From: a virus
Length of the DNA stretch: 44,975 nucleotides
Direction: 5' to 3' (one strand)
IMG/VR virus record: IMGVR_UViG_3300031539_000078
Span: 1-44,975 of that record
The translations under genes were made by a program, and so were the position numbers. Under the pieces are notes generated by a model, which saw nothing but the letters and a program-made list of their open reading frames with translations, was not told the origin of the DNA and searched no databases. The first letter of the stretch is position 1. Each line of letters opens with the position of its first letter. Of the stretch, positions 1 to 44,975 are shown one piece after another.

Positions 1-127
1 TACCAGAATATACACCTTCCGCAGAGGGTAGACGTAGGATTATTGAGTCAAGATTAAAACGTGGCGAGCCTGTATCTGCAAAGTTACTGGCAGAGTTTCC
101 TGATTTAGCTAAAGTTGCCCCTGAAGT
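1..127. repeat. Terminal direct repeat, identical to 44849-44975 (circular closure or terminal redundancy)
   Basis: Both 127-nt strings match base for base when read side by side. The unique length is therefore 44848 bp. Confidence 0.97.
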
Positions 128-2189
128 TGCTAAACCTGTTGGTAAAGTAGCGACAGAGCAAGCATTTAAGGCTGGGGCTTTAATTAAAGTTACGGAGAAT
201 ATACCTATATCTCCCATTGAACTTCCCGATAAGGGAACATCTTTATTTAATAAGGGGTGGAGATATAACCAAGCAGAGAAAACTTGGTATGAGCCAAGTG
301 GGACAGTTTCCGAAGTTGTTGCTGAGACTGGGACTTATACACCCGAAACTATTGCCGGGGTAGAGGATTGGCTTACTTCTAGTGAGGAGGTTGAGGCTTT
401 AGGAGCTGCTAAACCACCAATTAAGCCACCACCCCCTCCATCAGAATCCCCCCTATTTGCAGGGAAACCAGTAGGGGATCCAATAGCTAAATTAAATGAG
501 CTTCTTAAACAAGCAAAGCCAATAAGACGAAAAATTGAAACAGCCTATACCGCAGAAAGGGCAAAAAGAATTGCCAAGGTAGATGAGTTTATTCAAGATA
601 CTATTGATAAAGTTGGGGGAGAAGAGGGGTATAAAATAATTTTATCAAAACTGAAGGGAACATTACTTCCCCCAGAAGGTAAAATTGCCTTTGAACCAAT
701 TAAGGCGAAATTAAGTGCAGATGAATTAAAAGCCCTTTATATTAGGACTTGGAAACATCCTTATTTGGATAATTGGGAAAAAATATCTGCTGCTGATGGT
801 TTGACTGATTTATTAACGGGTGCAATTCCCCAACCCAAACAATTGGTTCTATTAGAGGAAATATATGGGACAGATTTAATTAAGAACATTCTTTCTAAAA
901 GGGTATGGGGAGCCAAAGCCATAGACTTCGCAGTAGAAGCTATGAACGTACCTAGAGCAATATTGGCAACTGCCGATATGTCGGCATTCTTAAGGCAAGG
1001 TATTATTCCGGTTATTGCTCATCCAAGAATTGGGGCGAAGGCAATTGGCAAAACCTTTCAATTTGCCCTCAAGCCCAAAATATTTGAACAATATTTTAAG
1101 GAAGATTTACCCAATGATCCCCTTTATGCCTTAATGAGAAAAAGCAAATTAGCAATTACTGACCCATTTAAGGCAAGAATGGCAGGAAGGGAAGAGCCAT
1201 TTATTTCAAGATTCCTGCAAAAAATTCCCATCCTTAGAATTCCCGTGACCTTTGCTGAAAGGTCTTATGTTGGTTTTCTAAATAAAGTAAGGGTTGACCT
1301 TTTTAAGTCTTGGGCTAATGAAGCGTTATCAAAAGGATTTAGCCCTATTAAAGACATAGAACACTTTAAGGCTATTGCTACAGTTGTTAATACTTTTACG
1401 GGTAGGGGTGCAATAGGAAAATTAGAAGGAATTACGCCAGTATTGAATACTATTTTCTTCTCACCAAGATTAATATCGGCTCGGTTTAATGCCTTAAATC
1501 CTGTTTGGTATGCCCACATGCCAAAAGAAATAAGGAAAAAAGCTATTACTGATTTTGCTCTATTTGTATCAGCAGGATTAACTACCTTGGCTTTGATTAA
1601 ATTATCGGCCGGAGATGAAGTTGGTGTAGAAACTGATCCAAGAAGTTCCGATTTTGGGAAAATAAGAATAGGGAATACCAGGTGGGATATTTGGGCTGGA
1701 TTTCAGCAATGGGTAAGAGTGTTCGCTCAAATAATTACCGGGGAAAGAAAAAATACCACAACGGGTGAAATTGTTTCTCTAAACAAAGACGAATATCCCT
1801 TCACTACAAGGAAGGAAGTCTTATTAAGATTTATTGAGGGGAAATTAGCTCCAGTTCCAGCCTTAATAAATGAACTAATATCTGGGGGGAAAACCTTCAC
1901 GGGGGAAGATATAACCTTTGAAACGGTAGCAAGGGAAAAGTTTATTCCTATGTATATTCAGGATATAGCCGAGGCGTATGCTGATGGTGGATTGGGTAGA
2001 GCAGTGGGGGCTGGTATTCCAGCATTCTTTGGAGTGGGCGTTCAAACTTGGGGAGAAAAGGCTAAATCAAAAACGAGTGCCATATTAGAGTTTTATGCTC
2101 AGGGCAATTATGGTAAGTCTTGGGATGACCTTACTGAAGGGGAGAAAACAGCCTTATTAAATAAATATCCTGAATTAAGGGAGGGTTAA
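1..2189 (+). CDS. C-terminal ~729 codons of a 1302-codon giant virion-associated protein whose ORF wraps the window junction (N-terminal part at 43129-44848)
   Basis: The frame starting at base 3 is open to TAA 2187-2189, checked codon by codon up to 765. It is in phase with 43129-44975 through the overlap. Track ORF 765-2189 is only its tail. Contains the hydrophobic segment AITDFALFVSAGLTTLALIKL. Confidence 0.8.
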   Translation, partial: PEYTPSAEGRRRIIESRLKRGEPVSAKLLAEFPDLAKVAPEVAKPVGKVATEQAFKAGALIKVTENIPISPIELPDKGTSLFNKGWRYNQAEKTWYEPSGTVSEVVAETGTYTPETIAGVEDWLTSSEEVEALGAAKPPIKPPPPPSESPLFAGKPVGDPIAKLNELLKQAKPIRRKIETAYTAERAKRIAKVDEFIQDTIDKVGGEEGYKIILSKLKGTLLPPEGKIAFEPIKAKLSADELKALYIRTWKHPYLDNWEKISAADGLTDLLTGAIPQPKQLVLLEEIYGTDLIKNILSKRVWGAKAIDFAVEAMNVPRAILATADMSAFLRQGIIPVIAHPRIGAKAIGKTFQFALKPKIFEQYFKEDLPNDPLYALMRKSKLAITDPFKARMAGREEPFISRFLQKIPILRIPVTFAERSYVGFLNKVRVDLFKSWANEALSKGFSPIKDIEHFKAIATVVNTFTGRGAIGKLEGITPVLNTIFFSPRLISARFNALNPVWYAHMPKEIRKKAITDFALFVSAGLTTLALIKLSAGDEVGVETDPRSSDFGKIRIGNTRWDIWAGFQQWVRVFAQIITGERKNTTTGEIVSLNKDEYPFTTRKEVLLRFIEGKLAPVPALINELISGGKTFTGEDITFETVAREKFIPMYIQDIAEAYADGGLGRAVGAGIPAFFGVGVQTWGEKAKSKTSAILEFYAQGNYGKSWDDLTEGEKTALLNKYPELREG

Positions 2190-2590
2190 TTTGATTCTAA
2201 TTCAAGGTCTTTTATGGTTTGGCCAATAGAACCTTGAATATAACCATCAATATAATTATCTCTATCTAATAATATGGGGGCACAGTATTTTTCATAACTT
2301 GGAGGATCACGCCAGCCCCTAAAATACCATTCATAAGCTTGTCGGGAGCAATCTGGTGGTGCAAAACCCCGTCCATAATAACCATCTCGGTATCCCTGTT
2401 GAAAGGATGGAGTGCCAAATGGGATATGGGGGGTAGATGGTTCTGTATTTGGGGAATATACATAATTTGTAGTTGGTTCCTGATAGTATGTGGGGCTTAC
2501 TTGTTGGGGAGATGACAGAGCCTTTATGCCCACTATTAAAATAATAAGACCAATCCCCAATAGGATACATAGAGTCCGCTGTCTGGTCAT
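2186..2590 (-). CDS. Small membrane-anchored protein (N-terminal TM helix, Tyr/Gly/Pro-rich ectodomain); moron-like
   Basis: 134-aa track ORF on the opposite strand to its neighbours. TM segment LCILLGIGLIILIVGI. It has its own promoter, and its stop codon overlaps the stop of the giant ORF (convergent). Confidence 0.6.
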   Translation of the reverse strand: MTRQRTLCILLGIGLIILIVGIKALSSPQQVSPTYYQEPTTNYVYSPNTEPSTPHIPFGTPSFQQGYRDGYYGRGFAPPDCSRQAYEWYFRGWRDPPSYEKYCAPILLDRDNYIDGYIQGSIGQTIKDLELESN

Positions 2591-2596
2591 ATTTCT

Positions 2597-2624
2597 AGTT
2601 TATCACCATCCGGATTTTTGTCAA
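2597..2624 (-). promoter_or_regulatory. Sigma70-type promoter giving a leaderless mRNA for 2186-2590
   Basis: The minus strand reads TTGACA-16 nt-TGaTAAACT-agaaat-ATG. The -10 ends 6 nt before the start codon and there is no SD. Confidence 0.5.
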
Positions 2625-2650
2625 GACCTTCCGAGGGGCGGGTGCAATCC

Positions 2651-2698
2651 AAAAGAAATAGGCCTCAAGGCTCTCCTTACTGCCTCAAGACCTATTTC
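2651..2698 (-). terminator. Intrinsic terminator-like hairpin downstream of the tRNA
   Basis: Imperfect long stem with outer 8 bp gaaatagg/cctatttc. On the minus strand it is followed by TTTTGG, giving cctatttcttttgg. Confidence 0.45.
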
Positions 2699-2720
2699 CG
2701 AAGTCTTGGGTTCTTTTACC

Positions 2721-2735
2721 CATCCGACTACCAAT
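2721..2735. repeat. 15-nt arm complementary to the tRNA anticodon arm (partner 2813-2827)
   Basis: The reverse complement of catccgactaccaat is attggtagtcggatg, versus attgatagtcggatg at 2813-2827. That is 14/15, and the mismatch would be a G-U pair in RNA. Confidence 0.8.
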
Positions 2736-2775
2736 CAATATTAATGTTAAAACACCCCCCAAACTTTGTCAAGTG

Positions 2776-2851
2776 TGGTGGAGGCAAAGGGATTTGAACC
2801 CTCAACTTTCCAATTGATAGTCGGATGCTTTCCCGATTAAGCTATGCCCCC
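2776..2851 (-). tRNA. 76-nt tRNA with encoded CCA; anticodon loop CUAUCAA, so the anticodon reads AUC (nominally Asp, codon GAU)
   Basis: Cloverleaf drawn by hand. Acceptor GGGGGCA/TGCCTCC (one G-U), D stem GCTT/AAGC, anticodon stem TCCGA/TTGGA, 5-nt variable loop, T arm GAGGG-TTCAAAT-CCCTT, discriminator A, CCA. Confidence 0.85.
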
Positions 2852-2860
2852 ACCATTTCT

Positions 2861-2869
2861 ATTATATCA
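2861..2869 (-). promoter_or_regulatory. Extended -10 promoter (TGaTATAAT) for the tRNA
   Basis: The minus strand reads TGATATAAT, and 9 nt lie between the -10 hexamer and tRNA position 1. Confidence 0.45.
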
Positions 2870-3024
2870 CGGGATTAGGGGTATCCTGGCATAAAACTCT
2901 AATTTCCCCCCTATCAGAATTGGGGACAGAAGTCGTCTAAAATAACTTTTGTGATGATTTACCCATAAAAGACCTTTTACCCCCCTAAAAAGACCTCTCA
3001 AGGCGAGGTTATATTTGGATAAGG

Positions 3025-3090
3025 AATCCGCAAGATGGTCGATGGCGGATTTTTATTAACCACTCTTAGTCGAGAGTGGTTTTTCATTTC
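3025..3090 (+). terminator. Two tandem terminator-like hairpins upstream of the head gene block
   Basis: Stem aatccgc/gcggatt (3025-3051) is followed by TTTTATT. Stem aaccactct/agagtggtt (3058-3081) is followed by TTTCATTTC. Confidence 0.4.
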
Positions 3091-3137
3091 TGGAAAGTTC
3101 TCTCAGGGAGAACATAACAGAATAAGGAGAACTAAAA

Positions 3138-3812
3138 ATGGCAGAAGATAAAAAGGAAGAGATAACACCCGAAGTCAAACCTGACATAAAGGTGGAAACT
3201 CCACTACAAGTATCAATCGAGGATTTACAGAAGCAACTTCAGGACAGAGATTCCAAAATCCTAGAACAGCAACGAACAATATCGAGACATGCTGAAAGTG
3301 AGCGTAAGCTCAAAGACCAAAGCGAGGCCGTAATAGCTCTAAGGGATGATTTTGAGGAGTATCGGGCTACATCACTGGATTACCTTGAGGAATTACGAGG
3401 CCAACCAGTAGAAGAAGCTAAAACTCCAAGAAGTCACCGGGCAGAACTAGAGGAACAGAGAAAGGCACGGGCTGGGGAGAAGAAAGCTCCTCAAGACCCT
3501 GATGTAACTAGGTTTATCACCTATATTGATAGTCAGGAGTTAAAGCCTGATGACCCACTAGTTCTTGAGGCTGTTGGCGAAGACCGAACCCCCCAAGAAG
3601 CTCTTAAATACTTGCGGGATAAGGTTAAAGCTAATAGTCAAGCTAGTACTGAAAAGAGTGCTGCGGAAATCGCCAAGGGTTTGCATGAGCAATGGCTCAA
3701 GGAACATGGATTAACGGCTCCTGGTGCTGGGGGACCCAGTGCTTCAGCGAAAAATTGGCGGGATTTATCTGCCAAAGAAAAAATCGATTATGCCATAGCT
3801 GGGAAAAAATAA
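3138..3812 (+). CDS. Putative scaffolding protein
   Basis: Strong SD AAGGAGA. 224 aa, Glu/Lys-rich with coiled-coil-like composition, immediately upstream of the capsid gene. Confidence 0.5.
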   Translation: MAEDKKEEITPEVKPDIKVETPLQVSIEDLQKQLQDRDSKILEQQRTISRHAESERKLKDQSEAVIALRDDFEEYRATSLDYLEELRGQPVEEAKTPRSHRAELEEQRKARAGEKKAPQDPDVTRFITYIDSQELKPDDPLVLEAVGEDRTPQEALKYLRDKVKANSQASTEKSAAEIAKGLHEQWLKEHGLTAPGAGGPSASAKNWRDLSAKEKIDYAIAGKK

Positions 3813-3829
3813 ATTAAAGAGGTAAACAA

Positions 3830-4858
3830 ATGGCTTATACATTAGCCGAAGCTGCAAAACTATCTGATGACCCCTTACAGGCAGGCGTAATAGAAATGTT
3901 TATCAGCGATGACCCAGTACTAGAGCGGTTGCCGTTTACTACCATCGTTGGTAATTCGTTAACCTACGACCTTGAATTGACTGAGCCAACTGCCAAATTC
4001 TATCTACCGAATGAGACCTGGGTTGAGACCACTGGAACTGTTGACCAGGCTACCGCCAAGCTTAAGGTTCTTGGTGGCGATTCTGATGTGGACAACTTCC
4101 TGATGGCTACTCGCTCCAACGTAAACGACCTCAAGAGTGAAGCCCTTAAGGCTAAAGTCAAGGCAGTCAGGAAACAGTTTTTGACTACATTCTGGTATGG
4201 ATACGATGCGTCTGGTATTGCTGTTGGCGGTTGTACTGGTAGGGAGTTCAATGGTGTGCATTCTCTGGTTAGCAGTGTGGGAACAAACACTACGGCAGCA
4301 GCAGCTGCTGGTCTGCACCTTAGCTACAATGTTATAGCTCTGGGAACTAGCACTACAGACACGGTTGCACTGCCTTATCACAGGCTAGAGGAAGCGGTAG
4401 ACAAGATTAAGGGCTTTAAGCCTGACTTGATGGTGATGACAAAGCAAATGAAGCGTCTCATCAATGTCTATCTGCGTGGTGCTGGTGGGATTAGTTATGA
4501 GGATATGGCTGATAAGCGTGTTCAAAGCATATACAACGTTCCTGTTGGTGTAAGTGATTACATCAGAGAGGATGAGGACTGCACGAAACACTATAGCTCG
4601 TATGCAAGCAACGAGTATGGCTTTGACTACACAACCTCCGCTACCGTAGATGACGGCACTTCAATCTTTATCCTGAGCTTTGACCCGAAGGGTTGTTGTG
4701 GTGTGCAGAATGGTGCAATGACAACTGTTCCCTTGGGAGACCTGGAAACCAAAGATGCCAGTCGTTTCAGGATTAAATGGTATGTAAGTATGATGCTTCA
4801 GAACATTCTATCCTGTGCGAAAGTAACTGGTATCAAAGTCGGCGCTGTAGGCGCATAA
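3830..4858 (+). CDS. Major capsid protein (HK97-fold type)
   Basis: 342 aa following the scaffold-like gene. The N-terminal pattern LQAGVIEMF...PVLERLPF..IVGNSLTY...LKVLGGDSDVDNFL resembles phage major capsid families from memory. Strong hairpin downstream. Confidence 0.7.
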   Translation: MAYTLAEAAKLSDDPLQAGVIEMFISDDPVLERLPFTTIVGNSLTYDLELTEPTAKFYLPNETWVETTGTVDQATAKLKVLGGDSDVDNFLMATRSNVNDLKSEALKAKVKAVRKQFLTTFWYGYDASGIAVGGCTGREFNGVHSLVSSVGTNTTAAAAAGLHLSYNVIALGTSTTDTVALPYHRLEEAVDKIKGFKPDLMVMTKQMKRLINVYLRGAGGISYEDMADKRVQSIYNVPVGVSDYIREDEDCTKHYSSYASNEYGFDYTTSATVDDGTSIFILSFDPKGCCGVQNGAMTTVPLGDLETKDASRFRIKWYVSMMLQNILSCAKVTGIKVGAVGA

Positions 4859-4867
4859 ACATAATAA

Positions 4868-4908
4868 GGCGGATGGGCAATGTGAGCCTTTAAAATCATT
4901 GCCCCGCC
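4868..4908 (+). other. GC-rich stem-loop after the capsid gene
   Basis: ggcggatgggcaatg ... cattgccccgcc, about 12 bp with a bulge and no clear U tract. Confidence 0.4.
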
Positions 4909-4965
4909 ATGTTGGTCGATAATGGCGTAAGACCAAAACTAGAAATAGTATAAAGGAGAAAAACA

Positions 4966-5598
4966 ATGGCAAGAACTTTTCCTTGCAGAATCACTACTGG
5001 TACTACAGAAGTATCTTGGGCGGGTTTGTCCCCAATTGATGGCTACCTTCCCGAAGTAAAATCCCAAAGACCTGTAGGCTACCTTGAGTCTTTTTCTACT
5101 GCTATTACGGCTGCGACTGCTGCTCCGACCTTTTACTGTAAGCAGACAATTACTGCTGGTATGTGTGGTAGGTTAAGCGGTGCTGCGGCTCACTTCCAGA
5201 CCCATATTGCGGGAGCTATGGTTGATGATACTAGCGGCATAGCTTCTTGGGTGCAGATAGATGGAGGCTCAACCATTGTGAATGGACATGATGGGGGTGT
5301 AATCACACCTCTTACCGTGGGCGTGAGGGAACGGGTTACAAGTACCCACACTTCATCTGAGGTTGTTTATGGTATTCGGGCACAGGCTTTATTCAGCAAT
5401 GATACGCCAACTAAGACCTTCTTTGCTCGTCTAAACGTGTCACTGCCCGGGGGAGTGGGTTGTACTGCTGTGTTTTTAGGAGATAATTTGCAATCCTTGG
5501 GTTGGGTTGGTGGTGCAGCTAAGACCGTATTTGCTGCCCCATTTGCCCTATTCTATCAAGGCTCTACAACCTACTACGTAAACTGCTACAGTTCATAA
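4966..5598 (+). CDS. Hypothetical virion protein (Ala/Thr/Gly-rich), bracketed by hairpins
   Basis: 210-aa track ORF with SD AAGGAGA, in the structural operon. Confidence 0.6.
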   Translation: MARTFPCRITTGTTEVSWAGLSPIDGYLPEVKSQRPVGYLESFSTAITAATAAPTFYCKQTITAGMCGRLSGAAAHFQTHIAGAMVDDTSGIASWVQIDGGSTIVNGHDGGVITPLTVGVRERVTSTHTSSEVVYGIRAQALFSNDTPTKTFFARLNVSLPGGVGCTAVFLGDNLQSLGWVGGAAKTVFAAPFALFYQGSTTYYVNCYSS

Positions 5599-5610
5599 AC
5601 CAACAGCTTC

Positions 5611-5635
5611 GGGGGAGTTGGGCTTAAACTCCCCC
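5611..5635 (+). other. 9-bp perfect stem-loop after 4966-5598
   Basis: gggggagtt-gggctta-aactccccc. Confidence 0.5.
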
Positions 5636-5668
5636 AACTCATTTAAGGAGAATAAAAAAGGAGAATAA

Positions 5669-6133
5669 ATGGCAGATAAAATAAGTAAGAAACTGACAAT
5701 GGCTGAGAGGTTTGTACTTCTCAATAATCTTCCCATTGAGGGTGACCTTGTGACCTTCAAGATTCTAAGGAAACTAAGGGAAACTTTAGCTCCTAGCGAA
5801 AAGGAAATCAAGGACTACGGATTCAAGAATTCCTATAGATGTTCTCACAAGGAGTATGACGAAAGGGGTAAAGCCTTTCAATGTGAGGTAGAAGCGGAGG
5901 GTGAAACTCCACCCAAATGTCATATTCATAATGTCTTTATGCAACCAATTGGAAGGGCATCTTGGAATCCCGAGAAGTGGAACTTGGAGAAGGAAATATG
6001 GTTTGGGGCAAAAGCTAATAGCATTATCATGGACGCCTTGAAAAAGGTTAGTGAGGAGGACAAGAAAATAAACGATGATGTTATTGCTGGTCTTTACGAG
6101 AAGTTTGTAGAGCAAGGGGAGGAGGAGGAATAA
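5669..6133 (+). CDS. Hypothetical protein with acidic C-terminus
   Basis: 154-aa track ORF with SD AAGGAGA. Confidence 0.6.
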   Translation: MADKISKKLTMAERFVLLNNLPIEGDLVTFKILRKLRETLAPSEKEIKDYGFKNSYRCSHKEYDERGKAFQCEVEAEGETPPKCHIHNVFMQPIGRASWNPEKWNLEKEIWFGAKANSIIMDALKKVSEEDKKINDDVIAGLYEKFVEQGEEEE

Positions 6134-6142
6134 AGCAAGACA

Positions 6143-6601
6143 ATGAGTTACCAGATTGATTTCTTAAACGATGGTACACCAAGTGCTGATTCGTATTATG
6201 GGCCTAGCTATACTCCTGATAAAGCCTTCAATGATTCTACGACTGATAGCTGGTTATCAGATGAAAGTGCTTTTCCCCATTGGATTAAGTATGACTTAGG
6301 GGAGGGTATTAGCAAGAAAGCCAGAAAACTCAATATGTATCCACAGGAAATGCAGGTTAAGGACTTCAAACTAGAAGGCTCGAATGATGATTCTGTATGG
6401 ACTGAACTCTTATCAGATGCAGCTACAGCCGTTGCAGAATGGCAAGCATGGGAGTTTAGTAATTTCATAGCATACCGCTATTACATGATAACCGTTACCT
6501 CTAATCATAGTGAGGGTGGTGATACTTATGCTGCGATAGGGGAGATTGAGCTAATGGAGGCAGTTACAAGTGGGACTAAATTTAATCGGGGGTTTAATTG
6601 A
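6143..6601 (+). CDS. Discoidin / F5-8 type C-like (galactose-binding-like) domain protein
   Basis: The pattern KAFNDSTTDSWLSD...PHWIKYDLGEGI...VKDFKLEGSNDDSVWTEL...IGEIEL matches the discoidin-domain consensus as I remember it. Confidence 0.5.
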   Translation: MSYQIDFLNDGTPSADSYYGPSYTPDKAFNDSTTDSWLSDESAFPHWIKYDLGEGISKKARKLNMYPQEMQVKDFKLEGSNDDSVWTELLSDAATAVAEWQAWEFSNFIAYRYYMITVTSNHSEGGDTYAAIGEIELMEAVTSGTKFNRGFN

Positions 6602-7866
6602 TAATATTAAAACAGAGTACCGCTAGGAAATTACCTGTAATGCTGGTTGATGGCAGTGGTGCAGTTAAGGCAGATGTTGCTGAAGGCGATGTTACGGTAG
6701 TTACCTCTAAGAATGGGGGGGCTTTAACACCTTTTATCTTAACTGATAAATGGACTGACTTAGGGCAAGGGCTTTATACAATTGATTTTGCTAGTGGGGA
6801 CCTGGACACAGAAGGGTTTTTCGCTTATTTAGTCACAGTTACGGGATGCGACCAGTATTCAGGGATAATGTATGTGAGCGATTGGGAGACCAATGTTGAC
6901 GCTATTTTAGAGGATACTGCAACCACACTAGACGGAAAGATAAATACCATAGACACTAATGTTGATTCTGTCTTGGAGGATACAGCCACTACATTGGACG
7001 GGAAGATTACGACAGTAGATACAGTCGTAGATGCAATCAAGGAAAAGACAGATAATTTGCCAACAGACCCAGCCGATGAATCTCTGCTTGAAGCTGAATT
7101 ACTTACAGTAGAAATAAATCTTAGGGCTGCTATTACAGATACGGAAGGTAACATTAGGGGAGGGGGAGACACCCTTGACATCATAAGTGACCAGATAGAC
7201 CCAATTATACCCGCCTTCAATGCTATTAAGGGAGCTGGCTGGACAGATGAAAACCTAACTACTATTGATACACTGATAGATGCTATCAAGGCTAAAACAG
7301 ATAACCTACCTGTAGACCCTGCGGATGAATCTTTGCTTGAGGCTGCCATAACTACAGCCGAGGGAAATATCAGGGGAGCTGATAGCGATACTTTGGAGAC
7401 ACTGAGCGACCAGATTGATGAAGCACAAGCAGAACTAGATACATTGCCGGACGACCCTGCTGATGAATCATTAATCGAGGCAGCGATAACGGCTACTGAG
7501 GGTAATATCAGGGGGGCTGATGCCGATACCCTAGAGACATTAAGCGACCAATTAGACCCTGTGGCACTAGAGGCAACACTGGCTGCTATGAAGGGTGTTG
7601 GTTGGACAACTGAGAGCCTTGTAGCAATCCAAACTGCGATTGATACAGATGTTCTAGGGGACTTAACTGTCCTGAATGACAAACTAAATGCCATTAAACT
7701 TATAGAAGATTACCTGAAGCAAAAGGAATCGGGGCGGTGGAAGATAGAGAACTATCAACTTACCTATTATGATGCTGATGGTACGACTGTCTTAAAACGC
7801 TTTAACTTATTCAACAAAGACGGGCATGTAACTAATGAAAATCCTTACGAGCGAGTTCCAGTTTAG
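6598..7866 (+). CDS. Fibre-like protein with long internal repeats
   Basis: 422 aa with a TTG start overlapping the upstream stop. Repeated blocks DTATTLDGKI.T.DT.VD and KTDNLP.DPADESL.EAAIT..EGNIRGAD.DTLETLSDQ.D. Confidence 0.6.
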   Translation: MIILKQSTARKLPVMLVDGSGAVKADVAEGDVTVVTSKNGGALTPFILTDKWTDLGQGLYTIDFASGDLDTEGFFAYLVTVTGCDQYSGIMYVSDWETNVDAILEDTATTLDGKINTIDTNVDSVLEDTATTLDGKITTVDTVVDAIKEKTDNLPTDPADESLLEAELLTVEINLRAAITDTEGNIRGGGDTLDIISDQIDPIIPAFNAIKGAGWTDENLTTIDTLIDAIKAKTDNLPVDPADESLLEAAITTAEGNIRGADSDTLETLSDQIDEAQAELDTLPDDPADESLIEAAITATEGNIRGADADTLETLSDQLDPVALEATLAAMKGVGWTTESLVAIQTAIDTDVLGDLTVLNDKLNAIKLIEDYLKQKESGRWKIENYQLTYYDADGTTVLKRFNLFNKDGHVTNENPYERVPV

Positions 7867-7875
7867 GAGGTTTAT

Positions 7876-8208
7876 ATGGAAGGGTCAAATGTAATAATGG
7901 AAGGTTTTGGCAGTTCAGCTTTGACCACTGAGGGTTATGGTTATGAGTCAAGGCGACCTTATAAAGAGGGATTGTTAAAACAAATATCGGCAATGCCACA
8001 ATTACGAAGTTTAGAAGGTGTTATTGCGAACCTGTTTACTGAAATGCGTTCTACTGTGGGGCCTGAATCGGCGGTAGATGCTATCTGGGCAACTATAGAC
8101 AAAGCAATTCTTTCACAACCTGGTGTCTATGCCAGACCCCAAAATATGGGTAGCACTCAGAAGGTCATATATGGCTTATCACAAATTCAAGAAAAGGAGG
8201 CTTTATGA
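7876..8208 (+). CDS. Hypothetical structural-module protein
   Basis: 110-aa track ORF with SD AGGAGG. Confidence 0.6.
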   Translation: MEGSNVIMEGFGSSALTTEGYGYESRRPYKEGLLKQISAMPQLRSLEGVIANLFTEMRSTVGPESAVDAIWATIDKAILSQPGVYARPQNMGSTQKVIYGLSQIQEKEAL

Positions 8209-8387
8209 AGCAAATTCCAATAAGTAAAGTAAAGCAGATGACAGCACAGGAAATCAAGGATGGGGGATGTTTTGAGATTACATCGGATGAGCAACCAGTG
8301 GCGATTGTGATTGTGGGTGCAGTGCAGGAAATGAAACAACGCATAACTGTCCTGGCTTCACAGATTGATTTAGCACGGGGGAAATAA
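8205..8387 (+). CDS. Hypothetical small protein
   Basis: 60-aa track ORF with SD AAGGAGG and an ATGA overlap with the upstream gene. Confidence 0.5.
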   Translation: MKQIPISKVKQMTAQEIKDGGCFEITSDEQPVAIVIVGAVQEMKQRITVLASQIDLARGK

Positions 8388-8564
8388 TTGCCTATCTATG
8401 AGTTCGTGTGCGAGGTTTGTGGCACACAATTCGAGAGGCTAAACCCTGGGAAGGATGAGAAATGCCCCGAATGTGGGAGCCAAAAGCTAAGGCGTAAGTT
8501 CTCAACATTTGCATGGAATTTCTCGCCTTACTTCATAAACTTAAAAGAGGAAGGGTTGGATTAA
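8388..8564 (+). CDS. FmdB-family-like zinc-ribbon protein (58 aa, TTG start)
   Basis: Not in the track because it is under 60 aa. Translation PIYEFVCEVCGTQFERL....KCPECGSQKLRR matches the CxxC...CxxC FmdB-type ribbon from memory. Confidence 0.55.
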   Translation: MPIYEFVCEVCGTQFERLNPGKDEKCPECGSQKLRRKFSTFAWNFSPYFINLKEEGLD

Positions 8565-8567
8565 ACA

Positions 8568-8852
8568 ATGCCGGAAGGACAGACAAGTGGCGGGGTTAAG
8601 CCTATAGCGAAAACAGAAATTAAGGATGGACGAGGTAACCTGCTTGTCGCTTTTAGTTCGGAAGATGTCAAGAGTTTTTGGACTCAACTCTACCAGAAAG
8701 AAAGGATTGAGTATGCGATGAAATGTCGGAATAAAGAAATTCCTCTCCATTATAGAACTGGCAAACCATTTCCTGTAGGAATTTCTCAAATAATTTGGGA
8801 GATAGTCAAGTTAAGGTTAAGGAGGTTTTATGCCAGAATTAGGAGAGATTAG
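8568..8852 (+). CDS. Hypothetical protein
   Basis: 94-aa track ORF. Its 3' end overlaps the HNH gene start by 23 nt. Confidence 0.4.
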   Translation: MPEGQTSGGVKPIAKTEIKDGRGNLLVAFSSEDVKSFWTQLYQKERIEYAMKCRNKEIPLHYRTGKPFPVGISQIIWEIVKLRLRRFYARIRRD

Positions 8853-9381
8853 AAAGGCTAAAGAACTTGGACGCCCAAATACTGATGAATATCACTATAT
8901 TTATGCTGGTTGCATAGATTGTGGTAAGGAACGATGGATTCAATTCGCAAAAGGCAAACCTAGGAATTTAAGATGTTATAGTTGTGCTGCTAAGTTGCGT
9001 TCTGGGGAGAATAGTAATAGTTGGAAGGGCGGAAGATGTAAGAAAAGTAATGGTTATATCTTAATTAAGCTCCAACCAGATAACTTCTTTTATTCAATGC
9101 ATGACTGTAGTGGTTATGTCTTAGAACATCGACTGATAATGGCAAAATCATTAGGGCGCAATCTTCACCCTTGGGAAATCGTTCATCATAAGAACCATAT
9201 TAGGGATGATAATAGGATTGGGAATCTGCAACTTGTGAGTGATGATAGGCACAGACAAATAACCATCCTTGAAAACAAAATTGAGCAACTTGAGCAGACT
9301 GTAACCAAGCAGACTACGCAGATTAAGTTATTACAATGGCATATTAAACAACTAGAAAGAGTCGAAATAGAATCAAAGTAA
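8830..9381 (+). CDS. HNH homing endonuclease (Zn-ribbon N-domain plus HNH), paralog 1
   Basis: CGKERW...CYSC ribbon, then GYVLEHRLIMAKSLGRNLHPWEIVHHKNHIRDDNRIGNLQL. SD AAGGAGG. Confidence 0.85.
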   Translation: MPELGEIRKAKELGRPNTDEYHYIYAGCIDCGKERWIQFAKGKPRNLRCYSCAAKLRSGENSNSWKGGRCKKSNGYILIKLQPDNFFYSMHDCSGYVLEHRLIMAKSLGRNLHPWEIVHHKNHIRDDNRIGNLQLVSDDRHRQITILENKIEQLEQTVTKQTTQIKLLQWHIKQLERVEIESK

Positions 9382-9398
9382 AAATAGGAGGTAAGAAT

Positions 9399-9788
9399 AT
9401 GGCAGAGAGATGTATTCCAACAGCGTTACTATTCCAGAATGTGAGCAAGTTTCTATCGGCAACTGCTACATCAGCAGCATTCACTCATCTAAGCCTATGT
9501 GGTGAGGCTATGGGTGATTTTGGTGTAGACACCACAGACTTTACCGATGAACTTACCCGAGAGGAAGTCACCCCAACATTAGACACGGTTACTAAGACTA
9601 ATGACCTGGTAGTGATGGCAAAGGCAGCCTGGACACCTGGGGCAGATACTATCTATGGGGCTGGTGTGTTTACTGGCTTAGAGGATGCTACGCTGCAAAT
9701 TTTCCACGAATGGGCTGTTGAAGTTGCCTTTGAAGCTACAGATACAGTTAGTGAAACAATTAACTTGCAATCTAAGCAAGGGGCATAA
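9399..9788 (+). CDS. Hypothetical structural-module protein
   Basis: 129-aa track ORF with SD AGGAGG. Confidence 0.55.
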   Translation: MAERCIPTALLFQNVSKFLSATATSAAFTHLSLCGEAMGDFGVDTTDFTDELTREEVTPTLDTVTKTNDLVVMAKAAWTPGADTIYGAGVFTGLEDATLQIFHEWAVEVAFEATDTVSETINLQSKQGA

Positions 9789-9874
9789 TAAGAACTAAGA
9801 GAAGCCGCTGGTCTAATCACCAGCAGTTTGCTTTTGGAGGCTAAATGAAAGCCAAAATACAGAGGAGTAATTAG

Positions 9875-11863
9875 ATGGCTTGGCTTACAGGATATGGTTA
9901 TAGGCAAACGGTTCCTCTAAAGCGAGAAGATGGGGCTGTAGAAGATTACCAAATGAAGCTCGCCGTGCATAAAGGGGCAGGCGATTCATTAGAAGATGAT
10001 GTTTACCTTAAAACGCATGCCTTAAGCTGGACAGGGACAGTTCCTAATGATATTCGCTTTACAACAGCAGATGGTAGCACTGAACTTCATTACTGGATAG
10101 AAAGCTCCGATGCCAATGACGCAGTTGTTTGGATAGAGTTTGACGAGATAGGAACGACAGATACGGACTTCTATGTTTACTACGGCAAGGCAGATGATAC
10201 CACAACAAGCAACATAGGAAATACATTCATCCTTGGCGATGATTTTGATAGAGGGGATAGTGGCACAGTTGGGAATGATTGGGTAGAGACTGGGGACTGC
10301 CAAATACTTAGTAATGCTCTTGTATTAACTAGAGCTGATGCTGATGCTAGCTGTCAGCATGTCATAACCGACCCTGCTACTTCAGTTATGGTGGAAGCCT
10401 TAATGAAAACTAGCGTTCTCGCCGATGAGATGTATAACGCTATGTATTTTGAGAGGGTTGCCAATTATGTGTATGGTTTGGGATTTATCAAAACAGCAGG
10501 CAAATTTGGTTATCTGGATAGTTCTGCTTGGTCTACCTTTGGGGCTTGCTCTGATGACACATATTATCGCTTTGGCATGATGTATGATATAAGCGACCAC
10601 CTTGTTGACCATTACATAGACAATGCCCTCCAGTATTCTGATAAGACTCCATACAATGAAACAAATGCTGCACTGTTTATTCGATTCAACGCCAGTAATG
10701 CTAATAGTATCTTTACCATAGATTGGATATTTGAGAGGAAGTATATCTCCCCAGAGCCAACTTGGGGGACTTGGGGGAGTGAAGTTACAGCTCCCACAGT
10801 TACCACTCAAGCAGTCTCCGATATAGCCCCAACCACAGCCACAGGAAATGGAACTATTACAGATAATGGTGGAGAAGATGCCAGTGCGTGGGGAGTTTGT
10901 GTCGCCACAACAGAGAATCCAGACATAGAAGATACTGTATTTGCTGGTAGCGGTGCTGGCGGAGTCGGAGCTTTTACTGCTCCTATGACTGGATTAACTC
11001 CTGGGGAGCATTACTATGTTAGAGCCTATGCTACCAACTCAGCAGGAACAGGGTATGGTGAGCAGGTTGAATTTAGGGCATCCTATGACCGCTCATCTAC
11101 AGCCTTATTAGGGTTGACTCCATCGGCTTCCAGGGTAGCGGTGCTCACCCGAGGTGATTCAGCTTTACTTGGTTTATTAACAACTGCATCAAGGATTAAG
11201 GGTATAACTCGTGCTGGTACTGCCTTACTGGGATTAAAAGTTACCGCCTCAAGAGTGAGGGGTCGTATTCGGAGTGCTACAGCATTATTGGGATTAAAAG
11301 CTACAGCCACTAAAACAATGGCTCTTAGTAGGGCTGACACTGCTCTCTTGGGATTAAAGACTACTGCTACTAGGGTTATTGCCCTTGCAAGAACCAAAAC
11401 TGCACTTCTGGGGCTAAAAACAACTGCTTCAAGAGTAGTGGCATTAACAAGGGGGGCTACCGCCTTATTAGGACTAAAGACAACAGCCTCATGGAATAGG
11501 ACTTATATTAGAAGTGCTACAGCCTTACTGGGTTTGAAAACCACTGCTTTAAGGGTAGTAAGTTTAAGCCGTGTTGACACGGCTTTATTGGGTCTGAAAT
11601 CTACAGCCTCTCGTACAGTAGCCCTTGTCCGCAGTAAGACTTCGCTCTTGGGTTTGCATACAACTGCCTCAAGGGTGGTGGCTCTTACTCGAACTAGCAC
11701 AGCCCTATTAGGGCTTAAAACAACTGCACTAGTATTTATACCAAAGAAAATGTTCCTTACCCTGCAACTTTATGCTCGAGACCTGACATTGAAGTTACAC
11801 AGTCGGGCTTTGATAACTAAATTATACAACAGGGCTTTAACGCTAAAAGCGAGGATAAAATAA
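9875..11863 (+). CDS. Tail fibre / receptor-binding protein (DUF2341-like N-domain, LamG-like region, Fn3/Ig-like module, 20-aa tandem repeats)
   Basis: The N-terminus GYGYRQTV...YQMKL....DIRFTTADGSTELHYWIES....VWIEF..I....DFYVYYGK resembles DUF2341. YYVRAYATNSAGTGYGEQVEF resembles an Fn3-like module. Repeats are seen directly. Confidence 0.65.
   Translation: MAWLTGYGYRQTVPLKREDGAVEDYQMKLAVHKGAGDSLEDDVYLKTHALSWTGTVPNDIRFTTADGSTELHYWIESSDANDAVVWIEFDEIGTTDTDFYVYYGKADDTTTSNIGNTFILGDDFDRGDSGTVGNDWVETGDCQILSNALVLTRADADASCQHVITDPATSVMVEALMKTSVLADEMYNAMYFERVANYVYGLGFIKTAGKFGYLDSSAWSTFGACSDDTYYRFGMMYDISDHLVDHYIDNALQYSDKTPYNETNAALFIRFNASNANSIFTIDWIFERKYISPEPTWGTWGSEVTAPTVTTQAVSDIAPTTATGNGTITDNGGEDASAWGVCVATTENPDIEDTVFAGSGAGGVGAFTAPMTGLTPGEHYYVRAYATNSAGTGYGEQVEFRASYDRSSTALLGLTPSASRVAVLTRGDSALLGLLTTASRIKGITRAGTALLGLKVTASRVRGRIRSATALLGLKATATKTMALSRADTALLGLKTTATRVIALARTKTALLGLKTTASRVVALTRGATALLGLKTTASWNRTYIRSATALLGLKTTALRVVSLSRVDTALLGLKSTASRTVALVRSKTSLLGLHTTASRVVALTRTSTALLGLKTTALVFIPKKMFLTLQLYARDLTLKLHSRALITKLYNRALTLKARIK
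11096..11863 (+). repeat. In-frame tandem repeats: 11 x 60 bp (TALLGLKTTASRVxxLxRxx), then about 3 x 27 bp (RALTLKL-type)
   Basis: Period-60 recurrence of ctgggattaaaa-type strings from 11099 to ~11758. Both strands stay open across it. Confidence 0.9.
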
Positions 11864-11864
11864 T

Positions 11865-12446
11865 ATGCCCGAGATAGGCGAAATCAAAAGACCTAGGGAA
11901 ATTGGGCGTAAAGGAAGAGCTAAATATATTTGGGCAGCCTGTGCGAAGTGTGGTAAGGAAAGATGGGTATATCCAAAGAAGAATGAACCTAAATATAAGT
12001 GCTGCCGGTCTTGTGGGCAAAAGGGTAAGCATAACCCAATAGGCTTACTGATGCAAGGTAAGCGTGGCAAGGATTGTCATAATTGGAAGGGTGGCAAAAC
12101 CCATACAGGGGGTTATGTATTAATACTTCTCAATCCAGGCGACTTCTTCTATCCAATGGCTGATAAAAGTAGTTATGTTCTTGAACACCGCTTGGTTATG
12201 GCAAAACATCTTAATAGATGTCTTCAACCGTGGGAAATGGTGCATCACAAAAACGGTATCAAGAATGATAACCGATTAGAAAATCTAGAATTAACAATTA
12301 ATAGTATTCATCTCACCACACACAATAAGGGTTATCAGGATGGTTATCAAAAAGGATTGCTCGATGGTCGATTAAAACAAATACGGGAGCTTAACGAAAT
12401 GATTCAAGAATTGCAGAAAAATTTAAAGCGACTTGGAGGGAATTAA
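11865..12446 (+). CDS. HNH homing endonuclease, paralog 2
   Basis: MPEIGEIKRPREIGR (compare MPELGEIRKAKELGR in paralog 1), CAKCGKERW, SYVLEHRLVMAKHLNRCLQPWEMVHHKNGIKNDNRLENLEL. Confidence 0.85.
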   Translation: MPEIGEIKRPREIGRKGRAKYIWAACAKCGKERWVYPKKNEPKYKCCRSCGQKGKHNPIGLLMQGKRGKDCHNWKGGKTHTGGYVLILLNPGDFFYPMADKSSYVLEHRLVMAKHLNRCLQPWEMVHHKNGIKNDNRLENLELTINSIHLTTHNKGYQDGYQKGLLDGRLKQIRELNEMIQELQKNLKRLGGN

Positions 12447-12447
12447 T

Positions 12448-12765
12448 ATGAGCGACCTCGTAATTCCTCGGGGAGATTATGGCTTTAACCTAGCTTTCAC
12501 CGTACAGGAGGATGATGGCACAGTCTATGTCTTGACAGGCTACACAATTACGATGAAGGTTTGGGCGAAGGATATACCAGGCAGTCCCGTAGTGGAGGAC
12601 ACCTGCGATATTGATATCGCTGCCAGTGGCACTTGTCATTACACTGTGAAAAGTGGGGATTTTGATACTGCTGGCGAATATCTTATTGAATTAGAGCTTT
12701 CTAAGACTGGACTGGCGGTAGAAAGCACCAGATATTACACCCTGGAAGTTAAGGAGAGTGCATAA
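12448..12765 (+). CDS. Small Ig-like / BppU-N-like tail accessory protein
   Basis: ATG 12448 with SD GGAGGG. The track start at 12433 lies inside the HNH gene. Beta-rich 105 aa, and the pattern resembles baseplate upper protein Ig domains (weak). Confidence 0.45.
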   Translation: MSDLVIPRGDYGFNLAFTVQEDDGTVYVLTGYTITMKVWAKDIPGSPVVEDTCDIDIAASGTCHYTVKSGDFDTAGEYLIELELSKTGLAVESTRYYTLEVKESA

Positions 12766-13838
12766 TGAGTATAAAACTTTCAGAGTTCATAACTAAATTT
12801 AATAACCTTATTGACGACAATATCACTGGCACGACTGATACTGCTGGGGCTGTGGATGGAAGCACACTTATTGATACAGCACTTAGCCGATATGATGATA
12901 GTTTCTTTGGCGATCCTGAAAGGGACCCTGAATGGTGGGTTTATCTTCCCGCTAGTGCAGCCCTTCGGACAGTTAAGAAATCCCTATCGAGTGGAATAAT
13001 AAGCGTTCACAGGGTTTTTGCCACTAGGGTTCTTGCCAACAGTGCTTACGAATTGCATAAATATGACCGGGCTAAGAAGGTAATTGCTGCCAATCAAGCC
13101 CTGAATGATGCTTACCCTTATTTCTATAAACCTTTATATGATACGAGTTTATGGGGACAGAATAGTTATGGCATATCGCCCAATGAATATAACAAATTCA
13201 TTTACTCAGTGCCCGCCACTTTCACAGAATATCCCGACCGGATATGGTTATTGGAATCTTACACTGGAAGTCACACGGCGGCGGCTGAGTCTCTTACTGT
13301 CTTAACGGATTCCGCTGCCAGTTTCACAATCAATGAATTAATAGGGAGAGTGGTTTATAACAAGGATGATGTCAGTAAGGCAACTGTTACAGCCAATACT
13401 GCTACAACGGTAACGGGTACACTTGTAGGTGGCACAGACCATAAATGGGAAGTAGGTGATGAGTATATCGTTCAGAAACCAAACAGGAAACCGATAGAAC
13501 TTCGAGAGTATGTCATCCCTGATGTTGGTGGAACAACCCTGGAATTTTATGCCGACATTAACGAGAATTACCTTATCGCCCTACAGGGCAAAACACAACT
13601 AACTCAATTCACCAATGATGCTTCAACCACCGAATTAACCGATGTTCAAGCCCGGATAGTTTGTTTTAAGGCTGCGGCCAATCTTCACCGTATGCTTTCA
13701 GGGCAAGTAAATGCCAAAGATTCAGGAAGGTTTGATAGTCTGGCAAGTAGATATGAGGACGAATTTGAGCGAAGGAAAGTACGAGGAGGAATGTCTATTT
13801 TGACTCATTTAAGTTTAGATTGGAGCTGGATGGAATGA
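12765..13838 (+). CDS. Hypothetical tail/baseplate module protein
   Basis: 357-aa track ORF with SD AAGGAGA and a TAATG overlap. Confidence 0.6.
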   Translation: MSIKLSEFITKFNNLIDDNITGTTDTAGAVDGSTLIDTALSRYDDSFFGDPERDPEWWVYLPASAALRTVKKSLSSGIISVHRVFATRVLANSAYELHKYDRAKKVIAANQALNDAYPYFYKPLYDTSLWGQNSYGISPNEYNKFIYSVPATFTEYPDRIWLLESYTGSHTAAAESLTVLTDSAASFTINELIGRVVYNKDDVSKATVTANTATTVTGTLVGGTDHKWEVGDEYIVQKPNRKPIELREYVIPDVGGTTLEFYADINENYLIALQGKTQLTQFTNDASTTELTDVQARIVCFKAAANLHRMLSGQVNAKDSGRFDSLASRYEDEFERRKVRGGMSILTHLSLDWSWME

Positions 13839-14053
13839 AAAAAGAGAAGATAAAAGAGAAGATAGGGCTTCCGTCTGGGAAGCCCAAATTCTTATCAGCA
13901 CAGGATTTCAAACTATTCTCATTGGAAGATAAGCAGGTACTCAGGGATGTTTTGACTGAGGCTGGCTGTGATCCTGACGAATACGAGGAGAAAATGAAAG
14001 CCTTATTCCCCAAGAAGTTTGAACCAAAGCCACTCGTATGGAGAAATAAATGA
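13835..14053 (+). CDS. Hypothetical small protein
   Basis: In-frame ATG at 13835 forms an ATGA overlap with the upstream stop. 72 aa. Confidence 0.5.
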   Translation: MKKEKIKEKIGLPSGKPKFLSAQDFKLFSLEDKQVLRDVLTEAGCDPDEYEEKMKALFPKKFEPKPLVWRNK

Positions 14054-14502
14054 GAGGCATAGATTTGGCTTATTATGCGGGATTTTTTGATGGTGAAGGG
14101 TGGATTGGATTGCGAGAGAATAATTTTGGGCATCAACAAAAGTCAACTTATTATTTTTCTTGCCAAGTAGGTTCAACAAATGAGTGGATTATCCAAAGTC
14201 TCAAATTTGCTTTTGGGGGTAGCATTTTACTTCGTCGTCAAAATCCCAAATGGAAGGATGTCTGGGTTTGGACAGTTTCAGCAAGGAAAGCTACTTCTTT
14301 TTTACAACTAATTTATCCTTACCTTAAATTAAAGAAACCTCAAGCCGATATTGTTTTAAAGTTTCAAAGGCATAAAGTAAGGTCAGGGCGTGGGGGACAC
14401 TCACAAGAATATTTTGATATAGAAAATGAGGCATACGAAATTATAAAGAGACTTAATAAACGAGGGAAATCTCCAAATAAGGAAGTGATGAGCCATGGCT
14501 GA
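14050..14502 (+). CDS. LAGLIDADG homing endonuclease (single-motif type), paralog 1
   Basis: LAYYAGFFDGEGWIGL motif. 150 aa. Overlaps both neighbours (ATGA at its start, 8 nt at its end). Confidence 0.8.
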   Translation: MRGIDLAYYAGFFDGEGWIGLRENNFGHQQKSTYYFSCQVGSTNEWIIQSLKFAFGGSILLRRQNPKWKDVWVWTVSARKATSFLQLIYPYLKLKKPQADIVLKFQRHKVRSGRGGHSQEYFDIENEAYEIIKRLNKRGKSPNKEVMSHG

Positions 14503-16999
14503 GTCATACGATATTACCTTCCTTCATATAACAACAGCAATTAAGGTTGAGGCTGCTTCTGGGGCTAAAAACATAGATGTTACTTCCACAACAGGTATGG
14601 CAGCCGCAGAAGCTATCTCAATCGTTCTTGATAATGACAGCGTGCATTGGGACATAATCACTGGGATTACGGATGCTGATACGCTGGTTATAAAAGGTGG
14701 GATTCCTACTGGGCGACACGCACATGTAGCTGCAGTAGTCAAGACTTATTATGCCTATATGCTTCACCAAAAGGGCGAGACTAAGGACTGGCTTGTGACA
14801 GAAGCTCCCCTGTTACCCCAAACGCTAATCACAGGTAATGCTTCTCCAGACAACATTTCCCCTGAAAGAGAAATCCAGATAAGCCAGGTTGATTGGCGTA
14901 AAGGCTTTCAGGACTTAATACTAGATGATGAGTATAAATACTATGCCTCCCAGAACTGCGATGCCAGATTCAAGGGGCAAGTTATCCTATCGGGGAAAAA
15001 GTTAGATGCTATGTCTCTTTCTGGGGCTTGCCCTAGAGCAATAGAAGATGCGGGGATGGAGGAATGGGATGATGCTAACACGCTCACTTATTGGACTAAG
15101 ACGGGGGATGGACTCCTAGCCCAGAGTACCGATAAGCACGGCGGAACTTATGCTGCAAGGCTAAAAGCTGCCTCTGGGGAAACAGAGGAGATTTATCAGG
15201 ATTTCCCATTTAGTGCTGCAGACCGGAGCGTGGAATTTACTCTTAAGGCGTGGTGCAAAAAGGATGCAGATTTAGATGAAGCGAAAATAGGCATAGAGGA
15301 TAAGGATGGCAGTGTCACATGGACAGCCGTAACAGAAACCAATTATACACAAAAAACCTGCACAAAAACTCTGGCTGCCGATGCCACTCGTCTAAGAATC
15401 CGTTTTTATGCTACGGAGGCTGGGGGTGCTCAATATTTCTACGTAGATGATGTCACCTGCACTCGTGCTGCCGAGCTTGGTACTTGTGCCAAGATGGGGC
15501 AATTTGGCTCAACCATTATTGGGGCATCAGGAAAGAGTTTATTCAAAATAGCATCAGGGGCTATTACTCACCTAGCGGGGTTTGCCGACACGATTACCGA
15601 CTTCTGTGTTTTTGAAACCAGGCTTTATATTGCTTTGGGATGGAGCAAGGCGTTCTGGTACACAGCCGACTTATCCCAATTTGTTGAAAGCACACTCGAT
15701 AATAACACAGCAAAACACATGTCTAATGTGGGTGGTGGGCAATTCTGGATTACCGATACTAAGAACACTATGCGGGTTAGTGATAATCCCATCAATGGCG
15801 GGACTCCCTTTACCGCTACACCCTATACGGTAGGTAGTGCAGATTATGAGATTACAGGTTTGGTTGACCACGCCGAGATAGTCTTTTGTCGCAAGCAAGA
15901 CCAAGTTTATTACTTAAGCGAAGCCGATGTTTTGCCCCTACTTCCCAAGATAGCTTGCGAGGCTTCCACTACTCTTTCTTATAAATTGTATAGGTGGGGA
16001 GATTGTTTATACATTCCCGCTGGGGTAAATTCTTTATACGAATATGACATAAGCACGGGGATAGCAACCACCATTTCTCCTGTGCGATATGCCCCTGGGG
16101 ATAGTGGTTTTATGGAAGAAGTAACAGCGATTTGTGCTGATGAGACTTATTTCTACCTAGCTATAGATTATGATACTGCGATAATAATATTGGCGGGCAG
16201 ATGGGAAACAGTTGAGGGGGATACAGATTGGTTTTGGCATCCACTATATGAGAAGACCTCCAATGACATAACGGCGATGTTTATTTCCAGTGCGGATGCG
16301 GGGAATAAGCGATTATATGCAGGTACAGATACCTCAGGCGATGGTATTTATCCATTTATCATGTCCGTTAGTTATTCTGATGTTTTGTACGAAGATGGTT
16401 ATTTGTTTGAGGCTTCGGGTAACTTTTATACCCCTTGGCTTACTGGCAATTTCCCCACAGAGAAAAAATATTGGAAATCGGTAAATATAACATATCGGCT
16501 TTTCTCCAATACTACTCTCACTACTTATTGCCAGCAGAAGGGTGATGGGAGTTGGGGAACAGAATTGGGAACTCTCTCTTATGTTAGTGCTGGTGAAAAA
16601 ATGGTGACCTATAATCTAAACAAATCATCCGAGAGGGTAAGGTTTAGGTTTGTCCTAGCCACTGGGGGTAGTTTTACTCCCATTCTCTATGGTCTGGGTG
16701 GTGGCTATGCTGTATTTGCTAACTTACAAGAAACGCACAAGAACCAAATTAAAGCTACTATCCAGCTTTCCCCTACATTCAGGGAAAGGAATGGAAGTGT
16801 TGTGGCGAGGACAATGGCAACGGACAAGACTAATCTCAGGGCATTATATGATGCAAATGGTGCAATGACTGTTACGGGACCTGATGATACGGAGTACAGC
16901 GTTCTATTTGCCCGGGATGGATATGACGAACAACTAGCCTATGATGAGACAGGAAGGCTAGAGAACTGGTGGGTTACTGTAAGGCTTTTGGAGGTCTAA
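14495..16999 (+). CDS. Large tail protein with CBM4/9-like jelly-roll insert
   Basis: 834 aa. The segment EEWDDANTLTYWTKTGDG...GGTYAARLKA....EIYQDF......FTLKAWCK.......YFYVDDVTC resembles carbohydrate-binding modules (from memory). Confidence 0.6.
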   Translation: MAESYDITFLHITTAIKVEAASGAKNIDVTSTTGMAAAEAISIVLDNDSVHWDIITGITDADTLVIKGGIPTGRHAHVAAVVKTYYAYMLHQKGETKDWLVTEAPLLPQTLITGNASPDNISPEREIQISQVDWRKGFQDLILDDEYKYYASQNCDARFKGQVILSGKKLDAMSLSGACPRAIEDAGMEEWDDANTLTYWTKTGDGLLAQSTDKHGGTYAARLKAASGETEEIYQDFPFSAADRSVEFTLKAWCKKDADLDEAKIGIEDKDGSVTWTAVTETNYTQKTCTKTLAADATRLRIRFYATEAGGAQYFYVDDVTCTRAAELGTCAKMGQFGSTIIGASGKSLFKIASGAITHLAGFADTITDFCVFETRLYIALGWSKAFWYTADLSQFVESTLDNNTAKHMSNVGGGQFWITDTKNTMRVSDNPINGGTPFTATPYTVGSADYEITGLVDHAEIVFCRKQDQVYYLSEADVLPLLPKIACEASTTLSYKLYRWGDCLYIPAGVNSLYEYDISTGIATTISPVRYAPGDSGFMEEVTAICADETYFYLAIDYDTAIIILAGRWETVEGDTDWFWHPLYEKTSNDITAMFISSADAGNKRLYAGTDTSGDGIYPFIMSVSYSDVLYEDGYLFEASGNFYTPWLTGNFPTEKKYWKSVNITYRLFSNTTLTTYCQQKGDGSWGTELGTLSYVSAGEKMVTYNLNKSSERVRFRFVLATGGSFTPILYGLGGGYAVFANLQETHKNQIKATIQLSPTFRERNGSVVARTMATDKTNLRALYDANGAMTVTGPDDTEYSVLFARDGYDEQLAYDETGRLENWWVTVRLLEV

Positions 17000-17406
17000 T
17001 GAGAGCACACGATATTAAATTTACCATGAACTCGGGTGAACACAACGGGGAACAATATGGCTTTACTTTAGCTGAAGTAGACGGCAAGAAGGCTTGGAAA
17101 GCTCGCAAGAAATGGTATTCCCCACCCTCAATGATTGCGTATGAGATTAACGCAACAGTCACGGCTAGGGAAAAGAATATCCCCTTGAGTGGTGCTGTGG
17201 AATTAAAGCAAGTAAATAAAATCTTGGAAGACCTTAATGTCATCTTTGGGGAAACAGAGAAGCCAGTTACCTTATTGGGATTTGATAAACGGGAATACCC
17301 AATCCTGGTTGATAAGAGTGGAATAACAACAGAGGCAATAATACACGAAAAGGAACGAGAACCTGAATATCAAGTCTCATTGCTTTGCTGGGGACTCTAT
17401 GAATAA
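16999..17406 (+). CDS. Hypothetical tail-module protein, tandem paralog A
   Basis: ATG 16999 (TAATG overlap, SD GGAGG). Shares LAEVDGKKAW, PPS.I and ...PEY.V...CW with 17450-17845. Confidence 0.6.
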   Translation: MRAHDIKFTMNSGEHNGEQYGFTLAEVDGKKAWKARKKWYSPPSMIAYEINATVTAREKNIPLSGAVELKQVNKILEDLNVIFGETEKPVTLLGFDKREYPILVDKSGITTEAIIHEKEREPEYQVSLLCWGLYE

Positions 17407-17449
17407 AGGTCGGAAAGTTGGAAAGTATGAATAAAAAGGAGGATTAAAA

Positions 17450-17845
17450 ATGTCAATAACAGGAGATGTTCAATTCACGGCCTATAACTATATGCTGGCA
17501 GAAATAGACGGGAAAAAGGCATGGGATGCGCAACCCAAATTTACCCTACCACCTTCGGTAATCAAAGGCAGGATTACTATGGTGATTAAGGCTTCGCCGA
17601 GACAGAGACAAGCTAACGGTACTACTGTACTTGCAACAAGAACTATTACCACTATCCTTGCCGAATTAAGGATTTTAATGGATGCGGTTGCAGATATAAC
17701 TTTAACAGGATATGACGGGGCAACTTATTATGTACTCCTGGATAAGGAGGGGATGGATGTCCAGGCCGTGCCAGACGAGACAGGACGCATACCTGAGTAC
17801 AACATCGTCATATCTTGCTGGGATAGATACCAGGTGGCAGCATAA
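17450..17845 (+). CDS. Hypothetical tail-module protein, tandem paralog B
   Basis: SD AAGGAGG. Shares its motifs with 16999-17406. Confidence 0.6.
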   Translation: MSITGDVQFTAYNYMLAEIDGKKAWDAQPKFTLPPSVIKGRITMVIKASPRQRQANGTTVLATRTITTILAELRILMDAVADITLTGYDGATYYVLLDKEGMDVQAVPDETGRIPEYNIVISCWDRYQVAA

Positions 17846-18027
17846 TGGAATACATATCGGGTAAGCTAAACAAAGCTTGTGATAAATGTGGTAAGCGAAC
17901 TGAACTCTGGGAAGAGGAATTGCAGAATGGGGAACGCATCAGGTTTTGTGTTCAATGTATAAGCAATATGTTGGCCTCTGTCATCAAGACACCCAAAGAA
18001 TCCAAAACGGAGGGTGTCCGTCCATAG
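17845..18027 (+). CDS. Small zinc-ribbon protein
   Basis: CDKCGK....CVQC. 60-aa track ORF. Confidence 0.5.
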   Translation: MEYISGKLNKACDKCGKRTELWEEELQNGERIRFCVQCISNMLASVIKTPKESKTEGVRP

Positions 18028-18172
18028 AGTAAGGCATCATCTCTTCTAGTAAAGGCTAATCCCTAGCTTCAACACTTCAAGATTTAGGCAGGTAAAAAGT
18101 TTTCCTCTAGTAATCCATCACATTAAGTCATTAGAGGGTCTATTTTAAGGCTCTCAGGGCTAGGAGGAATCA

Positions 18173-18622
18173 ATGAAAAGAATAGCTAATATAAAAACTG
18201 ATATATCAGTTTACGATATTGAGGAAACATACAATAGGGTATTCACGGTTAGATGGTGGGAGCGGTTGTTTGGTATTGCCTGTTTCAGATTTGCCGATGC
18301 CCTCTATAAACCAATTGATATAGATAAACTCCAAGAGGTTTTAGAAGAGGATTTGACTGACCAGATGGTATATACCGTGGATGAGAACGGCACTCCCTTG
18401 GAATGGTTCGACTGTGACAACTTTACCTTTGCACTTGGGGGAGCTCTTAACAGAAATTATGAGACGGCAGCGATGCCCATATTCCTGACCTATGTATTAA
18501 CGATCCAACATGCTTTATGGACTTTCTATTACGATGGGGAGATCTTTGCAATAGAACCGCAGACCGATGAAATATATTGGATACCAGCAGGGGAATGGAA
18601 ATTATCCCTTGTGGCAGGTTAA
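18173..18622 (+). CDS. Hypothetical protein; possible Cys-His peptidase-type endolysin
   Basis: SD AGGAGG. FDCDNFTFALGGAL and IQHALW...EPQTDE could form a papain/transglutaminase-like Cys-His-acid triad. It sits just before two small TM proteins. Confidence 0.35.
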   Translation: MKRIANIKTDISVYDIEETYNRVFTVRWWERLFGIACFRFADALYKPIDIDKLQEVLEEDLTDQMVYTVDENGTPLEWFDCDNFTFALGGALNRNYETAAMPIFLTYVLTIQHALWTFYYDGEIFAIEPQTDEIYWIPAGEWKLSLVAG

Positions 18623-18635
18623 AGGAGAATAAAAG

Positions 18636-18830
18636 ATGGGAAAAAGTGATCCAGTTTTAATATTTGCTATATTTGGGTTAACTGCATTGGGTATAGGCAT
18701 ATTGGTCGTGCAGGCAGATAGAACACTGTTGTATTACATAGCAGGTCTAATAGCCTTGATTGCCGGAGTACCAATAGCTATCCCGAAGGTTGCGGGGGTG
18801 ATAAGACACATAAAGGAGAAGAGACAATGA
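18636..18830 (+). CDS. Holin-like protein (2 TM helices)
   Basis: 64 aa with two hydrophobic helices and a basic C-terminus. SD AAGGAGA. Confidence 0.45.
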   Translation: MGKSDPVLIFAIFGLTALGIGILVVQADRTLLYYIAGLIALIAGVPIAIPKVAGVIRHIKEKRQ

Positions 18831-18985
18831 TCGGCTTGGGACTTATGATAACAGGTACGGTAGGCATAATATCCTCAACCATATTAGAGTGGAAAAGGAA
18901 AGAACCGATTTATGCTCTACTTATGAAGATATTTCCCGCGGTCTTTGCAGTTGGTTGTGCCCTTTATTTCGTGGGGAAGATATAA
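18827..18985 (+). CDS. Second small 2-TM protein (holin/antiholin-like), 52 aa
   Basis: Not in the track. ATGA overlap and SD AAGGAGA. Translation MIGLGLMITGTVGIISSTILEWKRKEPIYALLMKIFPAVFAVGCALYFVGKI. Confidence 0.4.
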   Translation: MIGLGLMITGTVGIISSTILEWKRKEPIYALLMKIFPAVFAVGCALYFVGKI

Positions 18986-19004
18986 TCATAGCCACGATAT
19001 TACC

Positions 19005-19033
19005 TTGACAGAAAACGGGTTGTAATTTAGAAT
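19005..19033 (+). promoter_or_regulatory. Near-consensus sigma70 promoter (TTGACA-17-TAGAAT)
   Basis: Read directly. No coding gene follows for ~290 nt. Confidence 0.6.
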
Positions 19034-19040
19034 AGAATAT

Positions 19041-19250
19041 AGCTTGCCAGTGGCGAAATAGACTATTAAGTAGACGCACCTCTTTGCTGAAGAGGTAGAA
19101 ATGGTAGGAAAAGAGATAACTACCTTGAGAGGTCTTGATTCTAGGGTGGCGATAGGAAATCCCTAGCTGGCAAGTAAAAGATAACAATGGCTTCCAGTTG
19201 TAGTATGTCGAAATGATACTAAGCATCTGGGAGCCAATCTTTTTATTTTA
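19041..19250 (+). ncRNA. Candidate ~205-nt structured non-coding RNA of unknown class
   Basis: Closing stem 19042-19050/19167-19175. Hairpins at 19078-19096, 19103-19124, 19141-19166 and 19201-19221. Stem 19188-19196/19228-19236 is followed by ATCTTTTTATTTT. The longest internal ORF is 21 codons. Confidence 0.45.
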
Positions 19251-19290
19251 TAGGGAGATTCTTCGCTTCGCTCGCAATGACAGATAGGAC

Positions 19291-19319
19291 TTGACAAAAA
19301 ATAATGCTTGTTTTATAAT
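19291..19319 (+). promoter_or_regulatory. Perfect consensus sigma70 promoter (TTGACA-17-TATAAT) for the RHH gene
   Basis: Read directly. The ATG lies 9 nt after the -10 with no SD, so the mRNA would be (near-)leaderless. Confidence 0.7.
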
Positions 19320-19328
19320 TGTATCACG

Positions 19329-19484
19329 ATGGCAAAGGAAAAAGTTATCCATGCAAGATTAACGAAGGAACAATATGACAATCTTGTATCACGGGCAAAA
19401 AGCCGAAGGCAGAAGGTATCTGAGTATATTCGCTTTCGTTTATTTGGCAGTAAGTTGCTAGATTTATGGGAAAGGATAAGATGA
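19329..19484 (+). CDS. Ribbon-helix-helix (CopG/MobC-like) DNA-binding protein, 51 aa; candidate excision or immunity regulator
   Basis: Not in the track. MAKEKVIHARLTKEQYDNLVSRAKSRRQKVSEYIRFRL fits the RHH pattern (beta strand, then two helices, SEYIR). Confidence 0.6.
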   Translation: MAKEKVIHARLTKEQYDNLVSRAKSRRQKVSEYIRFRLFGSKLLDLWERIR

Positions 19485-19485
19485 G

Positions 19486-19530
19486 TAGGCCGTCAGGGAT
19501 TCGAACCCTGGACACCCTGATTAAAAGTCA
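19486..19530 (-). other. attP core candidate: 3' half of a tRNA-Lys(UUU) gene (anticodon loop to discriminator), with no 5' half
   Basis: The reverse complement reads TGA-CTTTTAA-TCAGG-GTGTC-CAGGG-TTCGAAT-CCCTG-ACGGCCT-A. Upstream sequence cannot form acceptor or D arms. It lies directly next to the integrase gene. Confidence 0.7.
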
Positions 19531-19531
19531 T

Positions 19532-19540
19532 TGGTATAAT
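19532..19540 (+). promoter_or_regulatory. Extended -10 promoter (TGgTATAAT) for the integrase gene
   Basis: Read directly. It is followed by SD GGGAGGTG and GTG 19561. Confidence 0.45.
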
Positions 19541-19560
19541 TTCTATCTGGGAGGTGTCGG

Positions 19561-20382
19561 GTGAATAGTCAGGAATTATATCAGGAATTTATTAACAAGA
19601 GAAGGAACTCAGGTCTAAGTCCAAGAACAATAGAGGCTTATAATTATTCCATCCTGCCTTTTGTAGGATCCTGTGCTGAATTACCATGCACAGAAACTAA
19701 TGTTGAGAGTTATATCTATGATAACAGTTGGTCACAAGCGAAGCGTGCGTTTGTCTATCGTCATTTAAGAGTTTTCCTTCGATGGTATTCAAGACATTAT
19801 AAACAAGACAATCCTATTTTAGATGTATTAAAGCCTCGCACGAAACTAGAGCCAGTTCGCTACCTTACTAAAGAGGAAATTATCAGGCTTTATCAAAAGG
19901 TCTATCCAAACAAGAAACACAGGGCAATCATATTAACTTTACTTGATACGGGTATCCGAGTGGGTGAATTGCTCAGTATAAAAATCTGCAATTTAGACCA
20001 CGACATATTACAAGTGACTGGTAAAAGTGGACCACGGACGGTTGCCATTTCCCCTAGCGTCAATCAACTCCTTAAGGAAATTGCTCCTACAAATTCTGGA
20101 AAGGTTTTCGGTAACATGGATAGGCATACTGTATATCGGATAGTTTCTGGTTATTTAGAGGACATGGGTTTTGATGGTAAGCGGGGTCCTCATACATTAC
20201 GCCACACATTTGCCGTTCATGCCTTACGAAATGGGATGGACATAATTTCCGTCAGCCAAACAATGGGACATAAAACGATTGCTATGACCCAGCAATATCT
20301 GAGACTAGCACAGGGTGACATTACAGAATCACATCAAAAATACAGTCCGCTTAATTTGTTATTTGCAGAGGTTCAGGAATGA
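19561..20382 (+). CDS. int: Tyrosine integrase / site-specific recombinase (XerC/D-like)
   Basis: LLDTGIRVGEL (Arg), HTLRHTFAVHAL (HxxR) and GHKTIAMTQQYLRL (His..Tyr). N-terminal SAM-like domain LSPRTIEAYNYSI. Confidence 0.9.
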   Translation: MNSQELYQEFINKRRNSGLSPRTIEAYNYSILPFVGSCAELPCTETNVESYIYDNSWSQAKRAFVYRHLRVFLRWYSRHYKQDNPILDVLKPRTKLEPVRYLTKEEIIRLYQKVYPNKKHRAIILTLLDTGIRVGELLSIKICNLDHDILQVTGKSGPRTVAISPSVNQLLKEIAPTNSGKVFGNMDRHTVYRIVSGYLEDMGFDGKRGPHTLRHTFAVHALRNGMDIISVSQTMGHKTIAMTQQYLRLAQGDITESHQKYSPLNLLFAEVQE

Positions 20383-20434
20383 TTAAACACAAAATGGTTA
20401 CGTTTGTAACCAAAACGGGTACAGGGGGTTAAAG

Positions 20435-20581
20435 ATGAGAGAATATAGTTGTCCAGAAGAAGCTGAAGCAGCATACAAAGAAGAGAGAGCAGAAGCTGAT
20501 GCACAGGCTTGGCAAGCGGCTGAATCAGCAAGGGGAGAGGCTGAGGCATTAGCCAAAGGTGAGGAAGCAGAAAATGTATAA
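20435..20581 (+). CDS. Small, highly acidic Ala/Glu-rich protein (48 aa)
   Basis: Not in the track. Translation MREYSCPEEAEAAYKEERAEADAQAWQAAESARGEAEALAKGEEAENV. G-rich SD-like stretch upstream. Confidence 0.35.
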   Translation: MREYSCPEEAEAAYKEERAEADAQAWQAAESARGEAEALAKGEEAENV

Positions 20582-20590
20582 GGAGGGAAG

Positions 20591-20740
20591 ATGGAAAGAA
20601 TGAGATTTTCTTGGTGCTGGCCTAAAGAATGCCGTTCACTCAGCACTTGGATATCCTATAGCTGGTGGATACCAAGTAAAAACTGTTTTGGCTGGCGTTG
20701 CCTTGGTTTGGAATACGATACCGTGAACCATCGAGGCTAA
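20591..20740 (+). CDS. Small Trp/Cys-rich protein (49 aa)
   Basis: Not in the track. SD AGGAGGG. Translation MERMRFSWCWPKECRSLSTWISYSWWIPSKNCFGWRCLGLEYDTVNHRG. Confidence 0.35.
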   Translation: MERMRFSWCWPKECRSLSTWISYSWWIPSKNCFGWRCLGLEYDTVNHRG

Positions 20741-20794
20741 GAAGTAGGATTGAACACAAAATGAGAACGGCTGTAACTAGAATGAGTACACTTG

Positions 20795-20830
20795 CTTGCC
20801 GACCTTGGGCAAGTTGGCAGGACTTTTTTC
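20795..20830 (+). terminator. Intrinsic terminator-like hairpin plus T6
   Basis: Stem tgccgac/gttggca (or cttgcc/ggcaag), followed by ggacTTTTTTc. Confidence 0.4.
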
Positions 20831-20850
20831 ACACCTCCTTTCAGGATATT

Positions 20851-20886
20851 GGGAAGGGGAGCATCGACCTTTTAGCTCCCCTTCCC
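20851..20886. other. Perfect 12-bp inverted repeat with a 12-nt loop
   Basis: gggaaggggagc-atcgacctttta-gctccccttccc. Confidence 0.85.
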
Positions 20887-20906
20887 CTAATAAGAGATAA
20901 GTGACA

Positions 20907-21077
20907 ATGGATTTTGAATATATTTATTGCTGGGGCAATAACCCTAAAAGAGCGACCCTGAAGGGTCGGTTATGTCGCATACTACAACGGCTTAGTATGA
21001 ATAGTTGTATCGTGGAATTTGAGAATGGGCAGAAGGAATGTGTGAGTAGAAACTCCTTAAGAAAGGTGGGAAATTGA
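20907..21077 (+). CDS. Small conserved-looking phage protein (56 aa)
   Basis: Not in the track. Translation MDFEYIYCWGNNPKRATLKGRLCRILQRLSMNSCIVEFENGQKECVSRNSLRKVGN. Confidence 0.4.
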   Translation: MDFEYIYCWGNNPKRATLKGRLCRILQRLSMNSCIVEFENGQKECVSRNSLRKVGN

Positions 21078-21161
21078 AAGGAACAGAAAGAAACATAAAG
21101 GACTTACGGCAACGCAACAGCAAACCTATTCTGGGATATATAACAGGAAGGAGGGCTAAAA

Positions 21162-21347
21162 ATGAACGGGTATCAGAAAGAACAAGTTGCCATACTACGG
21201 ATGAAGGGTTTATCAGAAGAAGAAATTGCTGACGAATTATATTTATGCCGAGAGGCTGAGGAGACAGACGGAGATTGTGGGACATTGAAAGGTAAATTAC
21301 GTTTTTTTAATTCACTAACCCAAAGACATGAAGAAATGCCTTGGTGA
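21162..21347 (+). CDS. Small HTH protein (sigma region-4 / LuxR-like helix-turn-helix)
   Basis: KEQVAILRMKGLSEEEIADELYL. SD GGAGGG. Confidence 0.45.
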   Translation: MNGYQKEQVAILRMKGLSEEEIADELYLCREAEETDGDCGTLKGKLRFFNSLTQRHEEMPW

Positions 21348-21360
21348 AAGGGGGGGGAAG

Positions 21361-21624
21361 ATGTCAGAGATAAGAGATAGAGTCAAAGCAGAGTTGTTTG
21401 AGATAGTGAGCCATTATGCAGAAAGTTTTTGCTTAAAGGTGCAAGGTCTTCAATCCTTTCAAAGCCTAGAGATAGATGATTATATCAAGCGAATCCTCTC
21501 TATTAAAATAGATGATAGATATGAACTAGCAATAGTGGATAGGGAGGAGAAGTTTCCCGATAATCCTTGTATAGCAGATAGATGGATAAAGAAAGCTGGG
21601 TGGGTAAAGGAAGTAAAAGAATAA
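21361..21624 (+). CDS. Hypothetical protein, VDRE...KAGWVKEVKE family member 1
   Basis: ATG 21361 sits behind a G8 SD. The C-terminus reads ELAIVDREEKFPDN....WIKKAGWVKEVKE. Confidence 0.55.
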   Translation: MSEIRDRVKAELFEIVSHYAESFCLKVQGLQSFQSLEIDDYIKRILSIKIDDRYELAIVDREEKFPDNPCIADRWIKKAGWVKEVKE

Positions 21625-21831
21625 ATGAACTACGAGAAATTATGGACAGAATTAAAAAGCCAAATGATTAGCTGGCATGATAGGGGAGTCCAACCAGTAG
21701 ACCCATTAGTTGTTCTTGATGTTATGAGTATGAGGGATGGATCAAGCCCACCGGCAGAGCTTATAGAGCAAAGGATAAAAGAGGAGCGGGAATATATCAG
21801 GGAAAATGTGTCCGAGTCAGTTGAAGTTTAA
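21625..21831 (+). CDS. Hypothetical small protein
   Basis: 68-aa track ORF whose start abuts the upstream stop. Confidence 0.5.
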   Translation: MNYEKLWTELKSQMISWHDRGVQPVDPLVVLDVMSMRDGSSPPAELIEQRIKEEREYIRENVSESVEV

Positions 21832-21841
21832 GGAGGGATAA

Positions 21842-22519
21842 ATGGCAGATAAAATAATAACCATAGAATCGGTAGATGATGACGAGTATGCCGGCAAGAC
21901 GTTCAAAAAAGTCATGAGCACAGAGGGCCTTTACTACAATGTCAAACAGGGTAGAGAAGGCAGCCTAAAAGCGAAGTGGGAGCTGCTTAAGCCAGGTGCG
22001 AGTATCAAGCTTATCTTCGGCATTTTCAAGGGCAAGAAGTTTGTGCAGGATATTGAGTTAGCCACAGAGGAGGAAGCAAGTGAGCAAGGAAGCCCAATTG
22101 AAAGCCCCAACCTAACTTCCAAAGAACTCAATACCCTTATTATGGCTGCTAAGGATGCCTGGATTGCATCTAAACTAACAACTGATGACCCTGAGATTAA
22201 GGCACTACGGCATTTGATGTGTCTTCGGTTTGCCTGTCCTGAACCAGTAGCCAACGCTCAAAACCCTGTAGTGACAGAGGCAATTAAGATGGGAGCCAGG
22301 ATAAACCAACCCCCTGATGGGCCATTGCCCCGAGACCCTCATTCGCTCAAAACCTTGGGTGAATTATTTATGGCTATCTATAAGGACTTTAAGCTAACTA
22401 AAACTCAAGCATTAAAAGCATGGGGCTATGAATCACAGGAGAAGATTAAGGATATACCTGGATGCTATCAATTTATAGCCAGTATGGAGGAAGCTAGGAG
22501 GGAAGGAAATAATGCTTGA
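21842..22519 (+). CDS. Hypothetical early protein
   Basis: 225-aa track ORF with SD AAGGAGGG. Confidence 0.6.
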   Translation: MADKIITIESVDDDEYAGKTFKKVMSTEGLYYNVKQGREGSLKAKWELLKPGASIKLIFGIFKGKKFVQDIELATEEEASEQGSPIESPNLTSKELNTLIMAAKDAWIASKLTTDDPEIKALRHLMCLRFACPEPVANAQNPVVTEAIKMGARINQPPDGPLPRDPHSLKTLGELFMAIYKDFKLTKTQALKAWGYESQEKIKDIPGCYQFIASMEEARREGNNA

Positions 22520-22652
22520 CACTACTGACCTTATGACAATGATGGATATACGTGATGCTTTGATTGATTTCCTAACTTACTTTAAGGAATTTCTAAAGAT
22601 AGAGAAGGAGAGATTGGAGTTAGAGAAAGCCAGGATGGGGAGGAGGGATTAA
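22512..22652 (+). CDS. Small helical protein (46 aa)
   Basis: Not in the track. Overlaps the upstream stop. Confidence 0.3.
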   Translation: MLDTTDLMTMMDIRDALIDFLTYFKEFLKIEKERLELEKARMGRRD

Positions 22653-22660
22653 GAAAAGTT

Positions 22661-22699
22661 CCCCCCCATACCCCCCCTTAAAAGAATATATATATATAT
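22661..22699. repeat. C7-ATA-C7 followed by (AT)7 low-complexity tract
   Basis: cccccccataccccccc at 22661-22677 and atatatatatatat at 22686-22699, directly upstream of the helicase-like gene. Confidence 0.9.
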
Positions 22700-22714
22700 T
22701 AATAAGAGAACTAT

Positions 22715-23695
22715 ATGGATATTAGGGAGACAGTGATTAAGCTAAATCAAGGTGGAATTACTTTAGAGGAAGCTCAAAGAATAGTACGTGCATTAGCAAC
22801 TACCGACCATTGGAATCTCAAGTTCGCCCTGGAGCAAACCGAGATAATTTACAAAGCTAATCCAGCTAGCAGGAGCCTTAGCCAAGAGGTAAACGAATAT
22901 GTACTGTCTACAAGTGGCTACTTTTCGTCTACAGATGTCGAGAAGTGTCTACAACTGTCTACAAGGAATGATAAAAAGAATCTCAGTGCTATTTTATCTC
23001 GCTTGCTACAGACTAACCCACCTGTAATTGAGCGGTATGGCAACAAGACTGGTGTTTTTAGGCGGATTGAGATGGATGCCCCGGCGATTGAATGGCAAGC
23101 GGCTGATATATCGGCTACAGTTTCTTTACTTTGGCCGTTTGAACTTGAGAACTATGCCCTTATATATCCCAAGAATTTAGCGGTTATTGCTGGTGCGCCA
23201 AACGCTGGCAAGACGGCTCTCTTGCTGAATGTTATAAAGCTGAATCAGTTTGATTTTACGATTCATTACTACTCTAGCGAGATGGGGCCTGAAGAAATGA
23301 AACTGCGATTATCCAAGTTTGATGATGTAGAAAGTTGGACATTTGATGCCAGGGAAAGAAGTATGAATTTCGCTGATGTGATTTACCCCGATGATATAAA
23401 CATCATTGATTACATAGAGATTACTAGTGGTGAATTTTACCGTATCGCTGAGGAATTGCGGGCAATATTTGATAAGTTAAATAAGGGTATAGCTATCATT
23501 GCCTTGCAGAAAAAGAAAGGGGCTGAGTTGGGGCGTGGTGCTGAGTTCTCCCTAGAGAAACCAAGACTATACCTGTCTATGGATTCGGGAACTTTGAAAA
23601 TCATCAAGGCTAAGAATTGGGCAGTTGAGGGGGAGAATCCTAATGGTGTGGAATTTAACTTCAAGCTGATTAATGGAGCGAGGTTTATTTATTAA
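22715..23695 (+). CDS. RecA-fold ATPase, DnaB/RepA-like replicative helicase candidate
   Basis: Walker A IAGAPNAGKTALLL, Walker B-like DINIIDYIE, DnaB-C-like IIALQKKKG...GRGAEF. N-terminal wHTH-like region. Confidence 0.6.
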   Translation: MDIRETVIKLNQGGITLEEAQRIVRALATTDHWNLKFALEQTEIIYKANPASRSLSQEVNEYVLSTSGYFSSTDVEKCLQLSTRNDKKNLSAILSRLLQTNPPVIERYGNKTGVFRRIEMDAPAIEWQAADISATVSLLWPFELENYALIYPKNLAVIAGAPNAGKTALLLNVIKLNQFDFTIHYYSSEMGPEEMKLRLSKFDDVESWTFDARERSMNFADVIYPDDINIIDYIEITSGEFYRIAEELRAIFDKLNKGIAIIALQKKKGAELGRGAEFSLEKPRLYLSMDSGTLKIIKAKNWAVEGENPNGVEFNFKLINGARFIY

Positions 23696-23713
23696 AGAAA
23701 TGGTTGAAACAAA

Positions 23714-23914
23714 ATGAAAGCATTGATACCGGAAGGGAGAATATATCTAGGGGGAAAGATAGGGCGAATGGCCAAGAAATTTAATTGGACATACGCAGAC
23801 CTAGCTGGGTATCTATTCCAGGAGGGTACTTATTATTACTTCAAAGACATAGCCACTCGCTACTTACATAACGGCCCCAAAGAAAAGGAGAATAATGAAC
23901 AGAACAAAAATTGA
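23714..23914 (+). CDS. Hypothetical small protein
   Basis: 66-aa track ORF. Confidence 0.45.
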   Translation: MKALIPEGRIYLGGKIGRMAKKFNWTYADLAGYLFQEGTYYYFKDIATRYLHNGPKEKENNEQNKN

Positions 23915-24755
23915 GTGGGTAAAGAATCCTGACGGTAGCCAGGGATACACTTGGAATCCTATCACTGGCTGCTTGAATGGTTGCCCTTATTGCTATGCTA
24001 GGAAGCTGGCTAATGGGCGGTTGAGGGAGAGATATTTGGCGAACAGTAATGTTGCTGATATTTCAAACCGACTAAGAGACCCAAACAGTTCGCTGTGGGA
24101 TAAAGTAATAACTGACCCTTTCTATCCCCGCCTCTGGCCCGAGAGACTAAAAGAGCCAGTGAATAAAATACGCAGGTGGGGTAGGCAAAGCCAAGTCCTT
24201 CATACCCAAGAACCTAAAGGTATCTTTGTCTGTGATATGTCCGACCTATTCGGCATCGGTATCCCTGAAGAATGGACGAAGAGAGTGTTAGATAGATTTC
24301 AATATTGCCCCCAGCATCGCTTCTATCTCCTCACTAAGCAGCCACAGAACCTAATCAAGTTTAGTCCCTTCCCAGAGAATTGCTGGGTGGGGGTGACGGT
24401 TACAAGCTTTGAGTATCTGGGAAGGGCATTATATATCGGGCTAAGTAGGATTGAAGCAAAAATCAAATTTATATCCTTTGAACCATTATTAGGTGAGAGC
24501 CAACTTAAGGCAGTAGACCTTATTGATTGTGGAATTAATTGGCTCATCATCGGTGCTCAAACCAAGCCTTATAAACCACCGCAAATAGAATGGGTAGAGG
24601 AAATAGTTGAGGCTGCTGATAGGGCTGGAATCCCGGTGTTTTTGAAAAATAACCTGTGGCGAGGTTTAGTGCCAAAGCATGGTATTCCACCAGTTTGGGC
24701 AAGAGGCAGAAATGGTCAAGATGCTGATTGTCTAAGACAGGAGTTACCAAAATGA
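23895..24755 (+). CDS. DUF5131 (phage Gp37/Gp68) family protein
   Basis: The N-terminus TKIEWVKNPDGSQGYTWNPITGCLNGCPYCYARKLA is the family hallmark as I remember it. Confidence 0.75.
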   Translation: MNRTKIEWVKNPDGSQGYTWNPITGCLNGCPYCYARKLANGRLRERYLANSNVADISNRLRDPNSSLWDKVITDPFYPRLWPERLKEPVNKIRRWGRQSQVLHTQEPKGIFVCDMSDLFGIGIPEEWTKRVLDRFQYCPQHRFYLLTKQPQNLIKFSPFPENCWVGVTVTSFEYLGRALYIGLSRIEAKIKFISFEPLLGESQLKAVDLIDCGINWLIIGAQTKPYKPPQIEWVEEIVEAADRAGIPVFLKNNLWRGLVPKHGIPPVWARGRNGQDADCLRQELPK

Positions 24756-24970
24756 AGGTGATAAAGGAAATAGATATACCAGAAGGGTTGTATTGTGATG
24801 ATTGCCCTTGTTTCCTTGAGCAGTTAGATTCCTACTCATACGAAGAATCCCACAACTGGTGTTTCTATCTGGGGCGAAAGTTAAACAATGAGATTCCTTT
24901 GGATGACAAGAAAACAAAGAAACCAAGGAAATGTCCAGCTTTTGAATTAAGACAGGAGGTGCCGAAATGA
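24752..24970 (+). CDS. Small Cys-rich protein
   Basis: ATG 24752 (ATGA overlap). CDDCPCF...WCF...KCP. Confidence 0.45.
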   Translation: MKVIKEIDIPEGLYCDDCPCFLEQLDSYSYEESHNWCFYLGRKLNNEIPLDDKKTKKPRKCPAFELRQEVPK

Positions 24971-25269
24971 CAAGGGAAGATCAGGACAACTTCGCTGGAT
25001 ACAAGGAACTTATCATAGGGATAAACGGGAGGGGAGGAATATTTAGGCAATTGGTAAAGGATTGGATTGACCCTACTAATATTAAATCAGATGGCGATGA
25101 CCTTCCCGAAGCCAATCATGCCGAGATTATTGAATTTCTTAATTCAGATACCTTTGACTTGTTTTGGGCTTGCTTCGATACTAATTTAACTGGCGATGAA
25201 GCCTCTAAAATTTTCTATAACAAGTTGCGTGCCATGCCATTTATAGGGCAAGTACGGGCATTTGGTTAA
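24967..25269 (+). CDS. Hypothetical protein
   Basis: 100-aa track ORF with SD AGGAGGTG. Confidence 0.55.
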   Translation: MTREDQDNFAGYKELIIGINGRGGIFRQLVKDWIDPTNIKSDGDDLPEANHAEIIEFLNSDTFDLFWACFDTNLTGDEASKIFYNKLRAMPFIGQVRAFG

Positions 25270-25286
25270 GAGATAAGGGGGTATAG

Positions 25287-25571
25287 ATGGAAGCTAAAGA
25301 TACAGTAATGAGTAAAGAAGAACAGACAAAAATCAATAGTGATATGCCGTCAGATGCTAAATATGGTGAGGTATTCCAGTCTATCGCCAAAGCCCAAGCT
25401 GAAATCACAGGCAGGATTATGAAGCAAGAGGGGATAAAGGAAATGGTGGAGTGGGTAAAGGAATATGACAGACTTAATAACTTATTCCTCTATACTCCTC
25501 GTACCTTCAAAGAGAAGTGGCAAGCCCAACTCAAGAAATGGGGGATAGATAGGGAAGTAAAAGATGAATGA
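25287..25571 (+). CDS. Hypothetical protein (C-terminus WGIDREVKDE)
   Basis: 94-aa track ORF with a G-rich SD. Confidence 0.5.
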   Translation: MEAKDTVMSKEEQTKINSDMPSDAKYGEVFQSIAKAQAEITGRIMKQEGIKEMVEWVKEYDRLNNLFLYTPRTFKEKWQAQLKKWGIDREVKDE

Positions 25572-25866
25572 AATAAAAGGCAGGGTAATATGCAAAATAG
25601 CCGAGATACTTTCAGAGATGGATACTGATAATCCAGATGAGGGTATAAAAGTGATTGAGAAAATCGTGGCTATCCCTGAAATAGCAATAGTGGATAGGGA
25701 GGCTGGCTTGCCTGATATATCTAGATTCAGTGATAGATATTGGGAGATATTTCATCCCTCTACTAGATTCGGTGCAAAGGAAGCACAACAAGATATGCTC
25801 AAAGCTGGCTGGGTAAAGGAAGTAAAAGAGGAAAAACCGTTCCATTTTGGGTGTGCAGAATTATGA
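25564..25866 (+). CDS. Hypothetical protein, VDRE...KAGWVKEVKE family member 2
   Basis: EIAIVDREAGLPD...MLKAGWVKEVKEE. Confidence 0.55.
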   Translation: MNEIKGRVICKIAEILSEMDTDNPDEGIKVIEKIVAIPEIAIVDREAGLPDISRFSDRYWEIFHPSTRFGAKEAQQDMLKAGWVKEVKEEKPFHFGCAEL

Positions 25867-26360
25867 TTACTACACAGCAGAAAAAAGAAGAACTCTATAG
25901 CATTGTGGATAGATTAGTAGATAAAGGGTTGTTGGGTGGTGGACTTATCAGGGCTGAAAGAGAGGAACTTGCTACTGCACAGAATGAACTAGAGTCAATT
26001 AGATTGCTTGAGTCAGTGGAGGAAGCCAAGAAAGCAAAGGAAACGAAGAAGCGGATCAGGAAGGTTAATAAGCGATTCAAGCGAGACGAGGATTGGGTGA
26101 ATGAGCAATTAGGGCTTAAGCGTGAAGGACACATGAAGCGGGGAATCGCCTGTGCTGACGGAGTTAGTGATATGTTTTCCGTTGATGTTACAAGAACGAA
26201 AGAGAAACTAGTATTTATCCGCAAAGAAATGGCAGATGCTAAAGCTCATGCTACTAATACCCGAACCCCCATTGTGGTTATATTTCAAGATGATTATGAG
26301 CGGAAACACGGTATAGTTGCAATGGAGTTTCAGGATTTCAAAGACTTACATGGTAAATAA
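25863..26360 (+). CDS. Hypothetical protein with Lys/Glu-rich coiled-coil segment
   Basis: ATG 25863 (ATGA overlap). 165 aa. Confidence 0.5.
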   Translation: MITTQQKKEELYSIVDRLVDKGLLGGGLIRAEREELATAQNELESIRLLESVEEAKKAKETKKRIRKVNKRFKRDEDWVNEQLGLKREGHMKRGIACADGVSDMFSVDVTRTKEKLVFIRKEMADAKAHATNTRTPIVVIFQDDYERKHGIVAMEFQDFKDLHGK

Positions 26361-26371
26361 GGGAGGAAAAT

Positions 26372-26536
26372 ATGAGAGAGATAAAGCAGGAAGCAGAGAA
26401 ATGCCCAGAGGCAAAGCATTATGAGCCTTTTTCTTGGTGTAATGTATCTGACAATATCTGCATAAGAAACACAGGCAATGCGAAGTTTGATGTAGCTTGT
26501 GAATATTATGATGAATTCTTGGAGGAGATGAAATGA
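26372..26536 (+). CDS. Small Cys-containing protein (54 aa) starting MREIK
   Basis: Not in the track. SD GGGAGG. ATGA overlap with the YopX gene. Confidence 0.4.
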   Translation: MREIKQEAEKCPEAKHYEPFSWCNVSDNICIRNTGNAKFDVACEYYDEFLEEMK

Positions 26537-26955
26537 GAGAGATTAAATTCAGAGCTTGGGTTGATAGAAGCGGGTATGAGAAATTAAGTGAAATGGTCTA
26601 TAAGGGTGGCTTTAATAATTACGAAATTACATTAGATGGAAGAGTTCACTTCTACCAAAATTGCCCAGATGGTGAATTTGGCACGGATTACTATGTAATT
26701 GGGAAAGATATAATCCTTATGCAATACACAGGACTCAAAGATAAGAATGGCGTGGAGATTTTTTCGGGGGATAGAGTCAGATGTTATGGGGGTACAAACT
26801 ATCATGGGCAGTATGAGTGGGACGAAACTATAACTGTAGAGATTGGTGGAGATTGCTTACTAATGCTTGAACACGCTGAGTTTTTGGAAGTCATCGGCAA
26901 TGTATGGGAAAACAGGGAGTTATTAAGTGATAATAAAGAAACAAAAACCAATTGA
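26533..26955 (+). CDS. YopX family protein
   Basis: MREIKFRAW....MQYTGLKDKNGVEIFSGDRV is the YopX signature from memory. Confidence 0.75.
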   Translation: MREIKFRAWVDRSGYEKLSEMVYKGGFNNYEITLDGRVHFYQNCPDGEFGTDYYVIGKDIILMQYTGLKDKNGVEIFSGDRVRCYGGTNYHGQYEWDETITVEIGGDCLLMLEHAEFLEVIGNVWENRELLSDNKETKTN

Positions 26956-27355
26956 ATTTATCAACCAATGTGCTTGTCAGGTTGATTATTGCGAATTAGA
27001 GCGGGCAATAAGATGGTTTAGCACAAAACCCACAGCGAGGCTAAAGACTATTTATCTTTATGGCAAGTATCCCGCCGTAAGTATTTATGAACAAAAAATT
27101 CACATTCACAGATTGCTAATGATGTATTGGGTGAAGCGAGATTTAGACAGAAAAGAATATGTCCATCATAAAGATGGGAACAGATTGAACGCATTACAGA
27201 TGAATCTGGAAATTATATTGGCAGGTGAACATCAGCGAAATACCAACATTGGTAGACAACAGACGCCTGAACATATTGCAAAAAGAATTGATATAGCAAC
27301 ACAGACTCGTTATGGTCATTCAATCTATGAGAATGCTGAATTAAAAGGAGAATAA
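26927..27355 (+). CDS. HNH endonuclease (divergent)
   Basis: HIHRLLM....YVHHKDGNRLNALQMNLEIILAGEHQRN. Confidence 0.6.
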   Translation: MIIKKQKPIEFINQCACQVDYCELERAIRWFSTKPTARLKTIYLYGKYPAVSIYEQKIHIHRLLMMYWVKRDLDRKEYVHHKDGNRLNALQMNLEIILAGEHQRNTNIGRQQTPEHIAKRIDIATQTRYGHSIYENAELKGE

Positions 27356-27357
27356 AC

Positions 27358-27393
27358 TGGCTCTGCTATGAGTTAGGCAACCCAGCAGAGCCA
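27358..27393 (+). other. 10-bp perfect stem-loop after the HNH gene
   Basis: tggctctgct-16 nt-agcagagcca. Confidence 0.6.
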
Positions 27394-27441
27394 ATGGGCA
27401 CAGGGAGACTAAACCCATACCCATTTTGATTATAACAGGAA

Positions 27442-27624
27442 ATGGCAACACTTTGGGACACTCTTTCGGAAGAGAATAAGGAAAAGGTGAGGGCTTTTAT
27501 GCCTAAAGGATGGAAACCACCAACCTCTAAAGACAAGAAGGTTGAGATAGAGAGTTTGTCGGAGCTTGCCTATATCATGAGTCAAAAACCAGGGTCGAAA
27601 AGGAAGAGGAAGAATGGCATATAA
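27442..27624 (+). CDS. Hypothetical small basic protein
   Basis: 60-aa track ORF with no SD. Confidence 0.4.
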   Translation: MATLWDTLSEENKEKVRAFMPKGWKPPTSKDKKVEIESLSELAYIMSQKPGSKRKRKNGI

Positions 27625-28048
27625 CCAAGATATTTTACCAGATGGCACAGCGGTTGAATGGTTTTCGCCTAGAGAATGTATCTTTGATAGCCAGCAGGTA
27701 AAGTGGATTTTGGTTCATTTAGAGCTGTTAAAAGCGGGTTATTGGCCTCCCGATCCCAGTGGGCGGGAAGGTATTAAAACCCATAAGAAAACAAAGCGAG
27801 CTTATTTTGAAGTGCCGGTGGAAATTGCGACAGAAGTAGAAGTAAGGCTAGAGGAAACAGGGCGAGATGGATTGCTTTGTTTAACATTTTATCACGGCAA
27901 TATCGGTCAAGATAAAATCGCTCATTATGGAGCAATGCCAGTTGAGGAAGTAGGTGAGCGGATTAGCCGAGTTATCAGGTATATCTCCGGCTGGAATCGC
28001 AAGCGAAGAACTTATGAGGAGTTTGTGAAACATAAGAAAAGGAGGTGA
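27614..28048 (+). CDS. Putative HTH transcription regulator (sigma region-4-like), YISGW.RK.RT family member 1
   Basis: IAHYGAMPVEEVGERISRVIRYISGWNRKRRTYEEF. Paralogous over ~90 aa to the N-domain of 33146-33766. Confidence 0.45.
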   Translation: MAYNQDILPDGTAVEWFSPRECIFDSQQVKWILVHLELLKAGYWPPDPSGREGIKTHKKTKRAYFEVPVEIATEVEVRLEETGRDGLLCLTFYHGNIGQDKIAHYGAMPVEEVGERISRVIRYISGWNRKRRTYEEFVKHKKRR

Positions 28049-28138
28049 TGTGCAATGAACCCAGAGTTTAATACTACTCCTGGGCTTATAGAAACGCTGG
28101 GGGCTAATCCGAGCCAGGATAAATAACGAGATTAGAAT

Positions 28139-28167
28139 TTGCTTGCTGGGGGCGTGTGTGTTATAAT
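28139..28167 (+). promoter_or_regulatory. Sigma70-type promoter (TTGCTT-17-TATAAT); ATG 28174 lies 6 nt after the -10
   Basis: Read directly. Confidence 0.5.
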
Positions 28168-28620
28168 ATGGCTATGAAAAAAGAAATTATTGTTTATTTG
28201 GCTGGCATTATTGATGGAGAAGGAAGTATCAGGATAGAGCTAGAAAAGGGAAAGAAACGGCAAAGACCTGATTATTATCGTCTGCGTTTATCTGTTAGTA
28301 ATACTTATTATGGACTAATGGAATGGCTAACAGAACATTTTATTGGTTCATTTATCAAGGAGAAAAAAAGAGTAGGGAACTTAAAACAAGTATACCAATG
28401 GGAGATTAAAGCACCGAAACGAGTAGCACAAATTGTCAGGTTGATTTATCCATATCTAATAGTAAAAAAGCGACAGGCAGAAATTGCCTTTGAGTTAGCG
28501 GAGATAATGGGGAAAACTCGGCATAAGTATAGTTCTGAAGAACGGCAAAGAATCAGATTGCTTTACGAGCAAATGAGAATAGCTAATCAAAGAGGGCGAG
28601 CCAGCATAAAGAACGAGTGA
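28156..28620 (+). CDS. LAGLIDADG homing endonuclease, paralog 2 (start ambiguous: GTG 28156, ATG 28168 or ATG 28174)
   Basis: VYLAGIIDGEGSIRI motif. LIYPYLIVKKRQAEI parallels LIYPYLKLKKPQADI of paralog 1. Confidence 0.8.
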   Translation: MCYNMAMKKEIIVYLAGIIDGEGSIRIELEKGKKRQRPDYYRLRLSVSNTYYGLMEWLTEHFIGSFIKEKKRVGNLKQVYQWEIKAPKRVAQIVRLIYPYLIVKKRQAEIAFELAEIMGKTRHKYSSEERQRIRLLYEQMRIANQRGRASIKNE

Positions 28621-28640
28621 GAATAAATAAAGGAGAAGAG

Positions 28641-28997
28641 ATGACTAAACAGGAAGAGATAAGGGAGAAATGTTCAAGGTGTGGTCAGGAGATACCGAGG
28701 GTAAAATGTTCAAGTTGCGGACAAGAAATACCAATAAAATTCTGTCCTCTCCTAGAGACCGATTGCATGAAGGGAAATAACTTGCCCTGTAGAGAGTATT
28801 TGTCACCAGAATGTACAAATGAACCCCATGACCTTAATTTGGATTCACCAGAAAAGCGATGTGGGACTTGTAAAAACACATATCGTCAACAAGGTGGGAT
28901 TAAAGGCATAACCTTTATGGCGTGTAACATTACAGGGGCAATGGTTCTACCTATTCAATCATGTTATAAACCTAAAAAATGGTGGGAGGCTAAATAA
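28641..28997 (+). CDS. Cys-rich multi-zinc-ribbon protein
   Basis: ATG 28641 with SD AAGGAGAAG. CSRCGQEIP..KCSSCGQEIP duplicated ribbon, followed by further Cys pairs. Confidence 0.5.
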   Translation: MTKQEEIREKCSRCGQEIPRVKCSSCGQEIPIKFCPLLETDCMKGNNLPCREYLSPECTNEPHDLNLDSPEKRCGTCKNTYRQQGGIKGITFMACNITGAMVLPIQSCYKPKKWWEAK

Positions 28998-29311
28998 TGG
29001 CAACTAGAGAAGAGATAAGGGAAAAGCAGGATAAGATATTAAACCTAGTTAAGGCTTGGGCTGTAATACCCCACCCTTATGAAGGTCGAGATGCCGAGAG
29101 TCTGCTGTATGTATTATCTAAAGAGGAAGGTGTAGTGATAAAGGTGGATAGGGAATTGCCACCAATACATCAAGACCCTTTCAAATACGATGATGAGGCT
29201 GTCACTGCATCTATTGAAACACAGGGAATAATGCTTAAGGCTGGCTATGTAGCAATTGAGCCGTTGATAGAAAAGGTAGAAGATGAAAACAGTAGTACCG
29301 CGAAGCAGTAA
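28997..29311 (+). CDS. Hypothetical protein, VDRE...LKAGYV family member 3
   Basis: VVIKVDRELPP......MLKAGYVAIEPLIE. Confidence 0.5.
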   Translation: MATREEIREKQDKILNLVKAWAVIPHPYEGRDAESLLYVLSKEEGVVIKVDRELPPIHQDPFKYDDEAVTASIETQGIMLKAGYVAIEPLIEKVEDENSSTAKQ

Positions 29312-29462
29312 TGGGCGACCATTGAAGTGGTGCCACAACTGCAAAGACACCGAAGAGGTTATTGTTTATGGAGAGCAGGTCTTCTTATGTTTGGGATGTA
29401 GGGAAATAATTGACTATGACCGGCATTTGCAGAGTGTTCCCAGGATTAGCGATGAGTATTGA
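29283..29462 (+). CDS. Small zinc-ribbon protein (59 aa)
   Basis: Not in the track. CHNC....CLGC. TGATG overlap with the dcm start. Confidence 0.4.
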   Translation: MKTVVPRSSNGRPLKWCHNCKDTEEVIVYGEQVFLCLGCREIIDYDRHLQSVPRISDEY

Positions 29463-30454
29463 TGGAATTTATAGATATGTTCTGCGGGATAGGAGGAGTC
29501 AGACTTGGACTTGATAAGAGTAACAGGCAACAGCAAGAAAACCCAGAGGTTGGTGGATGTGGAGATAGTATCAGCAATAAAGGGAAGCAACCAAGCGAAT
29601 CCGAGAAGTGGGGGAACTACACTTGTATTTGGGCAAACGACAACGACAAATATGCCTGTCAAATCTACCGAAGACATTGGAATGATGGAACGCTCCAAGA
29701 AGGAGACATTAGAGCAATTGACGCTGATTCCATACCAGAACACGACCTCCTCTGTGCGGGATTTCCTTGCCAAAGCTTCTCAATCGCTGGGAAGCGAAGA
29801 GGATTCCAGGATACTAGAGGGACACTCTTCTTTGAGATATGCCGAGTGCTATGGGCTAAGAGACCTAGCTATCTACTCCTTGAGAATGTCAAAGGATTGC
29901 TCTCGGATGGCGATGGTAGAACCTTTCAAACCATTCTTAAATCATTGGATGAACTGGGGTATGACTGCCAATGGCAAGTGCTTAACAGCAAGAACTTCAG
30001 AGTCCCACAAAACAGGGAAAGGGTGTTCATTATCGGACATCTTAGAGGAAAACCCAGACTCAAAGTATTTCCTATCGGAGAAGACAATCAACAGGGTGAA
30101 TCGGAGAATAAAATCGGGGTGGTGCAGTCCGAATATGTTGCCGGCTGTATCCAAGAAGGAATGGATAGAAGATTGGGATTAGATGGGAGTATTACTTTCG
30201 TGGCAAATGCAGTTGATGTAGATGGCTACTTGCGAACAGGTGCAAGGCCGAGAGATGAAAACGGTAAACCTCAATTGTTACCTATCGGATACAGGAGGAT
30301 AAGACGTTTAACTCCCCTTGAATGTGAACGCTTACAGAGCTTCCCCGATGGCTGGACTGAAGGAATATCAGACACCCAGAGATATAAATGCCTCGGCAAT
30401 GCAGTAACAGTCAATGTAATTGAGGCAATAGGTAGGCAAATCAATGAGTATTAA
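29462..30454 (+). CDS. dcm: DNA (cytosine-5)-methyltransferase
   Basis: Motif I FCGIGG, motif IV GFPCQSFS, ENV (LLENVKGL), motif VIII QNRERVF, motif IX RRLTPLECERLQSFPDGW, motif X GNAVTVNV. Confidence 0.9.
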   Translation: MEFIDMFCGIGGVRLGLDKSNRQQQENPEVGGCGDSISNKGKQPSESEKWGNYTCIWANDNDKYACQIYRRHWNDGTLQEGDIRAIDADSIPEHDLLCAGFPCQSFSIAGKRRGFQDTRGTLFFEICRVLWAKRPSYLLLENVKGLLSDGDGRTFQTILKSLDELGYDCQWQVLNSKNFRVPQNRERVFIIGHLRGKPRLKVFPIGEDNQQGESENKIGVVQSEYVAGCIQEGMDRRLGLDGSITFVANAVDVDGYLRTGARPRDENGKPQLLPIGYRRIRRLTPLECERLQSFPDGWTEGISDTQRYKCLGNAVTVNVIEAIGRQINEY

Positions 30455-30743
30455 TCCTTATACAGAATTAGTAGAGCAATCCAAGAAGAGCGGAGACCCT
30501 CACGCTACATACATTTACGAGCAGAAGGCAGAAGCTTATGGTGAAGCGTTAGCAACCGCTCAAGAAACGGTGCATATACTCCAAAAACGGATTGATGATA
30601 TAGAGAAAGCAGAGAAGGTTCATTATAGAGAATCTAGGAAGGAGATTAAGGAGATCAAACAGCAAATAATTCAATTTGAGAAAGATTGGATTTTGCCAAT
30701 CATAAGGGGGAATAACAATGCAGGAAATAATAAACAAGCTTAG
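30444..30743 (+). CDS. Hypothetical coiled-coil protein
   Basis: 99-aa track ORF. Confidence 0.45.
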   Translation: MSINPYTELVEQSKKSGDPHATYIYEQKAEAYGEALATAQETVHILQKRIDDIEKAEKVHYRESRKEIKEIKQQIIQFEKDWILPIIRGNNNAGNNKQA

Positions 30744-31068
30744 GGAATTATTCCCAGATGGTGATCCAGAATTTGTTGAGCTGGCAATCAAGGAAATGGA
30801 TTTATATTCACGCAAGAACCACGATTACTCTGGGAACGAGTTACCGTTTGGCAACTTCCAGCGTGTGGCTTGCATACTATCACTTTATCCTGGGCTTGAA
30901 GTCTCAGATAGCGTAGTGGTCTCGCTCATTTATCTATTGAAACAGCTAGATGCAGTATTGCGACTGAAAGCCTCAAAGACCGCGGCAAAGGTTGAAGGGA
31001 TTGATTCTCGCCTAGCTGATATTGGGGTTTATGCCAAGATCGCCCGAATTATGGAGGCTAGGAAATGA
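30718..31068 (+). CDS. DUF1599-like / all-alpha NTP-pyrophosphohydrolase-like (MazG/dUTPase superfamily) protein
   Basis: YSRKNHDYSG...LKQLDAVLRLK......GIDSRLADIGVYAKIA resembles the DUF1599 pattern from memory. Confidence 0.4.
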   Translation: MQEIINKLRELFPDGDPEFVELAIKEMDLYSRKNHDYSGNELPFGNFQRVACILSLYPGLEVSDSVVVSLIYLLKQLDAVLRLKASKTAAKVEGIDSRLADIGVYAKIARIMEARK

Positions 31069-31259
31069 TTGGATATGTTACTGGCTTAATTGGTTGCTGG
31101 ATTTTGAGCGATGCAGTTTACAGCATTACTTTATATCTTAATGCACCGAGCCATGATGGATTACCGAGACAAACTTGGAAACATGACCATTGGGTTAGGC
31201 TTCTAAGGGGCATTCTAGGAGCTACGCTAATTTATTTCGGGGCGATCCTGTTTGGGTGA
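31065..31259 (+). CDS. Small 2-TM membrane protein
   Basis: 64-aa track ORF with hydrophobic N- and C-terminal helices. Confidence 0.5.
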   Translation: MIGYVTGLIGCWILSDAVYSITLYLNAPSHDGLPRQTWKHDHWVRLLRGILGATLIYFGAILFG

Positions 31260-31278
31260 ATGTTAAGGATGAAAAAGA

Positions 31279-31518
31279 ATGAAAACAGCAACCTATAATC
31301 TAATTGGTGGAGGCACAAAGACAATAGAATATGATGAAAATGCTCCGTGCATAATTTGTGGTGAGCCAGTTATAGAGGCATCAATGGGCGGAACTGTAGT
31401 CTGCCCTGCATGCGACTGTGGAATATGCCGTTATTGTGGAGTTCAATTACCAATAGGGAAGAAAGCTATCAAGGAACATATGGCGTGGCACAAGAAGGAT
31501 GATGCAACTAAAGTTTAA
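31279..31518 (+). CDS. Small zinc-binding protein
   Basis: CIICGE....CPACDCGICRYCG. Confidence 0.5.
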   Translation: MKTATYNLIGGGTKTIEYDENAPCIICGEPVIEASMGGTVVCPACDCGICRYCGVQLPIGKKAIKEHMAWHKKDDATKV

Positions 31519-31524
31519 GCGTTG

Positions 31525-32847
31525 ATGAAACCTTATTTTCAGGTCAATTTGGGGACAATCTACTGTGGGGATGCTCGCAATATGTCAGAAGTTCCCAATG
31601 AATGTGTGCAAATGGTTTGTACTTCGCCTCCCTACTGGGGCTTAAGGAAGTATGAGGGAGACCAGGAGTTGATATGGGGAGATAAGGATTGCGAGCATGA
31701 GTGGCAAATGAAGGAGGGGAAATATCTAAACATGGTGAATGCTGGTGAAGCTAATCGTCCCTGGCAAGAGCAAGCTAGTGGTAAGTTACCAGATAGTGGC
31801 TTCTGCTCCCTCTGTAATGCCTGGAAGGGTGCTTTTGGCTTAGAACCCACTCCCGAGCTGTATGTCCAGCACACGATAGAGATATTAAGAGAAGTCAGGC
31901 GAGTATTAAGGAAGGATGGAGTTTGTTTTTGGAATATTGGGGATAGCTATGGCAGCAGTGGAGGCTTTGATAAACAAGATTGGAATAGGGGGATCGGTGG
32001 TAAATCTATGCATCTTGGTAGAGCGAAAAGTCAAGGCATTCTCAAGCCCAAAGACCTCTGCCTAATTCCCTTCCGTATAGCAATAGCAGCACAACAAGAT
32101 GGTTGGTGGGTGAGGTCGGTAATTATCTGGAATAAGCCCAATCCTATGCCGGAAAGTGTAACTGATAGACCAACAAATAGCTATGAGTTTATCCTGATGC
32201 TAACGAAATCCAAGAAGTATTATTGGGATGCGGATGCGGTGAGAGAGAGTTATCAACCTAGCTCGCTTGAAAGAATTAAATATCCATTAACAGGATCCAA
32301 ACAAGGTGATAAATCATGGGCCGTAAATAATGAAAATTGGGCAGATAGGTTCTCATCTATTGGCCGTAATCTCCGAGATGTCTGGACATTCCCAACACAG
32401 CCTTATCCTGAAGCCCATTTTGCTGTCTTTCCCGAGAAGTTACCCGAATTATGTATTAAGGCAGCCACAAGCGAGAAGGGATGCTGCCCTAAGTGTGGTG
32501 CTCCTTGGGCGAGAGTAACAAAAAGAGAAAGTTATGATACTGAGGGTTGGGCCCCTGCTAAAAAAGACCCACATAAAGAACTATATGGAAGTCAAAGTTT
32601 TAATCGCGTAGAGGGTAAGAATGTTTGCGGGAAGGTTAAAGTTGAAACCCTCGGCTGGCGACCTACCTGTAATTGTGGATTAGAGCCAGTTCCTTGTGTC
32701 GTGATGGATAACTTCTGTGGCACCGGCACGACATTATGGGAAGCCAAGAAATTAGGAAGGCGCGGTATTGGCTACGATATATCAAAAGCATATTGCCAAT
32801 TAGCAGTAGAAAGAAATAGGCAAATGGTTATGGAGTATAAAGGATGA
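31525..32847 (+). CDS. Beta-class amino DNA methyltransferase (N4-cytosine or N6-adenine; SPPY motif) with Cys-rich insert
   Basis: Motif IV TSPPYWGLRKY is N-terminal and motif I DNFCGTGTT is C-terminal. Inserted CCPKCGAPW...CNCG. Confidence 0.85.
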   Translation: MKPYFQVNLGTIYCGDARNMSEVPNECVQMVCTSPPYWGLRKYEGDQELIWGDKDCEHEWQMKEGKYLNMVNAGEANRPWQEQASGKLPDSGFCSLCNAWKGAFGLEPTPELYVQHTIEILREVRRVLRKDGVCFWNIGDSYGSSGGFDKQDWNRGIGGKSMHLGRAKSQGILKPKDLCLIPFRIAIAAQQDGWWVRSVIIWNKPNPMPESVTDRPTNSYEFILMLTKSKKYYWDADAVRESYQPSSLERIKYPLTGSKQGDKSWAVNNENWADRFSSIGRNLRDVWTFPTQPYPEAHFAVFPEKLPELCIKAATSEKGCCPKCGAPWARVTKRESYDTEGWAPAKKDPHKELYGSQSFNRVEGKNVCGKVKVETLGWRPTCNCGLEPVPCVVMDNFCGTGTTLWEAKKLGRRGIGYDISKAYCQLAVERNRQMVMEYKG

Positions 32848-33080
32848 TAAGTAAACATAAACATAATTTATTAACAAAATGCTGTAAGAATTGGGATGAG
32901 TATGTGGCTGGTAAAATGGGAGTTGATAGTTACAATATTGATTGTTCTTGGGGCTGTTATTTTTTTCTAAACTTAGAAGGAAGTGGGGATTGGGGTATTT
33001 GCTGTAACCCAGAATCGCCTAGAGCTGGTTTACTTACATGGGAACATCAGGGCTGTGCTGGTTATTTCCAAGAGGAATAA
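32844..33080 (+). CDS. Small Cys/His-rich protein (DUF3027-like pattern)
   Basis: CSWGCYFFLNLEGSGDWGICCNPESPRAGLLTWEHQGCAGY. Confidence 0.4.
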   Translation: MISKHKHNLLTKCCKNWDEYVAGKMGVDSYNIDCSWGCYFFLNLEGSGDWGICCNPESPRAGLLTWEHQGCAGYFQEE

Positions 33081-33145
33081 CAGATGGTTATGGGGATTAG
33101 TTTGATGCCAAAATGTGCGATGCTCGAAGCTAAGGGGGCAAAAGA

Positions 33146-33766
33146 ATGGAATTAAAATTGGTGCGTTTTAGGAAAACTGAAGTCATTGAACTTTTAAGCA
33201 TTTTGCCCTCATTGAAACAGCGGGGACAAACGGGTTTAGACTTGGCACTAGAGTTAGAAACTAGGTTGGAAGCATGTAATCAGGCTGGGGGTATGGTTAA
33301 AGAGCTTTATACCTGGGGGGAAGATATTGAACATATTGCAACATCTCATGGATTTACTACTATGCAGACTAAAAAATATATTGAGCAAGCAATCTGTTAT
33401 ATATCGGGATGGTCGAGAAAGAAGAGAACCTTCAAGCATTTTATCCAGCATATTGGTAAGGGTAAACGCAAGGTATGGGTGCCACAAATAGGAACTGAAC
33501 GTTTAGTGGGGGGTTATGCCCAAGTATTCGTGGGTAATGATTTTCCCGGTGTGCCTAAAAGTGGGTGGATGTATAAACACAGATTAGTGATGCAAAAATA
33601 TCTCGGTAGACCATTGAAATCCTGGGAAGTTATCCATCATAAGGACAGGAATAAATTAAACAATGAAGTTTCTAACTTAAAGGTACTCTCCCATGTAGAG
33701 CATCCAGTGTGTATAAGATGCCCTTATTACGAATTTTATTTGAAACAAAAATGCGACATACATTAG
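33146..33766 (+). CDS. Fusion protein: YISGW.RK.RT-family HTH domain (member 2) plus C-terminal HNH endonuclease domain
   Basis: N-domain IATSHGFTTMQTKKYIEQAICYISGWSRKKRTFKHF. C-domain YKHRLVMQKYLGRPLKSWEVIHHKDRNKLNNEVSNLKVL. Confidence 0.65.
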   Translation: MELKLVRFRKTEVIELLSILPSLKQRGQTGLDLALELETRLEACNQAGGMVKELYTWGEDIEHIATSHGFTTMQTKKYIEQAICYISGWSRKKRTFKHFIQHIGKGKRKVWVPQIGTERLVGGYAQVFVGNDFPGVPKSGWMYKHRLVMQKYLGRPLKSWEVIHHKDRNKLNNEVSNLKVLSHVEHPVCIRCPYYEFYLKQKCDIH

Positions 33767-33805
33767 CTTTATTTAGCTATAAACCGTGTCGCAAATAAAA
33801 TGACC

Positions 33806-33834
33806 TTGACAAAATTCTGGGTTCGTAGTAGACT
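33806..33834 (+). promoter_or_regulatory. Sigma70-type promoter (TTGACA-17-TAGACT)
   Basis: Read directly. Confidence 0.6.
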
Positions 33835-33843
33835 ATTTTTACT

Positions 33844-33900
33844 GGCGTATAACTACGCCCTAGAGCTCGAATTATCTTCAATTCGGGCTATTTTCATTTC
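33844..33900 (+). terminator. Promoter-proximal hairpin plus intrinsic terminator (attenuator or ~55-nt RNA)
   Basis: Hairpin ggcgta-taac-tacgcc (33844-33859). Stem agctcgaatt-atcttc-aattcgggct (33864-33889, 10 bp including one G-U) is followed by aTTTTCATTTC. Confidence 0.5.
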
Positions 33901-34001
33901 TCCCCCTTTTATCATTTTCCCTCTCCTGGGAAATGCCATAGATATTAGCTATAAAAATGGAACCCCTAAAGTATTAGACCCCTCCCTCATTGCGGGTCAT
34001 C

Positions 34002-34055
34002 TATGGCACACAAACTTTCTTGTGTATCATAAATCAAGAATTATGGCACGCAAAC
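34002..34055 (+). repeat. Two direct 14-bp repeats TATGGCAC(A/G)CAAAC spaced 40 bp apart
   Basis: Copies at 34002-34015 and 34042-34055, in the long leader of the phosphoesterase gene. Confidence 0.8.
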
Positions 34056-34104
34056 TAGATATTTCCAGCCTCTTAAGCGCACCAAGCCAATCAAGTAAAA
34101 GCTA

Positions 34105-35208
34105 ATGGGAAAAAGATTTTTACCTAAAGATGGTTCAAAAGACCTTGAAAAACTAATCAAGACATATAAGACCTGTAGTAGAGACGAACTTCCCGCTCTG
34201 GCTAAAAAGCATGGCTTTAAGAATGATTGCTCACTTATGGATTCAATGCGTCATCGCTTGGGTATAAGCTGGGTAGAGCCAGCCAGGGAAACAAAGGAAG
34301 ACAAAGAGATAGTTGTTAATCTCCCCCCAATTAATCTAAAGACCTATAACCCGATTAAACATAAGGGTAAGGGAGACCCTGAAACACAAGTCTTGCTTTT
34401 AAGCGATTGGCATGCTGGGGAAATCACGCCAACTTTTAATAGCACTACCCTTAAGAACAGGGCAGATAAACTCTATAAATCATTACTTTCAATCACCTAT
34501 TTACATCGCAATATGTATCCTGTAAATGACTTGGTTATTATTGACTTGGGCGACAATGTACATGGCGAGAATGTGCATCAAGGGGCTACGATAGAAAATA
34601 CCGAGTGTGGGGCAATGAGCCAGGTTTTTGAAATCGCAATGCCTGAGCTTAATAATTTACTGTGCTCACTTAGTCAAGAATTCAGGTCAATTAAATTCTA
34701 TGGCATCCGAGGCAATCATGGGCGTTGTAGTTTGGAAGCACCGCAGACATCAAATTGGGACATGATGCTTTATGGAACCCTTAAGGCAAAATTAGAAGGA
34801 GTAACTAATAATATCGAGGTTTATCCTTGTAAGGACTTTTCAGAGATAATTTCAATTCAGGGATTCAGGTTCTTTTGTTTTCATGGTGAGCAAGTTAGAA
34901 GCTATCAGGGCATACCATACTTTGCACTTATTCGCAAAATTATATCCTGGTTTATTACCTATAATGGCTTTGATTATAGTTGCTGCGGGCATTGGCATAA
35001 AGATGATTTATTAAGAGTAAGCGCCAAAACAAAACACTTTATCAATGGGGCATTCCCAACAGATGATCCCTTTGCGCTCAGGGTTATTGGAACCTCAGCA
35101 ATACCTAGCCAATGGACATTTGGTGTGCATAAGAAACAAGGAGTTACTTGGGCTTATTCTCTAGTATTAGATGATGATTTCCTTCCTAAACCAGTGAGGG
35201 GAGAATGA
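34105..35208 (+). CDS. Calcineurin-like metallophosphoesterase (Mre11/SbcD-type fold) with N-terminal helical domain
   Basis: LLLSDWHAGE, DLGDNVHG, IRGNHG, CFHGEQ and CGHWHKD match metallophosphoesterase motifs I-V. Confidence 0.75.
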   Translation: MGKRFLPKDGSKDLEKLIKTYKTCSRDELPALAKKHGFKNDCSLMDSMRHRLGISWVEPARETKEDKEIVVNLPPINLKTYNPIKHKGKGDPETQVLLLSDWHAGEITPTFNSTTLKNRADKLYKSLLSITYLHRNMYPVNDLVIIDLGDNVHGENVHQGATIENTECGAMSQVFEIAMPELNNLLCSLSQEFRSIKFYGIRGNHGRCSLEAPQTSNWDMMLYGTLKAKLEGVTNNIEVYPCKDFSEIISIQGFRFFCFHGEQVRSYQGIPYFALIRKIISWFITYNGFDYSCCGHWHKDDLLRVSAKTKHFINGAFPTDDPFALRVIGTSAIPSQWTFGVHKKQGVTWAYSLVLDDDFLPKPVRGE

Positions 35209-35246
35209 ATGGATAATCTGCTTTGGTTAAAAGAGCAACTAAAATA

Positions 35247-35750
35247 CTAATTTAATCTTGCCTCGAGTTGCTGAATTCTTTTCTTTAATTGCTTAATATA
35301 TCGCTTCGTTTGTATATCCACCAAATGTTGTTTCTGGGTTGGTAGAAGTTCTAAATTTTCAATGCAATTATCGCTTTTATTACCATTCTTGTGGTGAATT
35401 ACTTCCCAGGGCAACAAGCATCTTGATAAGTGTTTAGCCATTACTAAGCGATGTTCTAGAACTTGTCCATGAATATCAGCCATAGAGGAGAAGAAGTCAT
35501 TAGCACCCAATCGCACATTTATATAACCATCGGGGCGTTTATAATAACCACCTTTCCAATTATGTCCGTGGTTAGTTATGGGGTCTATGTGGCTACATGC
35601 TTGGCATAAACCTTGGAGTTTTTGTTTATGGAAGTATATGTTTTCAACCCAGCGTTCATAGCCACAATGTGGGCAACGAGCCCAGATAAATTTATTTGTA
35701 CACCGCCTATTCAGGCTTTTAGCTGTAGTAATATCACCAACACAGGACAT
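35247..35750 (-). CDS. HNH homing endonuclease, paralog 3
   Basis: CPHCGYERW...CQAC ribbon, then GQVLEHRLVMAKHLSRCLLPWEVIHHKNGNKSDNCIENLEL. ATG 35750 is preferred over the track GTG at 35762. Confidence 0.85.
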   Translation of the reverse strand: MSCVGDITTAKSLNRRCTNKFIWARCPHCGYERWVENIYFHKQKLQGLCQACSHIDPITNHGHNWKGGYYKRPDGYINVRLGANDFFSSMADIHGQVLEHRLVMAKHLSRCLLPWEVIHHKNGNKSDNCIENLELLPTQKQHLVDIQTKRYIKQLKKRIQQLEARLN

Positions 35751-35767
35751 AATATCACCCACTAAGA

Positions 35768-35796
35768 ATTATATCACAACTACTAATTCAAGTCAA
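35768..35796 (-). promoter_or_regulatory. Near-consensus promoter (TTGACT-17-TGaTATAAT) for HNH paralog 3
   Basis: Read on the reverse complement. Confidence 0.6.
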
Positions 35797-35811
35797 ACAA
35801 AAGGGGATATA

Positions 35812-36051
35812 ATGAAGCAACCAAACTATTTAGTAGAGCAATTAAAAACTATTCGTAACCTTACAGATATATCCCTATTATTGCTTAGGGATGAACAGGA
35901 TGCCTTGATACCAACAATCCTTGAGTTACTACACCAGGAGACCCAGCAGATTGTTGATGATCACTGTGTTGATGTGGGCAAGGAAGCAGATGACAGTCCC
36001 GATTATTGCTATCAGCCTGATAATACTACACTAACACAGGGGAGGGAATGA
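35812..36051 (+). CDS. Hypothetical acidic protein
   Basis: 79-aa track ORF with SD AAGGGGA. Confidence 0.5.
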   Translation: MKQPNYLVEQLKTIRNLTDISLLLLRDEQDALIPTILELLHQETQQIVDDHCVDVGKEADDSPDYCYQPDNTTLTQGRE

Positions 36052-36098
36052 TATGAGAAAGCCGCCTTAGTTTGATTGGTGTCCCTAATCTTCTATCT

Positions 36099-36641
36099 TT
36101 ATCCTCTTAGCCTTATCCCAATAAGGTTTTGGTTTTCTAGTTCTATAATTCTTTGTTCTAGAGCTTGCAATTTATGTTGCATTGCCATAGAGGGTAAATG
36201 GTTATTCATATTTGGGAAAAGTTCTAGATTTTCAATTCTGTTATCAGCTCTAACACCATTCTTGTGATGAACAACCTCCCAACTTTCTAAACATCTACCT
36301 AGATATTTCGCCATAACTAATCTGTGTTCCCTGAGGTACCCTGATTTTCTAGCCATCGGATAATATGGATTATCCGGTTGCAATTTTATTTCTATATAAC
36401 CGCTAGGGAGTTTATGTTTACCACCCCTCCAAGCTGGATTTGCCTTCCCACTACCTGAGGTAAACTTATTATGACATTTTAAGCACATTCCTGTGAATTC
36501 TTTTCGTTTTAAGCTATCAATTCTAACCCATCTACCTATAATGCAAACTGGGCAAATAATCCATACCTTGACTCCCCTATGGCGTCCTTTGGCGTCTATA
36601 ACTACTGCTGTTTGTCCTTGTTTTAATAATTCCTTGCCCAT
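36099..36641 (-). CDS. HNH homing endonuclease, paralog 4
   Basis: CPVC...CLKC ribbon, then GYLREHRLVMAKYLGRCLESWEVVHHKNGVRADNRIENLEL. Confidence 0.85.
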   Translation of the reverse strand: MGKELLKQGQTAVVIDAKGRHRGVKVWIICPVCIIGRWVRIDSLKRKEFTGMCLKCHNKFTSGSGKANPAWRGGKHKLPSGYIEIKLQPDNPYYPMARKSGYLREHRLVMAKYLGRCLESWEVVHHKNGVRADNRIENLELFPNMNNHLPSMAMQHKLQALEQRIIELENQNLIGIRLRG

Positions 36642-36647
36642 ACTGTG

Positions 36648-36677
36648 AGTATATCATTGGGACTTATGGTTTGTCAA
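36648..36677 (-). promoter_or_regulatory. Promoter (TTGACA-18-TGaTATACT) giving a leaderless mRNA for HNH paralog 4
   Basis: The -10 ends 6 nt before ATG 36641 and there is no SD. The -35 lies inside the upstream ORF. Confidence 0.55.
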
Positions 36678-36806
36678 CTTTCTCATTCTAGGGCGGTCCC
36701 AGTAAACCGAACCGCATTTAGGACATCGCCTAACATCTTTTATCCGGGGAGTCCAGCGATGATGACAGCGTTTACATTCTATCTGTGTGATCTTAACCTG
36801 TGTCAT
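36654..36806 (-). CDS. Small zinc-ribbon protein (50 aa)
   Basis: Not in the track. Translation MTQVKITQIECKRCHHRWTPRIKDVRRCPKCGSVYWDRPRM... ATGA overlap with the upstream gene. Confidence 0.5.
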   Translation of the reverse strand: MTQVKITQIECKRCHHRWTPRIKDVRRCPKCGSVYWDRPRMRKLTNHKSQ

Positions 36807-36997
36807 AGTTTAATTATCTCCTTTGTTTCGCTTGGTAGGTTTTGCCAATCTATCTTGGGATGATATTGGGAAAGTAATTTACATCGTTTCAGGGCTTCGA
36901 TGCCTAATTGAACAGCTTCTCGTGCAGGATCAGGTGGAATGTAAACTCCGCCCATCAAGCAGGCTTCCATGATTTCGATGGCTTTTTCTAGTGTCAT
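36803..36997 (-). CDS. Hypothetical small protein
   Basis: 64-aa track ORF in the minus-strand operon. Confidence 0.5.
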   Translation of the reverse strand: MTLEKAIEIMEACLMGGVYIPPDPAREAVQLGIEALKRCKLLSQYHPKIDWQNLPSETKEIIKL

Positions 36998-37002
36998 TTC
37001 CT

Positions 37003-37230
37003 TTACCTCCTTTGTTTATTAAGCATTGCTATGGTGGCATAATCGCCCCAAGCTAACATTACTGTTCTCTCCTGTCTCGGAGTGGCCTTAATACCTGTTA
37101 GTTTTCTTGCTTGGTTGATTGTGAAAAATCCTTTACCTTTAATCCAGAAACCACCTTTACCATGTGTTACATCATACTGGTGTTTGCCTAGCTTCTCGGC
37201 TAAAGTGTCTGCTAAAACTTGGTGTCTCAT
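37003..37230 (-). CDS. Hypothetical small basic protein (possible DNA binder)
   Basis: 75-aa track ORF with a G9-containing SD (GGGGGGGGGAGG). Confidence 0.5.
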   Translation of the reverse strand: MRHQVLADTLAEKLGKHQYDVTHGKGGFWIKGKGFFTINQARKLTGIKATPRQERTVMLAWGDYATIAMLNKQRR

Positions 37231-37261
37231 TTCCTCCCCCCCCTTATATTGTCTATATATA

Positions 37262-37290
37262 ACATTACACTATACCTATTTATTTGTCAA
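37262..37290 (-). promoter_or_regulatory. Promoter (TTGACA-17-TAATGT) for the minus-strand operon 37230-36099
   Basis: Read on the reverse complement. The leader is ~31 nt and carries the SD. Confidence 0.5.
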
Positions 37291-37340
37291 TAGGGTATAA
37301 GACATAATACTTAAGAAAATATAATTTCGTAGCTAAAATT

Positions 37341-37775
37341 ATGGCTAAAACTAAATTAACTAAACAAAGACACGATGCAATCGTTAAACTGATTCGAGAG
37401 GGCAATTATATCAATAGAGCTTGCCAGGCTGTTGGTATTGATCAACATACTTATGACAATTGGATACGACAAGGCGGGCAAGCTGGACTAGCTGAAGAAG
37501 ATATATATTTCCAATTCTCCCAGGCAATAAAAAAGGCTGAATCTGAGTTTATAGCTGAGAATGTGGCCTTAATACAGACAGCAGCCAAGAAGAATTGGTT
37601 TGCTGCTGCGTGGTTGTTAGAGCGTAAGTACCCGGCTGAGTTCGGTAGGCGTATGGAGATAGCTGTTGGTCCCTCTAAGCTAATGACATTATTACAGGAA
37701 GCGGCACAGGAGGAGATAGCGAAGCCGGGGGAGCCACCGCAACTAGCTCGAGTTAAGGATGAGGCAGATAAGTAA
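37341..37775 (+). CDS. terS: Terminase small subunit
   Basis: N-terminal HTH (IVKLIREGNYINRACQAVGIDQHTYDNWIRQG) and AAKKNWFAAAWLLERKYPAEFGRR, typical of TerS. Lies upstream of terL. Confidence 0.7.
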   Translation: MAKTKLTKQRHDAIVKLIREGNYINRACQAVGIDQHTYDNWIRQGGQAGLAEEDIYFQFSQAIKKAESEFIAENVALIQTAAKKNWFAAAWLLERKYPAEFGRRMEIAVGPSKLMTLLQEAAQEEIAKPGEPPQLARVKDEADK

Positions 37776-38028
37776 GCACGATGTTAACAAGCTAACAGCT
37801 ATGCAACTCAAGTCTATGTTACCTTTCCAGATAATAAACGATGGTGAAGTCATAGCTACAGTGTTGCCAGTCTGCGATGTTAACAAGCTAAAACAACAAG
37901 CCAAAGCTAGCCACGATGTTAACAAGCCAAGACCAGTAGGGAAGAAGCTTTATGAACCTAGTCACGATGTCAACAAGACTGGTGAGCTAAGGTTCAGTAA
38001 GGCCAGGCAAGTAAGTGGGAGGATGTGA
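37759..38028 (+). CDS. Questionable ORF encoding four (H/C)DVNK repeats
   Basis: 89-aa track ORF with a poor SD. It may simply be the frame left open across the DNA repeats. Confidence 0.3.
   Translation: MRQISKHDVNKLTAMQLKSMLPFQIINDGEVIATVLPVCDVNKLKQQAKASHDVNKPRPVGKKLYEPSHDVNKTGELRFSKARQVSGRM
37777..37978 (+). repeat. Four dispersed direct copies of a 16-bp motif, (C/T)(A/G)CGATGTTAACAAGC
   Basis: Copies at 37777-37792, 37873-37888, 37912-37927 and 37963-37978. The last copy has 2 substitutions. The core contains the palindrome GTTAAC. Confidence 0.9.
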
Positions 38029-38333
38029 TGTTAGTGAATAAATTAACTAAAGCTAATTTAAGTTATATTGCTGGGTTTGTGGATGGTGAGGGCTTTATTG
38101 GATATGTGCGAGGGCGTTTGATGTTTAAGATTAGCAACACAAACTATCCCATACTTGATTGGATACAACGCATCACAGGCAGTGGTAACATTACAGAGCT
38201 TAAAGGGATAACGCAGTTAAGAAAGAGAAGGCCAGCTTATCAATGGAGTTGTTATGGCAATACTGCCAGGGAATTAATCAAGGTGCTGAAACCATTCTTA
38301 AAAATAAAGGCAGGACAGGGATTCCTTATTTAA
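38025..38333 (+). CDS. LAGLIDADG homing endonuclease, paralog 3, C-terminally truncated (possible decaying gene)
   Basis: LSYIAGFVDGEGFIGY motif. It ends at LKPFLKIKAGQGFLI, where paralogs 1 and 2 continue for ~50 more aa. 235 nt follow before the next predicted ORF (38569). Confidence 0.65.
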   Translation: MMLVNKLTKANLSYIAGFVDGEGFIGYVRGRLMFKISNTNYPILDWIQRITGSGNITELKGITQLRKRRPAYQWSCYGNTARELIKVLKPFLKIKAGQGFLI

Positions 38334-38568
38334 CTGCGTCTAAGAGTTATTATACCCACTTAAAACTAAAGCTAATCTAGCTTTGAGTGCTTATTATACT
38401 TGGATTATACCCTGTAAGCCATAAAGCCATTGCCCATCGCCCAATCGCAAGGCACACCCCTTCACTTAATATAGATATACCTCAACCTCTCCAAAATGAG
38501 ATTTAGGAACTTAACATAACATAGCAGTTTAGTCCAGTCAGTAAATAATAAAAATGGAGACTTAATAA

Positions 38569-38742
38569 ATGGGAATGAAGTGGTTACTTAAATACTATCT
38601 GCTCAAGTTTATTATTGGTAAAGATGAGGTTGTGGCTAACCTCAAGCCAATAAGCGAGGATTGTCTTCATTGGGATGGCAGACCTTATTTCATAATCAAT
38701 ACAGCCATACATAATGGCATACCTGGAAAACGCAAAGGATAG
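38569..38742 (+). CDS. Small hypothetical protein (57 aa)
   Basis: Not in the track. SD GGAGA. Its stop abuts the terL start. Confidence 0.4.
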   Translation: MGMKWLLKYYLLKFIIGKDEVVANLKPISEDCLHWDGRPYFIINTAIHNGIPGKRKG

Positions 38743-40113
38743 ATGGGATATAAAGACGCACAAACGAGGATATTTCGGCTTTTAGGTTATGAACCAACGC
38801 CAGAGCAAGCCCTGATACATAATGACCAGAGCAGGATTAAGTTGGTAGCAGGTGGGGAGCGGGCAGGTAAATCGAAGGTTAATTCCAAGGAATTAGACAG
38901 TCATTGGTTTGCCGATATTGCTTCGCAGAAGAGAGGGGATGCACTTTATTGGTTGCTTGGCAATGATTATGAGGCTTGTCGGGGTGATTGGGACCACTTA
39001 AAAGAGGATTTCTATAAGTTAGAAGCCTTTGCTGAACCACCAACAAAGAACATAGACCCTGGCTCAATGCTTCTGCAGGATGGCACAACCATAGTTACGA
39101 AATCAGCCAAATATCCCGAAAAGATAGCGACAATGGCCCCTGATGGGATTCTGATATGTGAGGCGGCTCAGGTTGATTATGAGGTTTTCCTGCGTGCCCG
39201 TTCAAGATTAGCGGAGAAACGGGGTTGGCTGTGTTTGGGTGGGACTTTTGAACAAGAAGAGTATGTGAGCTGGTATCGGGAATTATATGAGCTAGGGCAA
39301 TCTTACAATCAATTGGAGTTAAAATCATTCTCTTTGCCAACCTGGAGCAATACGATAAAGTTCCCTGGTGGGAGGAACGATCCTGAAATTCTTAATCTGG
39401 AAAAGACTATGACACCTGAGCGTTTTCAGGAACGTTTTGGTGGAGTACCCTGTCCGAAAACAGGTCGAGTAGTTAAAGATTTTGCCAACGCCATTCACGT
39501 CAGGGAATGCAATTTTAATCCTGACTTGCCTGTGGAGATAGCGGTTGACCCTGGCTATGCTGGGGCTTATGCAGTTCTGGCAATACAGGAATGGGGTGAA
39601 CAGATTGCCCTGATTGATGAGATTTATGTTCAGGGGGTTGTAACACAGGACATTATTCTTATGGCAAAGAAAAAGCCTTGGTGGGGGGCTGTTACGGGTG
39701 GGGCGATTGATATAGCCGGCAGACAACACCAGGCAATGGAAGCCCCAGTGGAAATCTGGCTTAAAAACGCAGGAGTAAGTTTAAGAAGTAAAAAGGTTAC
39801 TATCGAGGATGGTATTGATTTACTAAGAACGCACCTTAAGCAGCATCCGATTACGGGTAAACCAGGGGTAGTAGTTGCCCCGAGGTGTCAAGGCTTTATT
39901 GCTGAATGTGGCGGTGGTAAATCGCCAGTAGATGGTGGTGGTATTTGGATGCGGGATAAAAACACCCTGAAACCGATAAGTAAAAATAATCATGCCTGTA
40001 CAGCATTTATTTTTTACTTAGTTAATAAATTTGGTTATACAGAGCGAACTGGGAGGATAGAATTTTTGCGATGGGTAGGACCCATCCCCAACCCGACATT
40101 TGTAAGGACATAA
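38743..40113 (+). CDS. terL: Terminase large subunit
   Basis: Walker A VAGGERAGKS, Walker B-like GILICEAAQ, C-terminal RNaseH-like nuclease region IAVDPGYAG...AID. 456 aa, followed by the portal gene. Confidence 0.88.
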   Translation: MGYKDAQTRIFRLLGYEPTPEQALIHNDQSRIKLVAGGERAGKSKVNSKELDSHWFADIASQKRGDALYWLLGNDYEACRGDWDHLKEDFYKLEAFAEPPTKNIDPGSMLLQDGTTIVTKSAKYPEKIATMAPDGILICEAAQVDYEVFLRARSRLAEKRGWLCLGGTFEQEEYVSWYRELYELGQSYNQLELKSFSLPTWSNTIKFPGGRNDPEILNLEKTMTPERFQERFGGVPCPKTGRVVKDFANAIHVRECNFNPDLPVEIAVDPGYAGAYAVLAIQEWGEQIALIDEIYVQGVVTQDIILMAKKKPWWGAVTGGAIDIAGRQHQAMEAPVEIWLKNAGVSLRSKKVTIEDGIDLLRTHLKQHPITGKPGVVVAPRCQGFIAECGGGKSPVDGGGIWMRDKNTLKPISKNNHACTAFIFYLVNKFGYTERTGRIEFLRWVGPIPNPTFVRT

Positions 40114-40116
40114 AAT

Positions 40117-41910
40117 ATGGAAAATAAACCAACAGTTGAAAAAATTAAAGACCGCTTTAAGGCTTATGAGACACATTACACCACGCTTCATGCCCAGCAA
40201 ATAGAGATAGATAATTATTATGAGTTAGTCTTTAAGGCTGGTGTGCCTAAGCGATATGAAACACGGATGCCCTCTACGGCACGAGATTGGATAGATGTTG
40301 GAGTAAGGCATTTCACCTTGGATAATCCGAAGTCAAGAGTTCCTCCACGTAATAATAGTGATACTGCTCGTGAACAAGTTGCCAAATTGGAAACCTTTTA
40401 TAACTTCTGGCTCAGGAAGGATATTTTAAAGATTAAAGATGCTGCCAAGAAATTACCCTTACGGGGCCAAGGTGTTATCAAGGTTGATATGGATGATACC
40501 TATTTTGGCAACAAAGAATATAAGGGTGTCGCTATGGAGAAATTATCCAAGGAATTAAGAACAGAATATGAGGAAAAGCGACTTTTCCATTTCCCTCTAT
40601 ATTTAACAATCCCCGACCCGATAAATGTTTATGTTTCTCCCGCCCACAATGGTTTAGTTCCTGTTGATGTTATTGAATCTTACAATATGACAGTGGCAGA
40701 GGCAGAAGCTCTTTGCCTCCGAAATGGCTGGGAGTGGAAGGGGGGAGAGGGTAAAAAAGCCAATGATAAGGTTAAATGGCTAAGTTATATCAGTGCTGAT
40801 TACCGATGTTTTTTACTTGGTGATGAACCTGTTTTACAGGATGGAGTTCAGGAAAACTTTTTGGGATTTTGCCCCTATGTTGATATTCCGTCTGGCTCAG
40901 GGCAATCTAGCTATGAGGGAAAGCCAGAATACCTTTATCGCTCTTTGATATGGGGTAAAAGGGATATGTTGAAGATGGAGGTAAGGCTTTTATCACAGAT
41001 GGATGCAATCACGGCTCGATATGCCTGGGTAAAAATGAAGGCAAGGGGTGACCCAGAAATGATAAAGAAGTTATATCCTAATGGAGTTCCCACCGATCCT
41101 GATGAGTGGATACTAGAAACACCCGATGATTTGGGTGGGGTAACAGTTGAGGTTTTACAGGGGGAGCAACCCCCCCAAGGATTATTCCAGCAATACTCAA
41201 TGATTCAGGCTCAGGCTCATCCCCCGAGTGTGTTATCGGGAGTTAGGCCACAGGGCGTTTATAGTGCTCAGGGCTTAGAAGACTTAATGGCTACCTCAAA
41301 ACCTATTTATAAAGATGCCTTTAAGAATCTTGAGGATGCTTTAGGGGTCGCAATGGGTATGGGGGCAAAGATTATAGATACTGTTTATGGACATGATGTG
41401 GCTATCAGGGATTTCTCTGCTGAAGCCAAGCGACAATATATGAACTTGGGGCCAGATGATATTAAGGGACATTATGATTGTGAGGTTCAACTCCTGGCAG
41501 AACCCCCAGAAGCCACCGATGTTAGGAAGGCGTTGGGTAAGACTTTGCGACAGGGTGGTTCTATAAGCCACAAGACCGAATTACGTCAATATGAGGATAT
41601 GTCTGAGAAAGAAGCCGATGATGAACTGGCTCAAATAGCTGCCGAGAATGCTATGCAGGAACCCGCAGTTAGAAATGTTATAGCCCTGAATGCTATGGAG
41701 CGGTTGGGTATGCACAAAGAGTTAGAGCAACTTACAAAAGCTGCACAAGAAGCTAAGCAACAGATTACGAAAGGGAAACCCCCGATACAGCAATCACAGC
41801 AAATACAAACTGGGGCTGGAATGCTATCCAAGCGAGGGCGAACAACACCGGGCGTTGAATCCATACCATCGCCACGGGAAACTCAAACTACTGGAACGTT
41901 AGGGATGTGA
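40117..41910 (+). CDS. Portal protein
   Basis: 597 aa directly downstream of terL. The call rests on size and position; no motif was verified. Confidence 0.7.
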   Translation: MENKPTVEKIKDRFKAYETHYTTLHAQQIEIDNYYELVFKAGVPKRYETRMPSTARDWIDVGVRHFTLDNPKSRVPPRNNSDTAREQVAKLETFYNFWLRKDILKIKDAAKKLPLRGQGVIKVDMDDTYFGNKEYKGVAMEKLSKELRTEYEEKRLFHFPLYLTIPDPINVYVSPAHNGLVPVDVIESYNMTVAEAEALCLRNGWEWKGGEGKKANDKVKWLSYISADYRCFLLGDEPVLQDGVQENFLGFCPYVDIPSGSGQSSYEGKPEYLYRSLIWGKRDMLKMEVRLLSQMDAITARYAWVKMKARGDPEMIKKLYPNGVPTDPDEWILETPDDLGGVTVEVLQGEQPPQGLFQQYSMIQAQAHPPSVLSGVRPQGVYSAQGLEDLMATSKPIYKDAFKNLEDALGVAMGMGAKIIDTVYGHDVAIRDFSAEAKRQYMNLGPDDIKGHYDCEVQLLAEPPEATDVRKALGKTLRQGGSISHKTELRQYEDMSEKEADDELAQIAAENAMQEPAVRNVIALNAMERLGMHKELEQLTKAAQEAKQQITKGKPPIQQSQQIQTGAGMLSKRGRTTPGVESIPSPRETQTTGTLGM

Positions 41911-41913
41911 TAA

Positions 41914-42156
41914 ATGGATAACACAAAAAACTTAATGACTAACGCAATGGAAAAAATGACCCAGATGCTTATTAAGACTGATGAGAAACTGGCAAAGTAT
42001 GGTGTCGAGCCTTATGGGATGAAACGAACTACAGCCAAAGAACAAAGAGAGATGTTTGATAATTTAACGCCAGGGGAATTAGAGAATATGTTACAAACTT
42101 ATGGCCCCGATGCTGTAAATGAATTTTTAGGCAAGTATATGCCCAAGGAGGAATAA
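41914..42156 (+). CDS. Hypothetical small head-module protein
   Basis: 80-aa track ORF. Confidence 0.5.
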   Translation: MDNTKNLMTNAMEKMTQMLIKTDEKLAKYGVEPYGMKRTTAKEQREMFDNLTPGELENMLQTYGPDAVNEFLGKYMPKEE

Positions 42157-42157
42157 G

Positions 42158-42949
42158 ATGGCTGACAAGAGTTGGAAGTGGTATGAAAAAACTGTCCCAT
42201 CCCCTTGGGAGGCTTATCCTGATTTAAGTGGCAAAATAAGGGGATATGGAACAATAATGGAAAGGCTTGGGGGAAGAATGGGTGAACTCCGAGCACAAAT
42301 AGCTGATTATCAGGAAATCAGGCGGGGATTCCAGGGGCCTGAAAGTATATATATCAGATGGATGCTAGATAATAAAATAAAACAATTACAGGCTAAATTA
42401 GCTACACAAAGCGACCAATCTAGTGCGGCTTGGGCTAGACAGGAATTATACATGGCTGCTGGTGAACGACTTGCAGGTGAGGCAGCCCAGCGAGAGGAAA
42501 TAGAATCCCGAGCATGGGCAAGTGCTTTAGAGCCAGGGCAAGAACGAACCTATCCTGTTCCTGGGGGTAAAGAAAGGCAAGCAAGGATAGAACGAGCTAG
42601 GGGAGTTCTGGGTGAACCCCGAGGCGATGGTTATGAGCCAGAACCTCCACCTATACCTGATTGGATGCGAGAATATTTAGAGACATCTATGCCCTTACCT
42701 GGTGGGATGGGAAGTGCTTATGCCATGAGGCCGATGGGTGCACAGGCTGAAATTCCTAGTGAAAGGTTAGGGCAAATGGGAGGTTATCTTGGGTGGACTA
42801 AGGCTGGAGCTCCTACTGAATTTAGTGAAGAGGCTATAACCTCTATGCAAAATTGGCCTAAATGGTGGGGGGAATATACTGCACTTTCTGAGAAGTTATT
42901 TCCCACCAAGGCGAAATTAAGGTCTAAATGGTATCCTAGCTCTCAATAG
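42158..42949 (+). CDS. Hypothetical head-module protein
   Basis: 263-aa track ORF with SD AAGGAGGA. Confidence 0.6.
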   Translation: MADKSWKWYEKTVPSPWEAYPDLSGKIRGYGTIMERLGGRMGELRAQIADYQEIRRGFQGPESIYIRWMLDNKIKQLQAKLATQSDQSSAAWARQELYMAAGERLAGEAAQREEIESRAWASALEPGQERTYPVPGGKERQARIERARGVLGEPRGDGYEPEPPPIPDWMREYLETSMPLPGGMGSAYAMRPMGAQAEIPSERLGQMGGYLGWTKAGAPTEFSEEAITSMQNWPKWWGEYTALSEKLFPTKAKLRSKWYPSSQ

Positions 42950-42957
42950 GAGGTAAA

Positions 42958-43128
42958 ATGCCAGTAACAGTTAGAGAAGGTAGTGGTAAAAAACCATGGA
43001 AGATAGTTGAAAAGGCAACAGGTAAGGTAGTGGGTTCATCCACAAGTAAGGCAAAGGCACAATCTAGTGCCAATGCCAGAAATGCAGCCTTGCATGGTTG
43101 GAAACCTACGGGCAAAAAGAGGAGATAA
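42958..43128 (+). CDS. Small basic protein (56 aa)
   Basis: Not in the track. SD AGGAGG. Translation MPVTVREGSGKKPWKIVEKATGKVVGSSTSKAKAQSSANARNAALHGWKPTGKKRR. Confidence 0.5.
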   Translation: MPVTVREGSGKKPWKIVEKATGKVVGSSTSKAKAQSSANARNAALHGWKPTGKKRR

Positions 43129-44975
43129 ATGGGTCTTAAATGGTGGGAACAAACAGATACAGTTGCTAGTGAAGCGAAAGCAACCCAACAGACAGCCGTA
43201 AAAGCTCTTGATTATTTAGGGGAAGCCCAAAGAACCAGGCGTGAGGCTAAGGAACAGGCAGAGGCAGAACAAGGCCAATGGTGGAAGAAATACTGGCGTG
43301 AGGAAAATCAGGCACGTTTAGAAGGGCAAGCTGTTCAAGAGTTAAAGAACGCTAGTCACGCTCTTGAGATGGCTGGTTTTGGCATAAATCAAATTCCTAT
43401 AACATGGGGAAACATTCAGGCTCAAATGAACTCTGGCTTTACTATGGCTCAACAGCTTGTCAGGCAGGGGCAATTACAACTTCGCCCACAATGGGAAGCG
43501 GAAGCTGGGAAAGAGGCTGAGCAATGGGCTAAATACCAGATAAGTTTGGGTGAAACTAAGTGGAGTGACTATAGCCCTGCCGAACAAGAAGCGATGATAG
43601 AATCTTGGCGGTCACGGATTTTAATGGAACGCCACCCTGAAGTATATGGACAACCTCCAGCACCTAGAGAAGAACCCATAAAGCCTAAATGGTATCAGAA
43701 ATTCATACCAACACGGAAAGAAGCTCTACCTGAAGGTTATGAGATGGGTAAGCCTGAGAAGTTTGTAAGGGGAATGTTTCAACCTTCCAGGGAGGAACGG
43801 GGGATTGAACTTGGGGCTAAACCCGAAGCTAAACCTGAAGTAAAAGCAGAATACCCCACGCCCACTATGTCATTAGAGCAATTTGAGCAGCAATATTTTG
43901 CCGATAAGGGTTGGGAATATGACCCCACCATACCTCGCTATATTACTCCCGTTACAGAGCTTGACCCCGTAGCGTCATTGAAAGCTCAACATATAACGAT
44001 GGCACAGGAGGAATATGCGAGAACATATGGGGCGAAAGCATTAATACAAAGCTATTTAGGCGATACTGCCAGTTTCCTTTATGCTCCTGCAAGAGCGATT
44101 AGACCAGAAGTTAAATGGGAAGAAATAACCCCAGCAGAACATGTATTAGGTATAGGGCAGATAGCCCTATATGTTATTGGGCCTGCTGCTGGGGCAATAC
44201 CAGGGGTTACTGGTGCTATAACTAGAACGGCTGCAGTAGGAACGGCTGCATCTGCTTTTACAGCCCATACAGCTATGACGTGGGATGATATGAGTCCTGT
44301 GCAAAGAGTCATATCCGTTGGTTTTGATGTTTTATTCTGGGCTGGGTTTGCCTGGTCTGCTAAGGGTCTTTCTACTGATGTTAAAGCAGCACAGGATTAT
44401 TATAAGACACCATTAGCTAAAGAAATGCCGGATAATCTAAGGGGTACGGCTTTTGAGGCGAAGTGCAAGAATCTTTATGTTGAAGCTTGTAGGGTAGGAA
44501 GAAGGGGCGATCTTGAGTCATTAAAGAGGGCAGAAAAGTTATATCAACAAATTAAGGATGAGATTATTCTGAAGGGTTATGCACCTAAAGGCGGGTGGGA
44601 GCCTTATACTCTTGCAGCGACAGGCACGCCAACAGCAGGTAATCCCACTACAACTCTGATTGTTCGGAATGTTGAGAAGATGAAAGCTACTCAACCTTCT
44701 GTTACTCCACCGATTGCTCCTGCTGTGGCTGCGGTAAAACCTACTGCAATACCCGAAAAGGTTACACCAGTTGCCCCAGAGGTTACAGGTTTATATGCAA
44801 AGCCACCAGGACGACACGAAGTACCACAATTCGGTGAGGCAGGTGCTGTACCAGAATATACACCTTCCGCAGAGGGTAGACGTAGGATTATTGAGTCAAG
44901 ATTAAAACGTGGCGAGCCTGTATCTGCAAAGTTACTGGCAGAGTTTCCTGATTTAGCTAAAGTTGCCCCTGAAGT
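43129..44975 (+). CDS. N-terminal part of the 1302-codon giant virion-associated protein (continues at base 1)
   Basis: ATG 43129 follows SD AGAGGAG. I translated the frame to the window end and found no stop, so it is absent from the track. Hydrophobic stretches IGQIALYVIGPAAGAIPGVTGAI and VISVGFDVLFWAGFAWSA. Confidence 0.8.
   Translation, partial: MGLKWWEQTDTVASEAKATQQTAVKALDYLGEAQRTRREAKEQAEAEQGQWWKKYWREENQARLEGQAVQELKNASHALEMAGFGINQIPITWGNIQAQMNSGFTMAQQLVRQGQLQLRPQWEAEAGKEAEQWAKYQISLGETKWSDYSPAEQEAMIESWRSRILMERHPEVYGQPPAPREEPIKPKWYQKFIPTRKEALPEGYEMGKPEKFVRGMFQPSREERGIELGAKPEAKPEVKAEYPTPTMSLEQFEQQYFADKGWEYDPTIPRYITPVTELDPVASLKAQHITMAQEEYARTYGAKALIQSYLGDTASFLYAPARAIRPEVKWEEITPAEHVLGIGQIALYVIGPAAGAIPGVTGAITRTAAVGTAASAFTAHTAMTWDDMSPVQRVISVGFDVLFWAGFAWSAKGLSTDVKAAQDYYKTPLAKEMPDNLRGTAFEAKCKNLYVEACRVGRRGDLESLKRAEKLYQQIKDEIILKGYAPKGGWEPYTLAATGTPTAGNPTTTLIVRNVEKMKATQPSVTPPIAPAVAAVKPTAIPEKVTPVAPEVTGLYAKPPGRHEVPQFGEAGAVPEYTPSAEGRRRIIESRLKRGEPVSAKLLAEFPDLAKVAPE
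44849..44975. repeat. Terminal direct repeat, identical to 1-127
   Basis: See feature 1-127. Confidence 0.97.

What the first reader, a model, noticed from the sequence alone, without database searches (positions are those of the whole stretch)
2776..2851. Phage tRNA with anticodon AUC (A34), under its own promoter and terminator
The cloverleaf is canonical: 7/4/5/5-bp stems, a 7-nt anticodon loop with U33 and A37, a TTCAAAT T-loop and an encoded CCA. Positions 34-36 nonetheless read A-U-C. Bacterial tRNA-Asp genes carry GUC, and A34 is normally confined to tRNA-Arg(ACG). The discriminator is A73 and position 38 is A, whereas E. coli AspRS identity elements include G73 and C38. The amino-acid identity is therefore uncertain. 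It could be a phage device for Watson-Crick decoding of GAU, which looked frequent in the ORFs I translated. It could also be a tRNA charged with something other than Asp.
Basis: partly seen in the sequence, partly recalled or inferred. Interest (0 to 1): 0.6.

Follow-up and report, generated by a model that had tools for sequence, protein, structure and literature searches.

The report
Alanine-type tRNA reading aspartate, with antisense RNA
A temperate phage carries an intact tRNA that reads the aspartate codon GAU but bears every mark for being loaded with alanine, and a small RNA built to cover its anticodon arm sits beside it, so it looks like a controlled miscoding tRNA rather than an aspartate supply gene.

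Summary
The tRNA is real. It lies on the minus strand (2851->2776), and ARAGORN and Infernal both place AUC at positions 34-36. It has G3:U70, A73, G2-C71, G4-C69 and G20, which is 5 of 5 bacterial AlaRS determinants. It has only 3 of 6 AspRS determinants. Every full-length relative found is tRNA-Ala. GAU still means Asp in the phage's own genes.

Downstream, just after a promoter-like site, an 18-nt stretch pairs with tRNA positions 25-42. It heads a predicted 87-nt RNA that ends in a strong terminator. This tRNA+RNA unit is 200/201 nt identical in a second, otherwise unrelated phage. An independent bacterial lineage (67% tRNA identity) has the same Ala-body/AUC combination. It carries its own perfectly matched 14-nt antisense element.

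My best reading is an alanine-charged GAU reader held in check by a cognate antisense RNA. Charging, expression and miscoding are all untested. This scan has noted similar hybrid-tRNA/antisense-RNA cassettes on other DNA. I found none described in print.

The parts
2861..2869 (-). Extended -10 promoter element TGATATAAT for the tRNA, ending 9 nt before tRNA position 1
   Evidence: Read from the sequence. Kept as TGGTATAAT in L005 while the neighbouring spacer differs. Inferred promoter, not mapped.
2776..2851 (-). tRNA gene, 76 nt, canonical 7/4/5/5 cloverleaf with encoded CCA and a tRNA-Ala-type body
   Evidence: ARAGORN; Rfam RF00005 68 bits; position table; 76/76 identical in L005.
2816..2818 (-). 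Anticodon A34-U35-C36 in the loop C32-U33-A-U-C-A37-A38
   Evidence: ARAGORN and the Infernal alignment agree.
2779..2786 (-). 3' acceptor strand with U70 (2782, paired with G3 at 2849), C69, C71, C72 and discriminator A73 (2779): the alanine identity set together with G20
   Evidence: Position table; determinants as listed in PMC9976931.
2744..2772 (-). Promoter-like site TTGACA-17-TAACAT directly after the tRNA 3' end. It would start transcription at about 2738-2735, the first bases of the antisense element.
   Evidence: Consensus scan, 10 of 12 matches; coordinates. Identical in L005. Inferred, not mapped.
2721..2738 (-). Antisense element UUGAUUGGUAGUCGGAUG: 18 consecutive pairs (14 Watson-Crick + 4 G.U) with tRNA positions 25-42, the whole anticodon arm
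   Evidence: Only 3 of 3000 dinucleotide shuffles reach 18. It is the best such helix in the genome apart from the tRNA's own complementary strand. The maximum is 13 among 320 other phage tRNAs.
2708..2721 (-). Small hairpin GGGUAAAAGAACCC in the body of the predicted small RNA
   Evidence: RNAfold.
2651..2699 (-). Intrinsic terminator: hairpin of about 18 bp followed by UUUU. It ends both the predicted 87-nt small RNA and any read-through tRNA transcript.
   Evidence: RNAfold, z = -3.15 for the 185-nt trailer. The one window/L005 difference turns a U.G pair into U-A.
2597..2624 (-). Promoter-like site TTGACA-16-TAAACT (TG before the -10), 6 nt before the ATG of the next ORF. It marks the edge of the conserved block.
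   Evidence: 87% identical to L005.
2186..2590 (-). 134-aa ORF with an N-terminal hydrophobic helix. It is variable cargo behind the RNA module and not part of the conserved unit.
   Evidence: No Pfam or PHROG match. L005 has an unrelated 51-aa hydrophobic ORF at the same ATG.

Best explanation
The gene is a derivative of tRNA-Ala whose anticodon arm has been replaced so that it reads the aspartate codon GAU. AlaRS ignores the anticodon and recognises G3:U70 with A73, G2-C71, G4-C69 and G20, all of which are present. AspRS needs G73, G34 and C38, which are absent. The tRNA should therefore be charged with alanine and insert Ala at GAU (inferred). It is transcribed from its own extended -10 promoter (inferred). 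Directly downstream, a second promoter-like site starts a small RNA of about 87 nt. Its 5' end is complementary to the whole anticodon arm of the tRNA, and it ends in a strong terminator. Read-through from the tRNA promoter would put the same element in the tRNA's own 3' trailer. Pairing, which is about 8 kcal/mol more favourable than the separate folds, would open the weak anticodon stem, hide the anticodon and so keep the tRNA from decoding (inferred). The two RNAs form one conserved, exchangeable module. It sits in a minus-strand accessory island of a temperate phage. Shown here: the tRNA structure, the identity elements, the tRNA-Ala ancestry of the body, the complementarity and its statistical support, the conservation pattern, and an independent second lineage with matched changes. 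Not shown: transcription, charging, decoding, and what the module is for.
For: The tRNA is real and canonical. It has 5/5 Ala determinants and 3/6 Asp determinants against the published table. The closest phage sequences are annotated tRNA-Ala reading GCA. All 5 other class-I viral tRNAs with the same T-arm and acceptor end are tRNA-Ala(UGC). The 18-bp antisense helix is reached by 3/3000 shuffles, and natural controls reach at most 13. Its four non-Watson-Crick pairs are all G.U on the transcribed strand, so the pairing works only as RNA of this strand. Cognate co-folding gains -8.0 kcal/mol, against -1.9 and -1.7 for swapped partners. The tRNA plus small RNA is 200/201 identical between two phages that share almost no other DNA or protein, against 75% just upstream and 44% in the next ORF (Fisher p 8e-15). 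The second lineage, L110/L111, sits in a bacterial chromosome. Its tRNA is 67% identical and also has G3:U70, A73, G20 and anticodon AUC. A perfect 14-nt complement to its own positions 29-42 follows a TTGATA-17-TATATT site (0/1000 shuffles exceed 11). Six of the 14 target positions differ between the lineages, and each antisense element matches its own tRNA. Published experiments show that tRNAs with G3:U70 and foreign anticodons are charged with Ala in E. coli (PMC5389517).
Against: GAU makes up 4.3% of the phage's own codons and aligns with Asp in homologues, so free Ala-tRNA(AUC) would damage the phage's own proteins. This argues for tight masking, low activity or no decoding at all. The window and L005 copies are identical, so within this lineage there is no covariation. 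The matched-change argument rests on two lineages only. Both promoters are consensus matches. The closest capsid relatives (L002-L004) have no tRNA within 6 kb, so the module is dispensable. Other Ala-body/Asp-anticodon tRNAs exist with GUC, and one of them has no partner RNA.
Confidence: 0.55

Rival explanations
1. It is a working tRNA-Asp. The host AspRS charges it despite A73/A34/A38, and the phage uses it to read its abundant GAU codons by a Watson-Crick A34-U pair, perhaps in a GC-rich host that prefers GAC.
For: U35, C36 and G10 are present. GAU is 73% of the phage's Asp codons. The one candidate host relative I could sample prefers GAC (GAT 34%). It is the phage's only tRNA.
Against: G73, G34 and C38 are missing, and the full alanine set is present. 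The body is tRNA-Ala by every similarity test. The GAU excess equals the general AT bias. Ordinary tRNA-Asp(GUC) already reads GAU. This reading does not explain an antisense RNA against the anticodon arm, nor the same design in a bacterial chromosome.
Confidence: 0.1
2. The tRNA-shaped RNA does not decode at all. The pair is a regulatory RNA duo in which the anticodon arm is only the docking site. The tRNA-like RNA could be a sponge or stabiliser for the small RNA, or an Ala-tRNA donor or sensor outside translation.
For: This avoids the cost of Asp-to-Ala errors in the phage's own GAU-rich genes. The relative L113 has an ambiguous 7/8-nt loop that may be unfit for decoding. Earlier notes of this scan report that many such tRNA look-alikes have loops unfit to read the code (unchecked by me).
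Against: Here every feature needed for decoding is intact: a 7-nt loop with U33 and purine 37, the tertiary pairs, a tRNA-Ala-type T-stem and CCA. Two separate lineages keep the same triplet AUC in the loop although the stems differ. That is unexpected if the loop sequence were only a docking site.
Confidence: 0.2
3. It is a neutral or decaying passenger: a mutated tRNA-Ala copy with a chance or leftover inverted repeat nearby.
For: It is dispensable in related phages. It is rare: one family in 2.9 million viral contigs.
Against: The tRNA is 76/76 and the unit 200/201 conserved between otherwise unrelated phages. The anticodon differs from any Ala anticodon at two positions, so it is not a single point mutant. 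The complementarity passes both shuffle and natural controls. An independent lineage repeats the design.
Confidence: 0.05

Closest known systems
Allo-tRNAs carrying G3:U70 with non-alanine anticodons (Mukai et al. 2017, PMC5389517)
   Same: Natural tRNAs that combine the alanine identity pair with anticodons of another amino acid (GCG, UUA). They were shown to insert Ala in E. coli once given a CUA anticodon. The Ser-type allo-tRNAs with Leu anticodons arrested growth when induced.
   Different: Allo-tRNAs have 8/4 or 9/3 acceptor/T geometry and long variable arms, and they come mostly from Acidobacteria. This one is a plain 7/5 class-I tRNA-Ala body in a phage with an Asp anticodon. That paper does not contain the word 'antisense'.
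tRNA-ProX / ProRSx of Streptomyces and Kitasatospora (reviewed in PMC11415595)
   Same: Natural dual-identity tRNAs whose body belongs to one amino acid and whose anticodon belongs to another. All members carry the otherwise rare A34 (AGC, AUU, AGU) and cause mistranslation in E. coli.
   Different: Those tRNAs have proline identity, A33 and other odd core features, and a dedicated synthetase gene next to them. Here the identity is alanine, the core is canonical, no synthetase is encoded, and the partner is an RNA.
tRNA(CCG) with G3:U70 in Clostridia genus RGIG3102 (bioRxiv 10.64898/2026.04.02.715157)
   Same: An alanine identity pair on a tRNA with a non-Ala anticodon, read as a change of codon meaning.
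   Different: There the whole genome appears to have reassigned CGG to Ala. Here GAU plainly still means Asp, so this is miscoding or non-decoding, not reassignment.
Ordinary phage tRNA-Ala(UGC), e.g. in Erwinia phage phiEa21-4 and other Kolesnikvirus genomes
   Same: These are the best DNA matches in the phage collection (80% over 69 nt). They have the same acceptor type, D-loop GGGA and T-arm.
   Different: Their anticodon is UGC, they sit in tRNA clusters, and none of the 320 control phage tRNAs has a same-strand helix over 13 bp covering the anticodon loop.
Antisense-RNA toxin-antitoxin pairs (type I) and the 3'ETS-leuZ tRNA-spacer sponge for small RNAs (own knowledge, not checked here)
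   Same: A short antisense RNA encoded beside its target neutralises it by base pairing. tRNA transcripts and small RNAs are known to pair.
   Different: In type I systems the target is a toxin mRNA, not a tRNA. In the 3'ETS case the spacer, not the mature tRNA body, binds the small RNA. No published case of a small RNA aimed at a tRNA anticodon arm turned up in my searches.

Membership tests
Bacterial tRNA-Asp | Discriminator G73 | tested here: not met
   Position 73 is A; determinant list from PMC9976931.
Bacterial tRNA-Asp | Anticodon G34-U35-C36 with C38 | tested here: not met
   A34 and A38 are present. Only U35 and C36 fit.
Bacterial tRNA-Asp | G10 | tested here: met
   G10-C25 is present. 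This feature is also common in tRNA-Ala.
Bacterial tRNA-Ala (by aminoacylation identity) | G3.U70 wobble pair | tested here: met
   G3 at 2849 and U70 at 2782.
Bacterial tRNA-Ala (by aminoacylation identity) | A73, G2-C71, G4-C69 and G20 | tested here: met
   All are present, as listed for Bacteria in PMC9976931.
Bacterial tRNA-Ala (by aminoacylation identity) | Anticodon NGC reading GCN | tested here: not met
   The anticodon is AUC. AlaRS does not use the anticodon, so this fails membership as a decoder, not as an AlaRS substrate.
Bacterial tRNA-Ala (by aminoacylation identity) | Actual charging with alanine | not testable with these tools
   Needs an aminoacylation assay.
Natural hybrid-identity (mistranslating) tRNAs | Identity set of one amino acid combined with the anticodon of another, in an otherwise intact tRNA | tested here: met
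Natural hybrid-identity (mistranslating) tRNAs | Demonstrated misincorporation | not testable with these tools
   Needs a reporter and mass spectrometry.
Allo-tRNA | 8/4 or 9/3 acceptor/T-stem geometry | tested here: not met
   The geometry is 7/5 in both ARAGORN and Infernal.
TadA (A34-to-I34) substrates | tRNA-Arg-type loop with A34-C35-G36 | tested here: not met
   The loop is CUAUCAA. Whether a host TadA accepts it was not tested. I34 would also read the Glu codon GAA (established wobble rules).
Antisense-RNA toxin-antitoxin module | Adjacent antisense RNA complementary to the harmful partner | tested here: met
   18-bp complementarity with a promoter-like site and a terminator. All in silico.
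Antisense-RNA toxin-antitoxin module | Toxicity of the target without the antisense RNA, and unequal stability of the two | not testable with these tools
   Needs expression experiments.

The most novel reading that the evidence does not exclude
The module is an all-RNA poison-antidote pair. The poison is a long-lived tRNA that puts alanine at GAU codons. The antidote is a short-lived antisense RNA that covers its anticodon. In a lysogen, anything that stops transcription, such as an incoming phage or loss of the prophage, would free the tRNA and cripple protein synthesis by proteome-wide Asp-to-Ala errors. The module would then act as an exclusion or addiction device. This would explain why it sits in a prophage accessory island, moves between unrelated phages, and recurs in a chromosome, with a related hybrid tRNA carried by an IS element.
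Probability: 0.12. Interest if true: 0.9.

Novelty: new variant of a known kind. Interest (0 to 1): 0.7.

Why it matters
Natural tRNAs that deliberately break the genetic code are known from only a few families, and why cells or viruses keep them is an open question. This locus is a clean and easily testable case. It has a canonical tRNA-Ala body with an aspartate anticodon and a built-in RNA that can switch it off. It is conserved to the base between unrelated phages and repeated independently in a bacterium. If the charging prediction holds, a roughly 270-bp piece of DNA (about 2651-2920) can be cloned and tested directly. Such a test would show whether regulated miscoding is used by phages. 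It would also show whether a small RNA can control a single tRNA species through its anticodon arm, a mode of control I could not find in print.

Tried and rejected
1. Full-length RNAduplex energy was useless as a statistic for the antisense pairing. Long sequences always find about -44 kcal/mol, and 465/2000 shuffles were as good. I replaced it with ungapped-helix statistics.
I replaced it with an Ala-acceptor pattern.
3. The first natural control was confounded by near-palindromic T-arms and by paralogous neighbour tRNAs. I restricted it to helices covering the anticodon loop. The 28-bp outlier in L151 comes from a neighbouring tRNA-Val with the same anticodon stem.
4. GAU reassigned to Ala in the phage: rejected. 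GAT aligns with Asp in homologues and Ala is not among the five commonest partners. Total Asp would fall to 1.6% without GAT.
5. A34 as a necessary feature of such hybrids, to escape AspRS: not supported as a rule. Two viral contigs carry Ala acceptors with GUC.
6. The tRNA as an attachment site: rejected. The attP-like tRNA-Lys half lies next to the integrase, near 19.5 kb.
7. BLAST against E. coli genomes gave no match. Rfam has no family for the small RNA. An exact search with the small-RNA scaffold found only L005. A search of 301 Dehalococcoidia genomes with the L110 cassette matched only the tRNA part.
8. Host: G001 matches the attP half best (41/42) but has about 59% GC against 42% for the phage, so it is probably not the host. 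No out-of-phylum control was possible.
10. Unpublished genomes: locus L212 (G245) was left out of the analysis. G505 appears only in the hit list.

Full report
**What is there.** The window is a complete viral genome of 44,975 bp with a 127-bp direct terminal repeat and 42% GC. It encodes a major head protein, large terminase, DNA methyltransferases, a helicase-like protein, an exonuclease and a tyrosine integrase. It is therefore a temperate tailed phage. ARAGORN finds a single tRNA, at 2776-2851 on the minus strand, with anticodon AUC. The Rfam tRNA model scores 68 bits (gathering score 29) and aligns the loop as CUAUCAA between the stem halves UCCGA and UUGGA. The standard tertiary positions are also all present.

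**Amino-acid identity.** The acceptor stem reads G1-C72, G2-C71, G3.U70, G4-C69, G5-C68, C6-G67, A7-U66, with A73. The D-loop is AAUCGGGA, which puts G at position 20. The published determinant table for Bacteria lists A73, G2-C71, G3.U70, G4-C69 and G20 for alanine, with no anticodon determinant. For aspartate it lists G73, G10, G34, U35, C36 and C38 (PMC9976931). The score is therefore 5/5 for Ala and 3/6 for Asp, and the missing Asp elements include the discriminator and the wobble base.

Similarity searches agree with this.
- The best matches in 50,697 phage records are annotated tRNA-Ala genes reading GCA.
- All five other class-I viral tRNAs that share its T-arm and acceptor end are tRNA-Ala(UGC).
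- Among 301 Dehalococcoidia genomes, its only full-length matches are a tRNA-Ala(GGC) and the hybrid tRNA of L113.

The body is a tRNA-Ala. The anticodon differs from every Ala anticodon at two positions, so this is not a single-base accident.

**The codon has not been reassigned.** GAT is 470 of 645 Asp codons. That matches the AT bias of the other NNY pairs (AAT 67%, CAT 67%, TAT 77%). In alignments with homologues from related contigs, GAT pairs with Asp in 45% of positions, and Ala is not among its five commonest partners. If the tRNA decodes, it miscodes.

**The neighbouring RNA.** Directly after the CCA lies TTGACA-17-TAACAT (2772-2744). Six bases after that -10 begins UUGAUUGGUAGUCGGAUG (2738-2721). 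It forms 18 consecutive pairs with tRNA positions 25-42, which is the D-stem end, the whole anticodon stem and the loop. Only 3 of 3000 dinucleotide-preserving shuffles of the trailer reach 18 pairs. It is the longest such helix in the genome apart from the tRNA's own complementary strand. Among 320 other distinct phage tRNAs with full flanks, the longest same-strand helix covering the anticodon loop is 13.

The four non-Watson-Crick pairs are all G.U on the minus-strand transcript. On the other strand they would be C.A. The pairing therefore makes sense only as RNA of the tRNA's own strand, not as a DNA inverted repeat. The element is followed by a small hairpin and a terminator hairpin of about 18 bp with UUUU (2699-2651). 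This gives a predicted RNA of about 87 nt with the usual build of a bacterial small RNA. No terminator separates it from the tRNA, so read-through from the tRNA promoter would place the same element in the tRNA's trailer. Co-folding favours the tRNA/small-RNA duplex by 8.0 kcal/mol over the separate folds. This ignores tRNA tertiary structure and modifications. Rfam has no family for this RNA.

**Conservation.** A second viral contig from another metagenome (L005) carries the identical tRNA. The two phages share only this roughly 430-bp block and two short stretches at the DNA level, and almost nothing at the protein level. Within the block, identity varies by segment:

| Segment | Identity |
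|---|---|
| Upstream of the tRNA | 75% |
| tRNA | 76/76 |
| tRNA end to terminator end | 124/125 |
| Terminator end to the next ATG | 87% |
| Following ORF | 44% |

Fisher's test for the tRNA-plus-trailer unit against the upstream segment gives p = 8e-15. The single difference in the unit changes a U.G pair of the terminator stem into U-A. The TGnTATAAT element upstream of the tRNA is kept although its surroundings differ. The ORFs behind the block are unrelated small hydrophobic proteins. The conserved and exchangeable unit is therefore exactly tRNA plus antisense RNA. The closest relatives by capsid protein (41-59% identity) have no tRNA within 6 kb of the capsid gene, so the module is accessory.

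**An independent second lineage.** I used a pattern that demands an alanine-type acceptor and an AUC anticodon.

| Collection | Hits |
|---|---|
| 2.9 million viral contigs | L005 only |
| Metagenome collection | three records |
| 185,579 species genomes | one |

One of the three metagenome records (L112) is the contig that also yielded L005. The other two, L110 and L111, carry a different tRNA that is 67% identical (49/73). It has G3.U70, A73, G20, the loop UUAUCAC and no encoded CCA. It lies between a PPIase gene and a DUF4139 gene, which is a bacterial chromosome context. Its acceptor stem is that of housekeeping tRNA-Ala genes of Dehalococcoidia. All 24 tRNA hits I kept among 301 genomes were tRNA-Ala.

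About 105 nt upstream on the same strand, five bases after TTGATA-17-TATATT, lies UGGAGUGAUAAUCC. This is a perfect 14-nt complement of that tRNA's positions 29-42, and no shuffle among 1000 exceeds 11. It heads a predicted 92-nt RNA with a middle hairpin and a terminator-like stem. The two small RNAs are not alike in sequence. Six of the 14 shared target positions differ between the two tRNAs, and each antisense element fits its own tRNA. Swapped pairs gain only 1.7-1.9 kcal/mol. This is the nearest thing to covariation that I could obtain.

**Other relatives.** The genome hit (L113, a Dehalococcoidia MAG) is a related Ala-type tRNA with an ambiguous 7- or 8-nt loop. It lies next to an HTH gene and an IS1595-type transposase. 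Two further viral contigs carry Ala acceptors with the ordinary Asp anticodon GUC. One of them has a 16-nt copy of its own anticodon arm upstream, and the other has no partner. A34 is therefore not a rule for such hybrids.

**How it most likely works.** Taken from established knowledge and from experiments in print: AlaRS charges any tRNA that carries G3:U70 in a suitable helix, and natural G3:U70 tRNAs with foreign anticodons inserted Ala in E. coli (PMC5389517). Inferred here: this tRNA is charged with Ala, reads GAU through an A34-U pair, and is kept from decoding by the antisense RNA, acting in cis in the precursor, in trans, or both. The cost of Asp-to-Ala errors in the phage's own GAU-rich genes makes such a mask plausible. 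It equally leaves room for the reading that the tRNA never decodes.

The purpose is open. The position in a prophage accessory island, the exchange between unrelated phages and the recurrence in a chromosome fit an exclusion or addiction device. I give that only about 12%.

**What is known.** Hybrid-identity tRNAs are published. They include allo-tRNAs with G3:U70 (PMC5389517), the tRNA-ProX family in which every member has A34 (PMC11415595), and a Clostridia tRNA(CCG) with G3:U70 (2026 preprint). An Asp-anticodon/Ala-body tRNA and a small RNA aimed at a tRNA anticodon arm did not turn up in four full-text searches.

Earlier notes of this scan describe similar hybrid-tRNA/antisense-RNA cassettes on other DNA. 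One later check priced the poison-antidote reading low. I treated these as leads. The pairing here was found and tested independently.

**Limits.** The host is unresolved. An attP-like tRNA-Lys half next to the integrase matches a Dehalococcoidia tRNA-Lys at 41/42. That genome has about 59% GC and prefers GAC, and I had no out-of-phylum control.

Noticed in passing
window 19488-19529 (minus strand), next to the integrase gene 19561-20382: This stretch reproduces the 3' half of a tRNA-Lys(UUU) gene (anticodon loop, variable loop, T-arm, acceptor 3' strand), as an attP core would. The best match among 401 Chloroflexota genomes is 41/42 to the tRNA-Lys of the Dehalococcoidia MAG that also holds L113. 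That genome has about 59% GC against 42% for the phage, so it is probably not the host. No other phylum could be searched.
   Followed up: partly
window 2186-2590 (minus) and L005 2951-3106: Behind the RNA module, both phages have a promoter-like site ending 6 nt before an ATG (likely a leaderless mRNA), followed by unrelated small proteins with an N-terminal hydrophobic helix (134 aa and 51 aa). Neither has a Pfam or PHROG match.
   Followed up: partly
window 43129-44973 continuing at 3-2189 (plus strand): One open frame runs across the terminal repeat and would give a virion-region protein of about 1300 aa. Relatives have 1500-2000-aa versions that share only short stretches with it (L002, L005).
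   Followed up: no
L113 3488-3560 (Dehalococcoidia MAG CBDBPI010000002.1): An Ala-type tRNA (G3:U70, A73, G20) whose anticodon region can be drawn with a 7-nt loop (UAU, C37) or an 8-nt loop CUUAUCAC. It lies directly upstream of an HTH_17 gene and an IS1595-family transposase. An imperfect direct copy of its anticodon arm lies 43-60 nt downstream.
   Followed up: partly
L238 1298-1373 and L239 7014-7089 (viral contigs): Two tRNAs with G3:U70 and A73 but the ordinary Asp anticodon GUC. L239 has the loop CUGUCAA, one base from the window's CUAUCAA. L238 has a 16-nt direct copy of its own anticodon arm about 180 nt upstream, which would be antisense only if the other strand is transcribed.
   Followed up: partly
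window 35247-35762 and 36099-36641 (minus strand): Two HNH endonuclease genes (PF13392) form the only other minus-strand coding block in the genome.
   Followed up: no

Follow-up and report, generated by a model that had tools for sequence, protein, structure and literature searches.

Among the known mimics of tRNA are tmRNA, Y RNAs, the genomic 3′ ends of plant viruses and a small number of phage regulators. The C4 RNA of phages P1 and P7 and the CI RNA of phage P4 are phage-encoded small RNAs whose tRNA-like features allow maturation by RNase P and whose variable loops carry immunity specificity. Species 1 and 2 of phage T4 are stable phage RNAs of unknown function that are encoded within the tRNA cluster, and the enzymes that act on tRNAs also process them. 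Engineered "tRNA scaffolds", in which a cargo takes the place of the anticodon arm, are recognized by factors of the cell and shield the RNA that they carry, and such fusions are nuclease-protected in E. coli (PMC3753655). An RNA encoded in a viral DNA of 44,975 nucleotides (IMG/VR record IMGVR_UViG_3300031539_000078; the window) looks, from its sequence, like a tRNA-Leu-type mimic of a class that is present in environmental phage contigs and, unannotated, in many cultured phages, well-studied ones among them.

The architecture of the window RNA is identical to that of the engineered tRNA scaffold of Ponchon and Dardel, which retains the acceptor stem, D arm and T arm but carries an arbitrary structured insert in place of the anticodon stem-loop (PMC3753655). 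Unlike this laboratory construct, the phage RNA is natural and contains a tRNA-Leu-type D arm and a 6-bp T stem with a UGCAAAU loop. As in tmRNA, the two ends pair to form an acceptor stem and are separated by a large domain that is not tRNA-like, with the T arm on the 3′ side. However, tmRNA has no D stem and contains pseudoknots and a tag ORF, whereas the centre of the phage RNA is unconserved and holds no conserved ORF. The alanine identity of tmRNA is anticodon-independent and, by analogy, the same is conceivable for leucine in the phage RNA. The C4 and CI RNAs are also small and phage-encoded but lack D and T arms; the phage RNA has no match to the Rfam C4 model, its target complementarity is not reproducible and its class also occurs in phages that we take to be virulent. 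The bacterial YrlA Y RNAs are non-coding, are in some cases phage-encoded and mimic the D/T-loop elbow of tRNA, but their ends form the Ro60-binding stem around an internal, permuted tRNA-like part, whereas the ends of the phage RNA form the acceptor stem (PMC4201824). A 7-bp acceptor stem, U8, a nearly identical D arm and a T arm are shared with class II tRNA-Leu. In the phage RNA, the acceptor and T stems stack to 13 bp (7/6), reminiscent of tRNA-Sec, which, like the allo-tRNAs, has a 12–13-bp acceptor/T branch (PMC5389517). The phage RNA differs from tRNAs by the absence of a conserved anticodon arm, by a centre of 55–165 nt and by a G at position 55 in most members. Among the matches of the 5′ module, T4-like phages are represented only by true tRNA-Leu genes.

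By its sequence features, the region is a real RNA gene with a predicted transcription unit of its own, consisting of a promoter, a terminator-like hairpin and an RNA without a conserved ORF (Table 1). The original prediction of a stand-alone structured non-coding RNA is borne out for this predicted unit by homologues, by compensatory changes and by the related locus L022, in which the same promoter sequence and 5′ module precede an unrelated centre. The near-consensus promoter noted at the outset is one of only four sites with a score of at least 11/12 in the whole 45-kb window (19005+, 19291+, 35796− and 36677−), all of which are intergenic and located directly 5′ of a unit. Transcription is predicted to start at ~19040–41. 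In the upstream-region alignment, and also in L042 and L044, all environmental members contain an A/T-rich RAATAT(A) motif at the position of the leader.

Table 1. Features of the RNA unit and its neighbourhood in the window
Feature	Position	Strand	Basis
Sigma-70-type promoter, TTGACA (19005–10), 17-nt spacer, TAGAAT (19028–33)	19005–19033	+	consensus match 11/12
Short leader AGAATATA, adjoining the acceptor-like stem on its 5′ side	19034–19041	+	upstream-region alignment
Acceptor-like stem P1, 5′ strand; 7-bp core UUGCCAG 19044–50, extra pairs 19042–43	19042–19050	+	MFE fold
U8-G9, then D arm with stem GCG 19053–55 / CGC 19075–77	19051–19077	+	alignment
Hairpin at the place of the anticodon arm, CCUCU-UUGCUGA-AGAGG, 5 bp/7-nt loop (19079–95); not conserved	19078–19096	+	fold
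Hairpin P4, GGUAG, 12-nt loop, CUACC	19103–19124	+	MFE fold
Short hairpin P5, UUGAG-AGGU-CUUGA	19125–19138	+	MFE fold
T arm, 6-bp stem CUAGGG/CCCUAG, loop UG[GCGAUAG]GAAAU	19141–19166	+	alignment
Acceptor-like stem, 3′ strand CUGGCAA 19167–73; discriminator-position G 19174, U 19175	19167–19175	+	MFE fold, alignment
Terminator-like 3′ trailer, compound hairpin 19176–19243, then UAUUUUA	19176–19250	+	MFE fold
Neighbouring unit outside the RNA: 12/12 promoter 19291–19319 and leaderless 51-aa RHH/NikA-like gene (ATG 19329 to 19484)	19291–19484	+	
Neighbouring attP core, copy of a tRNA 3′ part, read as tRNA-Lys(UUU)-like	19487–19518	−	
Tyrosine integrase gene, after the attP core	19561–20382	+	

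The stretch 19036–19250 folds to −68 kcal/mol with a z value of −3.9, a stability reached by none of 200 shuffles, and ranks first among 1790 sliding 215-nt segments of the + strand after GC correction. Its + strand is more stable than the − strand by 12 kcal/mol because of G-U pairs. The tRNA-like domain alone (19040–19180) is less extreme, with a z value of −2.4 and 3 of 200 shuffles folding as well. The dense nested helices first read from the letters (19042–50/19167–75, 19078–96, 19103–24 and 19141–66) are present in the MFE fold, as is the stem of the second domain, and the fold additionally contains an arm at 19053–77 and a short hairpin at 19125–38 that were absent from that first list. 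In the trailer hairpin, outer A-tract/U-tract pairs are followed by a 10-bp stem (19188–97/19227–36) that encloses an inner hairpin (19201–21). A simple terminator scan made no call at the trailer because the hairpin is long and branched. Since the A-tract pairs with the first part of the U-tract in the MFE fold and the tail is UAUUUUA, with no call from the scan, the trailer is terminator-like rather than textbook; the intrinsic terminator first proposed thus stands as a hairpin with a U-rich tail but not in its classical form. In cultured-phage relatives, a terminator is called 30–45 nt past the tRNA-like part, and other structured modules take the place of the trailer in environmental relatives.

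The closing stem and hairpins form an oversized tRNA cloverleaf with an acceptor-like stem of 7–9 bp (P1), U8-G9, a D arm and a T arm, in which idiosyncratic hairpins replace the anticodon and variable arms. With its D and T arms, the cloverleaf therefore belongs to a recognizable kind of RNA, the tRNA mimics. The earlier description of a closing stem around three hairpins identified real helices but missed the cloverleaf, with its tRNA-Leu-type D arm, and the T arm. As in tRNAs, the 7-bp acceptor stem (UUGCCAG 19044–50 / CUGGCAA 19167–73) is followed by a U (19051). The D loop, GAAAUAG...GUAGA, is tRNA-Leu-like, and an 8-nt insertion, ACUAUUAA (19062–69), separates its G18 and G19 equivalents. 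The D arm of the relatives, GGCGGAAUAGGUAGACGC, matches annotated tRNA-Leu genes, and their 5′ module matches annotated phage tRNA-Leu genes. In place of a 5-bp T arm with a UUCRANY loop, the T arm has a 6-bp stem and, in most members, a UGCAAAU loop, which carries an insertion and is 14 nt long in the window; UUCGA T loops are observed in L022, L024b and the Bacteroides phage. The D- and T-loop insertions of the window RNA (7–8 nt) are shared with L026, its closest homologue. No CCA is encoded at the 3′ end of the tRNA-like part in the window.

The anticodon arm is not conserved. Reading and folding of the other inspected members revealed unrelated sequences at this place, and a 2-nt deletion in L026 destroys the 5-bp/7-nt geometry of the hairpin. 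The P4 and P5 hairpins are maintained in L026. In P4, a U-A pair is replaced by C-G through changes on both sides and an A-U pair by G-U, and two 3′-side changes in P5 convert U·G to U-A and G·U to G-C, so that pairing is preserved by every substitution.

Members of the proposed class were found by a pattern scan of metagenomes (L026, L024, L027 and L028) and in IMG/VR (L042 and L044). In cultured phages, all 10 inspected unannotated matches, from SPP1, an SPbeta hybrid, Listeria B025, Enterococcus VEsP-1, Weissella WC29P3, Leuconostoc Ln-9, Brochothrix BtpYZU01 and Latilactobacillus, Hujiaoplasma and Bacteroides phages, display the same architecture. The class is marked by a 7-bp covarying acceptor stem, UG, a GCGGAAUAGGUAGACGC-type D arm and a variable centre of 55–165 nt, followed on the 3′ side by a covarying T stem of 6 bp that is capped by a UGCAAAU loop; CCA is not encoded. 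The window RNA fits this class: it aligns with 13 other members over all scaffold columns, all scaffold pairs form, and it deviates through its D- and T-loop insertions. The discriminator is A in seven of the 10 cultured-phage members and G in the window. L044 retains the P1 stem and the flanking modules with no D or T arm inside, so the environmental subfamily does not strictly depend on a tRNA-like core. The acceptor-stem sequence of this subfamily is near-invariant, as would be expected from a partner that reads sequence, or from recent exchange, more than from mimicry of shape alone. Matches in L025, L030–37, L043, L045 and L046 from the metagenome and viral scans were discarded as chance matches in coding DNA, and the 5′ module yielded only GC-rich chance matches in genome contigs. 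A single-sequence covariance model of the window RNA (R1) identified no relatives among the subset of loci scanned with it.

Covariation in relatives, the check suggested in advance, supports the helices, which are kept through compensatory changes both in the stems P4 and P5 of L026 and in an alignment of 14 members with 16 scaffold pairs. In this alignment, 99.1% of scaffold cells are paired, compared with 30–44% when the 3′ partners are slid by 1–3 columns. Compensatory changes occur in 10 of the 16 pairs, and the observed covariation score was reached in none of 500 shuffles. Six of the seven P1 pairs and four of the six T-stem pairs covary, with 100% of cells paired in both stems.

No RNA family can be assigned, as stated at first. 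Rfam searches of the window and nine related loci at gathering and E-value thresholds returned nothing on the element. The Rfam tRNA model did not match the element at E ≤10 (window and L048) or ≤1 (environmental loci), and the GOLLD, ROOL and Y RNA models gave no match at E ≤1–10 (window, L022, L024, L026–28, L042, L044 and L048). ARAGORN found nothing at default stringency, with or without introns, and made only dubious calls in L024, L026 and L028 when relaxed, of which the L024 call (8655–8786) coincides with a second unit, L024b. ARAGORN detected no tmRNA in the window, and the only match of the tmRNA model in the region is a 12-bit match to the T-arm copy in attP (19494–19511). By these searches the RNA falls outside tmRNA, C4/CI and GOLLD/ROOL/Y RNA and escapes the tRNA family model. 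An intron-containing tRNA was rejected after reading of the members, since a 5-bp/7-nt arm follows the D arm only in the window; moreover, group I introns are longer than the 55–165-nt centres, and the hosts are bacterial, as the L005 flank encodes sigma-70. No protein encoded in the window stands out as a partner, which counts against a tRNA mimic, and no Ro60-like domain was found among its roughly 30 ORFs scanned with Pfam.

A literature search by sequence motif and keyword found no description of this RNA class, and no earlier description was found of a natural "tRNA scaffold" in which the anticodon domain is swapped for a structured RNA. If the class is real, it lies unannotated in genetically tractable model phages (SPP1 and SPbeta-type, Listeria and Enterococcus phages), and its function is therefore quickly testable. 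It would also provide a new RNA family for annotating large "empty" intergenic regions of phage genomes, and it bears on how phages handle host systems that read or attack tRNAs and on how cells and viruses stabilize and present non-coding RNA.

Positions 19042–19175 specify a non-decoding tRNA-like RNA. The best explanation, which we hold with about even confidence, is that this RNA would be matured by tRNA enzymes and act in trans as a tRNA mimic. The gene would be transcribed from its own near-consensus promoter to the terminator-like hairpin. Because the conserved part is what tRNA enzymes read, namely the acceptor/T-arm stack and the D/T-loop elbow, maturation of the transcript probably resembles that of a tRNA: RNase P would generate the 5′ end, and RNase Z or exonuclease trimming, perhaps with CCA addition, the 3′ end. 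Such maturation would make the RNA stable. The RNA would then be expected to engage a factor of host or phage origin that reads tRNA anticodon-independently, by occupying it, titrating it or being charged by it. Recognition of the LeuRS or SerRS type and a defence enzyme that cleaves tRNAs or modifies their ends are candidates, and the variable centre would be either a passenger or a specificity module. The anti-defence and protein-sponge roles raised in the original prediction are candidate functions that are better framed as tRNA mimicry.

E. coli LeuRS requires A73 and the D/T-loop tertiary elements but not the anticodon or variable arm, and a minimal tRNA-Leu without these two arms is still charged (PMC9976931). 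G73 is an antideterminant for LeuRS (PMC9976931), and leucylation is therefore unlikely for the window RNA with its discriminator G. Because most members contain G at the place of U55 in the UGCAAAU loop and a 6-bp T stem, their elbow and 13-bp acceptor/T stack differ from those of canonical tRNA, and the split of G18 and G19 in the window is a further point against tRNA mimicry. A bolder form of the proposal, which we advance tentatively and consider rather doubtful, is that phages of many bacterial phyla encode a hitherto unrecognized class of "headless" chargeable or enzyme-engaging tRNAs derived from tRNA-Leu to hijack or blind a tRNA-dependent process of the host. These RNAs would keep only the anticodon-independent identity surface, comprising the acceptor stem, discriminator and D/T elbow. 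They could sequester LeuRS/SerRS or be aminoacylated by it, serve as decoys for defence enzymes that modify tRNA ends or cut tRNAs, or manipulate tRNA-sensing regulation, and the swapped-in centre would tune specificity.

The tRNA frame could instead be a natural scaffold for an antisense or immunity RNA, a role already listed in the original prediction, with the frame serving only for stabilization and for maturation by RNase P, in the manner of P1 C4 and P4 CI, and the hypervariable central loops pairing with phage or host transcripts, their diversity reflecting different specificities. Stable capped hairpins abound in the centres, which are unrelated even between the window and L022, the unit adjoins the RHH/attP/int module, and a target search found one perfect 14-nt complementarity between 19123–36 and an intergenic segment of the same phage, 2990–3003 (p about 0.02). 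We nevertheless regard this role as unlikely. The 14-mer lies largely within helices P4 and P5, no significant complementarity was found in four other members (Ln-9, WC29P3, L024 and L042), and the Rfam C4 model is silent. Several members reside in presumably virulent phages, among them SPP1 and the Mccleskeyvirinae phage Ln-9, and a role in lysogen immunity therefore cannot be general. A processing, punctuation or stability element, that is, a tRNA-shaped entry site at which RNase P and RNase Z cut or protect polycistronic transcripts with no function in trans, is quite unlikely. It would suit most members, which are intergenic within a single operon and lack a sigma-70 promoter of their own, the further stem-closed modules that follow environmental members and fill the intergenic space, and the real tRNA genes that follow the member in the Brochothrix and Enterococcus phages. 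The window RNA, however, has its own strong promoter and terminator-like hairpin with no downstream cistron in the same transcript, and the near-invariant D- and T-loop sequence kept by the class is dispensable for RNase P and RNase Z.

It is very unlikely that the element is a functionless recombination scar or a tRNA-Leu pseudogene in decay. The element is not recognized as a tRNA, has acquired D- and T-loop insertions, has lost a canonical anticodon arm and differs by a 2-nt deletion in L026, but decay is at odds with an architecture kept across Bacillus, Listeria, Enterococcus, Leuconostoc, Weissella, Brochothrix, Tenericutes and Bacteroides phages, with compensatory changes in two helices and with a dedicated consensus promoter and the most stable fold of the + strand in the window. 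Still less credible is an element acting at the DNA level as an att arm, recombination site or module boundary, in which the conserved inverted ends would function in recombination rather than as RNA. The ends reproduce the D-arm and T-arm sequence of tRNA beyond mere inverted repeats, the stems covary through G-U intermediates, the + strand has the folding advantage given above, and the element lies 250–450 nt from the attP core in a class most of whose members are not near an integrase. These features outweigh the conservation of the ends around an unrelated interior, the closure of adjacent modules by conserved inverted sequences, the integrases adjoining two members and the good folding of both DNA strands. 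Finally, it is extremely improbable that the 21-codon ORF (19101–19166), which is, as first noted, the longest on the RNA's strand, encodes the functional product. A GAGGU motif is positioned 4 nt 5′ of its ATG, but this motif is sequestered in the 19078–96 hairpin in the MFE fold, the ATG is replaced by ACG in L026 with a 2-nt indel just upstream, and the sequence is unrelated in other family members. No conserved ORF was found within the RNA among the homologues compared. A minus-strand ORF of 101 codons (18921–19226) was rejected: it lacks a Shine-Dalgarno sequence, and its translation looks like junk and has no Pfam match.

The next consensus promoter expected after the RNA is found at 19291–19319 with a score of 12/12. 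The proposed linkage to the RHH/attP/int locus holds in the window, where the unit adjoins this module, but is not general, as only two of eight environmental members neighbour an integrase. Homologues of the integrase with 43–72% identity (L005–L021) share the attP tRNA fragment and lack the RNA. No homologues of the RHH protein were found, an 834-aa tail protein has none in IMG/VR, and the IMG/VR relative of a 149-aa protein (L004) is not syntenic. L018 and L019 are copies with 100% identity and provide no variation. In L014, an intact tRNA-Lys(ttt) adjoins a homologous integrase.

The promoter predicted for the unit is recovered by a promoter scan. Only four promoter-like sites of at least 11/12 occur in the whole window, all intergenic and each directly preceding a unit: the window RNA, the RHH gene and two minus-strand HNH genes. 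The 215 nt after the promoter fold at −68 kcal/mol (z = −3.9) and, after GC correction, rank first in stability among 1790 sliding windows of the plus strand. Folding is 12 kcal/mol more favourable for the plus strand than for its complement, which fits a contribution of G-U pairs, and the MFE fold contains every helix of the original prediction. In the 3′ domain the fold gives a long compound hairpin followed by a U-rich tail. Because a simple terminator scan makes no call there, this hairpin is terminator-like rather than canonical. The lack of an assignable RNA family is borne out by Rfam, which places nothing on the window RNA at any threshold.

Two contigs match the window at 100% identity and therefore provide no variation. 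Integrases of 43–72% identity keep the attP tRNA fragment, with no trace of the RNA beside them. The environmental contig L022, reached through a homologue of the upstream 149-aa protein, shares the window promoter and the first 19 nt (AUAUAGCUUGCCAGUGGCG), followed by GAAUGGGUAGACGC and then wholly different sequence. Judged by its sequence, GAAUGGGUAGACGC is a leucine-tRNA D arm. Public collections were scanned with GCTTGCCAGTGGCG...GTAGACGC and 3′-end patterns, which yielded true relatives from metagenomes (L024, L026, L027 and L028) and from IMG/VR (L042 and L044); the species-representative genome collection gave nothing but chance matches.

Compared with these relatives, the window RNA is predicted to be an oversized cloverleaf in which three hairpins replace the anticodon and variable arms and no CCA is encoded. 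In L028, L024a and L042, the D loop is plain (GGAAUAGGUAGA) and the T loop is the 7-nt UGCAAAU. In the window and L026, an 8-nt insertion separates the two D-loop G's and the T loop carries a 7-nt insertion, at which spot L027 has a 39-nt hairpin. The centres (60–165 nt) are unrelated from member to member and rich in stable hairpins.

Features of the window RNA, its relatives and its genome (window coordinates unless a locus is named)
Feature	Position	Details
Last small membrane-protein gene upstream of RNA	stop at 18985	
Promoter of window RNA	19005–19033	TTGACA-17-TAGAAT
Acceptor-like stem	19044–50/19167–73	core UUGCCAG/CUGGCAA, plus two extra pairs
U8 and G9		present after acceptor-like stem
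D arm	19053–55/19075–77	GCG/CGC
Three central hairpins	19078–96, 19103–24 (P4), 19125–38 (P5)	
T arm	19141–66	CUAGGG/CCCUAG
Discriminator		G
3′ compound hairpin	19176–19243	then UAUUUUA
RHH/NikA-like gene	19291–19484	perfect 12/12 promoter; ATG 19329
LAGLIDADG gene	28156–28620	
Third HNH gene	33146–33766	
Minus-strand HNH genes	35247–35762 (−), 36099–36641 (−)	own 11/12 promoters (35796, 36677)
Further stem-closed modules, L026	~3625–3860 (−)	
Further stem-closed modules, L028	1301–1400	
Further stem-closed modules, L042	3625–3760	
Further stem-closed modules, L044	downstream of 11376 (−)	
Cultured phages, 5′ part		7-nt acceptor strand, UG, GCGGAAUAGGUAGACGC
Cultured phages, centre		55–160 nt, variable, folded
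Cultured phages, T arm		6-bp stem, UGCAAAU loop; Bacteroides phage 5 bp and UUCGAGU
Cultured phages, 3′ end		complementary acceptor strand, then mostly A

Where the window has its terminator-like hairpin, L026, L028, L042 and L044 carry further modules whose ends pair in conserved stems (AGCCUGAGCC ... GGCUCAGGC). These run AGCCUGAGCC...GUAG.AGGCUCAGGC and then GGGGCUGGCUA...UAGCCAGCCCC, with unrelated interiors. L044 keeps the outer stem and flanking modules without a D or T arm inside, an exception to the tRNA-like design that needs explaining; its outer P1 stem surrounds non-tRNA hairpins with GNRA-type loops. In L024, a second tRNA-like unit (8656–8787) abuts the first without a spacer. 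Its acceptor, which covaries (GCUGGAG/CUCCAGC), and its D arm differ from those of the first; its T loop is the canonical UUCGAAU and its centre measures ~75 nt. Several TTGACA(C/T) repeats occur in the 420 nt upstream. The L042 centre (3528–3597) contains a 12-nt same-sense copy, not a complement, of the upstream gene's ribosome-binding region GGAGGCAGTTAA (3189–3200).

The closest homologue, L026 (92% identity over the tRNA-like part), bears on whether the unit instead encodes a peptide through its 21-codon ORF. In P4, U-A becomes C-G and A-U becomes G-U, and in P5 two G·U/U·G pairs become Watson-Crick pairs, so that all five stem substitutions keep pairing. The remaining changes include one P4 loop position, one T-loop position and a 2-nt deletion in the anticodon-position hairpin. 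The ORF, named in the original prediction as a possible functional product, is lost through an ATG-to-ACG change at its start. This comparison of sequences points to RNA, not a peptide, as the product.

A BLAST search with the 5′ module found matches in 152 of 50,697 phage records. Among the matches listed, most of those in phages of Gram-negative bacteria and cyanobacteria are annotated as tRNA-Leu genes (that of Raoultella phage Ro1 was confirmed by ARAGORN), which verifies the D-arm assignment. Many others, in phages of Enterococcus, Lactobacillus, Listeria, Leuconostoc, Bacillus, Weissella and others, are unannotated. Ten of these were inspected (SPP1, an SPbeta hybrid, Listeria B025, Enterococcus VEsP-1, Weissella WC29P3, Latilactobacillus TMW 1.1447 P1, Leuconostoc Ln-9, Brochothrix BtpYZU01, a Hujiaoplasma phage and Bacteroides LoVEphage), and all ten share a common design. 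ARAGORN calls none of the ten, and an Rfam scan of one cultured-phage member (L048) places nothing on the element. In a scaffold alignment of 14 members, with centres removed by hand, 99.1% of pair cells hold standard pairs, versus 30–44% with partners slid. Compensatory changes occur in six of the seven acceptor pairs and four of the six T-stem pairs, the D arm and T loop are almost invariant in sequence, and none of 500 shuffles reached the covariation score. Directly 3′ of the SPP1 tRNA-like RNA (L049, X89721; ~620–665 of the locus) lies a minihelix of the T-arm/acceptor type (CGGAC...CGGGUUCAAUUCCCG...GUCCG), with a run of U after it.

The link to the RHH/attP/int locus does not extend to the class, as most inspected relatives occupy other contexts. 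The RNA lies 12 nt past an integrase gene in L028 and among small early-type genes in L024, L026, L027 and L042. Cultured-phage members follow ArpU-type regulators, precede HNH or terminase genes or lie within the head-gene block, and some adjoin real tRNA genes; the SPP1 member is flanked by genes 9 and 11. A consensus promoter stands directly upstream of the RNA in just two members, those of the window and L022. In the other members the leader is A/T-rich and conserved, and the RNA is probably excised from longer transcripts. Terminator-like hairpins occur 30–45 nt downstream in two of three cultured-phage members scanned.

Selection has kept the acceptor/T-arm stack together with the elbow of the D and T loops. 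RNase P, RNase Z and the CCA-adding enzyme read this surface, as do the few synthetases that do not depend on the anticodon. The E. coli tRNA-Leu identity set consists of A73 and D/T-loop tertiary pairs, and charging persists in tRNA-Leu molecules stripped of the anticodon arm and the variable arm (PMC9976931). Engineered tRNA scaffolds, which are recognised by cellular factors and shield inserted RNA (PMC3753655), have exactly the design read in this class. On the basis of the kept surface and these precedents, we propose that the RNA would be matured and stabilised like a tRNA and would then mimic tRNA in trans, acting on a factor that binds tRNAs irrespective of their anticodon. The chances of this framework as a whole are about even, and those of any particular partner are much lower. 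A simple leucine-acceptor reading of the window RNA is countered by its discriminator G, a LeuRS antideterminant (PMC9976931), the splitting of G18 and G19 by an insertion, G at position 55 and the 13-bp acceptor/T stack.

A rival to the tRNA mimic is a scaffolded antisense RNA. The search for complementary phage targets returned one match in the window, a 14-nt perfect complementarity between the RNA centre (19123–19136) and an intergenic site at 2990–3003 (p ~0.02 by shuffling), but was negative in four of five genomes. The intergenic site lies upstream of head genes in a region that also contains repeated AAAAGACCT motifs. A processing element, a pseudogene and a DNA site are further rivals. 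We file the class among tRNA mimics, which as such are known, with the window RNA as a divergent member. The class corresponds to no Rfam family, is unannotated in every GenBank record inspected and turned up in no paper of a full-text literature search, whose incomplete coverage leaves room for an earlier description elsewhere.

The window is a temperate phage genome of ~45 kb with nearly every gene on the plus strand and few matches to known families of phage proteins. The RNA unit separates the RHH-attP-int module from the lysis-side end of the late genes, a geometry that would place it a few hundred nt from one prophage end. The RHH/NikA-like protein has no detectable homologue in a 5.8-billion-protein collection, and its mRNA is probably leaderless since the ATG lies only 10 nt past the −10 box. 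Upstream of a related integrase in loci L012 and L013 (~1290–1370) are three direct repeats, GTTACCG(T/C)TTTGGTAACT, and a small zinc-ribbon gene; a tRNA-Met lies on the opposite strand, behind a promoter-like sequence that resembles the window's RHH promoter. The two minus-strand HNH endonuclease genes run against the rest of the genome and resemble free-standing insertions of homing endonucleases. The region at 20786–21000 ranks second in stability on both strands, with a terminator-like hairpin on the minus strand (20968–20953). A phage tRNA at 2776–2851 (−) is called Asp with anticodon AUC and thus has A at position 34, which is unusual in bacteria. Just downstream, the stretch 2590–2775 (−) ranks first in stability among the 215-nt folds of the minus strand, has promoter-like sites at 2772 and 2624 and may be a second structured RNA.
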